A stretch of DNA of 63,589 nucleotides, counting the filler. It is 7 parts of 7 records of this genome, joined end to end, with 100 filler letters (N's around TTAATTAATTAA, not from the genome) between each part and the next. Parts side by side here need not be neighbours in the genome. Positions count along the whole stretch, not along the records: positions 17,722 to 30,170 come from SRR31156797_17456; 6 more parts are not named here. One strand, given 5' to 3'. Shown here piece by piece: positions 1 to 63,589 of the stretch. Below the pieces are notes generated by a model that searched no databases, was not told where the DNA came from, and saw nothing but the letters and a program-made list of their open reading frames with translations. The position numbers and the translations under genes are program-made. Numbering within the stretch: position 1 is the first letter of the stretch; every line of letters begins with the position of its first letter.

Positions 1-210
1 TTTTACGGACTTCCCAATACCTGTACGATCAAGATATATTCCTATTCCGGTCAGCTGATCGATACGATCGAACATGATTCTCCTACCTATTCGGAAGAGA
101 AGATCCAGGTAACAAGAAATGGTCAAGATATGGCTTCAGGTATATATTTCTACACAGTAACAACACCCGATGGCGATAGCGACCACGGTAAATTCATCAT
201 AATTAAATAG
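1..210 (+). CDS. 3' end of a secreted protein: C-terminal sorting (T9SS CTD/FlgD-like) domain, partial
   Basis: Frame 1 reads FYGLPNTCTIKIYSYSGQLIDTIEH...NGQDMASGIYFYTV...GKFIIIK* (stop 208-210). Not in the ORF track because it lacks a start. Confidence 0.8.
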   Translation, partial: FYGLPNTCTIKIYSYSGQLIDTIEHDSPTYSEEKIQVTRNGQDMASGIYFYTVTTPDGDSDHGKFIIIK

Positions 211-230
211 TGAAAGAGGGAGTAAATATA

Positions 231-1205
231 ATGCGACATATTAAAATAAAACACCTTATCACTACTATTTTGGTTCTTGCCATGGCCGGAAGCCTAATGG
301 GTTTTGAAAAGGTGGGTGTAACGTCATTTCAGTTCTTGAAGATCACACCTGATGCACGCTCGGCCGCTATGGGTAATGCAAGTTCCTCTTTGAATACCGG
401 GATATACTCTATGTATTCAAATCCTGCAAATCTCGTTGAGAATACCGGTTTGGTCGCCGAAGTGACATATATGGACTATCTATTTGATACACAACATCAA
501 AGTCTTGCAATTAACTGGGCTAAAAGCAATCTTTCCTTCGGCCTGTTTTATTTGCGTGCCGATTATGGAGAGATAGAAGAGACGACGGTTGAACAGTTGG
601 GTTATTTTCCCAACGGTGAATTCAATCCCGGATTGACCGGAAACGTTTTCCGTCCCGGAGCACAGGTCATCGGCTTTTCATTCTCACAAAAGTTGACCGA
701 TAAATTCTCATATGGAATTAATACAAAATACGTCCACGAGAATATGGTCTATGCTCAAAAGGGAGCATTAATGTGGGATCTGGGGCTTTTGTACGATACG
801 AAGTTCAAAAGCATAAGAATATCGGCTGTTATCCGGAATTTCGGTTCTCAGGTACAGTACTTTGATTATTCTTATCCCTTACCTCAAACCATGGTTATTG
901 GCTTGTCTGCTAATCTGATAGGTAGCGACGCTTTATTGTCCATATCAAACAATCATCGTTTGACAATGGCAGCAGAGATGGTTCAACCGCGTGATTATGA
1001 TCAACAGTATCATATTGGAATGGAATATGCCATGAATGAGATGTTCTTCGTACGCAGCGGTTATAAGATCAATTACGATTCACAGGGATTAAATCTTGGA
1101 ATAGGACTTAAATTCAAGGGTTTCCATTTCGATTATTCCTACAGTGCATATAAAAATTTACCGGCAGTATCCCGTTTTTCACTGGGATATGACCTGTCTA
1201 ACTAA
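231..1205 (+). CDS. PorV/PorQ-family outer-membrane beta-barrel protein
   Basis: Signal peptide, FLKITPDARSAAMG and NPA motifs, alternating beta-strand pattern, C-terminal RFSLGYDL. ATG 231 follows GAGGGAG (ORF track start 210). Confidence 0.8.
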   Translation: MRHIKIKHLITTILVLAMAGSLMGFEKVGVTSFQFLKITPDARSAAMGNASSSLNTGIYSMYSNPANLVENTGLVAEVTYMDYLFDTQHQSLAINWAKSNLSFGLFYLRADYGEIEETTVEQLGYFPNGEFNPGLTGNVFRPGAQVIGFSFSQKLTDKFSYGINTKYVHENMVYAQKGALMWDLGLLYDTKFKSIRISAVIRNFGSQVQYFDYSYPLPQTMVIGLSANLIGSDALLSISNNHRLTMAAEMVQPRDYDQQYHIGMEYAMNEMFFVRSGYKINYDSQGLNLGIGLKFKGFHFDYSYSAYKNLPAVSRFSLGYDLSN

Positions 1206-1223
1206 TTGAGGAGCACGGTTTAT

Positions 1224-2753
1224 ATGAAAAATAGCGTCTCAAAAATAGATTTTAAAAAGATCGGATCGATCGCAGTGATCATGCTGATGTCCGTCACCAT
1301 GCTGTTCGCGCAGAACCGTGGAAACGCCCTAGGTTTTCAGGGTCTGGACGAGATCAGTTTTACTGCTCCGCGTGTTGCCGCTCTTGGCGGTTCATTTTCC
1401 GCAGTTTCGGGTGATATCAACACCTTAAGCATTAACCCGGCCGGATTAAGCGGTTTAGAAGGCTTGTCAATCACTTTGAATTCCAATATGTATATGCGTT
1501 CCTGGTATGAAAACCAGGAATATCGCCCCAATCGTCGTTTTGTGACCTTGCCCTTCTATCTGGAAGGACTTTACGTTCCAGATCCCGCCAATAACGGCAT
1601 GTGGGACCATGAAGTATTCGCAGCTGCGTTGTTGGATACGTCCTATAACGTCAACTTGCCGGACACGGGATTATATGCATACAGTGAGGAGGCAGCGGGT
1701 TATGTTGCTAAGAAAAATGGATTAGGCAATATTGATCTGAAAGTTGCACTTCCTCTTGAAATTGGTGAAAGGACTTTGACACTGGCATTGGGAGTAAAAG
1801 CCCTTGAAGCCATTGAAGATAGAGACAACAATGCGAGTTATCTTGATCCACATTTGGCATATACCGAATATGATATGATCGAACAGCTTGACGGAACTGA
1901 TACCGTTCGCATGAATTGGTATGATTTTACCAGAACACGCAGTGGTGTCAGTAATTCTTTTACTTTTGGAGCCGGAATGGACATTCTCTCCTGGTTGTCA
2001 GCCGGATTCAGCGTTGAATATATGAGTGCAAGCAGCAATGATTATCAAATGAAGAGTAAAATAGGTTATTTCGATCTATTTGACGATAATGAATTTATGT
2101 ATTCCTATGATACTCTTGACGTATCATTTGCCGGTACATCAAATTTCAGCGCATTTAAAAGTAAGCTGGGACTTCAATTGGATCATGAACATGTTTCAAT
2201 GGGGTTTAGCTTGAAATTGCCTTACATGCTTAAACGAAATTATGAATATGAAAAAAGTGTCATGGATACCTTGGGAACGACAGTATCAACCATTATCGGT
2301 GCTGAAAGCGTGAAAATTCCCATGGGTTTCCAACTTGGCTTTCTGTTCAAACCAATTGAATCATTGAAGGTAAGCATTGATATTGCTCAAACTCCTTATG
2401 AAAACTCGGTATGGGTAAGAACAGATGATCGCGAAGAAATTCAACGTGATTGGGTAAACCAGGAAATATTGGCTTTCGGGCTTGAATACAAGGTCATTGA
2501 TGCACTTGCTTTAAGAGCAGGATATCGCAGTGAATCTCAGGTTTTTGTACCTGATGGTGCTGATATAAGGACCAAAGGGCCGGAGAAGATCTGCTGGTCG
2601 GCGGGTATTGGCTTGGATCTTGGGAAAGTGGGAAGTTTAGATCTTGCTTACGTATTCTCAGATCTTAAATATTATGATCAATATTTCTCAAATATTAATT
2701 ATGTCCATGACATGACACATCGTTTTGTTTTGGGATATTCAATAACATTATAA
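1224..2753 (+). CDS. FadL/OmpP1-like (PorV-superfamily) outer-membrane beta-barrel protein
   Basis: Signal peptide, PRVAALGG...INPAGL N-terminal motif, LALRAGY, terminal FVLGYSITL strand. ATG 1224 follows GAGGAG. Confidence 0.7.
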   Translation: MKNSVSKIDFKKIGSIAVIMLMSVTMLFAQNRGNALGFQGLDEISFTAPRVAALGGSFSAVSGDINTLSINPAGLSGLEGLSITLNSNMYMRSWYENQEYRPNRRFVTLPFYLEGLYVPDPANNGMWDHEVFAAALLDTSYNVNLPDTGLYAYSEEAAGYVAKKNGLGNIDLKVALPLEIGERTLTLALGVKALEAIEDRDNNASYLDPHLAYTEYDMIEQLDGTDTVRMNWYDFTRTRSGVSNSFTFGAGMDILSWLSAGFSVEYMSASSNDYQMKSKIGYFDLFDDNEFMYSYDTLDVSFAGTSNFSAFKSKLGLQLDHEHVSMGFSLKLPYMLKRNYEYEKSVMDTLGTTVSTIIGAESVKIPMGFQLGFLFKPIESLKVSIDIAQTPYENSVWVRTDDREEIQRDWVNQEILAFGLEYKVIDALALRAGYRSESQVFVPDGADIRTKGPEKICWSAGIGLDLGKVGSLDLAYVFSDLKYYDQYFSNINYVHDMTHRFVLGYSITL

Positions 2754-2776
2754 TTAGAAATTAGGAGGTCAATAAC

Positions 2777-4243
2777 ATGAAAAAGTTATGCGTTCTTTTC
2801 TGTGCCTTACTTGTTGCAGGATTGGCATTTGGGCAGATCCCATCGCTGATCGAAGTAACGGCCGAGAACTACGAATCATACTTTCAAAGTGATTTCAACA
2901 ACGTGTTGAACTACGTATCTCAGGGTGTGGATACCATTGTTCTTGGAACAAGCGGTATGATCTATACAACCCAGGATACGAATTACATGGTGATTAAAGA
3001 TCCCGTTGTGATCATGGCGAAAGAAGGTTTGGCGGAAAAACCGGTGCTGACGCACTTCAATACAACCGAGTCGACATCAATGGAGATATTCAGACTTCTT
3101 GATGACGTTACCTTTATTGATGTTGCATTCAAGGGTTGTATCGATGAAACGGAAGGGCTTAAATATGCCCTGCGTTACGGTGATTGGACAGATCCCGTGT
3201 CAGAAAACATCACCTATGCCGAAACCGGCGCAAAATTCGTCTTTGAAGGATGTGATTTCATTGGTTTTCACAGTCTGAAAGATCAGGGGTTACAAGGTAA
3301 TGTTCTTTATTACCTGCGTCCCGATGATACGACACTTGACCATTTGAGAAACACTAAAGTATTTTTCAATAACTGTTATTTTGAAGACATTGGTGACGAA
3401 TGTATCCGTATTGCCGAAAATGAAAAATACGGTGGTGCGATCGGTGTGAATGCAGTTGATACGCTTAAAGTTACCAACTGTACGTTCAATGACATTGATG
3501 CTGAATGTATCAGAGTTTATGGTGACATGGATACAACAAATGCCGAAGGTTTGATCCTTGCTCAGCATTGTACGGTTGTGAACAGTGCACCTCGTTTTAT
3601 CTATGCCAAGAACTACAAGAAAAGCATTGTAAAAGATATTCTTATTGCTCATGGCCGTGCACCCGGTATCCTCCGTCCCGATCGTGGTGATTATAATATC
3701 CAGGTTCAGTTGGCAGGTTCAAATGTATCGCATATTGATACGTTTGAAGTCGTTTTCCCTCTGTATTATGCTACTCGTATCGGTGCTACAAAAGGCGGAA
3801 ATGTAAATGAAGCCACCATTTATGGTCATGATCCTCAATTTGTTGATTATGCAAATGGAGACTTTACTATCGCATCCGGTTCTATCCTTTATGGTTTGTC
3901 ATCTGATGGCACCTGTATCGGTGACTTGAACTGGGCACCGCATATCGGAAGCTATGTCTCCGTTGAAGAGGCAGTTCCTGCTGAATTTAAATTAGCGCAA
4001 AACTATCCGAATCCTTTTAATCCCACTACAACGATCTCATTCGATCTGCCATCTGATGGTATGACCACTTTGAAGATCATGAATCTGATGGGCAGGGAAG
4101 TGGATACACCGATCAATTCATATCAGAGTGCCGGCGTACATGAAGTGAAATACGATGCTTCAAGTTTGCCTTCAGGCATTTACTTCTATCAGCTGACTCA
4201 TGGCGATAGAGTTGAAATGAAAAAAATGGTTTTAATGAAATAA
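2777..4243 (+). CDS. Secreted pectin-lyase-like beta-helix protein (DUF4957/DUF5123-like) with T9SS-type CTD
   Basis: Signal peptide, beta-helix periodicity (NCYF, NCTF), DP-F..GDFT..GDLNW module end, LAQNYPNPFNP...SGIYFY...KKMVLMK CTD. RBS AGGAGG. Confidence 0.75.
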   Translation: MKKLCVLFCALLVAGLAFGQIPSLIEVTAENYESYFQSDFNNVLNYVSQGVDTIVLGTSGMIYTTQDTNYMVIKDPVVIMAKEGLAEKPVLTHFNTTESTSMEIFRLLDDVTFIDVAFKGCIDETEGLKYALRYGDWTDPVSENITYAETGAKFVFEGCDFIGFHSLKDQGLQGNVLYYLRPDDTTLDHLRNTKVFFNNCYFEDIGDECIRIAENEKYGGAIGVNAVDTLKVTNCTFNDIDAECIRVYGDMDTTNAEGLILAQHCTVVNSAPRFIYAKNYKKSIVKDILIAHGRAPGILRPDRGDYNIQVQLAGSNVSHIDTFEVVFPLYYATRIGATKGGNVNEATIYGHDPQFVDYANGDFTIASGSILYGLSSDGTCIGDLNWAPHIGSYVSVEEAVPAEFKLAQNYPNPFNPTTTISFDLPSDGMTTLKIMNLMGREVDTPINSYQSAGVHEVKYDASSLPSGIYFYQLTHGDRVEMKKMVLMK

Positions 4244-4279
4244 ATGAACAAAAAGGTTAATAACAAGAAAGGAATGATT

Positions 4280-7200
4280 ATGAAAAAGCTAATGTTGCTT
4301 TTTGTAATGTCGTTCATGGTATTCGCTATGGCATTTGGAGCTGTAGTCCAAGTTGCCGCAGGTACAGATGTTATCTCAACAGCTTATGCTGCTGCAACTT
4401 CTGGTGATATCATTGAATTGACAACCGGTGGAGGTGATGGCACCTATATTGAAACTGCTTCGCTTGATGTTGCAGATAAGAGCATCACGATCCGTGCGGC
4501 AGCCTCATTATCTGCCAAACCTCTTATCCAATGTACAGAAAACAGTGAGCCTGTTTTCTATATGACAGGTTCCGATGACAGATTAGAAATTGTTGGTCTC
4601 GAAATCGATGGAAGAAGCCGTGCATCGAAGTACCTGGTACGTTTGGACAATGGTGATACGCTCGGTACTTCAAAACTGATCGTAAAAGATTGTGAAGCTT
4701 ACAGTTTTAGCGATAAGATCATCAAAATTTACGGTGATTCAGGTGTAGATTCAGTTGTCGTCGATAATTCAATTTTTCATGACGGTGCCTCGGAAGGTAT
4801 ATGCCTCTATTCAGGTTCATCTTCTGACCCTGCAGCTATTGTAAGATATGCTGAGATCACGAATACGACGATCTATGATATCGAGCGTGAAGCTATCAAG
4901 GCTCAGACCTACACAGATTATCATGTTTTGGTTGATCGTTGCACATTTTATGATATCGGTGCAAACGATAAAAAAGCAATGATCTATTTAAATGACTCGG
5001 ATGATTTTACCGTAAAGAATAGTATTTTCGCTAAAAATGAAAATCCGGATGCAGAAAAATTTGCTGATTTTGAAACTTCTGCCGGTCAATTCCACAACAA
5101 CGTTGTCTGGAATACCACAAATTATGAAGTTGATAAAGCTACAGTAACAGATACTTTGCATGTTGATCCTATGTTTGCTGAACCTGACAGTGGAGATTTT
5201 ACTCTACCTGAAGGTTCAATATTATTGACTTTCGCAGATGATGGTGGAGCTATCGGCGACCCTCGCTGGGTTCCTCAAGCGACAGTTCATCAGGTTGCAG
5301 CCGGTACTAACGCTATCTCGGACGCTATGGATGCAGCCGAAGCCGGTGATATTATCGAATTGACAACAAGTGGTTTGGATGGAACATACATTGAAGGTTC
5401 CAAACTATCCATGACAAAAGATATCACCATTCGTGCTGGTGCTGTTGCTTCAAGACCGATCATTCAACAGACCGGTGGTTCAACAAATCCTATGGTTGAG
5501 ATCAAAGCTGATGTCCATGTGACATTAGACGGTCTTGAATTCCAGGGTAACAATAATGCAAAATACTTCATTATTGTTGATACTGACGATACAACAACAA
5601 CCGTTGAACTTGTTGTAGAAGACTGTGAAGCCTGGGATTTCTCTGATAAAGGTATCAAGTTTTATGGCAATGCCGGTGTAGATTATTTTGAATTCTCAAA
5701 TTCAATTCTTCATGAAACAGCTTCCGAAGCAATTTGTTTATATGAAGGAAGTACATCTAACCCAGCAGCTGTGATCCGTGAAGCAGTTATCAAAAACTCA
5801 ACTATTTATGATAGTGAACGCGAATGTATTAAAGCTGAAACCTATGCATACGGTTCTCTTCTGGTTGATCAGGTTACCGCATATAATTGTGGTGATACAG
5901 ATGGTAAGTCCATGATCTATGTTGATGACTGGACCGATGTAGAAGTTAAGAACAGTATTTTCGTTGGAAATCACTATTCAAGTTATTTTGGCCGTTTTGA
6001 AAACTCAGATAACCAATTCCATCACAATGTGATCTGGGATGGTGCTACCTGGGATATCGATAATGCAACCATTTCCGATACATTACGTATGGATCCTGGT
6101 TTTACAGATGCAGCCAATGGTGATTTTACGCTTCCCGATCCTTCAGTTCTTAGAACTTTTGGTGATCTTGGTGGCGCAGTAGGTGACCCTCGTTGGGCTC
6201 CTGAAGCCGGTGGCCAGAAAACTTTGACTGTATTTACAGACGGTAATGGTTCCGTTACTTTGGATCCTGCCGGTGGTTTGTACGATGAAGGTACCTCAGT
6301 TACATTGACCGCTACAGCGGATTCATTATGGGTATTCGATCATTGGTCAGCTAATGTTTCGGTATTCCCTCCAAACAATCCGACAGCGACTATTACAGTC
6401 AACAGCAATATGAATGTAACCGCTTACTTTGTCCCGACTCTAAATGAATACGATATTACCTGGGATGCTGTAGGTTTGGGTCATGTTGATGACGTTCATA
6501 CGGCATTTTTCCCTGTAGAAGGTTACTGGGAAGGTGATACGCTTGAATTGACAGCTGTTGCTGATACATCAACATGGGAATTTGTCAACTGGGTTGATGC
6601 TGATACAGTTGAAGTATCAACAGCTAATCCTCTGGTTTATCCCGTTCAAGCTGATGCACATTTTACTGCTGTTTTTGCAAGTAAATTACCTCAGTATGAG
6701 TTGAACTTAAGCATTGCCGGTAGTGGTGATGTAAGTGTTTCTCCTCAGCCTGTCGATGGATTTACAACTTATGATTCCGGTACAGTGGTTTCACTGATGG
6801 CGGAAGAAAATATGGGTTGGGAATTCGCAGGTTACACAGGAAGTGTAACACGACCAGACAAAGATATTAAGGTATTAATGAATATCCGTTTGAGCATTGT
6901 AGCAAACTTTGTTGAAAAGGCTGTTCCCGGTGGTGACCTGATGGTTGATACCAGCTGGGATCTACGTGATGCTATTGAGTTTGCAACTTACAACTCAAAT
7001 GTAGAACGTATTGTTCTGACAGAAGTTGGACCCTATGCTCCGGATGAAGCAGATCGTTCAGATGGTAAATTGCCCAATCTAAATATTGAAGCTCCTATTA
7101 CCATTGTAGCCAGCGATACACTCACAGAAAAGCCTATTATTAAGGCTTGGGGTGAAGGTGGATCTGAAGCTCTCTTTAGAATGCGTACAAATGGTAGTCT

Positions 7201-8737
7201 AAATATCTCAGATTTGGTAATAGATGGTTATTCAGATGCAACCGGAAGTGCTACCAAATATATGTTCCGTCTTGATGATGGTGCGCCAATTACCAATTCG
7301 ATCATAGCTGATGGTGTAGAATTCTTTGGTACAAAAGAAGCATTCTTGAAATACTATTCTCAGGTTCATGTTGATTCTTTGATCCTAAGGAACTGTTATA
7401 TTTATGATATCGGTAAAGAAGGTATTTATGATAATGCTGCCGGTACAACCGACTATCTTGAAATAACAAATTCTACTTTCCACGATGTAAAAAGAGAAAT
7501 TGTTCGCTATAAGGTTAATACACCACTTACGGTTATTGATCACGTAACAGTGGATAATTGTGGCTACGGTGATGGAAGTAAATATGCTTCCTTCAAATTT
7601 GAAGTTGCAAATGTAGGAAGTATCACTAATTCGATCATTTCCAACATCTTGAATACCACTTATGGATATTCATTCAGAATGTATGGTTCTGATTTCCTCA
7701 TTGATAATTGTCTTGTATACAATTGTGCTGAGATCGATAACAATGATGGTGCTGTAGTTGGTGATGATGTCTTCGACGCTGATCCGATGTATGCAGATGA
7801 AAGTGCTTTTGATTTCACTTTAGCTGACAACTCTATTGCCTATCATATGGCTAACGACGGTTCAGCTGCAATTGGTGACCTTCGTTGGGCAACCAGTACA
7901 AGTGTTGCTGATATGAGTGTACTTGATCTTACAATAGTAGGAGAAGGTGAAGTTGAAATGAGTCCCGAACCTATGGGTAAATACTATGTTACGGGTACGA
8001 TCGTTACTCTGACAGCTACTGCTGATTCATTGTATAAATTTGGTGCATGGAGTGGTGGAGTATCATCTACCAATGCAACAGCTTATACGAATATGGGTGA
8101 TGACATGGCTATTACAGCTACATTCGATGAAGCTTTCTATACAGTTGATTTGAATGTCAACATGAGTAAATGGGCTGATGATGGTAATTTCACTGTTGGT
8201 ACAGACAGTGTAGATCTAGCTGGTACCATGAATGCCTGGGGTGCGGTTCCTATGTGGATGGATGATGCCGATGGCGATACCGTATATTCATATACATTAG
8301 TCATTGATGAAAATTATCCTGATATTGAATGGAAATTCCGTATCAATGGTAACTGGGACAGTAGTGAATTCCCGAGTGGTGGACCTAATCGCACATTTAC
8401 AGTTGTTGGTGATACCAGCATAACATTCTGGTATAACGATGAAACACCTCCGGTTGGAGTTGCGGAAATACCTCTGGCTTACGAATTGAACCAGAACTAT
8501 CCGAACCCATTCAATCCGTCAACGACCATTCGTTTCGGATTACCGATCGCAGAATATACAACTGTTACTTTATATGATGTTTCCGGACGCAAGATCATGA
8601 AACTGATCGATAGCGATATGTCCGCGGGTTATCATGATGTAGTATTGAATGCTGCACATCTGCCCTCAGGTCTATATTTCTATAGTATCAAGGCCGGTGA
8701 TTTCACTGCAGTCAAGAAACTGACATTACTAAAATAA
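4280..8737 (+). CDS. Large secreted modular protein: three DUF4957/DUF5123-like beta-helix modules, InlB-B-like repeats, CBM-like domain, T9SS-type CTD
   Basis: Three modules ending GDPRW/GDPRW/GDLRW, repeats of GxGxV..P..G.Y..GT.V.LTA.....F..W, NQNYPNPFNP CTD. Likely start 4280 after AAAGGA (ORF track start 4244). Confidence 0.8.
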   Translation: MKKLMLLFVMSFMVFAMAFGAVVQVAAGTDVISTAYAAATSGDIIELTTGGGDGTYIETASLDVADKSITIRAAASLSAKPLIQCTENSEPVFYMTGSDDRLEIVGLEIDGRSRASKYLVRLDNGDTLGTSKLIVKDCEAYSFSDKIIKIYGDSGVDSVVVDNSIFHDGASEGICLYSGSSSDPAAIVRYAEITNTTIYDIEREAIKAQTYTDYHVLVDRCTFYDIGANDKKAMIYLNDSDDFTVKNSIFAKNENPDAEKFADFETSAGQFHNNVVWNTTNYEVDKATVTDTLHVDPMFAEPDSGDFTLPEGSILLTFADDGGAIGDPRWVPQATVHQVAAGTNAISDAMDAAEAGDIIELTTSGLDGTYIEGSKLSMTKDITIRAGAVASRPIIQQTGGSTNPMVEIKADVHVTLDGLEFQGNNNAKYFIIVDTDDTTTTVELVVEDCEAWDFSDKGIKFYGNAGVDYFEFSNSILHETASEAICLYEGSTSNPAAVIREAVIKNSTIYDSERECIKAETYAYGSLLVDQVTAYNCGDTDGKSMIYVDDWTDVEVKNSIFVGNHYSSYFGRFENSDNQFHHNVIWDGATWDIDNATISDTLRMDPGFTDAANGDFTLPDPSVLRTFGDLGGAVGDPRWAPEAGGQKTLTVFTDGNGSVTLDPAGGLYDEGTSVTLTATADSLWVFDHWSANVSVFPPNNPTATITVNSNMNVTAYFVPTLNEYDITWDAVGLGHVDDVHTAFFPVEGYWEGDTLELTAVADTSTWEFVNWVDADTVEVSTANPLVYPVQADAHFTAVFASKLPQYELNLSIAGSGDVSVSPQPVDGFTTYDSGTVVSLMAEENMGWEFAGYTGSVTRPDKDIKVLMNIRLSIVANFVEKAVPGGDLMVDTSWDLRDAIEFATYNSNVERIVLTEVGPYAPDEADRSDGKLPNLNIEAPITIVASDTLTEKPIIKAWGEGGSEALFRMRTNGSLNISDLVIDGYSDATGSATKYMFRLDDGAPITNSIIADGVEFFGTKEAFLKYYSQVHVDSLILRNCYIYDIGKEGIYDNAAGTTDYLEITNSTFHDVKREIVRYKVNTPLTVIDHVTVDNCGYGDGSKYASFKFEVANVGSITNSIISNILNTTYGYSFRMYGSDFLIDNCLVYNCAEIDNNDGAVVGDDVFDADPMYADESAFDFTLADNSIAYHMANDGSAAIGDLRWATSTSVADMSVLDLTIVGEGEVEMSPEPMGKYYVTGTIVTLTATADSLYKFGAWSGGVSSTNATAYTNMGDDMAITATFDEAFYTVDLNVNMSKWADDGNFTVGTDSVDLAGTMNAWGAVPMWMDDADGDTVYSYTLVIDENYPDIEWKFRINGNWDSSEFPSGGPNRTFTVVGDTSITFWYNDETPPVGVAEIPLAYELNQNYPNPFNPSTTIRFGLPIAEYTTVTLYDVSGRKIMKLIDSDMSAGYHDVVLNAAHLPSGLYFYSIKAGDFTAVKKLTLLK

Positions 8738-8750
8738 CATGTAGGATAGC

Positions 8751-8781
8751 AAGGGGCCGGTTTCGGCCGGCCCCTTTTTTT
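8751..8781 (+). terminator. Rho-independent terminator
   Basis: GGGGCCGG-tttcgg-CCGGCCCC hairpin followed by T7. Confidence 0.9.
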
Positions 8782-8838
8782 ATCCAATAATTGAAATTTA
8801 ATTGTTTTAAACCAATAGGAACCTCTTAAGGAAGAAGA

Positions 8839-11800
8839 ATGAAAAGATCAGCATTAGTAATATTGGGCATAGCATTATTTAACTTACTTTTGGCATCAAC
8901 AATAAACGTTGATCCCGGAAGAAATTCGTTATATGACGCTTTAATCTCAGCAAATGATGGTGACACCTTGATGCTTACACAAAGTGCTGACTATTTGATG
9001 GATTCTGTTCTGGTCGTTGATAAGACCATTATGATCATGGCAGCAGAGGATCTGGACGAAAAACCTGTCATAAAAAATGTTTGTGAAACACTTTTAACGC
9101 GTAACCACATTCAAATAGCCGATGGGGGACATCTAAGACTTAACGGTTTGGAATTTGATGGCTTGACCGATTCCAATACACCGGCAAAATATTGTATTTC
9201 GACAACAGAGAAAATGTTAGTACCATATTCACTTTTTGTGAATGATTGTGTTATGCATGATTTTATTATTGATGAAGAGGGACGTTTTTTTAGAGCATAT
9301 GCTGAAACCTATGCGGATTCCGTGGTTTTTACAAATTGCCTGTTATATAACGCAGGAAGGCAGGGGATCTGTATAAAAGATGCCGATAATACGGTGGGTT
9401 ATTTTGAAATATCATTTTCAACTATGTTCAATGTTTACCATGAGGGTATTTACGTTCAAGGGGACAGTGTGGTATTCAGAGTAAATCATTGTACTTTTGA
9501 TAATTTAGGATATGCTTCGATGGATATGGTGCGACCAAGATTTATAAATGATACCGAAATAATCAATTCGGTATTTTCAAACGTACCCGAGCCACAATCA
9601 AGAGCTTTACTTGTTTATGGCCCTGCAAACGTAGATTATTGTGTTTTTCATAATATTGGAGCTGTGGATATCCATAACACCGCTATTTGTCAATTTGGCG
9701 ATTCGGTATATTTCGATGTGGATCCCCAATATGAGGGGAGGGAATACGGTAATTTTCAACTAAGCAATTCATCACCATTCTTAACGTTTTCAACTGACGG
9801 TTCGGTACTTGGAGATCCCAATTGGGGACAGTACTCAGGTGTGTTACCACGAACGATCTATGTTGGAAATGAACGTAACGCACTCAGTGATTCTCTTAAG
9901 ATCGCAAAAGATTCTGATATTCTTGAATTGACCCAATCGGGTGATTATTTATTGGATAGCATTCTAGTCATTGATAAAACGATCACCATTAAAGCAGCTG
10001 AGGCTCTTGAAAGCAAGCCCGTTTTAAAAAATGTGAATAATGGGCTGAGTATTGTTACTTTAATGGATATTCAAACAGGTGGGAACCTGTATTTGGATGG
10101 ACTAGAGTTGGATGGTTTAGCCGGTAGCGATTCGGCTGCCGATTATTTGATCAAAACGGCGGAAAGCATAGATGACAGCTATAAACTGGTCGTGAAAGAT
10201 TGTATCCTGCGCGATATTGATAATGGAAGCGATGGAGCTTTTTTCAAATCATATGCCAGCACGTCTGCAGATTCTATCGTCTTTAAGAACTGCATGATGT
10301 ACAATTGTGCCGGTATCGGCTTGGATATGATCGATGCCGATAACATCGTCGATTATTTTGAAATAAGCAATTCAACCATGTACGATATTGAGGATGTGGG
10401 TCTTTCACTTCAGGGATCTGATCCGATCATACTTGTCAAACACTGTAATTTTGATAATTTAGGTTCTGTCGGTAACGGCATGATAAATCCTGCCGGACTT
10501 GACGTGACGATTCAAAATTCCATTTTTTCAAATGCACCCGATACAACAACAAAATTATTTACATATTACTATTATGGAAATATTGACTTCAATAATTTCT
10601 ATAAGGTCGGTCCGATAGAGGTATGGATGGCAGGTGATAATCCCGTAGGTGAAAACAATATGTATGGTGTAGATCCCATGTTTACAGATCAGTCAAATAA
10701 TGACTATACATTGCCAATGGAGTCACCGATGTATTATTCCGGTGAGGGTGAATGTCATCTTGGTGATCAAAGATGGGCCATCAATGCACCGGTACGTATC
10801 TATAAGAAATTCTATATACCGGCATATCAAAATTCGATCTATGATTCATTGTTGGTTGCCGGTGATCGAGATACTTTGATCTTGACCGATGCAAGCGAAT
10901 ATCTATTGGACAGTACACTTTACATTAATAAAACCATCACGATCAAAGCAGCAGAAGAACTTGTAAGCAAACCTGTTATAAAAAATATCAAACCCGGTTA
11001 TACATCAAAATCCATTTTGCGTATACAAGAAAATGGGAATCTATATCTTAATGGTTTGGATCTTGATGGATTGGCCGGTACAGATATGGCAGCAAAATAC
11101 TTGATAAGGACAGATGAAGAGATCGAAGGATTTTACAATTTGTATGTGAATGATTGTGTTCTGCATGATGTTGTAGCAGCTGATATGGGTAGTTTTTTTA
11201 GGGGATTCAGTAAAACCTTTGCGGATACGGTAAAATTCACCAATTGTATCATGTACAATTCCGGCAAAGAAGGTATCCGTATCAAGGATGCTGACAATAC
11301 TGTCAGGTATTTTGAAATGAGCAACAGTACCATGTATCATACAAAGACCGAAGGTATTTATATTCAAGGAAATGAAGTTGTTTTCAGAATGGACCATTGT
11401 ACTCTACATGATCTTGCCTGGATACATGCCGATATGATACGGCCGCGTTATGTGATCGACGCAGAAATAACGAACTGTATTTTTGCCAATACTACAGAAC
11501 CGCATTCACGTGTTATTTTGCTTTATGGAACCTCATTGATGTCACATAATGATTTCTATAATGTTGGCGGAATAACAAAAGTCGTTGTTCACGACAGTTC
11601 ATCTTACCGTTTTGGTGATAATATGCTATTTGAAGTTGATCCCATGTTCGCCAACCCGGATGGCGGTGATTTTACTCTGATGGCTGGTTCACCTTTGTAT
11701 GGTATGGGTAGTGATGGTGAAGCGATGGGTGATCTGCGATGGGCGACTGAAGCAGCGCAGGATACTCCGGCTGTGATCTCTGTTCCCGAAGATTATGAAT

Positions 11801-12051
11801 TGTCACAAAATTTCCCCAATCCCTTTAATCCTATCACTACTATAGGTTTTGGGATCCCCCGCAGCGAATTTACTACCATCGATCTGTATGATGTGTCAGG
11901 GCGAAAGATTATGAATCTTGTGAACAATTATATACCTTCCGGTTATCATCAGGTGATACTCAATGCTTCACACCTGTCATCGGGTATTTATTTCTACAGC
12001 ATTAAGGCCGGTGACTTCTCGGCAGTAAAAAAACTAACTTTACTTAAATAA
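8839..12051 (+). CDS. Secreted protein with three tandem DUF4957/DUF5123-like beta-helix modules and T9SS-type CTD
   Basis: Three clear internal repeats of about 320 aa (LTQS.DYL.DS.LV.DKTI.I.AAE.L..KP) ending GDPNW/GDQRW/GDLRW, plus SQNFPNPFNP CTD. Confidence 0.8.
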   Translation: MKRSALVILGIALFNLLLASTINVDPGRNSLYDALISANDGDTLMLTQSADYLMDSVLVVDKTIMIMAAEDLDEKPVIKNVCETLLTRNHIQIADGGHLRLNGLEFDGLTDSNTPAKYCISTTEKMLVPYSLFVNDCVMHDFIIDEEGRFFRAYAETYADSVVFTNCLLYNAGRQGICIKDADNTVGYFEISFSTMFNVYHEGIYVQGDSVVFRVNHCTFDNLGYASMDMVRPRFINDTEIINSVFSNVPEPQSRALLVYGPANVDYCVFHNIGAVDIHNTAICQFGDSVYFDVDPQYEGREYGNFQLSNSSPFLTFSTDGSVLGDPNWGQYSGVLPRTIYVGNERNALSDSLKIAKDSDILELTQSGDYLLDSILVIDKTITIKAAEALESKPVLKNVNNGLSIVTLMDIQTGGNLYLDGLELDGLAGSDSAADYLIKTAESIDDSYKLVVKDCILRDIDNGSDGAFFKSYASTSADSIVFKNCMMYNCAGIGLDMIDADNIVDYFEISNSTMYDIEDVGLSLQGSDPIILVKHCNFDNLGSVGNGMINPAGLDVTIQNSIFSNAPDTTTKLFTYYYYGNIDFNNFYKVGPIEVWMAGDNPVGENNMYGVDPMFTDQSNNDYTLPMESPMYYSGEGECHLGDQRWAINAPVRIYKKFYIPAYQNSIYDSLLVAGDRDTLILTDASEYLLDSTLYINKTITIKAAEELVSKPVIKNIKPGYTSKSILRIQENGNLYLNGLDLDGLAGTDMAAKYLIRTDEEIEGFYNLYVNDCVLHDVVAADMGSFFRGFSKTFADTVKFTNCIMYNSGKEGIRIKDADNTVRYFEMSNSTMYHTKTEGIYIQGNEVVFRMDHCTLHDLAWIHADMIRPRYVIDAEITNCIFANTTEPHSRVILLYGTSLMSHNDFYNVGGITKVVVHDSSSYRFGDNMLFEVDPMFANPDGGDFTLMAGSPLYGMGSDGEAMGDLRWATEAAQDTPAVISVPEDYELSQNFPNPFNPITTIGFGIPRSEFTTIDLYDVSGRKIMNLVNNYIPSGYHQVILNASHLSSGIYFYSIKAGDFSAVKKLTLLK

Positions 12052-12060
12052 AGAATCTAA

Positions 12061-14754
12061 ATGAAAAAACTCCTCTTAACATTGATCTTAACGGGCTTAT
12101 TACCCATTCTGCTTTTTTCGGCTGTCTATACGGTCGGCACTGAAACTGAAATTGAAGCAATTACTTCCTTAAGTGCCGGCGATACGGTTAAAGTTGCGCC
12201 CGGATATTATTCTGATGTGCTCATTTCTTTTGCCGGAAATGGTGCTGAAGGTGATTCGGTCGTTTTTATGGCTGAAGAACCCGGTACGGTGATCTTGAAT
12301 GGACTGTCAAGATTATTGTTTAGCGGACAATATATCAAGATCAGTGGATTATTCTTTGTGAACGGTTATTCCACTGCCGGGGATGAAATCATTGAGTTCA
12401 GGCGCAATGGAGTAAGGGCTAACAACAGTCGTATCACGAATTGCGCTATGTTAAGCTGCAATCCCGATAGTAAAGATACGGATTATAAATGGTTGAGCAT
12501 GTTCGGTAAGAATAATCGAGTGGATCATTGCCATTTTGAAAATAAAATTCACAGTGGAACCACCTTTGTGGTGTGGTTGACCGAACCTGCATATGACAGA
12601 CCGAATAACCATAGAATAGATCACAACTATTTTGGACCAAGGCCTGATCTTGGCTATAACGGGGGAGAGACCATACGAATAGGGACAAGCACGCATTCGA
12701 TGAGTACCTCTGCTACTATCGTTGAATATAATGTTTTTGATCAATGTAACGGCGAGACCGAGATCATTTCGAATAAATCTTGCGAAAATGTTTTTCGGCA
12801 CAACACTTTTCTGGAATGTCAGGGTACTTTGACATTAAGACACGGAAATCGATGCCTTGTTGATGGAAATTACTTCTTTGGAAATAATCAAAACAATACC
12901 GGCGGGATCAGAATTATTGGTGAAGACCATGTTGTCATCAATAATTACCTGCAGGATCTGGCCGGTGCGGGATATAAAACGGGAATTTGTATCGTCCGTG
13001 GTGTTGAAGATTCACCTTTGAACAGGTATTTCCCGGTAAAAAGAGCGATCGTAGCAAATAATACGCTAATAAATGTACGATACCCTTTTAATTTCAATTA
13101 TGAAGCATCAGATGATCAAACTGTTGCCCCGGATTCATGCGTGATCGTAAACAATGCCATTGATGCGGGTTCATCGAATGATGTATTACATTTTCCCGGA
13201 CCACTGAATCGTTTTATTTGGGCAGGGAATATAGTTTATGGAGATGAACTGGGCGAAACCGATCCGGGTGGTATTACCTGGGCGGATCCTGAATTTAGCC
13301 AGATCAGTGGTGGAATATATCGCCCTTCATCAACCTCTCCCGTGATCGATGCCGGTGTAACCGGATATGTTACCTTGGGTTATGATATTGACGGGCAATC
13401 CCGCGGTGTTACATTTGATGTGGGCGCCGATGAAATATCGACAGATCCTATTAAATATACCCCTTTAAGCAAAGATGACGTTGGTCCTGACTGGAATGTA
13501 GAAATTGAAGAAGTCACAACTGTTGAAGCAGGTGAGAATACACTGATCACAACTCTTGAACGAATTGCTCCGGGAGATTCTTTAAAGTTGACCACCCGAG
13601 CAGGAAATTACAGTTTAACAGAAGCTCTGGATATTAATATGGAGGTCACACTTTACTCCGATTATGAGGGTGAAGACAGGCCTGTGATCTACTGTACTTC
13701 TTCTGATCCTGTTTTTAGCATGGAAAATGGCGGAAAACTATATTTGAATGATCTTAAGATCGACGGCTATACATCTGCCGGCAGTAAACCGGCATTGATA
13801 AGTGATGCGGGCTATACATCCGGAATGCAAGCTGTAAAAGTTGTAGCTAAAAATTGTCTATTTTCTGTGACGGGTGTCACATTACCGGAAGTTTCTTGTC
13901 TGGAGATCGGATCAAATGTTCGAGCCGACAGTCTGCATTTCAAAAATTGCGAATTTAAGGGCTTTACAGACCTCGTATTTGATCTGGATGAAGCTGCGGA
14001 GGCATCGGCGGATTACAGGGTGAATGATCTTGTTTTGGAAAATTCCACATTCTGGAATAATACGGCTGGTGTAGTATCTGTTTATGCCGGTGATAACAAT
14101 CCATTCACGATCGGTCCGAAGGTGATCATCGATCATTGTACCATGGATGACTGTGCCGATGCTGATAAGATCACACTTGATCTGAAAGATGTAGATGCAG
14201 CAGAAGTTCATAATACCATTATTACAAATTCTTCAGCTGATACGGCAGCCGTCAGCATTTATGGTTGGGGATATATCGACTATTCAAACCTCTACAATTC
14301 AGGTAACATATCTCAAAACCGGGGTGGAAATATTAATGACGGTATGAAATATGTAGATCCCGCTTATGCAAATGCTACCAATGGTGATTTTACTCTACCT
14401 TGGCAGAATCTTCTGCTGACGGCAGATTCAGACGGTGGCGGTATGGGCGATCCAAGATGGATACTTGATTATACGGCCATTAATGATGATCTTGCTGTCC
14501 CTGTCAGCATGAGTTTGAATGCCTACCCGAATCCTACCAATGCGCATATCAAACTCGACTATGAATTCAAGAATGAAAATACCGGAAAACTCTTTATTTA
14601 CGATATAAACGGATCGCTTTTCAAAACGATCTATCTGAACAACTCAAAAGCAAGTATTGACTTGAACCTGGACGATCTTTCATCGGGTATCTGGTTTTTC
14701 CGCTTGAGTGATGGTATTGAAGAACTGACCAGAAAGGTCATGGTATTAAAATAA
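12061..14754 (+). CDS. Polysaccharide lyase family 6 (alginate lyase/chondroitinase B type) with extra beta-helix module and CTD
   Basis: PL6 motifs NRVDHC.F, NGGETIRIGTS, EIISNKS, LTLRHG, GGIRI. C-terminal module ends GDPRW, then a YPNP CTD. Confidence 0.9.
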   Translation: MKKLLLTLILTGLLPILLFSAVYTVGTETEIEAITSLSAGDTVKVAPGYYSDVLISFAGNGAEGDSVVFMAEEPGTVILNGLSRLLFSGQYIKISGLFFVNGYSTAGDEIIEFRRNGVRANNSRITNCAMLSCNPDSKDTDYKWLSMFGKNNRVDHCHFENKIHSGTTFVVWLTEPAYDRPNNHRIDHNYFGPRPDLGYNGGETIRIGTSTHSMSTSATIVEYNVFDQCNGETEIISNKSCENVFRHNTFLECQGTLTLRHGNRCLVDGNYFFGNNQNNTGGIRIIGEDHVVINNYLQDLAGAGYKTGICIVRGVEDSPLNRYFPVKRAIVANNTLINVRYPFNFNYEASDDQTVAPDSCVIVNNAIDAGSSNDVLHFPGPLNRFIWAGNIVYGDELGETDPGGITWADPEFSQISGGIYRPSSTSPVIDAGVTGYVTLGYDIDGQSRGVTFDVGADEISTDPIKYTPLSKDDVGPDWNVEIEEVTTVEAGENTLITTLERIAPGDSLKLTTRAGNYSLTEALDINMEVTLYSDYEGEDRPVIYCTSSDPVFSMENGGKLYLNDLKIDGYTSAGSKPALISDAGYTSGMQAVKVVAKNCLFSVTGVTLPEVSCLEIGSNVRADSLHFKNCEFKGFTDLVFDLDEAAEASADYRVNDLVLENSTFWNNTAGVVSVYAGDNNPFTIGPKVIIDHCTMDDCADADKITLDLKDVDAAEVHNTIITNSSADTAAVSIYGWGYIDYSNLYNSGNISQNRGGNINDGMKYVDPAYANATNGDFTLPWQNLLLTADSDGGGMGDPRWILDYTAINDDLAVPVSMSLNAYPNPTNAHIKLDYEFKNENTGKLFIYDINGSLFKTIYLNNSKASIDLNLDDLSSGIWFFRLSDGIEELTRKVMVLK

Positions 14755-15977
14755 TGAAAAATAAATTATTACTTCTTTTATGTTTGTTTCTTGTAGCCGG
14801 ACCTCTCTCTGCACAGAGGGAGGTGCCGGCACCCCTTTTCATTGATCTTGACATCATTGAAATGAACAAGCAAAAAGCTGATAATGGCAATATTGAATTA
14901 CAAGAGGCTATTGCTCAACTGATATCTCAAGCGGATAAAAAGATGAGTGAAGGCACTTTTTCAGTCGTTTTCAGCAAGAAAAATTCTCCGCACGGTTCCG
15001 TGCATGATTATTGCAGCATGAGCCCTTACTGGTGGCCGGATCCTGAAAAAGTAGATGGCTTACCTTATATACGAAATGATGGCGTTGTCAATCCGGAACG
15101 TTGGGATTACGATAAAACCCAATCGGGAAAATTTGGCGATGTTATCGAAGTACTGAGCTATGCCTATTTCTATACTGAAGATGTAAAATATTCTCAACGG
15201 GTAGTTGAATTGCTGAAGGTTTGGTTCGTGGATGATAAGACACGCATGAACCCGAATATGACCTTTGCCCAATTCGTTCCGGGCAGGAGTACGGGACGAT
15301 CTTACGGGATCATCGAAAGTCGTGTTTTCATGTATGCAATGGATATTGCCACAGCTTTTTACCGCTTGGATCAATTGGATGATGAAATATATAGCAAGTT
15401 AATGCAATGGAATAAGGAATTCCTGAATTGGCTGGTAACGAGTGATCATGGCAAGAAAGAGCATAATGCCACGAATAATCACGGCTCCTGGTACGACACA
15501 CAAACAATGGGTTTTGCCCTTATGGCAGGTGATATGGATGTTCAAAAAGATCTGGTGTCCGAGTATATTCACAGGCGTATTACCGGGCATATTTTGATGA
15601 ATGGTGAGCAACCGGCTGAATTGAAACGCACACGTTCTTTTTCGTATTCAAATTTTAATTTAAGAGCCATAACCGAATTTTATTATATGGCATTGAATAA
15701 TGATCTATTGACCAACAAAGAGAAGCGGACAATTAAAAATGGCATTTTAAGAGCAGCAAAATATGTCTATCCGTCCGCTTTGGATCCCGAAAAATGGTCG
15801 CACCAACAGATCAAATCTTTTGATGGCGGACGCATGGTGTTAGCCCAGACCTATTTTACTCTTGATGAATTATATCCCGGGAAGGATTATTGGAAGAAAG
15901 CCATGAGTATTCCACAAGATCCTTTCAATAAAGTTATGTTGATGCTTAGAAATGATATGTTCAAGGAGAGCAAGTGA
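14754..15977 (+). CDS. Alginate_lyase (PF05426-type, PL38-like) polysaccharide lyase
   Basis: HDYCSMSPYWWPDP..GLPYIRNDG..NP, MNPNM.FAQ, NNHGSWYD.Q, QP.EL.RT.SF.YS.FNL. Signal peptide. Confidence 0.85.
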   Translation: MKNKLLLLLCLFLVAGPLSAQREVPAPLFIDLDIIEMNKQKADNGNIELQEAIAQLISQADKKMSEGTFSVVFSKKNSPHGSVHDYCSMSPYWWPDPEKVDGLPYIRNDGVVNPERWDYDKTQSGKFGDVIEVLSYAYFYTEDVKYSQRVVELLKVWFVDDKTRMNPNMTFAQFVPGRSTGRSYGIIESRVFMYAMDIATAFYRLDQLDDEIYSKLMQWNKEFLNWLVTSDHGKKEHNATNNHGSWYDTQTMGFALMAGDMDVQKDLVSEYIHRRITGHILMNGEQPAELKRTRSFSYSNFNLRAITEFYYMALNNDLLTNKEKRTIKNGILRAAKYVYPSALDPEKWSHQQIKSFDGGRMVLAQTYFTLDELYPGKDYWKKAMSIPQDPFNKVMLMLRNDMFKESK

Positions 15978-17149
15978 TAGGATCAAGATCAAGATTAAGC
16001 TTTTTGGGTTTGATTACCATTCTTGTATTATTGAGTTCATGTAATTCAGTTGATCAGAAATTTTTGAAGAGCTATGAAAAAGAAAGGGTTTTGAACTCTG
16101 CCGATATTTATTTGAAAGAATTCCCGATCACCGTGACCGCTTTTTCTAGTCCAAGATCCGCCGGTGGAGTACATGATTTCTTCTCCGAGGGCGATTACTG
16201 GTGGCCGGATCCTGGAAATCCCGGTGGAAAATATATTCGCAAGGACGGACAGAGCAATCCCGATAATTTTGATTGGCACAGAAAAGCCATGATCAGATTG
16301 AGCTTGCATGTACCCGCGCTGACATCAGCCTATATGTTGACGCAAGACCAAGTTTATGCCGAAAAAGCTCTTGAGCATCTGCAGGCCTGGTTCATCAATG
16401 AATCGACCATGATGAGTCCGCACATGAAATATGCGCAGGCGATCAGTGGTCGTGTGACCGGCAGGGGAGTAGGCATGATCGATACCATTCACTTAGTAGA
16501 AGTAGCGAGATCAGCAAAACTTCTCTTTGAAATGGGAGCTATTCCAGACAAGGACTATAAAGCTATCCAGGATTGGTTTGCCGAGTTATTGATATTTATT
16601 ACTGAGCACGAGTACGGTATTGATGAGCGCGATCGTTTGAACAATCACGGTTCCTGCTGGGTGCTGCAAGTCGCTGTATTTGCCGATCTTGCCGGCAATG
16701 AAAAGCTGGTTGAATATGCACGGGACAGGCTGAATACAGTCCTCTTACCGGCACAACTTGCAGAAGACGGTTCATTTCCGAAAGAGCTGGCAAGAACCAA
16801 GCCCTACGGTTACGCTTTGTTCAACATGGAGATCATGGGAGCTTTAGCACATATTTTGTCTACTGATGAAGAGAATATCTGGACTTATCAGATCGGAAAT
16901 GGCGCCAGCCTGGAAACAGCTGTTAAATATATTTTACCATTCATCCAGGATAAATCAACTTGGCCCTATGAACCGGATGTGATGTATTTTGACCAATTGC
17001 CGGTCCGATATAATTTTTTACTTTTTGCCGTTCCGGGTCTAGAGCAAAAAGAAACACTGAAAGAATGGAAAAAACTCGATGCGGATCCCGTATCACGTGA
17101 AATGATACGAAATATGCCGATACGGCAGCCGCTTTTGTGGATTGAATGA
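15974..17149 (+). CDS. Second PF05426-type (PL38-like) lyase, probable lipoprotein
   Basis: HDFFSEGDYWWPDP..GKYIRKDG.SNP, NNHGSCW..Q, FP.EL.RTKPY.Y..FN, lipobox LSSC. GTG start overlaps the upstream stop. Confidence 0.85.
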   Translation: MIGSRSRLSFLGLITILVLLSSCNSVDQKFLKSYEKERVLNSADIYLKEFPITVTAFSSPRSAGGVHDFFSEGDYWWPDPGNPGGKYIRKDGQSNPDNFDWHRKAMIRLSLHVPALTSAYMLTQDQVYAEKALEHLQAWFINESTMMSPHMKYAQAISGRVTGRGVGMIDTIHLVEVARSAKLLFEMGAIPDKDYKAIQDWFAELLIFITEHEYGIDERDRLNNHGSCWVLQVAVFADLAGNEKLVEYARDRLNTVLLPAQLAEDGSFPKELARTKPYGYALFNMEIMGALAHILSTDEENIWTYQIGNGASLETAVKYILPFIQDKSTWPYEPDVMYFDQLPVRYNFLLFAVPGLEQKETLKEWKKLDADPVSREMIRNMPIRQPLLWIE

Positions 17150-17156
17150 CGTTTTT

Positions 17157-17310
17157 TGTCATCCCGACCGAAGCGGAGGGATCTCAAACTACTGTTGTTA
17201 GATGTTTGAGATTTCTCTCATCCTTCGCATAAAGCTTCGGATGACAGGCACTTTGCTAATATAAGTAGCCTGCCCGTCATAGCTTTAGCGAAGACGGGGT
17301 CGAAATGACA
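17157..17310. repeat. Composite REP-like palindromic element
   Basis: Outer arms TGTCATCCCGACC / GGTCGAAATGACA. Inner arms GAGGGATCTCAAAC / GTTTGAGATTTCTC. A second inverted pair CTTCGCATAAAGCT..ACAGGC / GCCTG..AGCTTTAGCGAAG. Confidence 0.75.
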
Positions 17311-17331
17311 CAAAGGAGATTTAAGAAGAAA

Positions 17332-17621
17332 ATGAACAAAAATCTAAGCATTATTCTGATACTATGCCTGCTCGCAAGCTCATTGTTTGCAATTGAAGAT
17401 CGTATTCTTGACAAAAAACTATATAAAACCATAGCTGATCAGTTATTGCTCAAAGAAAAAGTTATTGATGGGAAATTCCCCGAGTATACCAAAAATGGAG
17501 AATGGCAATTTCGTGATAAGGTCAATTGGTTCAGCGGTATGATGGCGGGTGAATTATTTGCACAATACGAACTTAGCGGTAGAGATAGATTCAATGCTAA
17601 ATCGAAGTATTTGGATAAAGC
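17332..17621 (+). CDS. GH88-like unsaturated glucuronyl hydrolase, N-terminal fragment (contig end)
   Basis: Signal peptide then FPEYT..GEW.....NWFSGM.AG.L...YELSG, matching the GH88 N-terminal WxSGFxxG region. Confidence 0.6.
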
Positions 17622-17721
17622 NNNNNNNNNNNNNNNNNNNNNNNNNNNNNNNNNNNNNNNNNNNNTTAATTAATTAANNNNNNNNNNNNNNNNNNNNNNN
17701 NNNNNNNNNNNNNNNNNNNNN
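17622..17721. other. Artificial contig linker
   Basis: 44 N + TTAATTAATTAA (stops in all six frames) + 44 N. Confidence 0.99.
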
Positions 17722-17859
17722 ACCATCCGCCGTAGGCGGCGCGTTCCTTTGATACTATCCAGAAGACTATTGAAATAATGCAGTTATTAAAAATTACTGA
17801 ATCAAAGTTGCAGCAATTGCAGGATTTTTACAGATCCACTATTTTGATTTAAACTTAAA

Positions 17860-19146
17860 TCAATAAAACAACAAATAAGCTACACCCGTCAGCATCAAAC
17901 AGGTAACTCCCATTACAACTCCACCCAGCGTATAACTTCTCAGAACTTCGGAAGTCTCCAGTTCAGCCAGGTCCTTGTAGATCCAGAAGAATGGATCGTT
18001 GAAATGTGATATGAGGAACGTCCCGGAAGCCATTGAAAAGAGAACTATTACCGGCGGGAGTCCAAGGACAGGAATAAGAGGTATCACTATTGAAGGTGCC
18101 ACAAGCATGGTGACAACACGAGAACCCTGTACACTCTGTATGGCAACGGCAATGAGGAAAGGAACGAGGATTGCAGGCAAGGGTAGTTCTGAAAGAAGAA
18201 TTCCTATCTCTTCTCCGACTCCTGTCATTGCAAGGGTGGCTCCAAGTGCTCCTCCTCCGCACATGTCGAGGATAACTACTCCACTTCTTCTGACAGCTTT
18301 TTCCAGCCATTCCCTGACACGAACAATGTCATATTGCCTGTAAGCGAAAAGGATTGCCAGCACCACGCCGATCAGGAGTGCTATATTAGGTTCACCCAGG
18401 ATGTCGAACAATCGAAAGTTCGTGAATACATCTGTGAAGATGAGTGCAACGGGTATGACGATCGGTGAGTAAGCAGCTAGCCTGCTAATTTGCATTCTTT
18501 TATTTTCGATCTCATCTCCATTGTCACCGACAAGGCTGTTCATATCACCTATGCTGCAGAATTTGGTTGCATAGAGATAACCCACAACTGAAACTAAAAA
18601 CGCAATAACAATTCCCGGTATCAGTATCTCATTGCTCTCCAGTCCCAACTCGTTCACTGCTGAATAGACAACAGGGGAAGGATACACAAGATTATATGAT
18701 GCCAGTGTTCCGAAAACAAGTACTGATGCTGTGAGAACCTTTGGAAGACCCTGTCTTATCCTGATTTCCTTTGCCACCGGCATGAATATCACATAGGCAA
18801 GGATGCAACACATAAGAGGTACAGAGAAGATGAATCCAAGGAAGTTCAGTCCGAAAAGTGGTTTTCTTGATAGTTTTATGATATCAGATGCAATTAGTCT
18901 TGCAGCACCTGTCCTGTGCAGAACAATTCCTATTGTGCTTCCTGCAGCTATTATAATTGCGAAATGGGAAAATACCTTTCCCATTCCAGTGGTTATCGTG
19001 ATTATGGTGCTCGATGCTTCACCTGCAAGTACTCCGGTGATGACCGATGTCAGGATGAGTCCTAAAAAGGGATGAATTCTCAGCTTTGCGGTGAGTATGA
19101 GGATAAGAACTAAAGAAAAAAGGAAAATGATTATAGAGTGCATCAA
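17860..19146 (-). CDS. GntP-family permease
   Basis: Highly hydrophobic. KLRIHPFLGL, AIQSVQGS.VV, SHFNDPFFW motifs of gluconate/H+ symporter-like proteins. Confidence 0.85.
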   Translation of the reverse strand: MMHSIIIFLFSLVLILILTAKLRIHPFLGLILTSVITGVLAGEASSTIITITTGMGKVFSHFAIIIAAGSTIGIVLHRTGAARLIASDIIKLSRKPLFGLNFLGFIFSVPLMCCILAYVIFMPVAKEIRIRQGLPKVLTASVLVFGTLASYNLVYPSPVVYSAVNELGLESNEILIPGIVIAFLVSVVGYLYATKFCSIGDMNSLVGDNGDEIENKRMQISRLAAYSPIVIPVALIFTDVFTNFRLFDILGEPNIALLIGVVLAILFAYRQYDIVRVREWLEKAVRRSGVVILDMCGGGALGATLAMTGVGEEIGILLSELPLPAILVPFLIAVAIQSVQGSRVVTMLVAPSIVIPLIPVLGLPPVIVLFSMASGTFLISHFNDPFFWIYKDLAELETSEVLRSYTLGGVVMGVTCLMLTGVAYLLFY

Positions 19147-19211
19147 TAGAAAATCGGTTTAGGGCGGTATATAGTTTACCATACTGCCCCACCGTGTCTA
19201 TGTCAGGAGCT

Positions 19212-19817
19212 TCATTCTTCAACGTACAAAAGATAAAGACAGCTGTTCTCTCTCATTTCCATGAATCCCTGGGTTTCGGATATTCCTGCTTTTTCCAGCA
19301 ATACTTTCTTCCAGGACTCGGGAGGTAGTGCTATCTTTCCGGTATATGCCTTTGCTGCTATCTGAGCATATTGAAGTGGTTTGCCGTCAATCTTTATCCT
19401 CTTTGCAACTTCCTTGCGGTAGGTCTGGTGCATCATACATGCACTGTGGGCAGCGGAAGGCTGGATTGTGTGGTTGTAGTGATCAGTTGCTTCCATGTGT
19501 ACAGGATTGAAATTACCGATACGTTTGATGTATTCCCTGATTGCCTTGGAGAAAGGACACACGCTGGTTACAAATCCGAACTTGCTGATCTGTCCGATAT
19601 TCTCAAATGATGAAAGTACTGATTCCCCATTAGTAACGGCATTGGCAAAATCCTCCCATGTCTTGTATTCTTCTTCTGGTACGGATTTTGCAAGTGATTC
19701 TGCCTGTCCTACCATATAATTCGTAAAACCTTCTACACCTTGTTTGTCAGAAATATCCTCAAAGAAGAGGAATACTGATACGTCAACAAAGGGATTTGAA
19801 CTTATGTTTTCAGCCAT
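19212..19817 (-). CDS. Hypothetical protein, paralog of 19830-20456, Cys/His motif (V4R/MetOD1-like, tentative)
   Basis: VCPF...ACMMHQTYR...QIAAKAYTG...SCLY. Archaeal-type RBS GGGTGA. Confidence 0.75.
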   Translation of the reverse strand: MAENISSNPFVDVSVFLFFEDISDKQGVEGFTNYMVGQAESLAKSVPEEEYKTWEDFANAVTNGESVLSSFENIGQISKFGFVTSVCPFSKAIREYIKRIGNFNPVHMEATDHYNHTIQPSAAHSACMMHQTYRKEVAKRIKIDGKPLQYAQIAAKAYTGKIALPPESWKKVLLEKAGISETQGFMEMRENSCLYLLYVEE

Positions 19818-19829
19818 TTTTGGTCACCC

Positions 19830-20456
19830 TCAATCGATTATCTCTTCGCCTGCACTCTTACCTTTAACAATGAGGGCAAAGACGCAGGATGCATTACGTA
19901 GTATGCTTTTAATGTGTCTCTCATCAACATTTATTCTGGCAAGGTTATCAGGTACCATTTTTACCTCACCGGTCATTCCTTTGTTGGCAAGCTGCAGGCA
20001 TTCAAGTGCTTGTTTTGCAACAGTAATGTTGTTTGCTGCAACTTCCCTGAACTTCTGGTGTGTGATACAATAATTTGAAACAGCTGAATCTCTTATACGG
20101 TTATTGTAGCTGTCAGCAACATCAGTGTCTGAGTCCGGAATTGGTCCTATCCTGGAAATATATCTTCCCATGGAAGGAGCCATTGGGCATACTCTCAGAG
20201 CATATACGTATCCAATGACATCTCCGTCTTTATCAGTGATAGCAAGATCTGTCTGGACATTAACATCACCCTCGACTGTAAGTGATGTTCTTCCGTCTTT
20301 CATTGCCACATTAAAAGCTGGCCATCCTACGTATGCTTCTTTTCCCATCCTTTCGGCATAGCTCTCACCTACACGAAGCCAGTATTCTACGACACCTTCA
20401 GTCCCTGCCTTGCTGACCATGTCATCAACAAGTGAGTATATTGCAATGTCCATCAT
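19830..20456 (-). CDS. Hypothetical protein, paralog of 19212-19817, Cys/His motif (V4R/MetOD1-like, tentative)
   Basis: VCPM...YCITHQKFR...QLANKGMTG...SCVF. RBS AAGGAG. Confidence 0.75.
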   Translation of the reverse strand: MMDIAIYSLVDDMVSKAGTEGVVEYWLRVGESYAERMGKEAYVGWPAFNVAMKDGRTSLTVEGDVNVQTDLAITDKDGDVIGYVYALRVCPMAPSMGRYISRIGPIPDSDTDVADSYNNRIRDSAVSNYCITHQKFREVAANNITVAKQALECLQLANKGMTGEVKMVPDNLARINVDERHIKSILRNASCVFALIVKGKSAGEEIID

Positions 20457-20565
20457 AATTATAGGTCTCCTTTATCCTCTCGGGGTTGATTAGTATTTAT
20501 ACAATATTTATATATTAATTGTCTTAATGGTTTTTATTCTTTGCCATTGAATTTATTAAAAATTA

Positions 20566-21099
20566 TTAAATTATACTTATTTTAATCCATTTAAGTTCGG
20601 GATTATCAGGATACAATTGTTCGGTTGTTGAGTTGTCTTCATCTATTATTTCTGCAGCCTCATCTTCCGAATCAACCTTCATCTCGAAGGGATTCTCGCC
20701 TGCAACCTCATACCTGAGAAAAAGTCTTCCACCTTCTGCCATGAGAAGTTTAACGTAATCCTTTTCAAAGAACTGGCTACCAAGCTCATGATTTTTCTGG
20801 CTTTCAGCAGCCCAGGAAGTAACTACAGTTTCAGATGCAAAGGAAGCATCAATACCTTCATTTCCCAGCAAGATTTGTTGCTCGTTCTGCAGGTTCGTAT
20901 TTATATTCCCGTTTATTTCATAAGAGTAAGATGGCTCTCCTTGCATAATATTTTCTGAAAGCAGTAAGGTGCTTTCTGCAGCCTCATTATCGTCAGCTTC
21001 TGCTTTAACCAGAGAGTGCAGCATCCTTGTGAACGTAGTTTCTTTATCCCGTTCTTCAAGGCTTGATCGTTCAAGGTGCTGTGTCCAGATATTCTTCAT
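20566..21099 (-). CDS. Acidic hypothetical protein
   Basis: Long co-directional ORF within the operon. ATG 21099 (track TTG 21108). No recognised family. Confidence 0.6.
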   Translation of the reverse strand: MKNIWTQHLERSSLEERDKETTFTRMLHSLVKAEADDNEAAESTLLLSENIMQGEPSYSYEINGNINTNLQNEQQILLGNEGIDASFASETVVTSWAAESQKNHELGSQFFEKDYVKLLMAEGGRLFLRYEVAGENPFEMKVDSEDEAAEIIDEDNSTTEQLYPDNPELKWIKISII

Positions 21100-21138
21100 A
21101 AAGTTCAACCGTCTAAGTTTATTTTCCTATTAGCAAAG

Positions 21139-21789
21139 TCATCCAAGCATATTTCTGATGGAGTCTTGCAGTTTTTCAAGTGAAGGTGAGTCAAGCAAAA
21201 GGAACATGTCTCCGTAGATTGTTCCGGCCCCGACATCTTTTTCCGATGAGTAAACCATAAACATCGTTTCAATATTCAGTATTTTACTGGGTTCAGTCTC
21301 CATTCTGGATATTCCTTTGTCAAGTATATCCTTAATGTAGCCTATACTGATGTCAGGTACAGAGTGAAGTATTTGCAGACCCAGGAAAGATGATAGTGAA
21401 TGAAGATATGATCCTGCGATAATGTTCCCTGTTTCAAGGAGTGCTGATTCATGGAGGCTGGGGTCATCATCATGCTCAAATCCCTGCAACAGCATATTGC
21501 TCAGGTATACAGCATTTCCAAACTCAAACATTAGCATTGCAAGACCATTAATATCACCGCGGAGCGGAATCATAATGCCTGTCATTGTTATTGATTCAGG
21601 TATCATATCAATGATGGCAGAAGGTTCAAATAAGCGGGCATCAGAAAGATTTAACTGGACCCTCTTTTCAATGAGTTTAGACAGGGAAGTGGTTGCATTT
21701 CCCATTCCAATGCTTCCGATCTCTTTGAAAGCATCAATTAAAAAATTGTCCAGTTCCTGTTCCATTACTTTCTCTCCTGTATCACTCAA
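21139..21789 (-). CDS. cheC: CheC-family CheY-P phosphatase (paralog 4 in transcription order)
   Basis: DAFKEIGSIGMGNATTSLS and SALLETGNIIAGSY segments. Confidence 0.9.
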   Translation of the reverse strand: MSDTGEKVMEQELDNFLIDAFKEIGSIGMGNATTSLSKLIEKRVQLNLSDARLFEPSAIIDMIPESITMTGIMIPLRGDINGLAMLMFEFGNAVYLSNMLLQGFEHDDDPSLHESALLETGNIIAGSYLHSLSSFLGLQILHSVPDISIGYIKDILDKGISRMETEPSKILNIETMFMVYSSEKDVGAGTIYGDMFLLLDSPSLEKLQDSIRNMLG

Positions 21790-22789
21790 GTATTACTTCT
21801 TCCGGATCCTGTTCCATATAGAACTTCTCTCCGACGTAGAAACGAATGTATTCTTCTTTTCCACCTTTCATTAAGCGAATCTTTGTGCCTTCTTCTTCTG
21901 CAATGTTCAGGAATAGTCCTTCGAATCTTGATACAACCTGTTCATCATGCGCAGTGTTGTTGATCATTCCCACAAGCAGAAGTTCATTTGCAGCAAATCT
22001 TTCAGCCATTTCAGATATGAACTGGTAGGTTTTTTGCTCTCCTTCTGTAACAAGTAGCTGGCTGATTGGTTCAAAAACAACTGCACAACCCTCGGGAAGC
22101 TTACTCGTAAGTTCAAAGAATTTATCAAGTTCATCAATGGGTAATTTAATTATTCCTTCTTCATTGCTAACCTGCTCGCTTGTAGATGATATTTCGATGA
22201 ATTTCATTGCACCGATATCCATGAGATCACCTATTTTTTCCTTGTACATTGCAGTACGTGGCTGGGTTGAAACAAGTACAGTGTTAACCATTTCCCCGTA
22301 CAGGCGCAGGCAGATCTCTATAACAGAATCCTCGTATCTTGTTTTTGGTGTGTACTCTATCAGGGTAGATCTGCTAAGAAGGGTTGATATTTGCTCAACT
22401 TCTGAAATATTATCATTTTCCACCTCTGAGCTTGTAAATACCATTCCTTCAATAAGAAAATCACCAAGTTTTTCCCTTGGAATTGTCTTGAATGCCTGAT
22501 ACATCATGACTCCGGCTGCAGCAAAAACACTGATGTAGACTGCGCCCCAGAAACCCATGAATAGTAATATGGTTTCAGTTATGTCGGCATCCTGTGAACT
22601 TATCGCAATAGATGGGAAAATTGCCGTTGTAATAAGGAAGATTGCTGTAAGTGCAAGAAGTAACCAGGCTATAGAGCCTTTTTTTGTTTCAAAATATACT
22701 TTTACCCAGAAGTATATAGCTGCTAATCCACATGCCATCGATATGGATACAAAAATGATGTGTATTATTGTTATGTCCGGAGTTAACAT
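21782..22789 (-). CDS. Membrane protein: about 3 N-terminal TM helices plus inactivated KaiC/RecA-like (DUF835-like) domain
   Basis: Hydrophobic N-terminal ~100 aa. C-terminal TLIEY..., VLVST, AVVFEPISQLL, MINNTAHD..V.RFEGLF pattern with no GxxGxGKT. Confidence 0.6.
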   Translation of the reverse strand: MLTPDITIIHIIFVSISMACGLAAIYFWVKVYFETKKGSIAWLLLALTAIFLITTAIFPSIAISSQDADITETILLFMGFWGAVYISVFAAAGVMMYQAFKTIPREKLGDFLIEGMVFTSSEVENDNISEVEQISTLLSRSTLIEYTPKTRYEDSVIEICLRLYGEMVNTVLVSTQPRTAMYKEKIGDLMDIGAMKFIEISSTSEQVSNEEGIIKLPIDELDKFFELTSKLPEGCAVVFEPISQLLVTEGEQKTYQFISEMAERFAANELLLVGMINNTAHDEQVVSRFEGLFLNIAEEEGTKIRLMKGGKEEYIRFYVGEKFYMEQDPEEVILE

Positions 22790-22843
22790 CCTTCTGCCAC
22801 CTGCAATTGTCCTTAGTATATTATATTACTCTGTATTTATATA

Positions 22844-23317
22844 TTAGTATGTTTTAATTCCTTTGCGTGCACTCTTGACAGTAAGTTCTCCGTTTTCTGT
22901 GTCAAGTATTATAGTACGTCCGTAATTCTGTCCTGTATCTTCTGCAATTATGGGAATTTTAAGTTCTTTCAATGACTTTTTTGTGGCAGCTATATTTCGT
23001 TCGCCAACGTTAAGTTTTGTGTCGGTATTAAATGAGAACATACTTGCACCACCTGCGATCTTTGCAGTAATCCTTAATTTGTGTGCACCTTCATCTACCA
23101 TGGTATCGCGAAGGTCCGGTATTCCTGTGTCTGCAAATTTAGCAAGATTGTCTTTTGATCGCGCCTGTTCAATACTCGGGAGCATAATATGTACCATCCC
23201 GCCAACGCCTGTGCTTTTATCATATAGCGAGATACCTACGCATGAACCCAGTCCAAGGGTTGTGAGCTTCTCAGGCTTCTTCGCCGTCGCACTATCAGCC
23301 ATTCCCACGATTATCAT
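22844..23317 (-). CDS. cheD: Chemoreceptor glutamine deamidase CheD
   Basis: LTTLGLGSCVG, GGMVHIMLP, KFADTG, AKIAGGA.MF, VGERN, AEDTG..YGRT. Confidence 0.97.
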   Translation of the reverse strand: MIIVGMADSATAKKPEKLTTLGLGSCVGISLYDKSTGVGGMVHIMLPSIEQARSKDNLAKFADTGIPDLRDTMVDEGAHKLRITAKIAGGASMFSFNTDTKLNVGERNIAATKKSLKELKIPIIAEDTGQNYGRTIILDTENGELTVKSARKGIKTY

Positions 23318-23319
23318 GT

Positions 23320-23934
23320 TTATCTCGTACGCATTTCTTCAATCCTTCCAAGTATGGTCTGTAATGATGCCGAGTCAAGCATCATATACATATCACCGCT
23401 TAGACTATGATATGCATCTTCTCCCATAACCTCAAAGAGCGTTGTTAGGCCAAACACATGCTCCATTTTTCCGTTAATGTGTTGCTTTGCCTTTGCAAAT
23501 ATTTCATCGTTAGTACCTTCTGATATCTTAGGTAACGCTGGTACTATCGAGAGATTCAGGAATTTTGCAAGAGCATTATAATAGCTTCCTGCAAGGATAT
23601 TTGAAACTTCAACAAAGGCTGATCTTTTCAAATATTCGTCATCTTCAGAGTTACTTCCTTCAAGCAGCATTTCAGAGAGCACTTCAGTATGTTGCTTTCT
23701 GACAATGAGAATAAATCCTCCATTCATATCTCCCATCACTCTGACAATGGAACCAACCCTGTCAGTCTGAATGTCCTTGCTAATGTCATTCGCGTCAAGT
23801 AATGTAAGGGCTGAACTGCTTACATTCACCGTCTTGTTAACAAGTTGTGAAAGGGCAGTTGTTGCATTTCCCATTCCTATGTTTCCCACTTCATTCAGTG
23901 CATCATAATAGAATTTATCCAGTACAATATTCAT
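23320..23934 (-). CDS. cheC: CheC-family phosphatase (paralog 3)
   Basis: DALNEVGNIGMG and SAFVEVSNILAG, both ExxN sites intact. Confidence 0.92.
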   Translation of the reverse strand: MNIVLDKFYYDALNEVGNIGMGNATTALSQLVNKTVNVSSSALTLLDANDISKDIQTDRVGSIVRVMGDMNGGFILIVRKQHTEVLSEMLLEGSNSEDDEYLKRSAFVEVSNILAGSYYNALAKFLNLSIVPALPKISEGTNDEIFAKAKQHINGKMEHVFGLTTLFEVMGEDAYHSLSGDMYMMLDSASLQTILGRIEEMRTR

Positions 23935-23948
23935 CCTTCTCCCTCCTT

Positions 23949-24563
23949 TTAGATCATCATATCAATTTTCTCGAGTATACTGTCCATAGAATCAGGATCG
24001 AATAATGTCAGGAATATTCCATCCATTTCATGTCCTCCGATTGTGAACAAAGTGTCAAAAAGCAGTGCGTTTTCAGCTTTCTGACTCATCTCAATGAGTA
24101 TATGATCAATAATAGCTCCTAGCATGTCAAATGTCTGCATTGGCGGTGATAATTTCATATTGAGTCCGAGGAAATCAGAAAGTGAACTGACATATGAACC
24201 TGCAAGTATATTGCCAAGCTCTTCTAGAAGGGACTGGTTAAGTGGGTCCAGAATATCAACATCTTCCTGTCCTGTAATAGTTGTGCAAACAGTCTTGGCA
24301 GATTCTTCGGAAAGCATCATCATTATGTATCCGTCTATATCTCCTGCTACCTGCATAATGACAGCTGACACAATTGTATCAGCTCCTCCTGCAATTTCAG
24401 GTACCTTTTCTATCAGTTCGACTTTAAGTCCTGGAACCTCTATTTTGACCTCCTTTGAGATCATTTTTGAAAGGGAAGTGACAGCATTGCCAATGCCTAT
24501 GTTAACAACTTCTCTTAACGCACTGATCTGTATTTCACTTAGATCTTCAATATTGTACTTCAT
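23949..24563 (-). CDS. cheC: CheC-family phosphatase (paralog 2)
   Basis: SALREVVNIGIG and SLLEELGNILAG, both ExxN sites intact. Confidence 0.95.
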   Translation of the reverse strand: MKYNIEDLSEIQISALREVVNIGIGNAVTSLSKMISKEVKIEVPGLKVELIEKVPEIAGGADTIVSAVIMQVAGDIDGYIMMMLSEESAKTVCTTITGQEDVDILDPLNQSLLEELGNILAGSYVSSLSDFLGLNMKLSPPMQTFDMLGAIIDHILIEMSQKAENALLFDTLFTIGGHEMDGIFLTLFDPDSMDSILEKIDMMI

Positions 24564-24618
24564 GTGTTAACTCCTTGATTGCATATTGATACTGGCACTT
24601 CTGAGAAAGTACCAGATG

Positions 24619-25440
24619 TTATTTCTGGTATATTCTCTCCTTGGAATTATATGCTTTAAAAGTATTTTTGGAAGGACCAAGTAATGTTTCGGTTTTACCC
24701 ATTATAAAGAAACCATCTTTGGAAAGGGCATCATAGAAATTTACATAGAGTTTTTCCTGCAGTTCTTTCTGGAAGTATATTGTGACGTTTCTACAGAAAA
24801 TCGCATCAAATCCACTCATTTTAGGTCCTGTTATTAAGTCCTGTTTCTTGAACTGGGTTACTTTTTTCAGTTCGTCATTGATGAAATAATTGTCACCCTG
24901 TTTTGTAAAATACTTGCTCAAAAAAGCAGGTCTCACATCCTTCATTTCAATACTGGAGTAAACGCCTTTTTGTGCTTTTAAAAGACTCTCTTTGTCAATA
25001 TCTGTACCTGTTATTTTGATATTGTATTTATTGAAGTCTTTACCCAAAAGGTGGTTCAATAACATTGCAATTGAGTATGCTTCAACACCAATGGAGCATC
25101 CTGCACTCCAGATGCGTATAGACCTAAGTCCGGTGTTTTTTGCTTTGATTATGGCAGGAAGTATCTCTTTTTCCACAATGTCATAGACTTCAGGATTCCT
25201 GAAGAAATTGGTGACATTCACAGTCAGTGTTTCCATAAGCTCCGGCCATTCATCCCGTTTGCTCTGAAGGCAATTAACATATTCCTGATACGTTTTTGAA
25301 TCAGTTGCACGTAATCTTACATCGAGTCTTCTTTTAAAGTGTGCGTCCTTATATTGCTCACAATTAAATCCAAGTTTCTGATGTATCATTTTTTTAAGTG
25401 TCTCATAACCTTCATCTTTTTTTTGTATCGTCTCAAGCAT
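24619..25440 (-). CDS. cheR: Chemotaxis methyltransferase CheR
   Basis: LTVNVTNFFRN, IWSAGCS.G.EAYS, GTDID, FDAIFCRNV.IYF, G.TETL. Confidence 0.97.
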   Translation of the reverse strand: MLETIQKKDEGYETLKKMIHQKLGFNCEQYKDAHFKRRLDVRLRATDSKTYQEYVNCLQSKRDEWPELMETLTVNVTNFFRNPEVYDIVEKEILPAIIKAKNTGLRSIRIWSAGCSIGVEAYSIAMLLNHLLGKDFNKYNIKITGTDIDKESLLKAQKGVYSSIEMKDVRPAFLSKYFTKQGDNYFINDELKKVTQFKKQDLITGPKMSGFDAIFCRNVTIYFQKELQEKLYVNFYDALSKDGFFIMGKTETLLGPSKNTFKAYNSKERIYQK

Positions 25441-25443
25441 TTT

Positions 25444-27564
25444 TTATCCCTCTACAAATTCGATAGTTACATTATTTCCATCTCTCAGTGGGGTTGTGAA
25501 TCTGGCAGGAACGTTGTTTACAAGAAGTCTCATGCTCTTGCCAACAAGTTCCTCCTTTTTAATACTCATAAATTCAAAAAGATCAGAAAGAATAGGATCA
25601 GCTTCATCTCCATTCTTATAATTAACAGTATCTCCATCGTTTATTTTAGCAGAAAGGTCAGTCTTTTTCCCGTTTAGGGTGATGTGGGGCATTGTGCCGT
25701 CAAATAGTACTTCTTTACCGTTGAGGATTATAGTTATTTTTTTACCATCTTCCGGTTTTCCAAGGATATCTTTGAGTCTGTACTCAAATTCGCTTTCCTC
25801 AATGTCAATTGAATCGCCTTCTTCTATAAAATGAGTAGAAAGTATTGAAGTGTCTGCAACTCTGTCATTAAGCTTAACGACATATTTTGTGCTGTCAAAA
25901 TATTGTATACGATTATTGACTTTAATGCTTATTTTCTCTGCCTTTTCAGGGCTTGTTTCTCTTTTCCAGATGTCTTGCAGGCTGACATTTCTGATTTCTA
26001 CCTGTGCCCTGTCAGGAACCCTGTCATCCAGAGATGCATCCTTGCCATTTATTTTGATAAAAGGACTTTGTTCTGTGTCCTTGCCATTAACAGTTATTTT
26101 CAGTTTCGTCCGGATGTCCAATTTTCCGGCCAGATCCCTGACCTTTGCACTTGCATCTTTTCCGTCAACAGGCGCTGTGAAATTAATAACTGCACCTTTA
26201 TGAACAGGATCTCCAATGTTTCCTTTTTTCCCGTCAATAGTTATTTTTGCATGTTCTCCCATCTGCCCTTCGATGGTCATGAACTGCGAATTAACATGGA
26301 TGCTTAGTGCCATACCAGGACGTGGATAGAGGCGCTTTATTTTGGAAGCAACAAGTGCATCCATAATCGAGAGTCCGTTCACATCCATAAGATGTATCTC
26401 TGAATCGTTCACTGTAACATCTATAAATTCAATACCTTCTTTTAGAACTCCCATTCTGGCAATTCCAAGAGGTGTTATCATATCTGCTCCGTTAATCATG
26501 CCGGTGCTATCTGAAAAACCTTCGACTTGCTTAGGAAGACGTGATCCTATCCTTTGTTTTGGCAGGTCAAGGTGTTTGGAAATATGTTCTTTAAGTCCGA
26601 ATGTCTGTGATCCACCACCCACAAGAACAACGGCTCTTGGAACTTTTCCGTTGAGGTTCCGTATCTCTTCTACGATATGAAGCGCCAGCTTATCGATCTC
26701 ATCTTCAATATCACTTATAACCTGGCTTACAGGAATCTCAGTGACCATTCCAAAGATATCTTCCATTTCGATTGTCTCTTTGCTGGTCAGTGATTGTTTG
26801 ATCATTTCTCCCTTTTTAAAATCCACTAGATAATGATCACAAATAAAATCCGTAATTTCGTCTCCTGCCTCTGGTACCATTCCATAGCCAATAACTGTCC
26901 CATCATCGGTGATCGCTATGTCTGATGTACCTGCCCCGATATCCACAAGTGTGATGTTAAGCTTGCGCATATCGGCAGGTATTGCAACGTTTAGTGCTGC
27001 AATAGGTTCCAGCGTTACACTGGATGCTTCAAGTCCGCATCTGTCCAGGACAGCAAACATGCTGTTGATGACAGCATCAGGAAGGAATGTTGCAAGTACT
27101 TCTACTGAGATGGAGTTTCCTTTCTGGCCTATAATATTTGCTATTCTCTGGCAATCAAGTTCGTAACTTATAATTGAATATCCTACGCAATTGAATCCTT
27201 CGTTTATTCCAAGTTCATTACCTGCCCTTGCAACAGCTTCGAATTCAAGTTCAGAAATATCTCGTTTAGTTATTTGTCTGTAAGGAATTTCCAGTGAAAG
27301 CTTTGCTTTTGATGTTTTCAGTGCTCTTCCTGCAACAGCAACTGAAACCTGTGATAATTTGTGCCCAATTTGATCTTCCAGTTCTTTTTTGACTGTATCG
27401 ACAACGCTGGCTACTTTTTCAATATCATGTATCTGCCCGTCCTGCATGCTCCTTTCGCCATGCTCACGTATACATGCGGCCTTGATGTTGAGTTGCTCAT
27501 TTTCTGTAATGAGCCCAACAACAGTTCTAGTTCCTATATCCAGCGCAAAGTGGGCATTATTCAT
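25444..27564 (-). CDS. FtsA-like actin-superfamily ATPase with C-terminal beta-grasp (ThiS/MoaD-like) repeats
   Basis: Phosphate-1 ALDIGTRTV, connect-1 TLEPIAA, phosphate-2 LVDIGAGTSD, adenosine VVLVGGGSQ. About 320-aa tail of (V/I/L)NG/N...L..GD.V.I repeats. Confidence 0.85.
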   Translation of the reverse strand: MNNAHFALDIGTRTVVGLITENEQLNIKAACIREHGERSMQDGQIHDIEKVASVVDTVKKELEDQIGHKLSQVSVAVAGRALKTSKAKLSLEIPYRQITKRDISELEFEAVARAGNELGINEGFNCVGYSIISYELDCQRIANIIGQKGNSISVEVLATFLPDAVINSMFAVLDRCGLEASSVTLEPIAALNVAIPADMRKLNITLVDIGAGTSDIAITDDGTVIGYGMVPEAGDEITDFICDHYLVDFKKGEMIKQSLTSKETIEMEDIFGMVTEIPVSQVISDIEDEIDKLALHIVEEIRNLNGKVPRAVVLVGGGSQTFGLKEHISKHLDLPKQRIGSRLPKQVEGFSDSTGMINGADMITPLGIARMGVLKEGIEFIDVTVNDSEIHLMDVNGLSIMDALVASKIKRLYPRPGMALSIHVNSQFMTIEGQMGEHAKITIDGKKGNIGDPVHKGAVINFTAPVDGKDASAKVRDLAGKLDIRTKLKITVNGKDTEQSPFIKINGKDASLDDRVPDRAQVEIRNVSLQDIWKRETSPEKAEKISIKVNNRIQYFDSTKYVVKLNDRVADTSILSTHFIEEGDSIDIEESEFEYRLKDILGKPEDGKKITIILNGKEVLFDGTMPHITLNGKKTDLSAKINDGDTVNYKNGDEADPILSDLFEFMSIKKEELVGKSMRLLVNNVPARFTTPLRDGNNVTIEFVEG

Positions 27565-27565
27565 C

Positions 27566-28183
27566 TTATCCCATCATCTTTTTCATAACAGCTGCCATAA
27601 TTATGTCTGTAGCCCCGGGTTCAAAAAGCATGTTGAATTCATTCTTTGAGTTTGTGGAAGGTATCAGGCATTCTCCTTTCACTACTATGAATTCATCAGC
27701 CAGACTTCCTATTTCATTTCTGATGAAATCACCCACTCCTTCCATGTTTACCTCAATGCTTGGGTCTCCTATAGTCAGGTTAATTCCAAGGAATTCATTG
27801 ACAACACGCATGTAAGAGCTGCAGAGATTAAGTCCCATCTCCCTGAGTTTTCTGACCTGTGGTTCTTCTATTTTAGTTGTTGAACCAATTGACTTTTTCA
27901 TTAATAGATCGGAAAAAGAAAATGCAGAGTATTTTGGAAGCAGTATAAGTGTTCCACCAGTGACATCGCCTGACATATGCAAGTGTATTCCAACCACACT
28001 TTTGTTTTTTCCTTCTACATCACTCTTTGCAATTATTTCGTCCAGAGTAAGCATTTCCACAGTAGGTATGTCTATTTTCACATCCCTGCTAACCATTTTT
28101 GAAAGTGAAGTTGCCAGATGGCCCATTCCAATATTTGCTGCTTCTTGAAATGCTCCCTTTGCCATTTCATCTATTTCTGCCAT
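27566..28183 (-). CDS. cheC: CheC-family protein (paralog 1)
   Basis: GAFQEAANIGMGHLATSLS. Second site degenerate (REMGLNL). Confidence 0.85.
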   Translation of the reverse strand: MAEIDEMAKGAFQEAANIGMGHLATSLSKMVSRDVKIDIPTVEMLTLDEIIAKSDVEGKNKSVVGIHLHMSGDVTGGTLILLPKYSAFSFSDLLMKKSIGSTTKIEEPQVRKLREMGLNLCSSYMRVVNEFLGINLTIGDPSIEVNMEGVGDFIRNEIGSLADEFIVVKGECLIPSTNSKNEFNMLFEPGATDIIMAAVMKKMMG

Positions 28184-28200
28184 GTTATTCCCTCGTGTAT

Positions 28201-30170
28201 TTAGATCAATGTAGCAATATCCAGGATTAGTGCGACACTTCCATCTCCCAGAATAGTTGCACCTGCAAATCCTTTTGAATTCTTTAAAATTTTATTGTCT
28301 AAAGTTTTGATAATCACTTCTTGTTGTCCAAGAAGGTCGTCAACTACCAGACCGATATTTGTTCCCATTTTTTCGACAACAACAACAATCAGGTTCTCTT
28401 TTTCTTCTATCTCTGCAGGACAGTCAAGTACGTCATGCAATCTCAAAAGTGGAAGAACTTCGCCTCTTAGCATGATTACTTCTTTGCCTTCTATGGTCTT
28501 GATGTCACTGGCTTTAATTCCTACATCACGGATGACATTGCCAAGTGGAACTGCATATGTTTCATCTGCAACGGTAACCATCAGAGATTGGATGATGGCT
28601 ACAGTAAGTGGTAGCTGAAGCTTCATGATGCTGCCCTGGCCTGGTACTGAAGTGATCTTTACACTCCCTCCGAGGGCCTCTATCTTTGTTTTGACAGCAT
28701 CCATACCTACACCTCTTCCGGAGATGTCAGTGACTACCTTTGCTCCGCTAAAGCCTGACATGAAAATAAGGTTCAGTGCATCTGCATCAGAAAGTTTGTC
28801 AACTTCTTCCCTGGTCAGAATTCCCTTTTTGACAGCTACGTCCCTGAGGTGTGCAGGATCCATTCCTTTACCGTCGTCTTCTACTTCAATAAGGACACTG
28901 TTCCTCTGACGTGATGCAGCCAGCCTAAGCATACCTGCAATCGGTTTTCCGAGATCCTTGCGCTCCTGTTCAGGCTCAATTCCGTGGTCAACTGCATTAC
29001 GTAGCAGGTGAACAAGCGGGTCGCCTATTTCGTCAAGAACTGTCCTGTCAAGTTCGATCTCCTTTCCTTCAATAATGAGGTTGACCTGCTTACCTTCTGA
29101 TTTTGCCAGATCTCTTATCATTCTGGGGAATCTGCTGAATATCTGGTCGATAGGGACCATTCTTGATTCCATAACTTCTGTCTGTATCTCATTTGTGAGA
29201 CGGTCCAGATTTGCCAGTGATTCGTCAAGATCTTTAGCATTCAGATCTGAAGCAAGCTGGTTCAGCCTGATTTTATTAATGATGAGTTCTCCAACAAGGT
29301 TCATCAAATTGTCAAGCCTTTCAATATTGACCCTGACACTTTGTATGCTTTTAACAGTGTCTGATCTTTTAACTCCGGAAGCGCAATTCGTCTGGGTTTC
29401 ACTTTCTGCTGCCTTAGTCTCTTGCATCTCTTCTTTACTTTCTTCAGTAGGTGTTGATTGTGAGATAGTTGTAGGTATAACTTCTTTTATTTCTGAAATT
29501 TTCTTTAATGTGTCTACTATCTCTTCATCATCTGTTTTTGTAGCGAAAATAACAGTGAAATCTAAATCAAATTTCTCATCCTCAAGTTCAGCTTCACCGG
29601 GTTCACATCGGATGATTTCTCCCATCTTGGTTACATTTATAAGTACAAGTGTTGAACGAGCTGATTTAAGTACACAGGAATCATCAAGTATCACTTTTAT
29701 TGATACTGTTCTGTTTCCTTCACTTGCAGCATTTTCAATTAACTGTTTTTCAGACTCAGTAAGTTCAATACAGGTATCAACAGGAATACTCTCTTCTTCT
29801 TCTTCACATGAAGCTTCAATGTCTGTGTTGAGTTCGCTTTCAATTGTGTTTATACTTTCTTCAACAGAAGTTTTTACTTCTTCCATAGGAAGTGTTCCTT
29901 CCATGGCTTTTGAAAGTGTAGCCTGAAGAGGGCTTATATCAAGTTCTTCTCCATTGTCCACGGTTTCTACAAGTGCTTCAAGTGTATCAAGACACTCAAA
30001 AAGAATATCTATGAGTCCATTACTTACTGCCACCTGTGACTTTCTAACCATGTCCATCAGGTTTTCCATCTCATGTGTTAGTTCAGCAATAGTACTGAAT
30101 CCCATTGTTGCTGACATCCCTTTCAATGTATGGGCTGAACGGAACATAGTGTTGATATATTCCAGTTCAT
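28201..30170 (-). CDS. cheA: Chemotaxis histidine kinase CheA, 5'-truncated by contig end
   Basis: HPt FRSAHTLKG, RLDNLMNLVGEL, HLLRNAVDHGIE, EDDGKG, DISGRGVGMD, CheW-like P5. Frame stays open to 30170 (ELEYINT-MFRS). Confidence 0.98.
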
Positions 30171-30270
30171 NNNNNNNNNNNNNNNNNNNNNNNNNNNNNN
30201 NNNNNNNNNNNNNNTTAATTAATTAANNNNNNNNNNNNNNNNNNNNNNNNNNNNNNNNNNNNNNNNNNNN
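30171..30270. other. Artificial contig linker
   Basis: Same N44-TTAATTAATTAA-N44 spacer. Confidence 0.99.
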
Positions 30271-32745
30271 ATTGAATCTTTAGAAGTTTTGAAAGATGCT
30301 GCAGCTGCTGCTATTTATGGATCTAGAGGAGCAAATGGTGTAGTTTTAATTACGACCAAAGGTGGAAAGAAAGGTGAAAAAATGACGGTGAGCTATGATG
30401 GTTTTTATGGAGTTCAGAATCCATGGAAGAAGCTTGATGTATTAGACCGAGATGCATATATCATGTTAAGCAATGAGGCAAATGCGAATGATGGAAAAGC
30501 ACCGTTGTTTGATCCAAGTGCAGTTTATGCAAATACAGATTGGCAAGATAAAGTGTTTTATTATGATGCACCTAAACAAAGCCACACTGTATCATTGCAG
30601 GGAGGATCGGAAAAAACAACCTATTCATCTTCAGTTAATTATTATCAACAAGATGGTATTGTAGCTAAAGGAAAATCAAATTATGAGAGAATTTCTTTAA
30701 GATTAAATACCGTTAGTGATTTTGGATTATTGAAGTTAGGTTCCTCTATTAATTATGCTAATATTACTAATAAGGGTATTGATGCAAATGAAAAATACTC
30801 TCCAACCAGCTTAATTCAGGCTTTAAATGCTCCTCCTTTAATTCCGGTTTACAGAGAGGATGGTTCTTGGGCTGTTCCAGGAGATCTCGGTTTAAGCATG
30901 CAAGAGATTACTAATCCACTGGCAATGTTAGATTATACAAACAAAAGAACTCGAACTAATAAATTTATTGGTAATTTCTGGGGTGAAATAGATTTTGAAA
31001 AAATACTACCTCAGCTAAAAGGCCTTAAGTTTAAGTCATCTTATGGAAGAGAGTTTGCCTTAGTAAATGAAGATACATATACGCCGGAATATTCTTTGGA
31101 TGCAACACATACGCAGCCTGTCGATAAGGTTAATAAAAGTATGACACTATATACCAAATGGAATTTTGAAAATGTATTGTCTTATACCAAAGATATTGGA
31201 GAACATCACTTAAGTGGTATGTTAGGTACAACATTATTCAAAGCGGAAGATGAAAGTTTGTCAGGTGAAAAAGCTGATGTAATATTTGATGATTTTGAGC
31301 ATGCTTATTTAGACAATGCCACAGATCCAGAAAGCCAGGTAACAGGTGGAGGATTTACTGAACACACTTTACAATCATATTTTGGACGTGTAAATTATGA
31401 TTTGCTAAACAGATATATGTTTACAGCAGTTGTTCGTCATGATGGTTCTTCTCGTTTTGGTACAGAAAACAAGTATGGTACTTTCCCTGCGCTTTCTGCC
31501 GGATGGATTATCTCTGAAGAAGAATTTATGAGTAGTTTAAGAGAGCAGATTGACTTTTTGAAAGTACGTGTTAGTTGGGGACAAAACGGTAATGAGAGAA
31601 TTGGAGATTTTAAATATACTTCCATTGTTGGAAATTCAAACATCTATTATTTTGGATCAGGAAAAACACAATATAGTGGAACTAGACCAAATAATTTAGC
31701 AAACCCTAAATTAAGATGGGAAACTTCAGAGCAAATTAACCTCGGGCTTGAAATAGGTGTGTTAGAAAATAGATTACGAATAAACCTCGACTATTATGAA
31801 AAAACAACTAAAGATTGGTTAGTTGATGCACCAATTCCTGCATTAGTAGGAAATGATGCCCCAACAATTAATGGAGGAGAGGTAATTAACAAAGGTTTGG
31901 AATTTGAAACCAGCTATAAAAATAATTTTGGAAAATTATTTGTGGATGTTTCGCTTAATGGAGCGATCAATAATAATGAGGTAATTGATATTAATAACGC
32001 AGAAAAAACCTTAGTTGGAGGAGACGGAGGAGCTACCCATTCTGATATTCTTTATGCAGAAGTCGGTTCTGCATTAGGTGTTTTTTATGGGATCAAAACG
32101 GATGGTATTTTCCAGAATGAAGCAGAAGTTCAAGCTCACTCCAAGGATGGTGAATTAATTCAGCCATTTGCAAAACCAGGTGATATTCGCTTTGTGGATG
32201 AAGATGGCAATGGTATTATCGATGATGGGGATCGTGTTATTCTTGGTAATCCATATCCTGATTTTACAGGAGGATTAAATGTAAATCTTGAATATGAAGG
32301 CTTTGATTTTAATATGTCATGGTATGCTGCTTTAGGGCAAGATATTTGGGATGCAACAAGACGTTATGATTTACAAGGAGCTAATTACCGTTCAGACTTC
32401 TTAAATCGTTGGACAGGAGAGGGAACTAGTAATGTTTATCCGAGAGTTACTTTTGTTGATGCTAATCAAAACATGTCAAGGCCAAGTGACTTCTTTATAC
32501 AGGACGGAAGCTTTGTGCGCCTTAGAAATATAACCTTAGGATATACTATTCCTAAAAAAGTGACTGACTTTATAAAAGTTAACAAAGTAAGGGTTTATGT
32601 TTCTGCAGAGAATCTCTTCACATTTACAGATTACAAAGGTTTAGATCCTGAAATTGGAGGAGATCCATTTGGAAATTATGGTGTGGATAAAGGAATTTAT
32701 CCTCAGGCAAAAACTGTAATGGGTGGAATTAATGTGACCTTCTAA
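30271..32745 (+). CDS. susC: SusC/RagA TonB-dependent transporter, 5'-truncated
   Basis: IESLEVLKDAAAAAIYGSRGANGVVLITTK, DGSSRFG, LRWETS, YPQAKT..GINVTF. Confidence 0.97.
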   Translation: MESLEVLKDAAAAAIYGSRGANGVVLITTKGGKKGEKMTVSYDGFYGVQNPWKKLDVLDRDAYIMLSNEANANDGKAPLFDPSAVYANTDWQDKVFYYDAPKQSHTVSLQGGSEKTTYSSSVNYYQQDGIVAKGKSNYERISLRLNTVSDFGLLKLGSSINYANITNKGIDANEKYSPTSLIQALNAPPLIPVYREDGSWAVPGDLGLSMQEITNPLAMLDYTNKRTRTNKFIGNFWGEIDFEKILPQLKGLKFKSSYGREFALVNEDTYTPEYSLDATHTQPVDKVNKSMTLYTKWNFENVLSYTKDIGEHHLSGMLGTTLFKAEDESLSGEKADVIFDDFEHAYLDNATDPESQVTGGGFTEHTLQSYFGRVNYDLLNRYMFTAVVRHDGSSRFGTENKYGTFPALSAGWIISEEEFMSSLREQIDFLKVRVSWGQNGNERIGDFKYTSIVGNSNIYYFGSGKTQYSGTRPNNLANPKLRWETSEQINLGLEIGVLENRLRINLDYYEKTTKDWLVDAPIPALVGNDAPTINGGEVINKGLEFETSYKNNFGKLFVDVSLNGAINNNEVIDINNAEKTLVGGDGGATHSDILYAEVGSALGVFYGIKTDGIFQNEAEVQAHSKDGELIQPFAKPGDIRFVDEDGNGIIDDGDRVILGNPYPDFTGGLNVNLEYEGFDFNMSWYAALGQDIWDATRRYDLQGANYRSDFLNRWTGEGTSNVYPRVTFVDANQNMSRPSDFFIQDGSFVRLRNITLGYTIPKKVTDFIKVNKVRVYVSAENLFTFTDYKGLDPEIGGDPFGNYGVDKGIYPQAKTVMGGINVTF

Positions 32746-32782
32746 TAAATCAGAAATGGGTAAATCATTAAAATTTAATAAA

Positions 32783-34363
32783 ATGAAAAACAAATTTATA
32801 TATATATCAATATTGCTGATTCTTACTGTTGTTCAGTACTCCTGTAACGACGACTTTATAGAATTAGAGCCTAAAACAGGGCAGGTGGAGGCCAATTTTT
32901 ATAAAACAGAAAATGATGCCTTCTTATCAGTAGTTGCAGTGTATGATGCACTATCTATACAAAACTGGCAGTTTGTTCCAATTATGTCAGATATATTTTC
33001 TGATGATGCCTTCGCAGGAGGAGGTAATGCCAATGATATGGGACAATGGCAAGAGATGGAAAAAATTACAGGCATGACGCTGGAAAATGGAGCTGCTCTT
33101 GATCTTTGGAAGAGATGTTATACAGGTATTTACAGAGCTAATCTTTACTTAGAGAAACAAGGTCTAATTACATGGACTACAGAAGGATTAAAGGCGCGCT
33201 TAGAAGCTGAGGTTAAGTTTTTAAGAGCATACTTTTATTGGGATTTAGCTCGTCATTATGCATCGGTGCCTATAATTCTTGAAGTTTATCCTGATGTTGA
33301 GGATTACAAGAATGCGACTCAAAGTAGCCCAGCAGAAGTATATGCTCAGATTGCACAAGATTTAAAAGATGCAATTGCGGTATTACCTGCAGAAGTTGGC
33401 CCGGAAGAAGCAGGTCGTGTATCAAAATATGCAGCGCAAGCTCTTATGGCAAGGATACACTTGTATTATGAAGGTTATGCAAAAACAGTTTTGAGTTTAA
33501 CCGATGATTTGTTTACAGATGCAGAAGTAAGAACTGCTCTTGATGGAATTATTGAAAGTGGAGAATATGAATTATTGGAAAGCTACACAGATGTTTTTGA
33601 TTGGGAGAACCAAAACAATAGTGAGTCATTATTTGAATGGCAATATTCTGGCAAAGCGAATTCCGGTGATTGGGATGGATGGAATATTAATGGTAATTTT
33701 TCTGTACTGTTTTATGGACCCCGACAAGCTGAAGATGGGGAGGTAGTTTTCCCGGAAGCATGGTCTTTTGCAGTGCCGACTTGGACTTTATTAGATGAAT
33801 TTGAGGTTGGCGACCCACGTAAAGAAGCTTCTGTTTTTAATGCAGAAGAAGAGTTAACAACTTATGGTATAGGTTTTCAGAATACCGGGTATTTTAATAA
33901 GAAGTACATGGGGGTTCCAGAGTTTCAGCATACAGGCGGTGGAGACTGGAAACATAATTGGGATCGTAACTATATTGATATTCGTTTTGCTGATGTTTTA
34001 TTAATGGCAGCAGAAATGTATCTAGGTACTGATGATACAAAAGCATTAGATTATCTAAATAGAGTTAGAACAAGGTCTTTAGGAGACGAAGCCGCACTTT
34101 CAGCTATTACATTAGATGCAATCTATCATGAGCGAAGAGTTGAATTAAGTGGGGAAGGTCATCGCAAATGGGACCTATTGAGAAGAGGATTAAGCTACAC
34201 TTCCGAGAAAATAAGCGAAAGCTTTGAGCTTCCTGTCGCAATTGATAATTCAGAAGATTTCTTAAACCGTGGTTTTGTTGAAAAATATAAAGGTTTATTT
34301 CCAATTCCAGCTTCAGAAATCAGGAACACTAATTCGGGAGTTTTAGAGCAATACATTTATTAA
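32783..34363 (+). CDS. susD: SusD/RagB glycan-binding lipoprotein
   Basis: Lipobox YSC, EVKFLRAYFY, IRFADVLLMAAE, ERRVEL.GEGHR.WDL.R. Likely start 32783. Confidence 0.95.
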   Translation: MKNKFIYISILLILTVVQYSCNDDFIELEPKTGQVEANFYKTENDAFLSVVAVYDALSIQNWQFVPIMSDIFSDDAFAGGGNANDMGQWQEMEKITGMTLENGAALDLWKRCYTGIYRANLYLEKQGLITWTTEGLKARLEAEVKFLRAYFYWDLARHYASVPIILEVYPDVEDYKNATQSSPAEVYAQIAQDLKDAIAVLPAEVGPEEAGRVSKYAAQALMARIHLYYEGYAKTVLSLTDDLFTDAEVRTALDGIIESGEYELLESYTDVFDWENQNNSESLFEWQYSGKANSGDWDGWNINGNFSVLFYGPRQAEDGEVVFPEAWSFAVPTWTLLDEFEVGDPRKEASVFNAEEELTTYGIGFQNTGYFNKKYMGVPEFQHTGGGDWKHNWDRNYIDIRFADVLLMAAEMYLGTDDTKALDYLNRVRTRSLGDEAALSAITLDAIYHERRVELSGEGHRKWDLLRRGLSYTSEKISESFELPVAIDNSEDFLNRGFVEKYKGLFPIPASEIRNTNSGVLEQYIY

Positions 34364-34392
34364 TTGTGTATAAACCATTAAAGATTAAACAA

Positions 34393-35601
34393 ATGAATAT
34401 GAAAAATATTATAATAGTTTTATCACTGGCGGTTTTTATGTTTGCTGCGTGTGAGCCGTTTATTGAGGATGCCCCAGATGTTGGTATGTCTCCTTCTAGT
34501 GAAGATCTTAGTTTTACGATAGCACAAGGTTCAGATGATTTTACATTTGTTTTTGAAAATACATCTGATGTTACAGGGATTGCCCATTGGGATTTTGGTA
34601 ACGGTGTTAAAGGAACTGGAAATAAAGTAAGCTCTGTTTATAATCTGCCAGGAGAATATGAAGTAACTTTATCTATATACACTTCTGGAGGTAATGCTTC
34701 TTTAGAGAAAACGCATGTTACAACGGAAACCAATTACGCCATTTTTACAGATACTAAATACATTAATATTAGTGGTGGAGTTGATGCTGTTGATGGAAAA
34801 GCATGGGTGGTTGATAGTGTAACAGCAGGTCATTTTGGAATAGGTCCTGCAAATGGAACCTGGCCGGAATGGTGGGGAGCTGCATCATTGCAAAAAACGA
34901 ATTCAGGTGCTTATGATGATGATTATGTATTTAAAATTGAGGGTTTTAGTTTTATTTCAAATAATAATGGAAATTCATATGTAAAGGATTTTAGAAAAGA
35001 TGACTCGAATTATTCTAATCCTGTGGCATTATATGGAGAACCTGATTGCAGAGTAGACTATACACCGGCAGCAGCTACATGGTCTATTGTAACTAAGGAA
35101 GATGGTGATTATATCGTGTTTTCTTCAGAAACACCTACATTTTTTGGATTTGATTATGGAGGCACCTATGAATACAGAATTGAAGAACTAACTGAAAATT
35201 TATTACATGTAAGTACTATTGGGGGAGATGGAAACAGGTGGTACAACAGATTAATACCTAAAGGTTATTCAAAACCCGTTGTAGAGTTTTCAGCAGAAGT
35301 TGCAGCTGTTGCAGCAGAAAATACATGGTCAGTAAGTTTAACCGATGTTGTTATCCCGGAAGGAGTTACAGTGACTGGCTTTAGTGTGGATTTTGGAGAT
35401 GGTAGTGGTAGTGTAGATTCTGATGATTATATGGGAAGTGTAGAGCATACATATATGCGTAAAGGAACTTATCCTGTTACTGTAACGGTTATGGCAACTA
35501 GTGGAAATGTGGTGGCTAATGAGTCTGTTACAGTGGAGAATCATCATTCATCTTATGTTCCATTTTTACTGGATATGATGGTAATGTATGTTGATAATAG
35601 T
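34393..35601 (+). CDS. PKD-domain surface lipoprotein (SusE-position), 3'-truncated
   Basis: Lipobox FAAC, PKD motifs WDFGNG and VDFGDG..HTY...GTY.VTV, directly downstream of susD. Confidence 0.8.
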
Positions 35602-35701
35602 NNNNNNNNNNNNNNNNNNNNNNNNNNNNNNNNNNNNNNNNNNNNTTAATTAATTAANNNNNNNNNNNNNNNNNNNNNNNNNNNNNNNNNNNNNNNNNNN
35701 N
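35602..35701. other. Artificial contig linker
   Basis: Same spacer. Confidence 0.99.
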
Positions 35702-37889
35702 CAGGATCGGCCATATTTACTTGTGTGGTTACTCCGGCTGGCTTTTCCTGTGTTGGTTGTGCTGCATTTTCCAAACGAAGTTTTTCAGTTTCAACTTTTT
35801 CTTTTCCAAAAATTCCAGGCAGTACAGGTACGAGCCTATCGGGTAAGATTGCACGCCGCGGAATCTCTTCACCTGTGAAAACAGCAATATCAACCACCGG
35901 TTTTCCTTTTTGCAAGAGCGTTTGACAATTTTCAATATATTTTACCCAGGCTTTTCCCGGTTTCCACCAGGTTTGATTGGGTTGAAAAAACTGCCCGACT
36001 ACTCCCACTGTCTTTCCGGGCTTACGATCGGTCCATGGATCGTGCGAAAAAACATGAAAAATGATTTTATTAATTCCCAATGCAAAATTTCTATCAAATA
36101 ATGTTTTTAGCATTCCAGGGTGTTCATCCCAGTCCAGACGAATTTCTGTTCCGGCTTCGGCGCGAGCCAGTTTTTTACCATAAACATGCGCGGCAGAAAT
36201 GGCGTCCAGAATATCGTTGGGTTTGTCGTGCGAAGGACTACGAAACCAGAATTCCCCGGTAGGTGCATGAGTGTTTTTAAAATGCAACATACCATCGCTA
36301 ACAAAAACCGGGGCTATACTTTCGGCACTGTAAGTACACCCTTTTTCGTTGGCGAGTTTTCTCATGGTACCGTGGTAATTATCCACCAGCATTTCTGCGA
36401 TTGTAGTTCGAATATCGTATAAAACCTGTTCAGAAAACTCAACACTTTTTAAAGGAATACCAGCCATTATTGGCAAGTAGGCTTTTAGCTCATAACCTCT
36501 CCTTTTTTTAAACTCTTCCGGAAAAACCGGTGACCAATTCTGGCTTCCACACTCCCAACTATCGTTGTAAAGTTCTTCAATTACCTTTTCGGCTAATTCT
36601 CCGCCAGCACGATTGTAAATTTCGCCAAACCAATTATCAAACTGAAGTTTAACCACTTCCGGGTTTAATTTGTCACACTCTAATCCTTTAGCTCCTCCCC
36701 CAACATAATTTGTTGTACCTGTTGAGGTATGTCCCATTCGTAGGATTACCCAGCTTCCTTCAGGAACATCCCATGTAAGTTTTCCATCTTTATCCAGAAA
36801 CGAGCTGATATCAATCAATTCATTTGGAGCAATGCAAAAAGTATTCAATACATTTTTATCAGCATGCTTACTAATGCGCCAAGCTGCTCCTGACTTACCT
36901 TCGAATTGATGAACTTTTGCTTCTCCGGATAATTCGATGCCAGAAACTTTTAAGCGTGGCTTCCATTTGGCATCGTCTAAATCTTCTGCTCCCGGTTCAC
37001 TTCCCTCAGGATCGAAAACAAAACGGAAATATTTAGCTGAAACCGGATCAATCAGGTGGGTTACCTCTGAACCTCTATCGTCCCAACCAAGTCGGTACGA
37101 GTCCAACCTTCCATAGTTTGTAAAAGTTTTTCCATCCTGACTTGTCTCGATAATCAGGCGATTTGCCTGGTAGTTATTCCATCCCGACTGTAAAACCACA
37201 GAACGACAGGTAAACGGCTTATTAAATTCGTATTGAATCCAACATTTTTCCTTGCTTGTAAAACTTTTAGTGTTTCCTTTTAATGCAAGAAAGCCAGCTT
37301 CTTTTCCGGCAACACTGGTGCTTACTTTTGGAATTGTTTTATAAGATGAGCTTCCCCAGTCTTTGGGCGCAGGAAAAGCAAAAGTTGCAATATCGTTGTA
37401 ATAGTTTTCTATCTTTTCAGGTTGTGGTAGATTGTCGGCAAAACGTTGTTGGCCACTAACAAGTGTATCAGTCCAAACTACTTTTTGCATCGAAAGTTCG
37501 GGAGTAATCCAAGGTCCACCCGCTGCGGTAAATCCATCGCAGGCATGAATGCCCAGTTTTATTCCCAATCTATCCGCTTCACTTACTACAAATTGCATCA
37601 TTTCCCACCACTCAGGAGTTAGCTGAACAACAGTTGGTTGGTATAACGATGGATTTGCTTCTCCTCTAATGGTAAAAAAATAAGCTCCACCAATGCCGGT
37701 TTCTTTCATGGCCTCCAAATCGGTAGTAATACCTTTTTTTGAAATGCTGGCATCGGTGAGGAACCAATACACCCAAGGCTTTGTATCATCACAGTTTGAA
37801 AGTGGTAAATTTGATTTTGTGGTTTCCTGGCAGCTTGTCAGAAAAAAACCAAACAAAAAAAACAGGTATATTATTCTAGCCATTCTCAT
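35702..37889 (-). CDS. GH106 alpha-L-rhamnosidase, 3'-truncated
   Basis: KPWVYW, GITTDLEAM, AGGPWITPE.SMQK, GLECDK, DSWECGSQNW, P.GEFW. Lipobox LTSC. Confidence 0.9.
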
Positions 37890-37897
37890 TTATCCTA

Positions 37898-41176
<3,279 letters not shown>

Positions 41177-41500
41177 TTAATCAAGGTGAAATATTTCCTC
41201 CATATCGGCCCAAAACTCTTCAGAAGTAGCCGTATCAATCGGTTGCATTAATGGTTTTACCACATCCCACCAGTGCACGGTTTCTTCGTGCGAAGCCATT
41301 TTTGCCATATCGGCATCAAAATCAGAGCCGGTATATTCAAAATAGGCAAACAAAATATTATCGCGAAAAAAGATGGAATAGTTTGAAAGGTTGCATTCCT
41401 TTATTTTACTTAAAACACCAGGCCATACATTGGCATGTTGGCGAATGTATTCCTCTGCCCCTTCGGGCTTTAATTTTATAATCTGTCCGAAACGTTTCAT
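41177..41500 (-). CDS. rhaM: L-rhamnose mutarotase
   Basis: EEY..QHA.VWP, NYSIF, LFAYFEY, WW..V, W.DMEEIFHLD. Confidence 0.9.
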   Translation of the reverse strand: MKRFGQIIKLKPEGAEEYIRQHANVWPGVLSKIKECNLSNYSIFFRDNILFAYFEYTGSDFDADMAKMASHEETVHWWDVVKPLMQPIDTATSEEFWADMEEIFHLD

Positions 41501-41580
41501 AAAAGTCTGATTAAACTATTGGTTCAAAAAGGTCGTTAAGAATGGCACTACTACCGTTTACATAACTGACCATGTTTAAA

Positions 41581-41610
41581 TAATACATTCGTATTTAGCA
41601 AAACACGTAG
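41581..41610 (-). promoter_or_regulatory. Putative ECF-sigma promoter for the rhaM-GH2-GH106 operon
   Basis: CTACGTGT-N15-TGTATTA on the minus strand, same boxes and spacing as 42580-42609. Confidence 0.7.
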
Positions 41611-41980
41611 TAAAAATACTAAAAATGTAAACGTTTTCATTGATTTTTGCCGAGAAACAAGAAAGTTTAATGTGAGGATAAATTAGAAATAGGCAAATAA
41701 GATGCAGGAAAAAAAATATGCGCATATTTTTCGCTATTTATTCTAATTATTTATTGCCTACAATTCTAACGAAGGTAAGATACAACAAATTAGCACCTTA
41801 CTCTCTCGCTATCTGCCTCTTATAGCGCAGCCTCTAAAAACAAACGAACACTATAAATGCCCAAACAATCGTGTCCTTTTCTAATGAAAGTACTTATTAA
41901 ACTCCTTGCCCTTGCAAATATAAACGCAAATTATTCCTATTTTCGTTATACATTTTACTTGACTAAACTTATCACCTGTA

Positions 41981-42565
41981 ATGCTAATTGGTGGACTAAA
42001 AGAAAACGTTTTAATAAATCGAATTGCTCAAGGAGATCAAACTGCTTTTGAACTTATTTTTAAATTCTACTATCCGGGTTTGGTTATTTTTGCAACGCAA
42101 TTTGTTTTAAGTAAAGACGATGCAGAAGAAATTGTTCAGGATTTTTTCATATATATCTGGCAAAATAAGCATAAACTAAACAATGCCGATTCATTAAAAC
42201 CTTACTTTTTTACCTCAATTAAAAACAGATCTCTTAACCTGCTTAAGAAAAATAAGATCAAACATCAACTCATTGAAAAGCTCAAAATATTATCCAGATC
42301 TGACTTATCCTATAATCCGGATATTTTTGTTGAATCTGAACTTCAAACAAAAATTCAAAATAGTTTTAAATCTATTCCGCCCAAAACCAGGGAAGTTTTT
42401 TTGTTAAGCCGAAACGATGGTTTTACTAACAGCGAAATAGCCCAACAACTTAACATCTCAAAAAGAACAGTTGAAACCCATATTTCAAATGCACTTAAAA
42501 TTTTACGAAGAGAATTAAAAGAATACTTAACCTTACTTCTGTTGATTGACATTTTTTTAGGATAA
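41981..42565 (+). CDS. ECF RNA polymerase sigma-70 factor (Bacteroidota PUL type)
   Basis: AEEIVQDFF..IW, KNRSLN, region 4 EIAQQLNISKRTVETHISNALK. Confidence 0.93.
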   Translation: MLIGGLKENVLINRIAQGDQTAFELIFKFYYPGLVIFATQFVLSKDDAEEIVQDFFIYIWQNKHKLNNADSLKPYFFTSIKNRSLNLLKKNKIKHQLIEKLKILSRSDLSYNPDIFVESELQTKIQNSFKSIPPKTREVFLLSRNDGFTNSEIAQQLNISKRTVETHISNALKILRRELKEYLTLLLLIDIFLG

Positions 42566-42579
42566 AAAATAAATTCCGA

Positions 42580-42609
42580 CTACGTGTTGTTGCTTTTTAA
42601 ATTGTATTA
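42580..42609 (+). promoter_or_regulatory. Putative ECF-sigma promoter for the downstream gene
   Basis: CTACGTGT-N15-TGTATTA just after the sigma stop codon. Confidence 0.7.
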
Positions 42610-42673
42610 CAAGTGAATGAGAAAGTGGCAATTTTGAAACATTGCAACAAAATTTTTTAAGACATTCAATCGG

Positions 42674-42749
42674 ATGACTAGTATTAAAACAACAAATAAC
42701 GATAATATTCTTAAGGACTACCTAAGTAAAAAAGAGAATCAGAACGAAG
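42674..42749 (+). CDS. Possible FecR-type anti-sigma factor, N-terminal fragment
   Basis: MTSIKTTNNDNILKDYLSKKENQNE open to the contig end. The call rests mainly on its position after an ECF sigma gene. Confidence 0.35.
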
Positions 42750-42849
42750 NNNNNNNNNNNNNNNNNNNNNNNNNNNNNNNNNNNNNNNNNNNNTTAATTA
42801 ATTAANNNNNNNNNNNNNNNNNNNNNNNNNNNNNNNNNNNNNNNNNNNN
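42750..42849. other. Artificial contig linker
   Basis: Same spacer. Confidence 0.99.
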
Positions 42850-43946
42850 CAAGTAGTAATTACTCCGGCCGGAAAAGAATTTATTACTCCGGTTACCTTG
42901 TCGGCACTTTCAGGAAAACCTGTTGTTAGCGAATTTTTTGGTGCAAACGATGGAACCTGGCACAGTCATGTTGATTTAGGACTTTGGGCCGATATGATGA
43001 TTATTGCTCCTGCCACGGCTTCTACGATGGGTAAAATGGCCAATGGAATTGCCGATAATATGCTGGTTACCACTTATATGTCGGCAAAATGCCAGGTAGT
43101 GGTGGCACCTGCAATGGATTTAGATATGTATGCTCATCCGGCAACAAAAAAGAACATTGGAATTTTAAAAGAATTCGGGAATTGTATTGTAGAACCCGGA
43201 GAAGGATATCTGGCCAGTGGACTGGAGGGAAAAGGCAGAATGGAAGAGCCTGAAAATATCCTTGAATTTGTGGTTGATTATTTCAATCAAAAAAAAAACT
43301 CCTGAATAAAACCTTTCTGGTTACTGCAGGACCTACCTACGAAAAGATAGATCCCGTTCGCTTTATTGGAAATTATTCTTCAGGTAAAATGGGATATGCC
43401 ATTGCCGAAGAATTAGCCGAAAAAGGAGCAAAAGTAATTTTGGTTTCCGGGCCTGTTCAACTTTCAGTTAAGCATAAAAATATAACTGTTATTTCGGTCG
43501 AATCGGCTAACGAAATGTATAACGAATCCATGAAAAATTTCCCGGATTGTGCCGGAGCCGTAATGTGTGCCGCGGTGGCAGATTTTACTCCGTCTGCTAC
43601 AGAATCTAAAAAAACCAAACGCGGGAAAAACAATTGGGAACTTACGCTTATACCTACAAAAGATATTGCAGCTGCGTTGGGTGAAGAAAAGAAGAAAAGT
43701 CAGATTTTGGTTGGATTTGCACTGGAGACCAACGATGAAATTCAAAATGCCCAAAAGAAACTCAGGAGAAAGAACCTGGATTTTATTGTCTTAAATTCGT
43801 TAAACGACAAGGGAGCGGGATTTCAAACTGATACGAATAAAATTACCATTATCGATAAGAACAATAATCAGCAAAATTTTGAGTTAAAAAGTAAGAAAGA
43901 AGTTGCAGCAGATATAGTTCAAAAGATAATTTCTCTTTCGGTTTAA
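42850..43946 (+). CDS. coaBC: Bifunctional CoaBC, 5'-truncated, reading frame broken at A10 (43289-43298)
   Basis: CoaC part IAPATA, APAMD, GKGRMEEP stops at 43305. The -1 frame continues LLNKTFLVTAGPTYEKIDPVRFIGNYSSGKMGYA...AAVADF...VGFALET. Confidence 0.93.
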
Positions 43947-43992
43947 TGCGGCTTTATTCTGTTTATTTTTTATATTTTTACCGCAATTTGGA

Positions 43993-44907
43993 ATGTTTAT
44001 GAAAAAGATATCGGTTTTAATTTTACTATTTATTTTTATTGCAGGTGCAGCGGTTTCGCAGGAATTGAGATGTAATATAACAGTTTCGGCGCAACGTATT
44101 AAAGGAGCTAATCAGAACCTTTTCAGAACCATGCAGTCTGATTTGTACGAATTTGTAAATAACCGCAAATGGACCGATCATGTATATAATTACGACGAAA
44201 GAATTCAATGTAATATTTTAATCAGGCTGGAAGAGCAAATTGCCGCCGACGAATTTAAAGGAACAATCCAGGTTCAGTTAAAAAGACCTATTTTTAATTC
44301 AAGTTACGAAACAACAATTTTAAATATTAAAGACAATGATTTCCATTGCCGATATGTTGAATTTCAACCACTCGAATTTAACGAAACCTCAAATCGCGAC
44401 AACCTTACAAATATTTTAGCTTATTACGTATATATTATTTTAGGCTTCGATTACGATACTTTTTCGCCTGAAGGAGGAACACCTTACTTCGAAAAAGCAC
44501 AAGCTATTGTAAATAATTCGCAAAATGCCAGTATGAAAGGTTGGAAAGCTTTTGAAAGCGAGCGAAACAGGTATTGGCTAATCGAAAATATCTTGAATAA
44601 ATCGTATTCCGATTATCGCAATTGTATGTATCAGTATCATCGTGGGGGATTAGATATTATGTCGGAACGCCCGGAAGAAGGAAGAGCTGCTGTTGCAGAG
44701 GCATTGCGCGATATTCAGAAAGTATTTCGGCGAAGACCAAGTATCTATATTTTGCAGATGTTTTTCGATTCAAAATCGGATGAATTGGTTAATATATTCT
44801 CAAAATCATATCCCGATGAACGCAACCGTGTTTTGGCAATTCTAAATGAGGTAGATCCTTCTAACGGAAGTAAATACGAAAAAATTGCAGAAAACGAAGG
44901 ATTCTAA
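43993..44907 (+). CDS. DUF4835 family periplasmic/secreted protein
   Basis: QELRCN, F.NN.KWT, LAYY.YIILG.DYDTF...GG..YF, MFFD.K.DE. Usual Bacteroidota coaBC-DUF4835-recN order. Confidence 0.85.
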   Translation: MFMKKISVLILLFIFIAGAAVSQELRCNITVSAQRIKGANQNLFRTMQSDLYEFVNNRKWTDHVYNYDERIQCNILIRLEEQIAADEFKGTIQVQLKRPIFNSSYETTILNIKDNDFHCRYVEFQPLEFNETSNRDNLTNILAYYVYIILGFDYDTFSPEGGTPYFEKAQAIVNNSQNASMKGWKAFESERNRYWLIENILNKSYSDYRNCMYQYHRGGLDIMSERPEEGRAAVAEALRDIQKVFRRRPSIYILQMFFDSKSDELVNIFSKSYPDERNRVLAILNEVDPSNGSKYEKIAENEGF

Positions 44908-45054
44908 TCCGGAGAGTCAAAAGTTCAAAGTCAATAGTTGAAACTTTCAGATTAAATGTGAATAATAACTTTTCAGTTAAATGAATATTTGTAATCTGTT
45001 TTTGGTATTTTTAAAACGTATTCAAATTAATTAATAGTTTCAAATTTAGTATCG

Positions 45055-46710
45055 ATGCTTACCCGATTATCCATTTCCAATTATGCCTTAATTCACGAAT
45101 TGTCGGTGGAATTTAATTCCGGACTTAACATGGTAACCGGCGAAACAGGGGCTGGGAAATCCATAATTCTTGGTGCTTTAGGATTAATTTTGGGTAATCG
45201 TGCTGAATTGGCTGCTCTCAAAAATAAAGAACAAAAATGTATAGTTGAAGGTATTTTTGGTGTAAGCAATTATAAAATTCAGTCGTTTTTTGAAGATAAT
45301 GATTTGGATTATGATGAAAATACAATTCTTCGAAGGGAAATTACACCTGCAGGGAAATCGCGTGCTTTTGTAAACGATACTCCGGTAACCTTAAAGATTT
45401 TGAGAGAATTAGGTTTGCAACTTATTGATATTCATTCGCAACATCAAAATCTGGAATTAGGAAATCAAAAATTTCAACTCGATTTAGTCGATACCGTTTC
45501 AGGTTCGGGAAATCTTTTGCTTCTTTATAAAAAGCAATTTCAGGTTTGTTCTGTGATTCAAAAGAAGTTAACTGATTTAAAGGAAAAATCGGAAAAGGCA
45601 AAAACCGATCTCGATTATTTCCAATTTCAGTTTAGTCAACTGGAAGAAGCCAATTTGAAAGAAGGGGAGCAGGAAAAATTAGAAACCGATCTTGAAAAAT
45701 TAACCCACGCTGAAGAAATAAAAAGTGTGTTTTCTGAAGTTTTACAACTGATTGATGATGAGCAATTATCGGTATTGCAGAATTTAAAGGAAAGTCATCG
45801 GGCACTGGAAAAAATTAACAATTATATTGCTGAGGCACCGGAGTTATCTGAGAGGTTACAAAGTACGCTTTTCGAGATTAAAGATATTTGGGATGAGGTA
45901 AATTCATTGGCAGAGAAAACTGAATACGATCCCGGAAAAATTGAACAAATAAACGAACGATTATCGGTAATTTACAGCCTTCAACAAAAACATAACGTCG
46001 ATTCGGTAAATGATTTGATTGAACTTAGAAATTCTTACGACGAAAAAATTAATCGTGTTGTAGGTTTTGATGAGGAAATAATTGTAGCTGAAAAAGAATT
46101 AAAACAAGCGGTAAATGAGCTGGAAAAAAATGCTGAGCTACTAACAAAAAATCGCATGAAATCTTTTCCTGAAATTGAACAAAAAGTGGTTAAAGATTTA
46201 CAACAACTTGGAATGATTAAGGTAAAACTTGAAGTTCGGCATTCAAATTTATCCGATTTTTCTACTTCAGGAAAGGATGACATTTCATTTCTTTTTAGTG
46301 CAAATTCGGATACCGAACCAGCTGAGATTTCAAAAATTGCATCAGGAGGAGAAATGTCGCGATTAATGCTGGCAATTAAAAACTTATTGCGAAATTCTAA
46401 AGCACTTCCTACTTTAATTTTCGATGAAATAGACACCGGTGTTTCTGGCGAGGTTGCAGCCAAAATGGGAAATATCCTGAAACAATTTTCTCAATCAACT
46501 CAAATAATAAACATTACTCACTTACCGCAAATTGCTGCAAAAGGAGATTTTCATTTTAAAGTTTACAAATACGAAAAAGCCGGGAAATCATTTACTTCAA
46601 TTAAACAGTTAAATGATAATGAAAGGGTAGAGGAACTGGCAAAAATGGTAAGTGGCGAAGATATTACAGATTCAACTTTAAAAACAGCGCAGGAGTTGCT
46701 TAACAATTAA
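45055..46710 (+). CDS. recN: DNA repair protein RecN
   Basis: TGETGAGKS, IDIHSQHQ, coiled coil, ASGGEMSR.ML, IFDEIDTGVSG, ITHLPQIAA. Confidence 0.97.
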   Translation: MLTRLSISNYALIHELSVEFNSGLNMVTGETGAGKSIILGALGLILGNRAELAALKNKEQKCIVEGIFGVSNYKIQSFFEDNDLDYDENTILRREITPAGKSRAFVNDTPVTLKILRELGLQLIDIHSQHQNLELGNQKFQLDLVDTVSGSGNLLLLYKKQFQVCSVIQKKLTDLKEKSEKAKTDLDYFQFQFSQLEEANLKEGEQEKLETDLEKLTHAEEIKSVFSEVLQLIDDEQLSVLQNLKESHRALEKINNYIAEAPELSERLQSTLFEIKDIWDEVNSLAEKTEYDPGKIEQINERLSVIYSLQQKHNVDSVNDLIELRNSYDEKINRVVGFDEEIIVAEKELKQAVNELEKNAELLTKNRMKSFPEIEQKVVKDLQQLGMIKVKLEVRHSNLSDFSTSGKDDISFLFSANSDTEPAEISKIASGGEMSRLMLAIKNLLRNSKALPTLIFDEIDTGVSGEVAAKMGNILKQFSQSTQIINITHLPQIAAKGDFHFKVYKYEKAGKSFTSIKQLNDNERVEELAKMVSGEDITDSTLKTAQELLNN

Positions 46711-46787
46711 TTATAACCCTTGATTTGTATTTTTTAATATATTTACAATTCTAAAAATTATTATAATCAACTCTAATTTAACTCGTT

Positions 46788-48170
46788 ATGGAACAAAAGT
46801 TCAAAACCCAATCCGTTTTTTTTCTTTTTTTATTTGTTATGTTAATCATTTCTTCATGTACCACAAATAATTGGCCGCAATTTAGAGGAGCCGATTTTAA
46901 CATGGTTGTGAATAACGAAAAGTTACCAACCGAATGGAATGATGGTTCTAACATTAAATGGACCCATGAAATTGAAGGTGAAAGTTGGTCATCTCCAATT
47001 GTGCATGGCGAAAAAGTATTTTATTCAACGGCAGTGCTGGTAAAAAAAGCTCCGGTAAAAATTCAGGAAGAACAGCCACTTACAACTGAAAATGCAGAAA
47101 GTGGAGATACTCCACCTCCGCCACCTCCGGCCGAAGACAAAAGTTTTCTTGAAGATGTTTATCGTTGGGAATTAACCTGTGTCGATTTAACCTCTGGAAA
47201 CGAGCTTTGGAAAAAAGTCTCTTTTGAAGGGAATCCAAGAATTAAAAAACATGTTGGTAGCACCTATGCATGCGAAACTCCCGTTACCGATGGCGAAAAA
47301 GTTTATGTGTATTTTGGAATGGTAGGTGTTTATTGTTACGATTTAAATGGCAATTTAATTTGGGAAAAAGATTTAGGCGATTATGAAACCCTTAATGGAT
47401 GGGGAACAGGCTCTTCACCCGTTTTACACAATAATGTTTTATTTGTTCAGGTTGATAATGAAGAAAGCTCTTTTATAGTAGCTCTTGATGCGGCGACAGG
47501 TGAAGAAAAATGGAAAAACAACCGCGATGAAAAAACAACGTACAGCACACCTGTAATTTGGGAGAACAATGTAAGAACCGAATTAGTTACACTTGGAACA
47601 ACTGCACGTTCATATAATCCTGAATCGGGCGAGTTATTATGGGAAACAAAAGTAGATTCCGGAATGTCAATTCCTTCTCCGGTTTTTGATGCCGATTTTA
47701 TTTATTTTGGAAATGCTGGAGGCCCGGCCGGAATAGGAAGTTTATTTGCTGTAAAAGCAGGAGCAAATGGAGATATAACGCCTACATCAGGAGAAACTAC
47801 AAGCAGTGGTGTTGTTTGGTCGATAAAAGAAGCAGGAACTGCTAATCCTTCGCCGGTATTACATAATGGATTAATTTATTTGCTGGCAAGTCGCGGTGGT
47901 GAGATTATTTGTATTGATGCAGCAAGCGGAGAACTGGTTTATAAAGAAAAGGCTGATAATGTTGGTGCTTGCTGGTCTACGCCATGGGTGAATAACGATA
48001 AAATTTATTTTTATGATGAAAAAGGAGTAACTCAGGTTATAAAAGCCGGTAGAGAATTCGAAGTCATTTCACAAAATACACTGGATGATAAATTTTGGGC
48101 TTCAGTTGCAGTAACAAAAGATGCATATATTTTTAAGGGAGTTGAAAAATTATATTGTATTGGAAATTAA
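46788..48170 (+). CDS. PQQ-binding-like beta-propeller lipoprotein
   Basis: Lipobox ISSC, NWPQFRG, repeated SSP/TPV and D..TG...W blades. Confidence 0.85.
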   Translation: MEQKFKTQSVFFLFLFVMLIISSCTTNNWPQFRGADFNMVVNNEKLPTEWNDGSNIKWTHEIEGESWSSPIVHGEKVFYSTAVLVKKAPVKIQEEQPLTTENAESGDTPPPPPPAEDKSFLEDVYRWELTCVDLTSGNELWKKVSFEGNPRIKKHVGSTYACETPVTDGEKVYVYFGMVGVYCYDLNGNLIWEKDLGDYETLNGWGTGSSPVLHNNVLFVQVDNEESSFIVALDAATGEEKWKNNRDEKTTYSTPVIWENNVRTELVTLGTTARSYNPESGELLWETKVDSGMSIPSPVFDADFIYFGNAGGPAGIGSLFAVKAGANGDITPTSGETTSSGVVWSIKEAGTANPSPVLHNGLIYLLASRGGEIICIDAASGELVYKEKADNVGACWSTPWVNNDKIYFYDEKGVTQVIKAGREFEVISQNTLDDKFWASVAVTKDAYIFKGVEKLYCIGN

Positions 48171-48192
48171 TATAAAAACATTTACTTCCAAT

Positions 48193-48228
48193 AAAAAAGG
48201 GGAGCCTGATTATTCAGGCTCCCCTTTT
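48193..48228. terminator. Bidirectional Rho-independent terminator
   Basis: AAAAAAGGGGAGCCTGA-ttat-TCAGGCTCCCCTTTT between convergent genes. Confidence 0.9.
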
Positions 48229-48358
48229 CCTTTTTTAATATTTAACATATTTTAACTAGGGAAAAACAACTATTAGGAGTCTATATAATAGACGATAATT
48301 TTGTTGAAAATTATTAGTTTAGTTAGAAATGAAAAGGTAGCTTAATTGGCTGCCTTTT

Positions 48359-49825
48359 TTATATATCCAATTGAACCGAAGATTCAGTTTTTAAACGTAC
48401 CCCTGTTGTCCCTCCTTCCGATAAAGAAATATCTACCGGAGTATTTGTTTTCCACTCCCCGTTTGTAAAATCGGGAACGTCGATGGAATTTGAACGATTT
48501 GCAACCGACCATTCGCTTAGTGGAGCAATTACACTCCAAAGGGCAGCATCATAAACATCCTGGTCGAGTGGAATACCATTTCGTAAACAATCAATTAAAC
48601 GCCAGTCCATCATAAAATCCATTCCCCCGTGACCACCAACTTTTTTAGCCATTTCGCCAACTAATTTAACTATCTCAGGAGTATATTGTTCTTCCAGAAC
48701 TTTCATTTTATCTTCATCAAACCAGCTGTGCCCTTTGGCAATTCTTTCGGGCGAAGGATACTTTCGTGCAACACCTTCAGTTCCACTAACAAGGTGAATT
48801 CTGGAATATGGACGGGAACTGGTTACATCGTGCTGAATCATAATGGTTTTGCCTTTGTTGGTTTTAACCGTTGTGGTATTCATGTTTCCCCTAAAATTGT
48901 GCGTATTAAATTCGCTATAAAATTCATCATTTGCAGCTAGTTCTTCTGCTCTTTTTCCCATTTGAAAATCAAGGCTCGACATTGAAGTGAGGTATTCCAT
49001 TTTATCTCCCCGGTTAATATTTAATACCTGACATACCGGTCCTAAACCATGCGTTGGATAAAGATTACCATTTCTACTCATATTTTCATGCAAACGCCAC
49101 ATGTCGGCATACGAGTCTTTATCGAAATTCATTTCAAATAAATTATGAATATATGCACCTTCTACATGCACAATTTCTCCAAAAAATCCCTGGCATGCCA
49201 TATTTAAAGTAAGTAATTCAAAAAAATCGTAACAACAATTTTCGAGCATCATACAATGCTTTTTTGTGCGTTCAGAAGTTTCTACCAGTTGCCAGGCTTC
49301 TTCTACTGTAACCGATGCCGGAACCTCTGTCGCAGCATGTTTCCCGTTTTCCATAGCGTAAACAGCCATTGGAGTATGCAAACTCCAGGGTGTGCATATA
49401 TAAATTAAATCGATGTCAGGATTTTCGCACATCTTTTTCCAGGCATCTTCAGAATCACTATATTCTTTTGCCGAAGGTAAATTATGTTTTTCCAGAATTA
49501 CTTGAGCTTTTGTAACCCGATCGCTCGTTTTATCACACAACCCAACAATTTCCACTCCTTCAATATTTGCCATTCTTTCTACTGCTCCCGGGCCACGATT
49601 GCCAAGCCCGATAAATCCAATTCGTACTGTTTTAATTTTTGGGGCGGCATAACCACTCATATTAAACTGTTGAGGATGGGAAAGTTCAACAGCAGTTTTT
49701 ATCTCCGGTAACACCGATTCAGACACAGTATTTTCAGACTGTTTGCAAGAGGATAATCCTCCGGAAAGCACACCAGCACCAGCTACACCTGCAATCTGAA
49801 AAAATTTTCTTCTGTTGGTTTTCAT
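48359..49825 (-). CDS. Gfo/Idh/MocA NAD-dependent protein, GH109 alpha-N-acetylgalactosaminidase-like, Tat lipoprotein
   Basis: NRRKFF Tat motif, IGLGNRG, TPW..H, MMLENCCY, NLYPTHGLGP, GGHGGMD. Confidence 0.9.
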   Translation of the reverse strand: MKTNRRKFFQIAGVAGAGVLSGGLSSCKQSENTVSESVLPEIKTAVELSHPQQFNMSGYAAPKIKTVRIGFIGLGNRGPGAVERMANIEGVEIVGLCDKTSDRVTKAQVILEKHNLPSAKEYSDSEDAWKKMCENPDIDLIYICTPWSLHTPMAVYAMENGKHAATEVPASVTVEEAWQLVETSERTKKHCMMLENCCYDFFELLTLNMACQGFFGEIVHVEGAYIHNLFEMNFDKDSYADMWRLHENMSRNGNLYPTHGLGPVCQVLNINRGDKMEYLTSMSSLDFQMGKRAEELAANDEFYSEFNTHNFRGNMNTTTVKTNKGKTIMIQHDVTSSRPYSRIHLVSGTEGVARKYPSPERIAKGHSWFDEDKMKVLEEQYTPEIVKLVGEMAKKVGGHGGMDFMMDWRLIDCLRNGIPLDQDVYDAALWSVIAPLSEWSVANRSNSIDVPDFTNGEWKTNTPVDISLSEGGTTGVRLKTESSVQLDI

Positions 49826-49978
49826 TGTAAATTAGATTTAGTTTTGAATTTATTTTAAAAGTCAATCAAATGAATTTAAAATAATCAACAAATAAAAATA
49901 AACAGGTCATTTTTTATCGATTTTTTAAGATACTGTTTCTCCTCAATAATTTTTTCTATATTAGTTCAACTAAATCAG

Positions 49979-50078
49979 NNNNNNNNNNNNNNNNNNNNNN
50001 NNNNNNNNNNNNNNNNNNNNNNTTAATTAATTAANNNNNNNNNNNNNNNNNNNNNNNNNNNNNNNNNNNNNNNNNNNN
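49979..50078. other. Artificial contig linker
   Basis: Same spacer. Confidence 0.99.
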
Positions 50079-51071
50079 ATCTGTATCATAATAATCAGGT
50101 GCACCTAACACGTGTCCAAATTCATGACAAATAACCCCTATTCCAGTCATTGTAGAACCAGAATTACCACTCAACTCGGCAGAACAAGAATATCTACTTA
50201 TGCTCACACCATCTTTTGTTACCGGAGTAATTGCCCAGGCATGTGCCCAAATAGCATCAGCAGAAGCGCCCGCCTCCTCACCATAACCTGCATAGATTAT
50301 ATAGAGTCCGTCAACATCCCCACTATTATCATTATCATAATCAGAAAAATCAACATCTGGATCTGCCAAGTTAACAGCTTCAGTCACAAGCGTACGAACC
50401 CTATAATCATCTGAAGGTGAATTTGTTCCGTAATAAGCCATTGTATTACTTGCTGTGTAAGGGCCAGCAACATCAACAGTTAAATTAAATTGGTCATATG
50501 AGTTTTCAAGGTAATAGTCTTTTACACTTCCAGTTGCACCTCCTGAAGAATATCCTACTTGATTAAACAAATTATTGAATTCAGATTGTGTTTTTGAGAA
50601 ACTTAAATCGCTATAGCCAATCAGAATACAGATCAGTTTTCGATTACCACTGGTAGGAAATGCTTTAGAAGCCTTTGAAGCTTCGTTTTCTTTGATTTGC
50701 CAAATCTGTTTCATCATAGAAACTTGCGATTTGCTATAATGAACTTTTTTCTGAATTCCTGTTAATGTAGATTTGTGATCGGAAGGTCGTTGTGACAGAT
50801 TATATGCCCTTACTCCAGATCTTACCATATCACCTTTTTCGTTTAACATGGCATATTCATAAAATCCATCTTTATTAAGAAGGATTGAATACCCATCCAG
50901 GGTTTCAGCCCACCTAACTTTCTCATCTCCCTTGAGCAAAATCTCAATTGTTGTTCCATCAGGAAGTTGATACTTTACCGGATCCAGTTTTGCAGGTACG
51001 GCATAAATTTCAATAGCTGTGTTCAGTAGGATAATTGTGACTAATAATAATCCTTTTAAAATGTTTCTCAT
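50079..51071 (-). CDS. M6-family (immune inhibitor A-like) metalloprotease, 3'-truncated
   Basis: PDGT...L.GDE propeptide, GSVKDYY.ENSY, IWAH, GVICHEFGHVLGAPDYYD. Likely start MRNILK at 51071. Confidence 0.9.
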
Positions 51072-51176
51072 AGTGATATGTAATTTCCTTAATTCCTCAT
51101 TTTTAGTTGGTTTACAAAAATCCACACCTTTCAATAGTTCATGCAATCTCCCCATATAATCCTATAAATAAAGCAC

Positions 51177-53183
51177 CTACAAATCTTTCTGTACACAAGG
51201 AATGGTTCCGTCGGTTTTATAGTTTTCATTTCCACCACTACCATTAAATGGCACGATTACAAAATAATACGTTTGATTTGCACTCAGGTTACTCCATTGA
51301 TACGTAACCTCAGTCCCATCAACAATTTTCAGGTATTCTGACGTGGTATAAGTTGTACCATCAACCGGAGCTACAAAATTTCCGCAACCAGTTGTATTCA
51401 TCATAATCAAATAATTATCGGGTGCTTCTGCATTCTCCCAGCTCAATGTAACTGATTTAGCCGGTTCAAAATCAGCCACATGATTAGTTGGTTCCGGTTT
51501 TGGCCCTCCAGATCCTTCTGTTCCAAAAACTTTAATCTGATCAATGGCTACTCTATCCTGCCATGTAGATGAACATTTAGAAATACCTTCAATTTTTATC
51601 GTATAATCTCCCTTCGAAGATGTATATGAAGACAAATCTAAAACTAAATTTGTCCAAATATCATCGTCTGCATCTGTTATGGCAATATCACCGCCACCTT
51701 CAGTTGCAATGCCATAGGTCTTAACTCCATTGACATAAATATTTACTTCACCGCCTCTATAATCCTCAAAATAATACCAGAAATCAATGGAGAGATCAGT
51801 AACATCTGTAAATGTGCGCTCTATGCTTGAAGTAAAATAGCTAATTGAAGCTGGATTTCCTGCATCAAAAAGTAATGCATTTGCGGTTGATTCTGCTCCT
51901 CCCCATGTGGTGCTAATTATTGCCTCTGCACTTGGGTCAGCATCATTAGTTACTGTCCACTCACTTAAATCTGTTTCAAAGGTTTCTGTAAACAAAGCTA
52001 TTGGAGCTGCACTAGTGGTTGCATTGGCAGTTGGTACAGTTCCACTTGTTTTAATATCTATATCTGAACCATAGTTGGCAAAAGCCCAGGCTTTAAAATA
52101 ATATGTAGTTTCTGAACTTAATCCTGAGAAAGTATAACTTTCATTTCCATAGGCTACTTTTACCAAAGCTGAGCCATCAGTTAAATCTGAATCTTCTGAA
52201 GGATCTGTGCCATCAACAGGTGCAGCAAAAGAACCTGTAGTATTGGCTTTAATAATATATCCATCCGGTAAATTTGTCCCTGTGGCATCGGTCCATGATA
52301 AAGCTACTGTTGAATAATTAGTAGCCGTAGCAGTGAATGAACTCAAATGATTATCAGGTTCCGGATTTACTGTTCCGCTACCCCAAATTTGGTTTACATA
52401 ACTTGGGTCATCTATAAATGGGTTTCTATTTCCTTGAATACTGTAAACATCATCATTTCTATCAATCTCCTTTTGGGAAACAGGATCATTAGCGTGCCAT
52501 TCCAAAAGCATATTCAAAGCCCAATTCGTAAAAACCTGATCAGAACTTCCATCTAACATATCTGAACCTGGCCATCCCGCAACAACATCCTCATATCGGG
52601 TTGCCATGTAAAAATATGAACGTGCAAAATCTCCTTTAAACTCATCAATGGGTTCAAAAACATCACCTGAATATCCCGGGTAAGAACTTGTTCCTTTTTT
52701 TGATCCATTCAGTGATGTCCAACTTGCAGATCCAATCTCTCCAAAAGGCAAATTACCTCTTTGTCCATTCACATAACCATCAGTCAAATATAAATGGAAT
52801 AAATCTGTGTACATCGGACTGGCATCGTTAAACCAGCTTTTAGGAAAACTATGCTCTCGATTATAACAGCTTCCTTCTCCTGAATAATTTCCACATTGAT
52901 CACTTACAAATGTCCAGTTATATGGGTCTGCTCCAGTTGGATTCTCTGAATACATATCTAATGGACTTCCATCATCTTCATAATAATTATCCACATCAGT
53001 AGTCTGGAAATGTGTCCATAAGGCATCATAGCTCTGAGAACTATGTCCATCGATAATATTATGCAATTGTGTTTTTAATGTATAACCTGTGCCGGTTGCA
53101 GCATCGTAATAGCCTGCTGGAATTTGAGCTTGTGCAAATGAAATAAAAAACGATAATATAAATAATAGTAAAATTCTTCTCAT
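51177..53183 (-). CDS. Secreted endonuclease I-family nuclease with FN3-like and jelly-roll-like accessory domains, no recognisable CTD
   Basis: YNREHSFPKSW, DLFHL, NG.RGN.PF, KGDFAR.YFYM, WH..DPV...E..RN, QGNRNPFID. Confidence 0.9.
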   Translation of the reverse strand: MRRILLLFILSFFISFAQAQIPAGYYDAATGTGYTLKTQLHNIIDGHSSQSYDALWTHFQTTDVDNYYEDDGSPLDMYSENPTGADPYNWTFVSDQCGNYSGEGSCYNREHSFPKSWFNDASPMYTDLFHLYLTDGYVNGQRGNLPFGEIGSASWTSLNGSKKGTSSYPGYSGDVFEPIDEFKGDFARSYFYMATRYEDVVAGWPGSDMLDGSSDQVFTNWALNMLLEWHANDPVSQKEIDRNDDVYSIQGNRNPFIDDPSYVNQIWGSGTVNPEPDNHLSSFTATATNYSTVALSWTDATGTNLPDGYIIKANTTGSFAAPVDGTDPSEDSDLTDGSALVKVAYGNESYTFSGLSSETTYYFKAWAFANYGSDIDIKTSGTVPTANATTSAAPIALFTETFETDLSEWTVTNDADPSAEAIISTTWGGAESTANALLFDAGNPASISYFTSSIERTFTDVTDLSIDFWYYFEDYRGGEVNIYVNGVKTYGIATEGGGDIAITDADDDIWTNLVLDLSSYTSSKGDYTIKIEGISKCSSTWQDRVAIDQIKVFGTEGSGGPKPEPTNHVADFEPAKSVTLSWENAEAPDNYLIMMNTTGCGNFVAPVDGTTYTTSEYLKIVDGTEVTYQWSNLSANQTYYFVIVPFNGSGGNENYKTDGTIPCVQKDL

Positions 53184-53229
53184 ATCTAATGTTTTAATAT
53201 CTTCCTAAAAAATATAGTATTTGACCAGG

Positions 53230-55146
53230 TTACTGAATAATTAACTTTCTGGTTTCTATGATTTTTTCATTGATTATTCGAACAAAGTACACGCCTGAAT
53301 CAAGATGACTAATCGAGAAAGTTCCTTTGTTTTCAATATTTTCTTCAATAACTTTTTTACCCTGTACATCAAATAATTCAATAACAACATTACCATTTGA
53401 TGCAATATTTACGTCTGATGTTGTGGGATTAGGATAAATCTGTGTTTTTATTCCAAAATCGCTTTCAACTCCATTATCATCAATAATGCCGTAAACTTTT
53501 ACTTGGTCAATACCTACTCTGTCTTTCCAGGTACTTGAGCATTTTGATATCCCCTCAATTTTAATGGTATGATCTCCTGTAGATGAAGAATTTGTAGACA
53601 AATCTAAAAACAAGTTTTTCCACATATCGGTATCGCTCTCAGTAATGGCAATATCACCACCACCCTCTGTTGCTATGGAATAAACCTGAAAATCATTTAC
53701 ATAAATTATTATTTCGCCTCCGCGATAATCTTCAAAGTAGTACCAAAACTCAATGGAAAGGTTACTGGAATTACTAAATGTTCTTTCAATACTTGATGTG
53801 AAATAGCTGATATCAGCAGGATTACCTGCATCATAGAGTAATGCATTGGCAGTTGATTCTGCTCCACTCCATTCATTACTAATAACTGCTTCAGCTTCAG
53901 GGTCTGTATCATTAGACACCTCCCATTCACTCAGGTCTGACTCAAAATCATCTGTAAAAATAGGAATAGACTCCGGACCTGTGGTTACATCGGTTCCAGG
54001 TGCCACTCCATCTAATTTAAAATCGATATCAGCATCAAAATTAGAAAACGACCATGCTTTGAAATAATAAGTTGTTACTGCGCTGAGTTCATTAAAAAAA
54101 TAATACTCATTTCCGTATGCCACCTTAATCAAAGCTTCTCCATCTGACAAATCTGAATCCTGTACAGGATCAATTCCGTCAACCGGATCAATAAAATCAC
54201 CTGTTGTATTTGCTTTAATGACATAACCATCAGGCAGATTTATTCCATTTGCGTCCGTCCATGATAACTCTACGTTTGCGCTACTATTAGAAGTAGCTAC
54301 AAATGAAGATAAATGATTATCGGGTTCAGGTTTTACAAAATCTCCACCCCAAATTTGATTCACCCATGATGGATTGTCAATAAATGGGTTTCTATTTCCC
54401 TGTATGCTATAAACAGCATTATTTCTATCAATCTCTTTTTGCGAAACAGGATCATTGGCATGCCATTCAAGCAACATATTTAAAGCCCAGTCTTCATATA
54501 CTTGATCAGAACTACCATCAAGCATTGGGCTACTCCAGGTTGAAACTCTGTCTTCATAACATGTGGCCATATAGAAATAAGAACGAGCAAAATCACCTTT
54601 AAACTCATCGATGGGCTCAAAAACAGTTCCTGTATAACCTGGATATGAGCTAGTTCCTTTTTTACAACCATTTTGAGATGTCCAACTGGCTGTACCAACT
54701 TCTCCAAAAGGTAAATTACTTCTTTGACCATTCACATAACCATCTGTAGGATATAAATGAAACAAATCAGCATACATCGGATATCCATCGTTGAACCAAC
54801 TTTTAGGAAAACTATGTTCGCGATTATAACAATCTCCCTCTGAACTATAATTGCCGCACTGATCACCACTAGTAAAAGTATAATTGTAGGGATCAGTACC
54901 TGAAGGATTCTCAGAATACATGTCTAATACCGTACCATCGTTTTCGTAATAATTATCAGGATCAGTCGATTGAAAATAAGTATGCAGGTTGCCATAACTT
55001 AAAGAAGTCTGGCCAGTTATAATGTTATGTAATTGTGTTTTAAGCGTATAACCCGTTCCGGTTGCATCATCATAATAACCTGGTGGTTGGGCAAATAAAG
55101 TAATACTAAATAATAAACTCAGTGAAAGTGTAACAAATCTCCTCAT
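53230..55146 (-). CDS. Secreted endonuclease I-family nuclease with accessory domains and T9SS CTD
   Basis: Same catalytic motifs. Ends IYPNPT...LFDVQGK...SGVYFVRI...RKLIIQ. Confidence 0.9.
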   Translation of the reverse strand: MRRFVTLSLSLLFSITLFAQPPGYYDDATGTGYTLKTQLHNIITGQTSLSYGNLHTYFQSTDPDNYYENDGTVLDMYSENPSGTDPYNYTFTSGDQCGNYSSEGDCYNREHSFPKSWFNDGYPMYADLFHLYPTDGYVNGQRSNLPFGEVGTASWTSQNGCKKGTSSYPGYTGTVFEPIDEFKGDFARSYFYMATCYEDRVSTWSSPMLDGSSDQVYEDWALNMLLEWHANDPVSQKEIDRNNAVYSIQGNRNPFIDNPSWVNQIWGGDFVKPEPDNHLSSFVATSNSSANVELSWTDANGINLPDGYVIKANTTGDFIDPVDGIDPVQDSDLSDGEALIKVAYGNEYYFFNELSAVTTYYFKAWSFSNFDADIDFKLDGVAPGTDVTTGPESIPIFTDDFESDLSEWEVSNDTDPEAEAVISNEWSGAESTANALLYDAGNPADISYFTSSIERTFSNSSNLSIEFWYYFEDYRGGEIIIYVNDFQVYSIATEGGGDIAITESDTDMWKNLFLDLSTNSSSTGDHTIKIEGISKCSSTWKDRVGIDQVKVYGIIDDNGVESDFGIKTQIYPNPTTSDVNIASNGNVVIELFDVQGKKVIEENIENKGTFSISHLDSGVYFVRIINEKIIETRKLIIQ

Positions 55147-55422
55147 ATCAAGTTGGTTTAAAAAAATGTTGATAAATATACATATTTGAATCCTAGTTGA
55201 TACGAAGAAATTATATCCTTAATGTTAAAGAATTAATATACCGCATGGTTGCGTGTGTTACGAAGCACAATAACCGTTAGTTTATAATGATTTTAAATTA
55301 GAAAACTTTCCAGACGTAAGGATATCACTGAGTTACGCGAATATTTTTCTAAAAATTCACAACTATTTAGAATATAATTCTTAGTTTAAAGAAGGGTTCT
55401 TTTTACCTCGATTTAGAATTGG

Positions 55423-58239
55423 TTATTGCCTTTGACAAATCACCCTGAATGGGCAATATCTACATCTTTCCTGATCTTCTGTTTGAGTAAAGCTGGTTTC
55501 ATTATCAAAAAGATCAGTTAATACCTCTTTTAAACCCTGCTCAAAGTCAGTTCTAAGATCGTTATAGCTACTTCCCTTTCGATCGCTAAATGCAACCTGT
55601 TTTGGTGGATTATCATCCTGAATATACATGAGAGAAGGAATAATGCTTTTATCAACGCCTACTGGATCTGACTCCATTATTTTGGCGTACAAATAGGCTT
55701 GAAAAGCACCATCAGAGCGATCACTGCTATCACATGAAAATAATTCGTCAAACTTTACTTTATAACTCTCTGGTGATTTTCCGGTTTTATAATCAATAAC
55801 CCAAAGCTTATTGCCTACTTGTTGCAGGCGATCAATTTTTCCTGCCAATTTTATGGACCTGTTCTCATCAAATTTATAATCTGCCACATATTTTCCTTCT
55901 AATCCAGGTATCGTGAAAGGCTCACTTTGCATATCATTATTAATTACCCGCATCACATAACGCAACACAACCTGCTCAATCAACTCAACCATTCCATCCT
56001 GACTTCTATGTAGCTGAATATCAGAAAAATACACCTGCATATTTACCCTAATACGTTCTAATATAAATTTTGTATCTGATAGTTTCTCCAGGTCGCTTTT
56101 AAGTACAACTTTTCCTGATTTAACGAAAGGCATATACAGATCTTCCATGGTTTCATGAAAAATAAGACCGAAAATTCGCTGATTCACTCCCGGTTCAATT
56201 TTTTCAGGCTCTTTCATACCGGCGATATAGGTAAAATAAAACTTTAGTTTGCAATTCAAATATGTATTCAATCTTATGGGATACATATATGCCTCTCCGT
56301 CCAAATATTTTTTTAACTCCTTCTGTATTTCATCCGTTTTTTTAATTGTCAGTTCAGATATTTTTTGTGGTTTTACCGTATGCGATTTAATTATTTCCTC
56401 AACAGAAACATCTAATTCAAAGGCCATCTGTTGCAAAAACCTGGATTGTTCGCCATAGTTATTGTCACTTTCATTGGAGTTGTATATAAAAGTCAAATTC
56501 TCAGTACGCTGTACAGCCCGATAAAAATAATATGCAAAAATAGCGTCCTGATTTTCATAAGTTAATAATCTATAAGCCTTTCGCAGGTTGTAGGGAATAA
56601 AACTCGGAGCTACATTTGCTGATGGCAGGAATCCCTCATTGGCACTTACAATAATTAAATTATCAAAATCTAAAGCCCGTGCTTCGATCAATCCCATTAG
56701 CTGAGTTCCCTTAAGTGGTTCGCCCTCAAGTGTTAAATTAATAGAGGCTATGAGTTTTCTGATCAAACTAATCAACATATTCTGACTCATCTGTCCGGTA
56801 GCTTCTTCCACCTGCTTTTCGATCTGATTAAGTGCACGGTGAACCCTCAACGCAGCTTCAAGATTAACCTGAGAGAGTTTAGCATCTTCATTTTCCTGCT
56901 GAATTAAACTCAGCAAAATATTTTTCAAATATGATACAATATCAACCTCCTTGTCGGGAAAAAATGCTTTGAGTAACTCATCAGTTGACAGTTCTTCGGC
57001 AGTAACATAAAACCGGTTTTGTTCCTTGATGGTTTCAATCAGATCGCTGGTCTTTTCACTATTCAAGAATGGTTGCTGAAGAAGATTAACAACCCATTCA
57101 GCAGAAAAATATTGGGCATCAACTGTTGTCTTTTTTCGTGATGGCATTTCAAGCAACAAATTTACAAACCCATACAAGCTACTGCTTCTGAAAGGCAATC
57201 CCATAGTTACATTTAATCCTTCTGAAGATACCGATTGCAGAACTGGTGTGAGCAAAGTCTCATCGCCCAGTATGATACCATTCGTGAGTGGATTTTCTGT
57301 GTATGTAAATTGTTTGGCTGCTTCCAACGACAACTCCTGAGCCATTTCCAATTCACCGGGCACACCTATCGTTTTAAAACCAGTAAGCTTACTGATGTTG
57401 TCAAAATTCTCAGTGCCATTTATTGCATTTGGAAAATCTTTTAAATTCTTCCGCATAAAATAACCGGCTTCCTGCATTGTGTCATTCGTATACCACACAT
57501 CATAATCCCAATAATACAATGCACCCTGTTTTTCGAGACTTTTAAATATTTGCTTTTCGGATTCACTCAAGGCATTAAAACCAATAAAAACCGGAATTTT
57601 ACCATCCATATTCACTTCATCACGGTTGGCTTTTTCAGCTGTTAATCTGTAAAGCATACCATCATACCCCTTATTTTCAGCTTTTAATTGATCCCGATAT
57701 TCGGTATATAATGGAAATAAAATCTTCCAGAAATGTAAAAAACGTCCCCTGATTTTATCTTTATCATGATGTTTAACGCCTTTATAAAGGGCTTCCCAGA
57801 ATTTTTTCACCAACTCCAGTTTCTCATCATCTTCCCCTCCAAACATTGCTTCAATCTCCTTCAAATCAACAATGTATTTAAACAAATGCGAGGCATCAAC
57901 CAAATATTTATCAATATCATCAAAATCAGCCAACAGCATCTCGCCAAAAAACCAGAATTGTTCTATACTTTCAGGACTAGAGACCTTGGTTTTGTATACT
58001 TCATATAGCTTCATTACAGCTGGAATGGTCTCGATTTGATTCAGCCCACTGTATTTCTCAATAAATTCATTGATAGTCAACATTGTAGGTGAGATAACCG
58101 GCTTTTCAACCAGTTGCGAAAGCATATATTTTAAAAAGATCCCAGTTCTTTTACCCGGTGTAATCAGCACATAATCAGATAAATCATGATTACTCCGTTT
58201 CAATAAATCCTCAACAACCAGTCCGGCAAATTTGTCCAT
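55423..58239 (-). CDS. AddB-like PD-(D/E)XK nuclease fused to an inactivated SF1 helicase-like region
   Basis: L.DFDDID.Y, GEPL.G.Q.MG..E.R.LDF, Y..C...FYF, GKIDR...IDYKTG, CRYCPF..IC Fe-S cysteines. Confidence 0.85.
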   Translation of the reverse strand: MDKFAGLVVEDLLKRSNHDLSDYVLITPGKRTGIFLKYMLSQLVEKPVISPTMLTINEFIEKYSGLNQIETIPAVMKLYEVYKTKVSSPESIEQFWFFGEMLLADFDDIDKYLVDASHLFKYIVDLKEIEAMFGGEDDEKLELVKKFWEALYKGVKHHDKDKIRGRFLHFWKILFPLYTEYRDQLKAENKGYDGMLYRLTAEKANRDEVNMDGKIPVFIGFNALSESEKQIFKSLEKQGALYYWDYDVWYTNDTMQEAGYFMRKNLKDFPNAINGTENFDNISKLTGFKTIGVPGELEMAQELSLEAAKQFTYTENPLTNGIILGDETLLTPVLQSVSSEGLNVTMGLPFRSSSLYGFVNLLLEMPSRKKTTVDAQYFSAEWVVNLLQQPFLNSEKTSDLIETIKEQNRFYVTAEELSTDELLKAFFPDKEVDIVSYLKNILLSLIQQENEDAKLSQVNLEAALRVHRALNQIEKQVEEATGQMSQNMLISLIRKLIASINLTLEGEPLKGTQLMGLIEARALDFDNLIIVSANEGFLPSANVAPSFIPYNLRKAYRLLTYENQDAIFAYYFYRAVQRTENLTFIYNSNESDNNYGEQSRFLQQMAFELDVSVEEIIKSHTVKPQKISELTIKKTDEIQKELKKYLDGEAYMYPIRLNTYLNCKLKFYFTYIAGMKEPEKIEPGVNQRIFGLIFHETMEDLYMPFVKSGKVVLKSDLEKLSDTKFILERIRVNMQVYFSDIQLHRSQDGMVELIEQVVLRYVMRVINNDMQSEPFTIPGLEGKYVADYKFDENRSIKLAGKIDRLQQVGNKLWVIDYKTGKSPESYKVKFDELFSCDSSDRSDGAFQAYLYAKIMESDPVGVDKSIIPSLMYIQDDNPPKQVAFSDRKGSSYNDLRTDFEQGLKEVLTDLFDNETSFTQTEDQERCRYCPFRVICQRQ

Positions 58240-58407
58240 AAATCAATTGATATTTGAAACCTAAAAATAGCAATTATTTTACGGACAGAAAGTTTAAATA
58301 AAAATGATTATTCTGAATTATAAAAGGAATTAACAATAGTATTAAGAATATTAAGACACTGATTAAAATGATTAAGTTGATAAATCAGATCTTTGATTAT
58401 AAAAACT

Positions 58408-58507
58408 NNNNNNNNNNNNNNNNNNNNNNNNNNNNNNNNNNNNNNNNNNNNTTAATTAATTAANNNNNNNNNNNNNNNNNNNNNNNNNNNNNNNNNNNNN
58501 NNNNNNN
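58408..58507. other. Artificial contig linker
   Basis: Same spacer. Confidence 0.99.
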
Positions 58508-58569
58508 GGTGCTCCGCAAAATCCTAATGGATAGATGTGATAAAATACTTTACCTTCTTGTTTTTTCAT
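58508..58569 (-). CDS. GH13 alpha-amylase/cyclomaltodextrinase-like protein, N-terminal fragment
   Basis: AAGGAG RBS then MKKQEGKVFYHIYPLGFCGAP, open to the contig end. Not in the ORF track. Confidence 0.65.
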
Positions 58570-58609
58570 GTTTATTTCACTCCTTATTGTTAATTTATTT
58601 TTTCTTTTT

Positions 58610-58629
58610 TATACTTACTGGTAGGTATA
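58610..58629. promoter_or_regulatory. Putative TetR operator
   Basis: Imperfect palindrome TATACTTACTGGTAGGTATA. Related site at 59419-59432. Confidence 0.65.
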
Positions 58630-58691
58630 TGTAGTGGCTAAATTGAAAAGGCAACTGAGTACCTTTTTGTAATTTTATTTAATTTTTAATA

Positions 58692-58739
58692 ATTAAAACC
58701 TTGGCTACGCACCACACGCGGCAACCTTACGTTGCATCG
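58692..58739. repeat. Degenerate partial copy of the intergenic repeat at 60757-60883
   Basis: ATTAAAACC.TG.CTACGC..CACACGCGGCAACCTTACGTTGCATCG shared between the two. Confidence 0.75.
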
Positions 58740-58787
58740 TTTTAAATTTTCTTATAGAGTTTTCATCAAGGAAAAAGTAAAGGTTTC

Positions 58788-59363
58788 CTAACTAAAAATT
58801 CCATGCATAAACTGCTTAGTTAATCTTCTGGCACTCTCTTCTGATAGATCATTATTGTCTTTAGTAAAAAAAGAATAAGATATTCCCGAATTGATTATAC
58901 CAATAAAAGAAATAGTAAACATTTTACTTCTTCCTTTCATATTACCATGCTGCTCCTCTGCTTTTTGAAATACACTTTCAATAAGAGTAGATTGAGTAAT
59001 ATTATATTTCATCACTGAACTATAAGTTTTACTCTCTTCCGGAGAAAACATCATCGCCATCATAAGTCTGTAAAACTGAGTATTTTCTTTTGAAAATTCA
59101 AAATAATGGATAACTATATCCTCTAAAGTTTTAGTTACATCTCCATTATAAGCACTACAAATCATCTGTAATTTGGCTACAAAAGGCAAAAAATATTTCT
59201 CCAAGATTGCTTCAAGCAGTCCCTCTTTACTTTTAAAATAATAATATAATGTCGGTTTTTTTACTTCAACAGCTTCAACTATCTTCTGTACCCCTACATT
59301 ATCATAACCTTCTTTTGAAAAAAGCTCTAATGCAGCTTGCATCATCTCTTCTTTTTTATTCAT
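58788..59363 (-). CDS. TetR/AcrR-family regulator
   Basis: AALELFS.EGY..VGV..I...VEV.KPTLYYYF.SKEGL. Start MNKKEE after AGGAG. Confidence 0.95.
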   Translation of the reverse strand: MNKKEEMMQAALELFSKEGYDNVGVQKIVEAVEVKKPTLYYYFKSKEGLLEAILEKYFLPFVAKLQMICSAYNGDVTKTLEDIVIHYFEFSKENTQFYRLMMAMMFSPEESKTYSSVMKYNITQSTLIESVFQKAEEQHGNMKGRSKMFTISFIGIINSGISYSFFTKDNNDLSEESARRLTKQFMHGIFS

Positions 59364-59414
59364 AATATTCGCTCCTAGGATCATAATTATTTTAGTTATA
59401 ACTATCTTAATTCA

Positions 59415-59443
59415 ATTATATACCTATCAGTATAGAAAGTCAA
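59415..59443 (-). promoter_or_regulatory. Sigma-A promoter of tetR with overlapping operator
   Basis: TTGACT-17 nt-TATAAT on the minus strand. Confidence 0.85.
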
Positions 59444-59611
59444 GTGTTTTTTTACTCTCATATTATAATTTTTGATATACAGAAACTATCATGATTCATT
59501 GATTTAACTACACTGTTAAGTAAATTTTATTAGCATATTATTTTTTACTTTTTTGTATATTTTCAGAATTAAAAAAGAGTATAACTCATTATGAATTATA
59601 CTCAATCACGA

Positions 59612-60724
59612 TTAAACTTCTTTTATAATTTCTAAAATTACTCTTGAAACATTCACTAAATCTTTAATATACAGATGCTCTTCAAGTGTATGACATTTTC
59701 TCTCACCTATACCTAAATTTATAGTTTTTATCCCTTTTGCGTTCAAAATATTTGTATCACTTCCACCACCGGAAGAAGCTGTAAACGCTTTAATTTCAAT
59801 ATTATTAAATGCTCTTTTAGCAATCTCTACCATTTCATCATTTTCTTCAATTGTAAATGCACTGTACATTCTTGAGATCCCTACTTCTACTTCAGCTCCA
59901 AACTCTTTTGCAGCATTTTCAAAGCACTCTCTCATATGTGCAGACTGCGCTGCAAGTTTATCATTATCTAAACTTCTGGCTTCAGCTTTAATATTTACTT
60001 CAGGAGTTACAATATTAGTTGCTTTTCCTCCCTCTATTACTCCAATATTTGCCGTTGTTTCTTCATCTATTCTAAGTAGTTTCATTTTACTAATTGCATG
60101 AGCTGCAACGTTTATAGCACTAATCCCCTCTTCCGGTGCAACTCCGGCATGAGCGGGTTTTCCTATTACTTTTACATCTATTTTATCTTGAGCCGGTCCT
60201 CTTAAAATAATTTGACCAGGATCACCACCACTATCAAATACGAAAGCTCTTTTAGCATCTATTTTATCTAAGTCTAATTTTTTAGAACCTAAGAGACCAT
60301 TTTCTTCACAAATAGTAAATACTACCTCAATTGGTCCATGCTCAAGTTTATTTTCTTTTATAACTTTTAATGCTTCTAATATGGCCGCTACTCCTGCTTT
60401 GTTATCTCCACCAAGAATAGTTGTACCGTCACTATAAATTACTTCATCTCTAATAACAGGTTTAATTCCTTCTCCGGGTGTAACTGTATCTAAATGACAA
60501 CAAAACATTATAGCTTCCAAATCTTTATTTCCCTTTAATTTAGCTATAATATTTCCTTTCGCATCTGTATCTATATCTGCTCCAGCATTATCCAGATACA
60601 CATCCAAACCTAAATTTTCTAATTCATTTGTTATATAATCAGTAAATTTCCCCTCTTTTGTTGATTCACTATCAATCTTTACATATTCAATAAAACTTTC
60701 AACTACTCTTTCTTTATTAACCAT
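59612..60724 (-). CDS. M20-family peptidase T-like metallopeptidase
   Basis: HLDTV.PG, DGTTILGGDNKAG, EENGL.G, AHAG.APEEG, GGGSD.N, HT.EE. Confidence 0.92.
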   Translation of the reverse strand: MVNKERVVESFIEYVKIDSESTKEGKFTDYITNELENLGLDVYLDNAGADIDTDAKGNIIAKLKGNKDLEAIMFCCHLDTVTPGEGIKPVIRDEVIYSDGTTILGGDNKAGVAAILEALKVIKENKLEHGPIEVVFTICEENGLLGSKKLDLDKIDAKRAFVFDSGGDPGQIILRGPAQDKIDVKVIGKPAHAGVAPEEGISAINVAAHAISKMKLLRIDEETTANIGVIEGGKATNIVTPEVNIKAEARSLDNDKLAAQSAHMRECFENAAKEFGAEVEVGISRMYSAFTIEENDEMVEIAKRAFNNIEIKAFTASSGGGSDTNILNAKGIKTINLGIGERKCHTLEEHLYIKDLVNVSRVILEIIKEV

Positions 60725-60756
60725 TTTTTCTCCTTCTATTTCTCTTAAAAAATATT

Positions 60757-60883
60757 AAAACCGTGCCTACGCGGCACACCGCGGCAACCTTACGGGGTGA
60801 AGAAAATACACTTCACTACTGTTGCATCGAACTAAACGATCAAACGTAAGGTTTTCGCAGTGTGCTGACGTCAGCACGATTTT
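60757..60883. repeat. Structured palindromic intergenic element (REP/MITE-like or ncRNA)
   Basis: Terminal arms AAAACCGTGC / GCACGATTTT, AACCTTACG / CGTAAGGTT stem, hairpins GTGCC-GGCAC, GTGAAG-CTTCAC, ATCG-CGAT, GTGCTGA-TCAGCAC. Confidence 0.8.
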
Positions 60884-60901
60884 GACTTTAACTTTATTTA
60901 A

Positions 60902-62440
60902 CTATAACTTAATGAAAGCTCCCGGTCCAATAGGTAAACCTAAGAAATACCAGATTGCTAATAAGATACTCCATCCAATTAAGAATGCAACTGAATAAGG
61001 AACCATTGTAGAGATTAAAGTACCTATTCCAGTATCTTCATCATATTTTTGTGCAAATACTACGATTACAGCGAAATATGACATAAGTGGTGTGATAATA
61101 TTAGTTGATGAATCTCCGATTCTATAAGCTAACTGAGTAAATTCAGGAGTAATTCCTAATTGGTACATCATTGGTACGAATACCGGAGCCATAATCCCCC
61201 ATTTAGCTGAAGCTGATCCGATAAATAAGTTGATGAATCCCGATACTAAGATAAATCCTATTACTAATGGTAATCCTGTAAATCCGATTCCTTGTAAGAA
61301 ATCTGCTCCACTAACTGCTAAGATGATTCCCAGATTAGTATAAGCGAAATATTTAATAAACTGAGCTGCAAAGAATGCTAATACTAAATATCCACCCATT
61401 TGAGACATTGATTTTCCCATGTAATGAACTACATCTTTATCATTTTTGATGCTTCCGGCAAAAATACCAAATGTTAATCCCGGAATTAAGAAGAATAACA
61501 TAATTACAGGTACTAATCCGTTCCACATAAATGTGCTTAAGCTACCATTAACTTTTAATATTGCATTTTCAGGCATTGTTAAGAATAACATTAATGCTCC
61601 AAATACTATAATTGAAATCCCTGCTGCAACTAATCCTCTTTTTTCTTTTTCATGAATTTCCATTGAATGCTCTTCATCGTAGTGACCTGTATATTTACCT
61701 AATCTAGGTTCTACTATTTTTTCTGTTACAAGTGTTCCTAAACCTGTTATTAAAAAAGTTGAAACAAACATGAAAAAATAGTTTGAAGTTGGAAGAATTG
61801 ATGAGTCAATTCCACCAGCGATTAATGCTTCATTTGTGATACCTGTTAATAAGGGATCTAGTGACCCTATTAATAAGTTAGCTGAGAATCCTCCTGATAC
61901 ACCTGCAAATGCTGCTGCCATTCCTGCAAGTGGATGTCTGTTATGTAAAATAAATACAATTGCACCTAATGGTATTAATACAACATATCCGGCATCTGAT
62001 GCTATATTTGACATAACCCCTGCAAGTACTACTACTGCTGTAAGTAGTTTACTTGGAGTACTTAATACTACTTTTTTAAGTGATGCATTAATTAATCCTG
62101 TACCTTCTGCTACACCAACACCTAACATTGCAACTAATACTGTTCCTAATGGATGGAATCCGGTAAAGTTTTTCGTGGCATTATTAATCATATACCTTAA
62201 TCCTGTCGCGTTCAGCATAGATACTGCTTCAACAGTTTTTTCAGTTTTGTACTTTGCATCATAGAAATTAACAGTTAGTCCCATTCTCGCTGCTATTTCT
62301 GATACTATAACTACTAGTAGTGCTAATAATAAAAATAATGTTACAGGGTGAGGTAATCTGTTACCTACTGTTTCAACTCCGTTAAGGAACTTACTAAGTA
62401 AACCTTGTTTCTTAGTTTGCGAAACATTTGCTTTTGACAT
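60902..62440 (-). CDS. abgT: AbgT-family transporter
   Basis: GNRLPHP, F.PLG.VLV.MLG.G, ASDAGYV, GVSGGFSAN, SASAKW, AYRIGDS.TN.ITP. Confidence 0.95.
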   Translation of the reverse strand: MSKANVSQTKKQGLLSKFLNGVETVGNRLPHPVTLFLLLALLVVIVSEIAARMGLTVNFYDAKYKTEKTVEAVSMLNATGLRYMINNATKNFTGFHPLGTVLVAMLGVGVAEGTGLINASLKKVVLSTPSKLLTAVVVLAGVMSNIASDAGYVVLIPLGAIVFILHNRHPLAGMAAAFAGVSGGFSANLLIGSLDPLLTGITNEALIAGGIDSSILPTSNYFFMFVSTFLITGLGTLVTEKIVEPRLGKYTGHYDEEHSMEIHEKEKRGLVAAGISIIVFGALMLFLTMPENAILKVNGSLSTFMWNGLVPVIMLFFLIPGLTFGIFAGSIKNDKDVVHYMGKSMSQMGGYLVLAFFAAQFIKYFAYTNLGIILAVSGADFLQGIGFTGLPLVIGFILVSGFINLFIGSASAKWGIMAPVFVPMMYQLGITPEFTQLAYRIGDSSTNIITPLMSYFAVIVVFAQKYDEDTGIGTLISTMVPYSVAFLIGWSILLAIWYFLGLPIGPGAFIKL

Positions 62441-62530
62441 ATCTCATCTTCTCCTTTGTATATAGTTTTTCTAAAAAAATTATTAATTTTCAATTCACAT
62501 TGCACTTTCAGAACAAATTGTGTGATTTTT

Positions 62531-62573
62531 ATTATAATATATTTCCTAAAATTATTTTGTTGTGTAGTTAACA
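62531..62573 (-). promoter_or_regulatory. Putative Crp/Fnr-activated promoter of abgT
   Basis: Minus-strand TATAAT at 62531-62536 and dyad TGTT-N8-AACA at 62558-62573, centred at -41.5. Confidence 0.55.
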
Positions 62574-62814
62574 TTTTCTTTTACTAGTCAAAACAGACAT
62601 TTTTTATCTATTTTGGATACAACTCGTAAAAACTTAATGTTTTCAATACATAAGACTGCATATTACAAAGCATTTACACCATTCAACTTGTATATACATT
62701 AAGATACTTAAATTATTTTTGAAAAATATATTGAAAAAAACAGGAATTTAAAGTATCCTATGAAGGATTGTCTGAATTAAAATTCCTTTAAGACAATCAT
62801 ATGGAGGAAAAAAT

Positions 62815-63513
62815 ATGTACAATGAAATATTTGATGATAAAGCTCAGTCTGAAAATAGGAAAGTTTTTGAAAAATATTTTTCAAAACATGGAAGAGTTAT
62901 TCATTTTGAAAAAGGATCACAAATTAATATTAAATCGGAAAAATTTATAGCATTGGTTTTAAAAGGAAAAATAGTCACAGGGATTAGCAGTGAAAGTGGT
63001 AAAAGAAAAGATCTGTTTGTTGACAGACCAGGGGAGATATTTGGGTTTAAAAATTTCTTTTATGCCGGGAAAGAATTTTTATTTCATGAAGCAAAAGAAG
63101 ATTGCAGTATTTGCGTAAATTCAGAAGAGGATTTTGATAAAATAGTAAGTGAGTTTCCTGAGATATACAAATATCTCTTGAGCACACTAACAGAGCAGTT
63201 TAGAATAGTCTCACTTGAGTTATCTAATCTCCTGTTTAATGATTCTATGGGGAAGGTTGCTGATGCTCTTCTGAGAATAGCAGCCTGTTCTCGTTCTGAT
63301 TATACTACAAACAGTTCTGAACCAGAAGAACAGTTGGAAATATCAACAATCTTTACACATGATGAGTTAGCCAGAAATATTGGATGTTCCAGAACAACTG
63401 TTACTCTTTGTTTAAATAAATTAGTTGAACAAAATATAATTGAATTAATTAATAAAAAGATATGTATTAAAAAGCCAAAAGAATTAAGTGAATATATCGA
63501 TAAAGTTTTCTAA
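62815..63513 (+). CDS. Crp/Fnr-family transcriptional regulator
   Basis: cNMP-like domain (G..IFG) and HTH THDELARNIGCSRTTVT..LNKL. RBS GGAGG. Confidence 0.93.
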   Translation: MYNEIFDDKAQSENRKVFEKYFSKHGRVIHFEKGSQINIKSEKFIALVLKGKIVTGISSESGKRKDLFVDRPGEIFGFKNFFYAGKEFLFHEAKEDCSICVNSEEDFDKIVSEFPEIYKYLLSTLTEQFRIVSLELSNLLFNDSMGKVADALLRIAACSRSDYTTNSSEPEEQLEISTIFTHDELARNIGCSRTTVTLCLNKLVEQNIIELINKKICIKKPKELSEYIDKVF

Positions 63514-63565
63514 TATTTATATAAATAATAGAAATACTAAAAATTTAAAATTCCAAAAAATAAAA

Positions 63566-63589
63566 ATGAGCGGTAAATTTACCGCTCAT
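63566..63589. terminator. Probable terminator hairpin
   Basis: Perfect 24-nt palindrome ATGAGCGGTAAATTTACCGCTCAT preceded by an A-run. The 3' side is cut by the window end. Confidence 0.7.

Follow-up and report, generated by a model that had tools for sequence, protein, structure and literature searches.

What does an actin-fold ATPase with a row of ubiquitin-like repeats do inside an archaeal chemotaxis operon, and how did it come to be there? Few signalling pathways have been studied as well as chemotaxis, yet we know of no actin-fold protein among its accessory proteins CheC, CheD, CheV, CheX, and CheZ. A full-text literature search returned no paper on the union of an FtsA-like domain with beta-grasp repeats or on che operons that include a gene of the FtsA type; the name FtsA occurs 0 times in the main text of the beta-grasp surveys PMC1949818 and PMC1779556, whose supplements could list the architecture.

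A Methanolobus-like che operon with an FtsA-like gene

The window, i.e., the whole 63.6-kb stretch of DNA analysed, joins seven unrelated contigs through N44-TTAATTAATTAA-N44 spacers, and only positions 17722-30170 are Methanolobus-like. The features of this part are the following.

17722..30170, no strand assigned: Methanolobus-like contig of 12,449 bp bearing the FtsA-like gene, with spacers on both sides
28201..30147, minus strand: cheA, 5' end cut by the contig end (Pfam Hpt, P2, H-kinase_dim, HATPase_c, CheW)
27566..28183, minus strand: CheC-like gene, 205 aa, directly upstream of the FtsA-like gene (Pfam CheC, 28.7 bits)
25444..27564, minus strand: FtsA-like gene (P0001), 706 aa, stop codon at 25444-25446, encoding an FtsA/PilM-like actin-fold ATPase with five beta-grasp repeats
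24619..25440, minus strand: cheR, directly downstream of the FtsA-like gene (Pfam CheR, 183 bits; CheR_N, 48.6 bits)
21139..24563, minus strand: remaining che operon (Pfam), made up of the next five genes
23949-24563, minus strand: cheC (Pfam)
23320-23934, minus strand: cheC (Pfam)
22844-23317, minus strand: cheD (Pfam)
21782-22789, minus strand: ORF of 335 aa with a DUF7504 match only, below the cut-off
21139-21789, minus strand: cheC-like gene (Pfam)

The tight packing described in the initial annotation is borne out by the coordinates, with 1 nt between the end of the CheC-like gene (27566) and the start of the FtsA-like gene (27564) and 3 nt between the stop of the latter (25444) and the start of cheR (25440). 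The plus-strand frame at 25444..27564 is riddled with stops. The Hpt match of the truncated cheA begins at profile position 29, and the upstream CheC-like protein scores 83.7 bits with NF041093 (CheC), below its cut-off. Pfam recognised che genes and a GntP permease, and nothing else, among contig ORFs of at least 150 aa, of which three had no match and one a below-cut-off match only. No ftsZ or dcw gene was seen nearby, as first annotated; since the window is seven joined contigs, this holds only for the 12.4 kb here and, in addition, for 22 kb in the complete-genome relative L001.

By sequence likeness, positions 17722..30170 are archaeal; identity to the Methanolobus counterparts is 80% for the FtsA-like protein and reaches 87% for CheA. 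A bacterial or misassembled contig was rejected: Bacteroidota-like genes sit on other contigs behind the spacers, a 29,461-bp contig from an independent assembly covers 17722..30170 with 0 differences, and contigs from another study bridge the junction of the FtsA-like gene and cheC. The neighbouring contigs of the window carry SusD, alginate-lyase, and glycoside-hydrolase genes.

An actin-fold domain of the FtsA/PilM type

The N-terminal half of the protein carries the actin-type nucleotide motifs, located as follows.

26440..27564, minus strand: actin-fold domain of the FtsA/PilM type, residues 1-375 (Foldseek, PDB profile search)
27526..27543, minus strand: phosphate-1 motif L8-D-I-G-T-R13 (L8, D9, G11, T12, and R13 invariant in 66 sequences)
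26914..26949, minus strand: phosphate-2 motif L206-VDIGAGTSDIA-217 (D208, G210, A211, G212, T213, and D215 invariant in 66 sequences)
26602..26631, minus strand: adenosine motif V312-VLVGGGSQT-321 (G316 and G317 invariant, G318 in at least 90%, of 66 sequences)

The motifs are intact, in agreement with the first reading of the sequence, and are shared with solved FtsA, where they align with LEIGT/LDIGT (phosphate 1), VVDIGGGT/VVDIGAGT (phosphate 2), and VLTGGGAQ (adenosine). Pfam places this half above the cut-offs of PilM_2 (35.6 bits; cut-off, 27), FtsA PF14450 (35.3 bits; cut-off, 31.8), and MreB_Mbl (27.7 bits; cut-off, 27). The protein stays under the equivalog cut-off of TIGR01174 ftsA (117.3 versus 175.85 bits) and under those of NF007009 (62 versus 409 bits) and the PilM family TIGR01175 (45.6 versus 133 bits). 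FtsA is nonetheless its best sequence match among solved structures (profile search against the PDB: 7q6g, E 1.6e-21, residues 5-378). In the AF2 model of the full protein (pLDDT 88), residues 1-375 can be superposed on complete FtsA chains (7q6f, 7q6d, 4a2a, 1e4f) with TM 0.78-0.85. Foldseek put Vibrio FtsA 7q6f_A at E 4.3e-30 (TMt 0.85, rmsd 2.8, 393 columns) and Thermotoga maritima FtsA 4a2a at TMt 0.82. PilM (PF11104) matches in fold at TMt 0.72-0.79 (2ych, TMt 0.79; 5eou).

The likeness to these two systems ends outside the fold. Unlike FtsA, the protein belongs to an archaeon, and its gene has, in place of a link to ftsZ/dcw, a che operon; the loci of its relatives are che or housekeeping ones. 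PilM, a peptide-clamping scaffold, is without a beta-grasp tail, and the pilus-assembly families that accompany it (pilN/pilO/pilP/pilQ) gave no match among the annotated contig ORFs of at least 150 aa. Nor was there homology to the known chemotaxis auxiliary families (CheC/CheX/FliY, CheD, CheV, CheZ), with Pfam and NCBIfam returning only actin-fold and beta-grasp families for the protein.

A tail of five beta-grasp repeats

FtsA ends in a C-terminal amphipathic membrane-targeting helix. In that position, the window protein has a 331-residue tail of five beta-grasp repeats.

26155..26439, minus strand: repeat 1, residues 376-470, with an extra N-terminal hairpin (hhalign; SAMP1 4hro over tail residues 5-91, Z 7.6, where a Z below 8 may reflect only a shared arrangement)
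25984..26154, minus strand: repeat 2, residues 471-527 (hhalign versus the other repeats, probability 96.8-98.8%)
25783..25983, minus strand: repeat 3, residues 528-594 (hhalign, 97.3-99.1%; ThiS 3cwi over tail residues 113-221, Z 8.7)
25606..25782, minus strand: repeat 4, residues 595-653 (hhalign probability, 96.7-99.1%)
25447..25605, minus strand: repeat 5, residues 654-706 (Pfam ThiS at 659-701; hhalign, 96.7-97.3%)

The five segments are mutually homologous (hhalign, probability 96.7-99.1%); the ubiquitin-like repeats first annotated are therefore present, but number five instead of about four. The terminal GG is missing, as had been noted: the chain ends in ...VTIEFVEG, with repeats 1-4 internal, and the last element of the model is a beta strand (E698-705) with no C-terminal helix. 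The model of the tail (residues 376-706) has a pLDDT of 95. Its best Foldseek matches are linear tetra-ubiquitin and bacterial multi-ubiquitin proteins (7yui_A, E 1.3e-6; 9cd2_A, E 1.9e-4), and structure comparison (VIA) adds a second ThiS (2lek, Z 8.3). Pfam ThiS (PF02597) matches 61 of 74 tails of relatives and the tail in the window with 26.3 bits (cut-off, 22.5). HMM and structure comparison of both halves have upheld the architecture proposed at the outset, an FtsA-like actin fold followed by ubiquitin-like repeats. FliMN_C matches 2 of the 74 tails and none among ten tails viewed singly.

Each repeat shares its fold with ThiS/MoaD/SAMP, but the repeats are internal and tandem, with no free C-terminal GG; the partners of such proteins (E1-like ThiF/MoeB/UbaA, ThiG, MoaE) had no match among the annotated contig ORFs of at least 150 aa. 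Bacterial multi-ubiquitin proteins (9cd2, 9d5a, 9d59; BubA 9eav) and linear polyubiquitin likewise hold tandem ubiquitin-like domains in one chain. Identity to the tail is 8-10% and global TM is 0.14-0.19, low values that indicate a different domain arrangement, and the array is here instead fused to an actin-fold ATPase in a che operon.

Relatives and their gene neighbourhoods

The family comprises at least 536 clusters at 50% identity with the five-repeat tail and occurs in Bacillota, Thermotogota, Omnitrophota, other uncultured bacteria, and Methanolobus, which includes the Firmicutes and Thermotogae where long FtsA-like proteins had been expected. A look-up in the ESM Atlas gave only clusters of this same FtsA-like family.

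Linkage to chemotaxis genes proved real, and the relatives inside che clusters fall in one branch. With 80 genome loci and 80 metagenome loci examined, embedding among che genes was seen at 6 of the former and 10 of the latter. At 3 further loci (Clostridia, Heliobacterium, and a Bacillota MAG), the gene is preceded on its own strand by cheR alone, and most family members (71/80 genome and 66/80 metagenome loci) have neither a che cluster nor an adjacent cheR. The Bacillaceae locus shows a conserved housekeeping order, ccpA-aroA-[gene]-ytxJ-ytxH-ytxG-murC-ftsK, and in other clades the gene sits beside mutS2, polA-coaE, or transport genes. The che-embedded relatives, in turn, hold together in phylogenies. 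FastTree on 142 rows grouped 14 of the 15 in one clade (support 99) with no other row inside; a quick IQ-TREE run on 51 selected rows grouped all 15 (SH-aLRT 96) and none of the 36 others. This clade unites Methanolobus, Omnitrophota, and other uncultured bacteria at 34-40% identity.

Operon orders vary among the che-embedded loci, and the gene nevertheless always comes right after cheA, with or without cheC in between. In relatives, its start overlaps the end of the upstream gene (for instance, cheC ends at 8007 and the gene starts at 8004 in L098; cheA ends at 7992 and the gene starts at 7989 in L104). Its constant neighbours are cheA, cheC, and cheR; neither a receptor gene nor cheW is regularly found next to it at these loci. 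In the genomes of Methanolobus G001, Omnitrophota G002, and bacterium G003, the three inspected, no che cluster other than its own has a CheA dimerisation domain. A cheA-adjacent position kept despite rearranged operons is hard to explain without selection. The position in the che clade could also persist by descent of a transferred block; yet the flanking genes have different histories.

Carrier genomes nearly always have CheA, in line with the co-occurrence with che genes that the initial annotation had proposed as a test. In counts that are not phylogenetically independent, CheA is found in 141/141 carriers versus 58/128 (45%) non-carriers of the G530 family (Bacillota, 269 genomes), in 31/31 versus 83/146 (57%) of the G001 family (Methanolobus), and in 54/60 versus 4/9 of the G533 family (Bacillota). 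The six G533-family carriers without a CheA match are 2.8-3.4 Mb in size and may be incomplete.

Insertion into an archaeal operon, and its loss

Sister genera (L085, L086, L088, L089) have a cheY-cheB-cheA-cheC-cheR... operon in which cheC is directly followed by cheR, with no FtsA-like gene, whereas in Methanolobus (the window, L001, L002, and L081-L084) and in G010 (L087) the gene lies between the two. For the flanking genes, we rejected a transfer of the whole che block from Omnitrophota-like bacteria, as they resemble those of the sister archaeal genera far more than those of Omnitrophota: CheA is 56-63% versus 40-41% identical, CheC in the same operon place 66-73% versus 27-29%, and CheR 57-62% versus 35-36%. 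The sister genera share this operon and have cheC and cheR contiguous; the FtsA-like gene was thus inserted, in one lineage specifically, into an archaeal operon passed on by vertical descent. Its source was most likely a transfer from bacteria to a Methanolobus ancestor, which placed it exactly between cheC and cheR, making this a clean case of a single bacterial gene put into such an operon.

The gene has not been kept everywhere. Within the Methanolobus range, only about 310 nt of it are left in G085, two end fragments are all that G078 has, 7 TGA interrupt it in G088, and no trace of it was found in G075 and G094. An uninterrupted full-length match exists in 28 of 31 G001-family carriers, across 52-80% sequence divergence. 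Its absence from sister genera, together with decay and loss in the Methanolobus range, indicates that the gene is dispensable and accessory to the operon, not core; the initial description of a protein built into the chemotaxis operon has to be given up in this respect.

Discussion

The protein belongs to a branch of a large bacterial family that is as yet uncharacterised, and in this branch the gene lies just downstream of cheA and usually beside cheC. Neighbourhood, phylogeny, and co-occurrence with CheA together suggest that it probably acts in chemotaxis or motility control. Whether it is, more narrowly, the soluble accessory chemotaxis protein pictured here is an evenly balanced matter, and the scaffold for soluble Che proteins, drawn by analogy with FtsA and PilM, is put forward tentatively, as less likely than not. 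The actin-fold domain, as in FtsA and PilM, would bind ATP and either self-associate or clamp a peptide of a partner. A rigid poly-beta-grasp arm would take the place of FtsA's membrane anchor and offer repeated docking sites for soluble Che proteins, be they CheC-type phosphatases, CheD, CheA, or CheR. Enzymes of signal termination and adaptation might in this way be gathered and tuned by one protein. Archaella and bacterial flagella have no parts in common, and the gene occurs in che operons of both Omnitrophota and Methanolobus, from which we infer that it would act on the shared Che core instead of the motor.

The same genomic evidence, the place in the che operon and the phyletic link to CheA, fits equally well with a spatial organiser, in which ATP-dependent actin-fold filaments would place chemoreceptor arrays, keep them in place, or connect them with the motility apparatus. 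This is the array scaffold or positioner of the initial annotation; neither it nor the CheC/CheY-linked output suggested there gained specific support from the analysis. The nucleotide motifs are all intact, and the closest fold, FtsA, has been solved as a filament (the 7q6f double filament). We nevertheless consider this role unlikely: the modelled chain, ending in a beta strand, appears to have no membrane-targeting helix of the FtsA type, and the che-embedded loci offer no consistent receptor or cheW neighbour. ParA/MinD-type ATPases (ParC, PpfA) position chemosensory arrays. Being ATPases encoded with che genes, they provide a possible functional analogy only; their P-loop fold is unrelated to the actin fold, and no search found homology.

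It is less probable still that the protein serves a general role outside chemotaxis (e.g., in the envelope or cell cycle, as database names would have it), with the Methanolobus copy being a neutral or nearly neutral horizontal insertion. The large majority of family loci away from che genes, the housekeeping synteny in Bacillaceae and other clades, and the absence from sister genera and decay or loss in five Methanolobus-range genomes all speak for such a passenger. They are countered by the single clade of 15 che-embedded proteins, which joins an archaeal genus with various bacterial lineages (34-40% identity), by the presence of CheA in every G530- and G001-family carrier as opposed to about half of the non-carriers, and by the uninterrupted reading frames in most G001-family carriers. 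A cytoplasmic sensor, in which the repeats bind a small molecule or RNA and the ATPase reads the energy state with output to CheA or CheC, is the least probable role. In its favour, the beta-grasp fold also serves TGS and soluble-ligand-binding families, and the tails match TGS (31/74) and S4 (12/74) profiles and resemble the ligand-binding beta domains of transcobalamin/haptocorrin (Z 7.0-7.1, values that, being below 8, may mean only a common arrangement). Yet ThiS, SAMP, and ubiquitin, all of the same fold, are matched at least as strongly, and no ligand-binding residues were identified.

Returning to an accessory that gathers soluble Che proteins, a bolder and rather doubtful extension is that the whole family of about 710 aa is a so far overlooked accessory that widely serves CheC/CheD-type chemotaxis, in Bacillota, Thermotogota, Omnitrophota, and Methanolobus, as an actin-family ATPase that would assemble on or beside the signalling machinery while its arm gathers Che enzymes. 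Sister genera and genomes with decayed copies, whose operons are otherwise identical, are natural controls that make the role of the gene directly testable in its presence and absence.

To conclude, an FtsA-like ATPase with a poly-ubiquitin-like arm is conserved at the side of cheA, both in an archaeal genus and in several lineages of bacteria. If the extended reading were true, prokaryotic chemotaxis would have its first actin-fold cytoskeletal element, and this element would have passed from bacteria into the che operon of an archaeon and remained functional there.

An actin-fold ATPase with five beta-grasp repeats

The gene under study is an ORF of 706 aa at 25444-27564, minus strand; the opposite strand is riddled with stop codons there. 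Residues 1-375 match the Pfam models PilM_2, FtsA and MreB and score 117 bits against TIGR01174 (ftsA), under its cut-off of 175.85. The nucleotide motifs LDIGT, VDIGAGT and VGGG, described as intact in the initial annotation, line up with those of solved FtsA structures, and their residues are invariant in 66 relatives except for G318 (at least 90%), which bears that description out. Whole FtsA chains superpose on the N-terminal half of the AlphaFold model (pLDDT 88) at TM 0.78-0.85, versus 0.65-0.79 for PilM; EutJ and MreB rank after PilM. PilM binds PilN.

Folded alone, residues 376-706 reach pLDDT 95 and pTM 0.70, with linear tetra-/tri-ubiquitin and bacterial multi-ubiquitin proteins as top Foldseek matches. 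Z scores (VIA) are 8.7 and 8.3 for ThiS, 7.6 for SAMP1 and 7.4 for BubA; TGS domains are also matched. In relatives' tails, Pfam detects ThiS (61/74), Ub-Mut7C (43/74) and TGS (31/74). The five tail segments are mutually homologous (hhalign probability 96.7-99.1%), and therefore form five repeats; the tandem beta-grasp array proposed earlier stands, its count of about four does not. Sequence and tail model contain neither a terminal GG, as already noted in the initial annotation, nor a C-terminal helix, the chain ending in ...IEFVEG. FtsA has a membrane-targeting helix.

The protein belongs to a distinct, large and uncharacterised family of fixed FtsA-like plus five-Ubl architecture. Against a 1.84-billion-protein library, the tail profile retrieved 536 cluster representatives at E <= 1e-30; relaxing the threshold to 1e-10 and 0.001 raised the number to 931 and 1435. 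Among the 150 matches listed, the tail occupies about 385-715 in most ~700-aa proteins; this constancy and the match numbers indicate that the architecture is fixed and the family large.

The archaeal contig and its che operon

The 63.6-kb window consists of seven contigs split by six N44-TTAATTAATTAA-N44 spacers:

17622-17721, 30171-30270, 35602-35701, 42750-42849, 49979-50078 and 58408-58507: spacers
17722-30170: contig bearing the 706-aa gene, 12,449 bp
28201-30170, minus strand: cheA, 5' end cut by the contig end; Hpt match begins at profile position 29

Contigs on either side encode SusD, alginate lyases, GH2 and GH106, a gene set that we take to be typical of Bacteroidota. Archaeal and bacterial DNA are thus combined in one record, and these flanking contigs have no bearing on the finding. 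Best matches of the 706-aa protein are Methanolobus proteins (up to 80% identity), and the CheA of its contig is up to 87% identical to that of a genome of the same group. A 29,461-bp contig, assembled independently from one public run that may be the source sample, matches the 12.4-kb stretch along its full length with zero differences and extends ~17 kb beyond; contigs of another study, about 94-95% alike, bridge the gene-cheC junction. By likeness, then, the contig is archaeal; it is no chimera, and the bacterial or misassembled origin considered in the initial annotation did not hold. Given the ~17-kb extension, cheB, cheY and the remaining operon are probably recoverable.

On the minus strand, 5' to 3', the operon reads cheA, cheC-like gene, 706-aa gene, cheR, cheC, cheC, cheD, 335-aa ORF and cheC-like gene, followed by three small ORFs without family and a GntP permease. 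The 335-, 180-, 208- and 201-aa ORFs at 19212-22789 (minus strand), 3' of the che genes, gave no NCBIfam family and no Pfam match above cut-off; the 335-aa ORF has a sub-cut-off match to DUF7504. ORFs of equal size and order also trail the che operons of four sister-genus archaeal loci (L085, L086, L088, L089), and these ORFs may be uncharacterised archaeal che-operon members.

Genomic neighbourhoods across the family

From 600 candidate stretches, a genome scan drew at least 591 relatives. Bacillota account for most of the best 80 loci; the others are a few from Thermotogota, three from Omnitrophota, two from Methanolobus and one from an unclassified bacterial MAG. This confirms the earlier expectation of relatives in Firmicutes and Thermotogae. 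Che neighbours were called by clustering the locus ORFs and turning the che genes among them into HMMs for a further search. A full che cluster surrounds the gene in 6/80 loci: L001 and L002 (Methanolobus), L003 (unclassified bacterium), and L008, L011 and L017 (Omnitrophota). Three more carry cheR alone, just upstream on the same strand:

L004:5768-6643: lone cheR, Clostridia
L009:2104-2964: lone cheR, Heliobacterium mobile
L045:5043-5825: lone cheR, Bacillota MAG

These hint at a link to CheR in particular. The lone cheR of L004 and L045 neighbours hemB/hemL-like genes, and no further che gene is within reach. Seven of the 80 loci show only a distant or weak receiver/MCP-like match, and 64 none of these signals. 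With a family member from Omnitrophota as seed, a metagenome scan yielded 532 relatives among 596 stretches. Of the best 80 of these 532, ten are che-embedded (L090, L091, L092, L093, L094, L095, L098, L104, L127 and L147), four have a receiver, MCP or cheW within a few genes, and 66 have no che gene called; many contigs are short, making these che counts lower bounds. Che linkage of homologues is real in the embedded loci of both scans; in most other loci no che gene was called.

In Bacillaceae the surroundings of the gene are conserved and of housekeeping type, comprising ccpA, aroA, ytxJ, ytxH, ytxG, murC and an ftsK-like gene; in L019:12549-13514 and other Bacillaceae loci, the family member is convergent to ytxJ-ytxH-ytxG. 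The N-domain Foldseek matches include an integrative model of Mbl, an actin homologue, together with YtxH (PDB 9a51); the parallel with this synteny may be coincidental. Neighbours in other clades include mutS2, polA-coaE, a solute-binding protein, a rod protein with wecG, and a kinase-helicase. At L112:5148-10130 (also L100, L126 and L134), a short actin-like gene (343 aa in L112), an FlgG-like flagellar rod protein and a WecG/TagA glycosyltransferase precede the family member, an order that resembles the mbl-flhO-flhP region of Bacillus.

A che-resident clade

One clade of the family lives in che operons, both in bacteria and in Methanolobus. A FastTree of 142 members placed 14/15 che-embedded rows in one clade (support 99) with no other row inside, the long-branched L147 falling outside. 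Fifty-one rows were chosen by hand for an IQ-TREE quick tree under LG+G4: the 15 from che operons, 10 from the sister group of these and 26 further ones. Every che row fell into a single clade (SH-aLRT 96) that contains 0/36 of the rest; within it, the four archaeal rows and the bacterial che rows meet at an unresolved fork. The gene (X) always lies close behind cheA, its start codon often overlapping the preceding stop, in these orders:

cheA-cheC-X-cheR
cheA-cheC-X-comFB-cheR
cheA-X-cheC-cheY
cheA-285aa-X-cheC-cheD
cheA-X-cheD
cheA-cheC-GH3-X

Omnitrophota-type loci have a small ComFB-family gene (PF10719) between X and cheR:

L008:12123-12437, L011:12284-12547, L017:7973-8236, L090:5519-5782, L091:2108-2500 and L098:10162-10428: ComFB-family gene

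ComFB proteins have been reported as cyclic-dinucleotide receptors. L003:349-2079 encodes a second, shorter family member (576 aa), ~8 kb upstream of the che-embedded copy on the same strand.

Because archaella and flagella, to our knowledge, share no parts, the 706-aa protein would work on the shared Che core. It might be an ATP-dependent scaffold with its beta-grasp arm as a docking surface. A filament that positions chemosensory arrays seems an unlikely alternative role. ParC and PpfA are ATPases of ParA/MinD type that position such arrays, CheC-type proteins are phosphatases, and archaea generally anchor FtsZ through SepF.

Insertion into a vertically inherited operon

The gene occurs in 31/177 genomes of the family of G001 (Methanolobus), in one Methanolobus block and, with a copy of 52% identity, in G010; CheA, by contrast, occurs in 114/177. 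In a 401-genome sample of the phylum, the 13 carriers all come from the same Methanolobus block. The four sister-genus loci read cheY-cheB-cheA-cheC-cheR-cheC-(cheD)..., with cheC directly followed by cheR, and it is exactly between these two that the gene lies in the window, the Methanolobus loci L001, L002 and L081-L084, and L087 (G010). Identities of the window proteins to sister genera versus Omnitrophota are 56-63% versus 40-41% for CheA, 66-73% versus 27-29% for the upstream CheC and 57-62% versus 35-36% for CheR. The 706-aa gene has no sister-genus counterpart and is 37-40% identical to bacterial che-clade members. Therefore, what entered the vertically inherited operon was a single gene and not a che block; the flanking proteins rule out whole-block transfer. 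The insertion site is the place also held by bacterial relatives of the gene. Transfer probably ran from bacteria to archaea, a direction suggested by the family's overwhelmingly bacterial range rather than proven by the tree.

Five genomes in the Methanolobus handle range have no intact copy, some perhaps through assembly faults. G078 retains both ends only (residues 3-104 and 598-705), G088 has 7 TGA within its match, and in G075 and G094 cheC adjoins cheR with no trace of the gene. The fifth is G085:

L170:4629-4940: ~310-nt remnant flanked by cheC and cheR, matching residues 1-26, 556-589 and 693-706

Judged by its sequence, this remnant represents a natural deletion of the gene's interior, and the che operon around it is otherwise intact. 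As these five genomes and the sister genera show, the operon occurs and is maintained where the gene is missing. That the gene is a neutral passenger in the che operon is doubtful in our assessment.

Co-occurrence with CheA

In G001, G002 (Omnitrophota) and G003 (a bacterium), the sole CheA dimerisation-domain match is the cheA beside the gene. Counts by family are not phylogenetically independent and speak for one-sided dependence only.

Genomes with CheA among carriers and non-carriers of the gene
Family of G530 (Bacillota), 269 genomes: carriers 141/141; non-carriers 58/128
Family of G001, 177 genomes: carriers 31/31; non-carriers 83/146
Family of G533 (Bacillota), 69 genomes: carriers 54/60; non-carriers 4/9

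The six G533-family carriers without a CheA match are genomes of 2.8-3.4 Mb that may be incomplete. A ligand-sensing input is the least probable role of the protein.

Full-text literature searches returned nothing on an FtsA-like plus beta-grasp family, and a term look-up in the main text of two beta-grasp surveys did not return FtsA. The precise insertion of a single gene into a vertical archaeal operon, its decayed copies and the CheA co-occurrence counts are the new elements that this analysis contributes.
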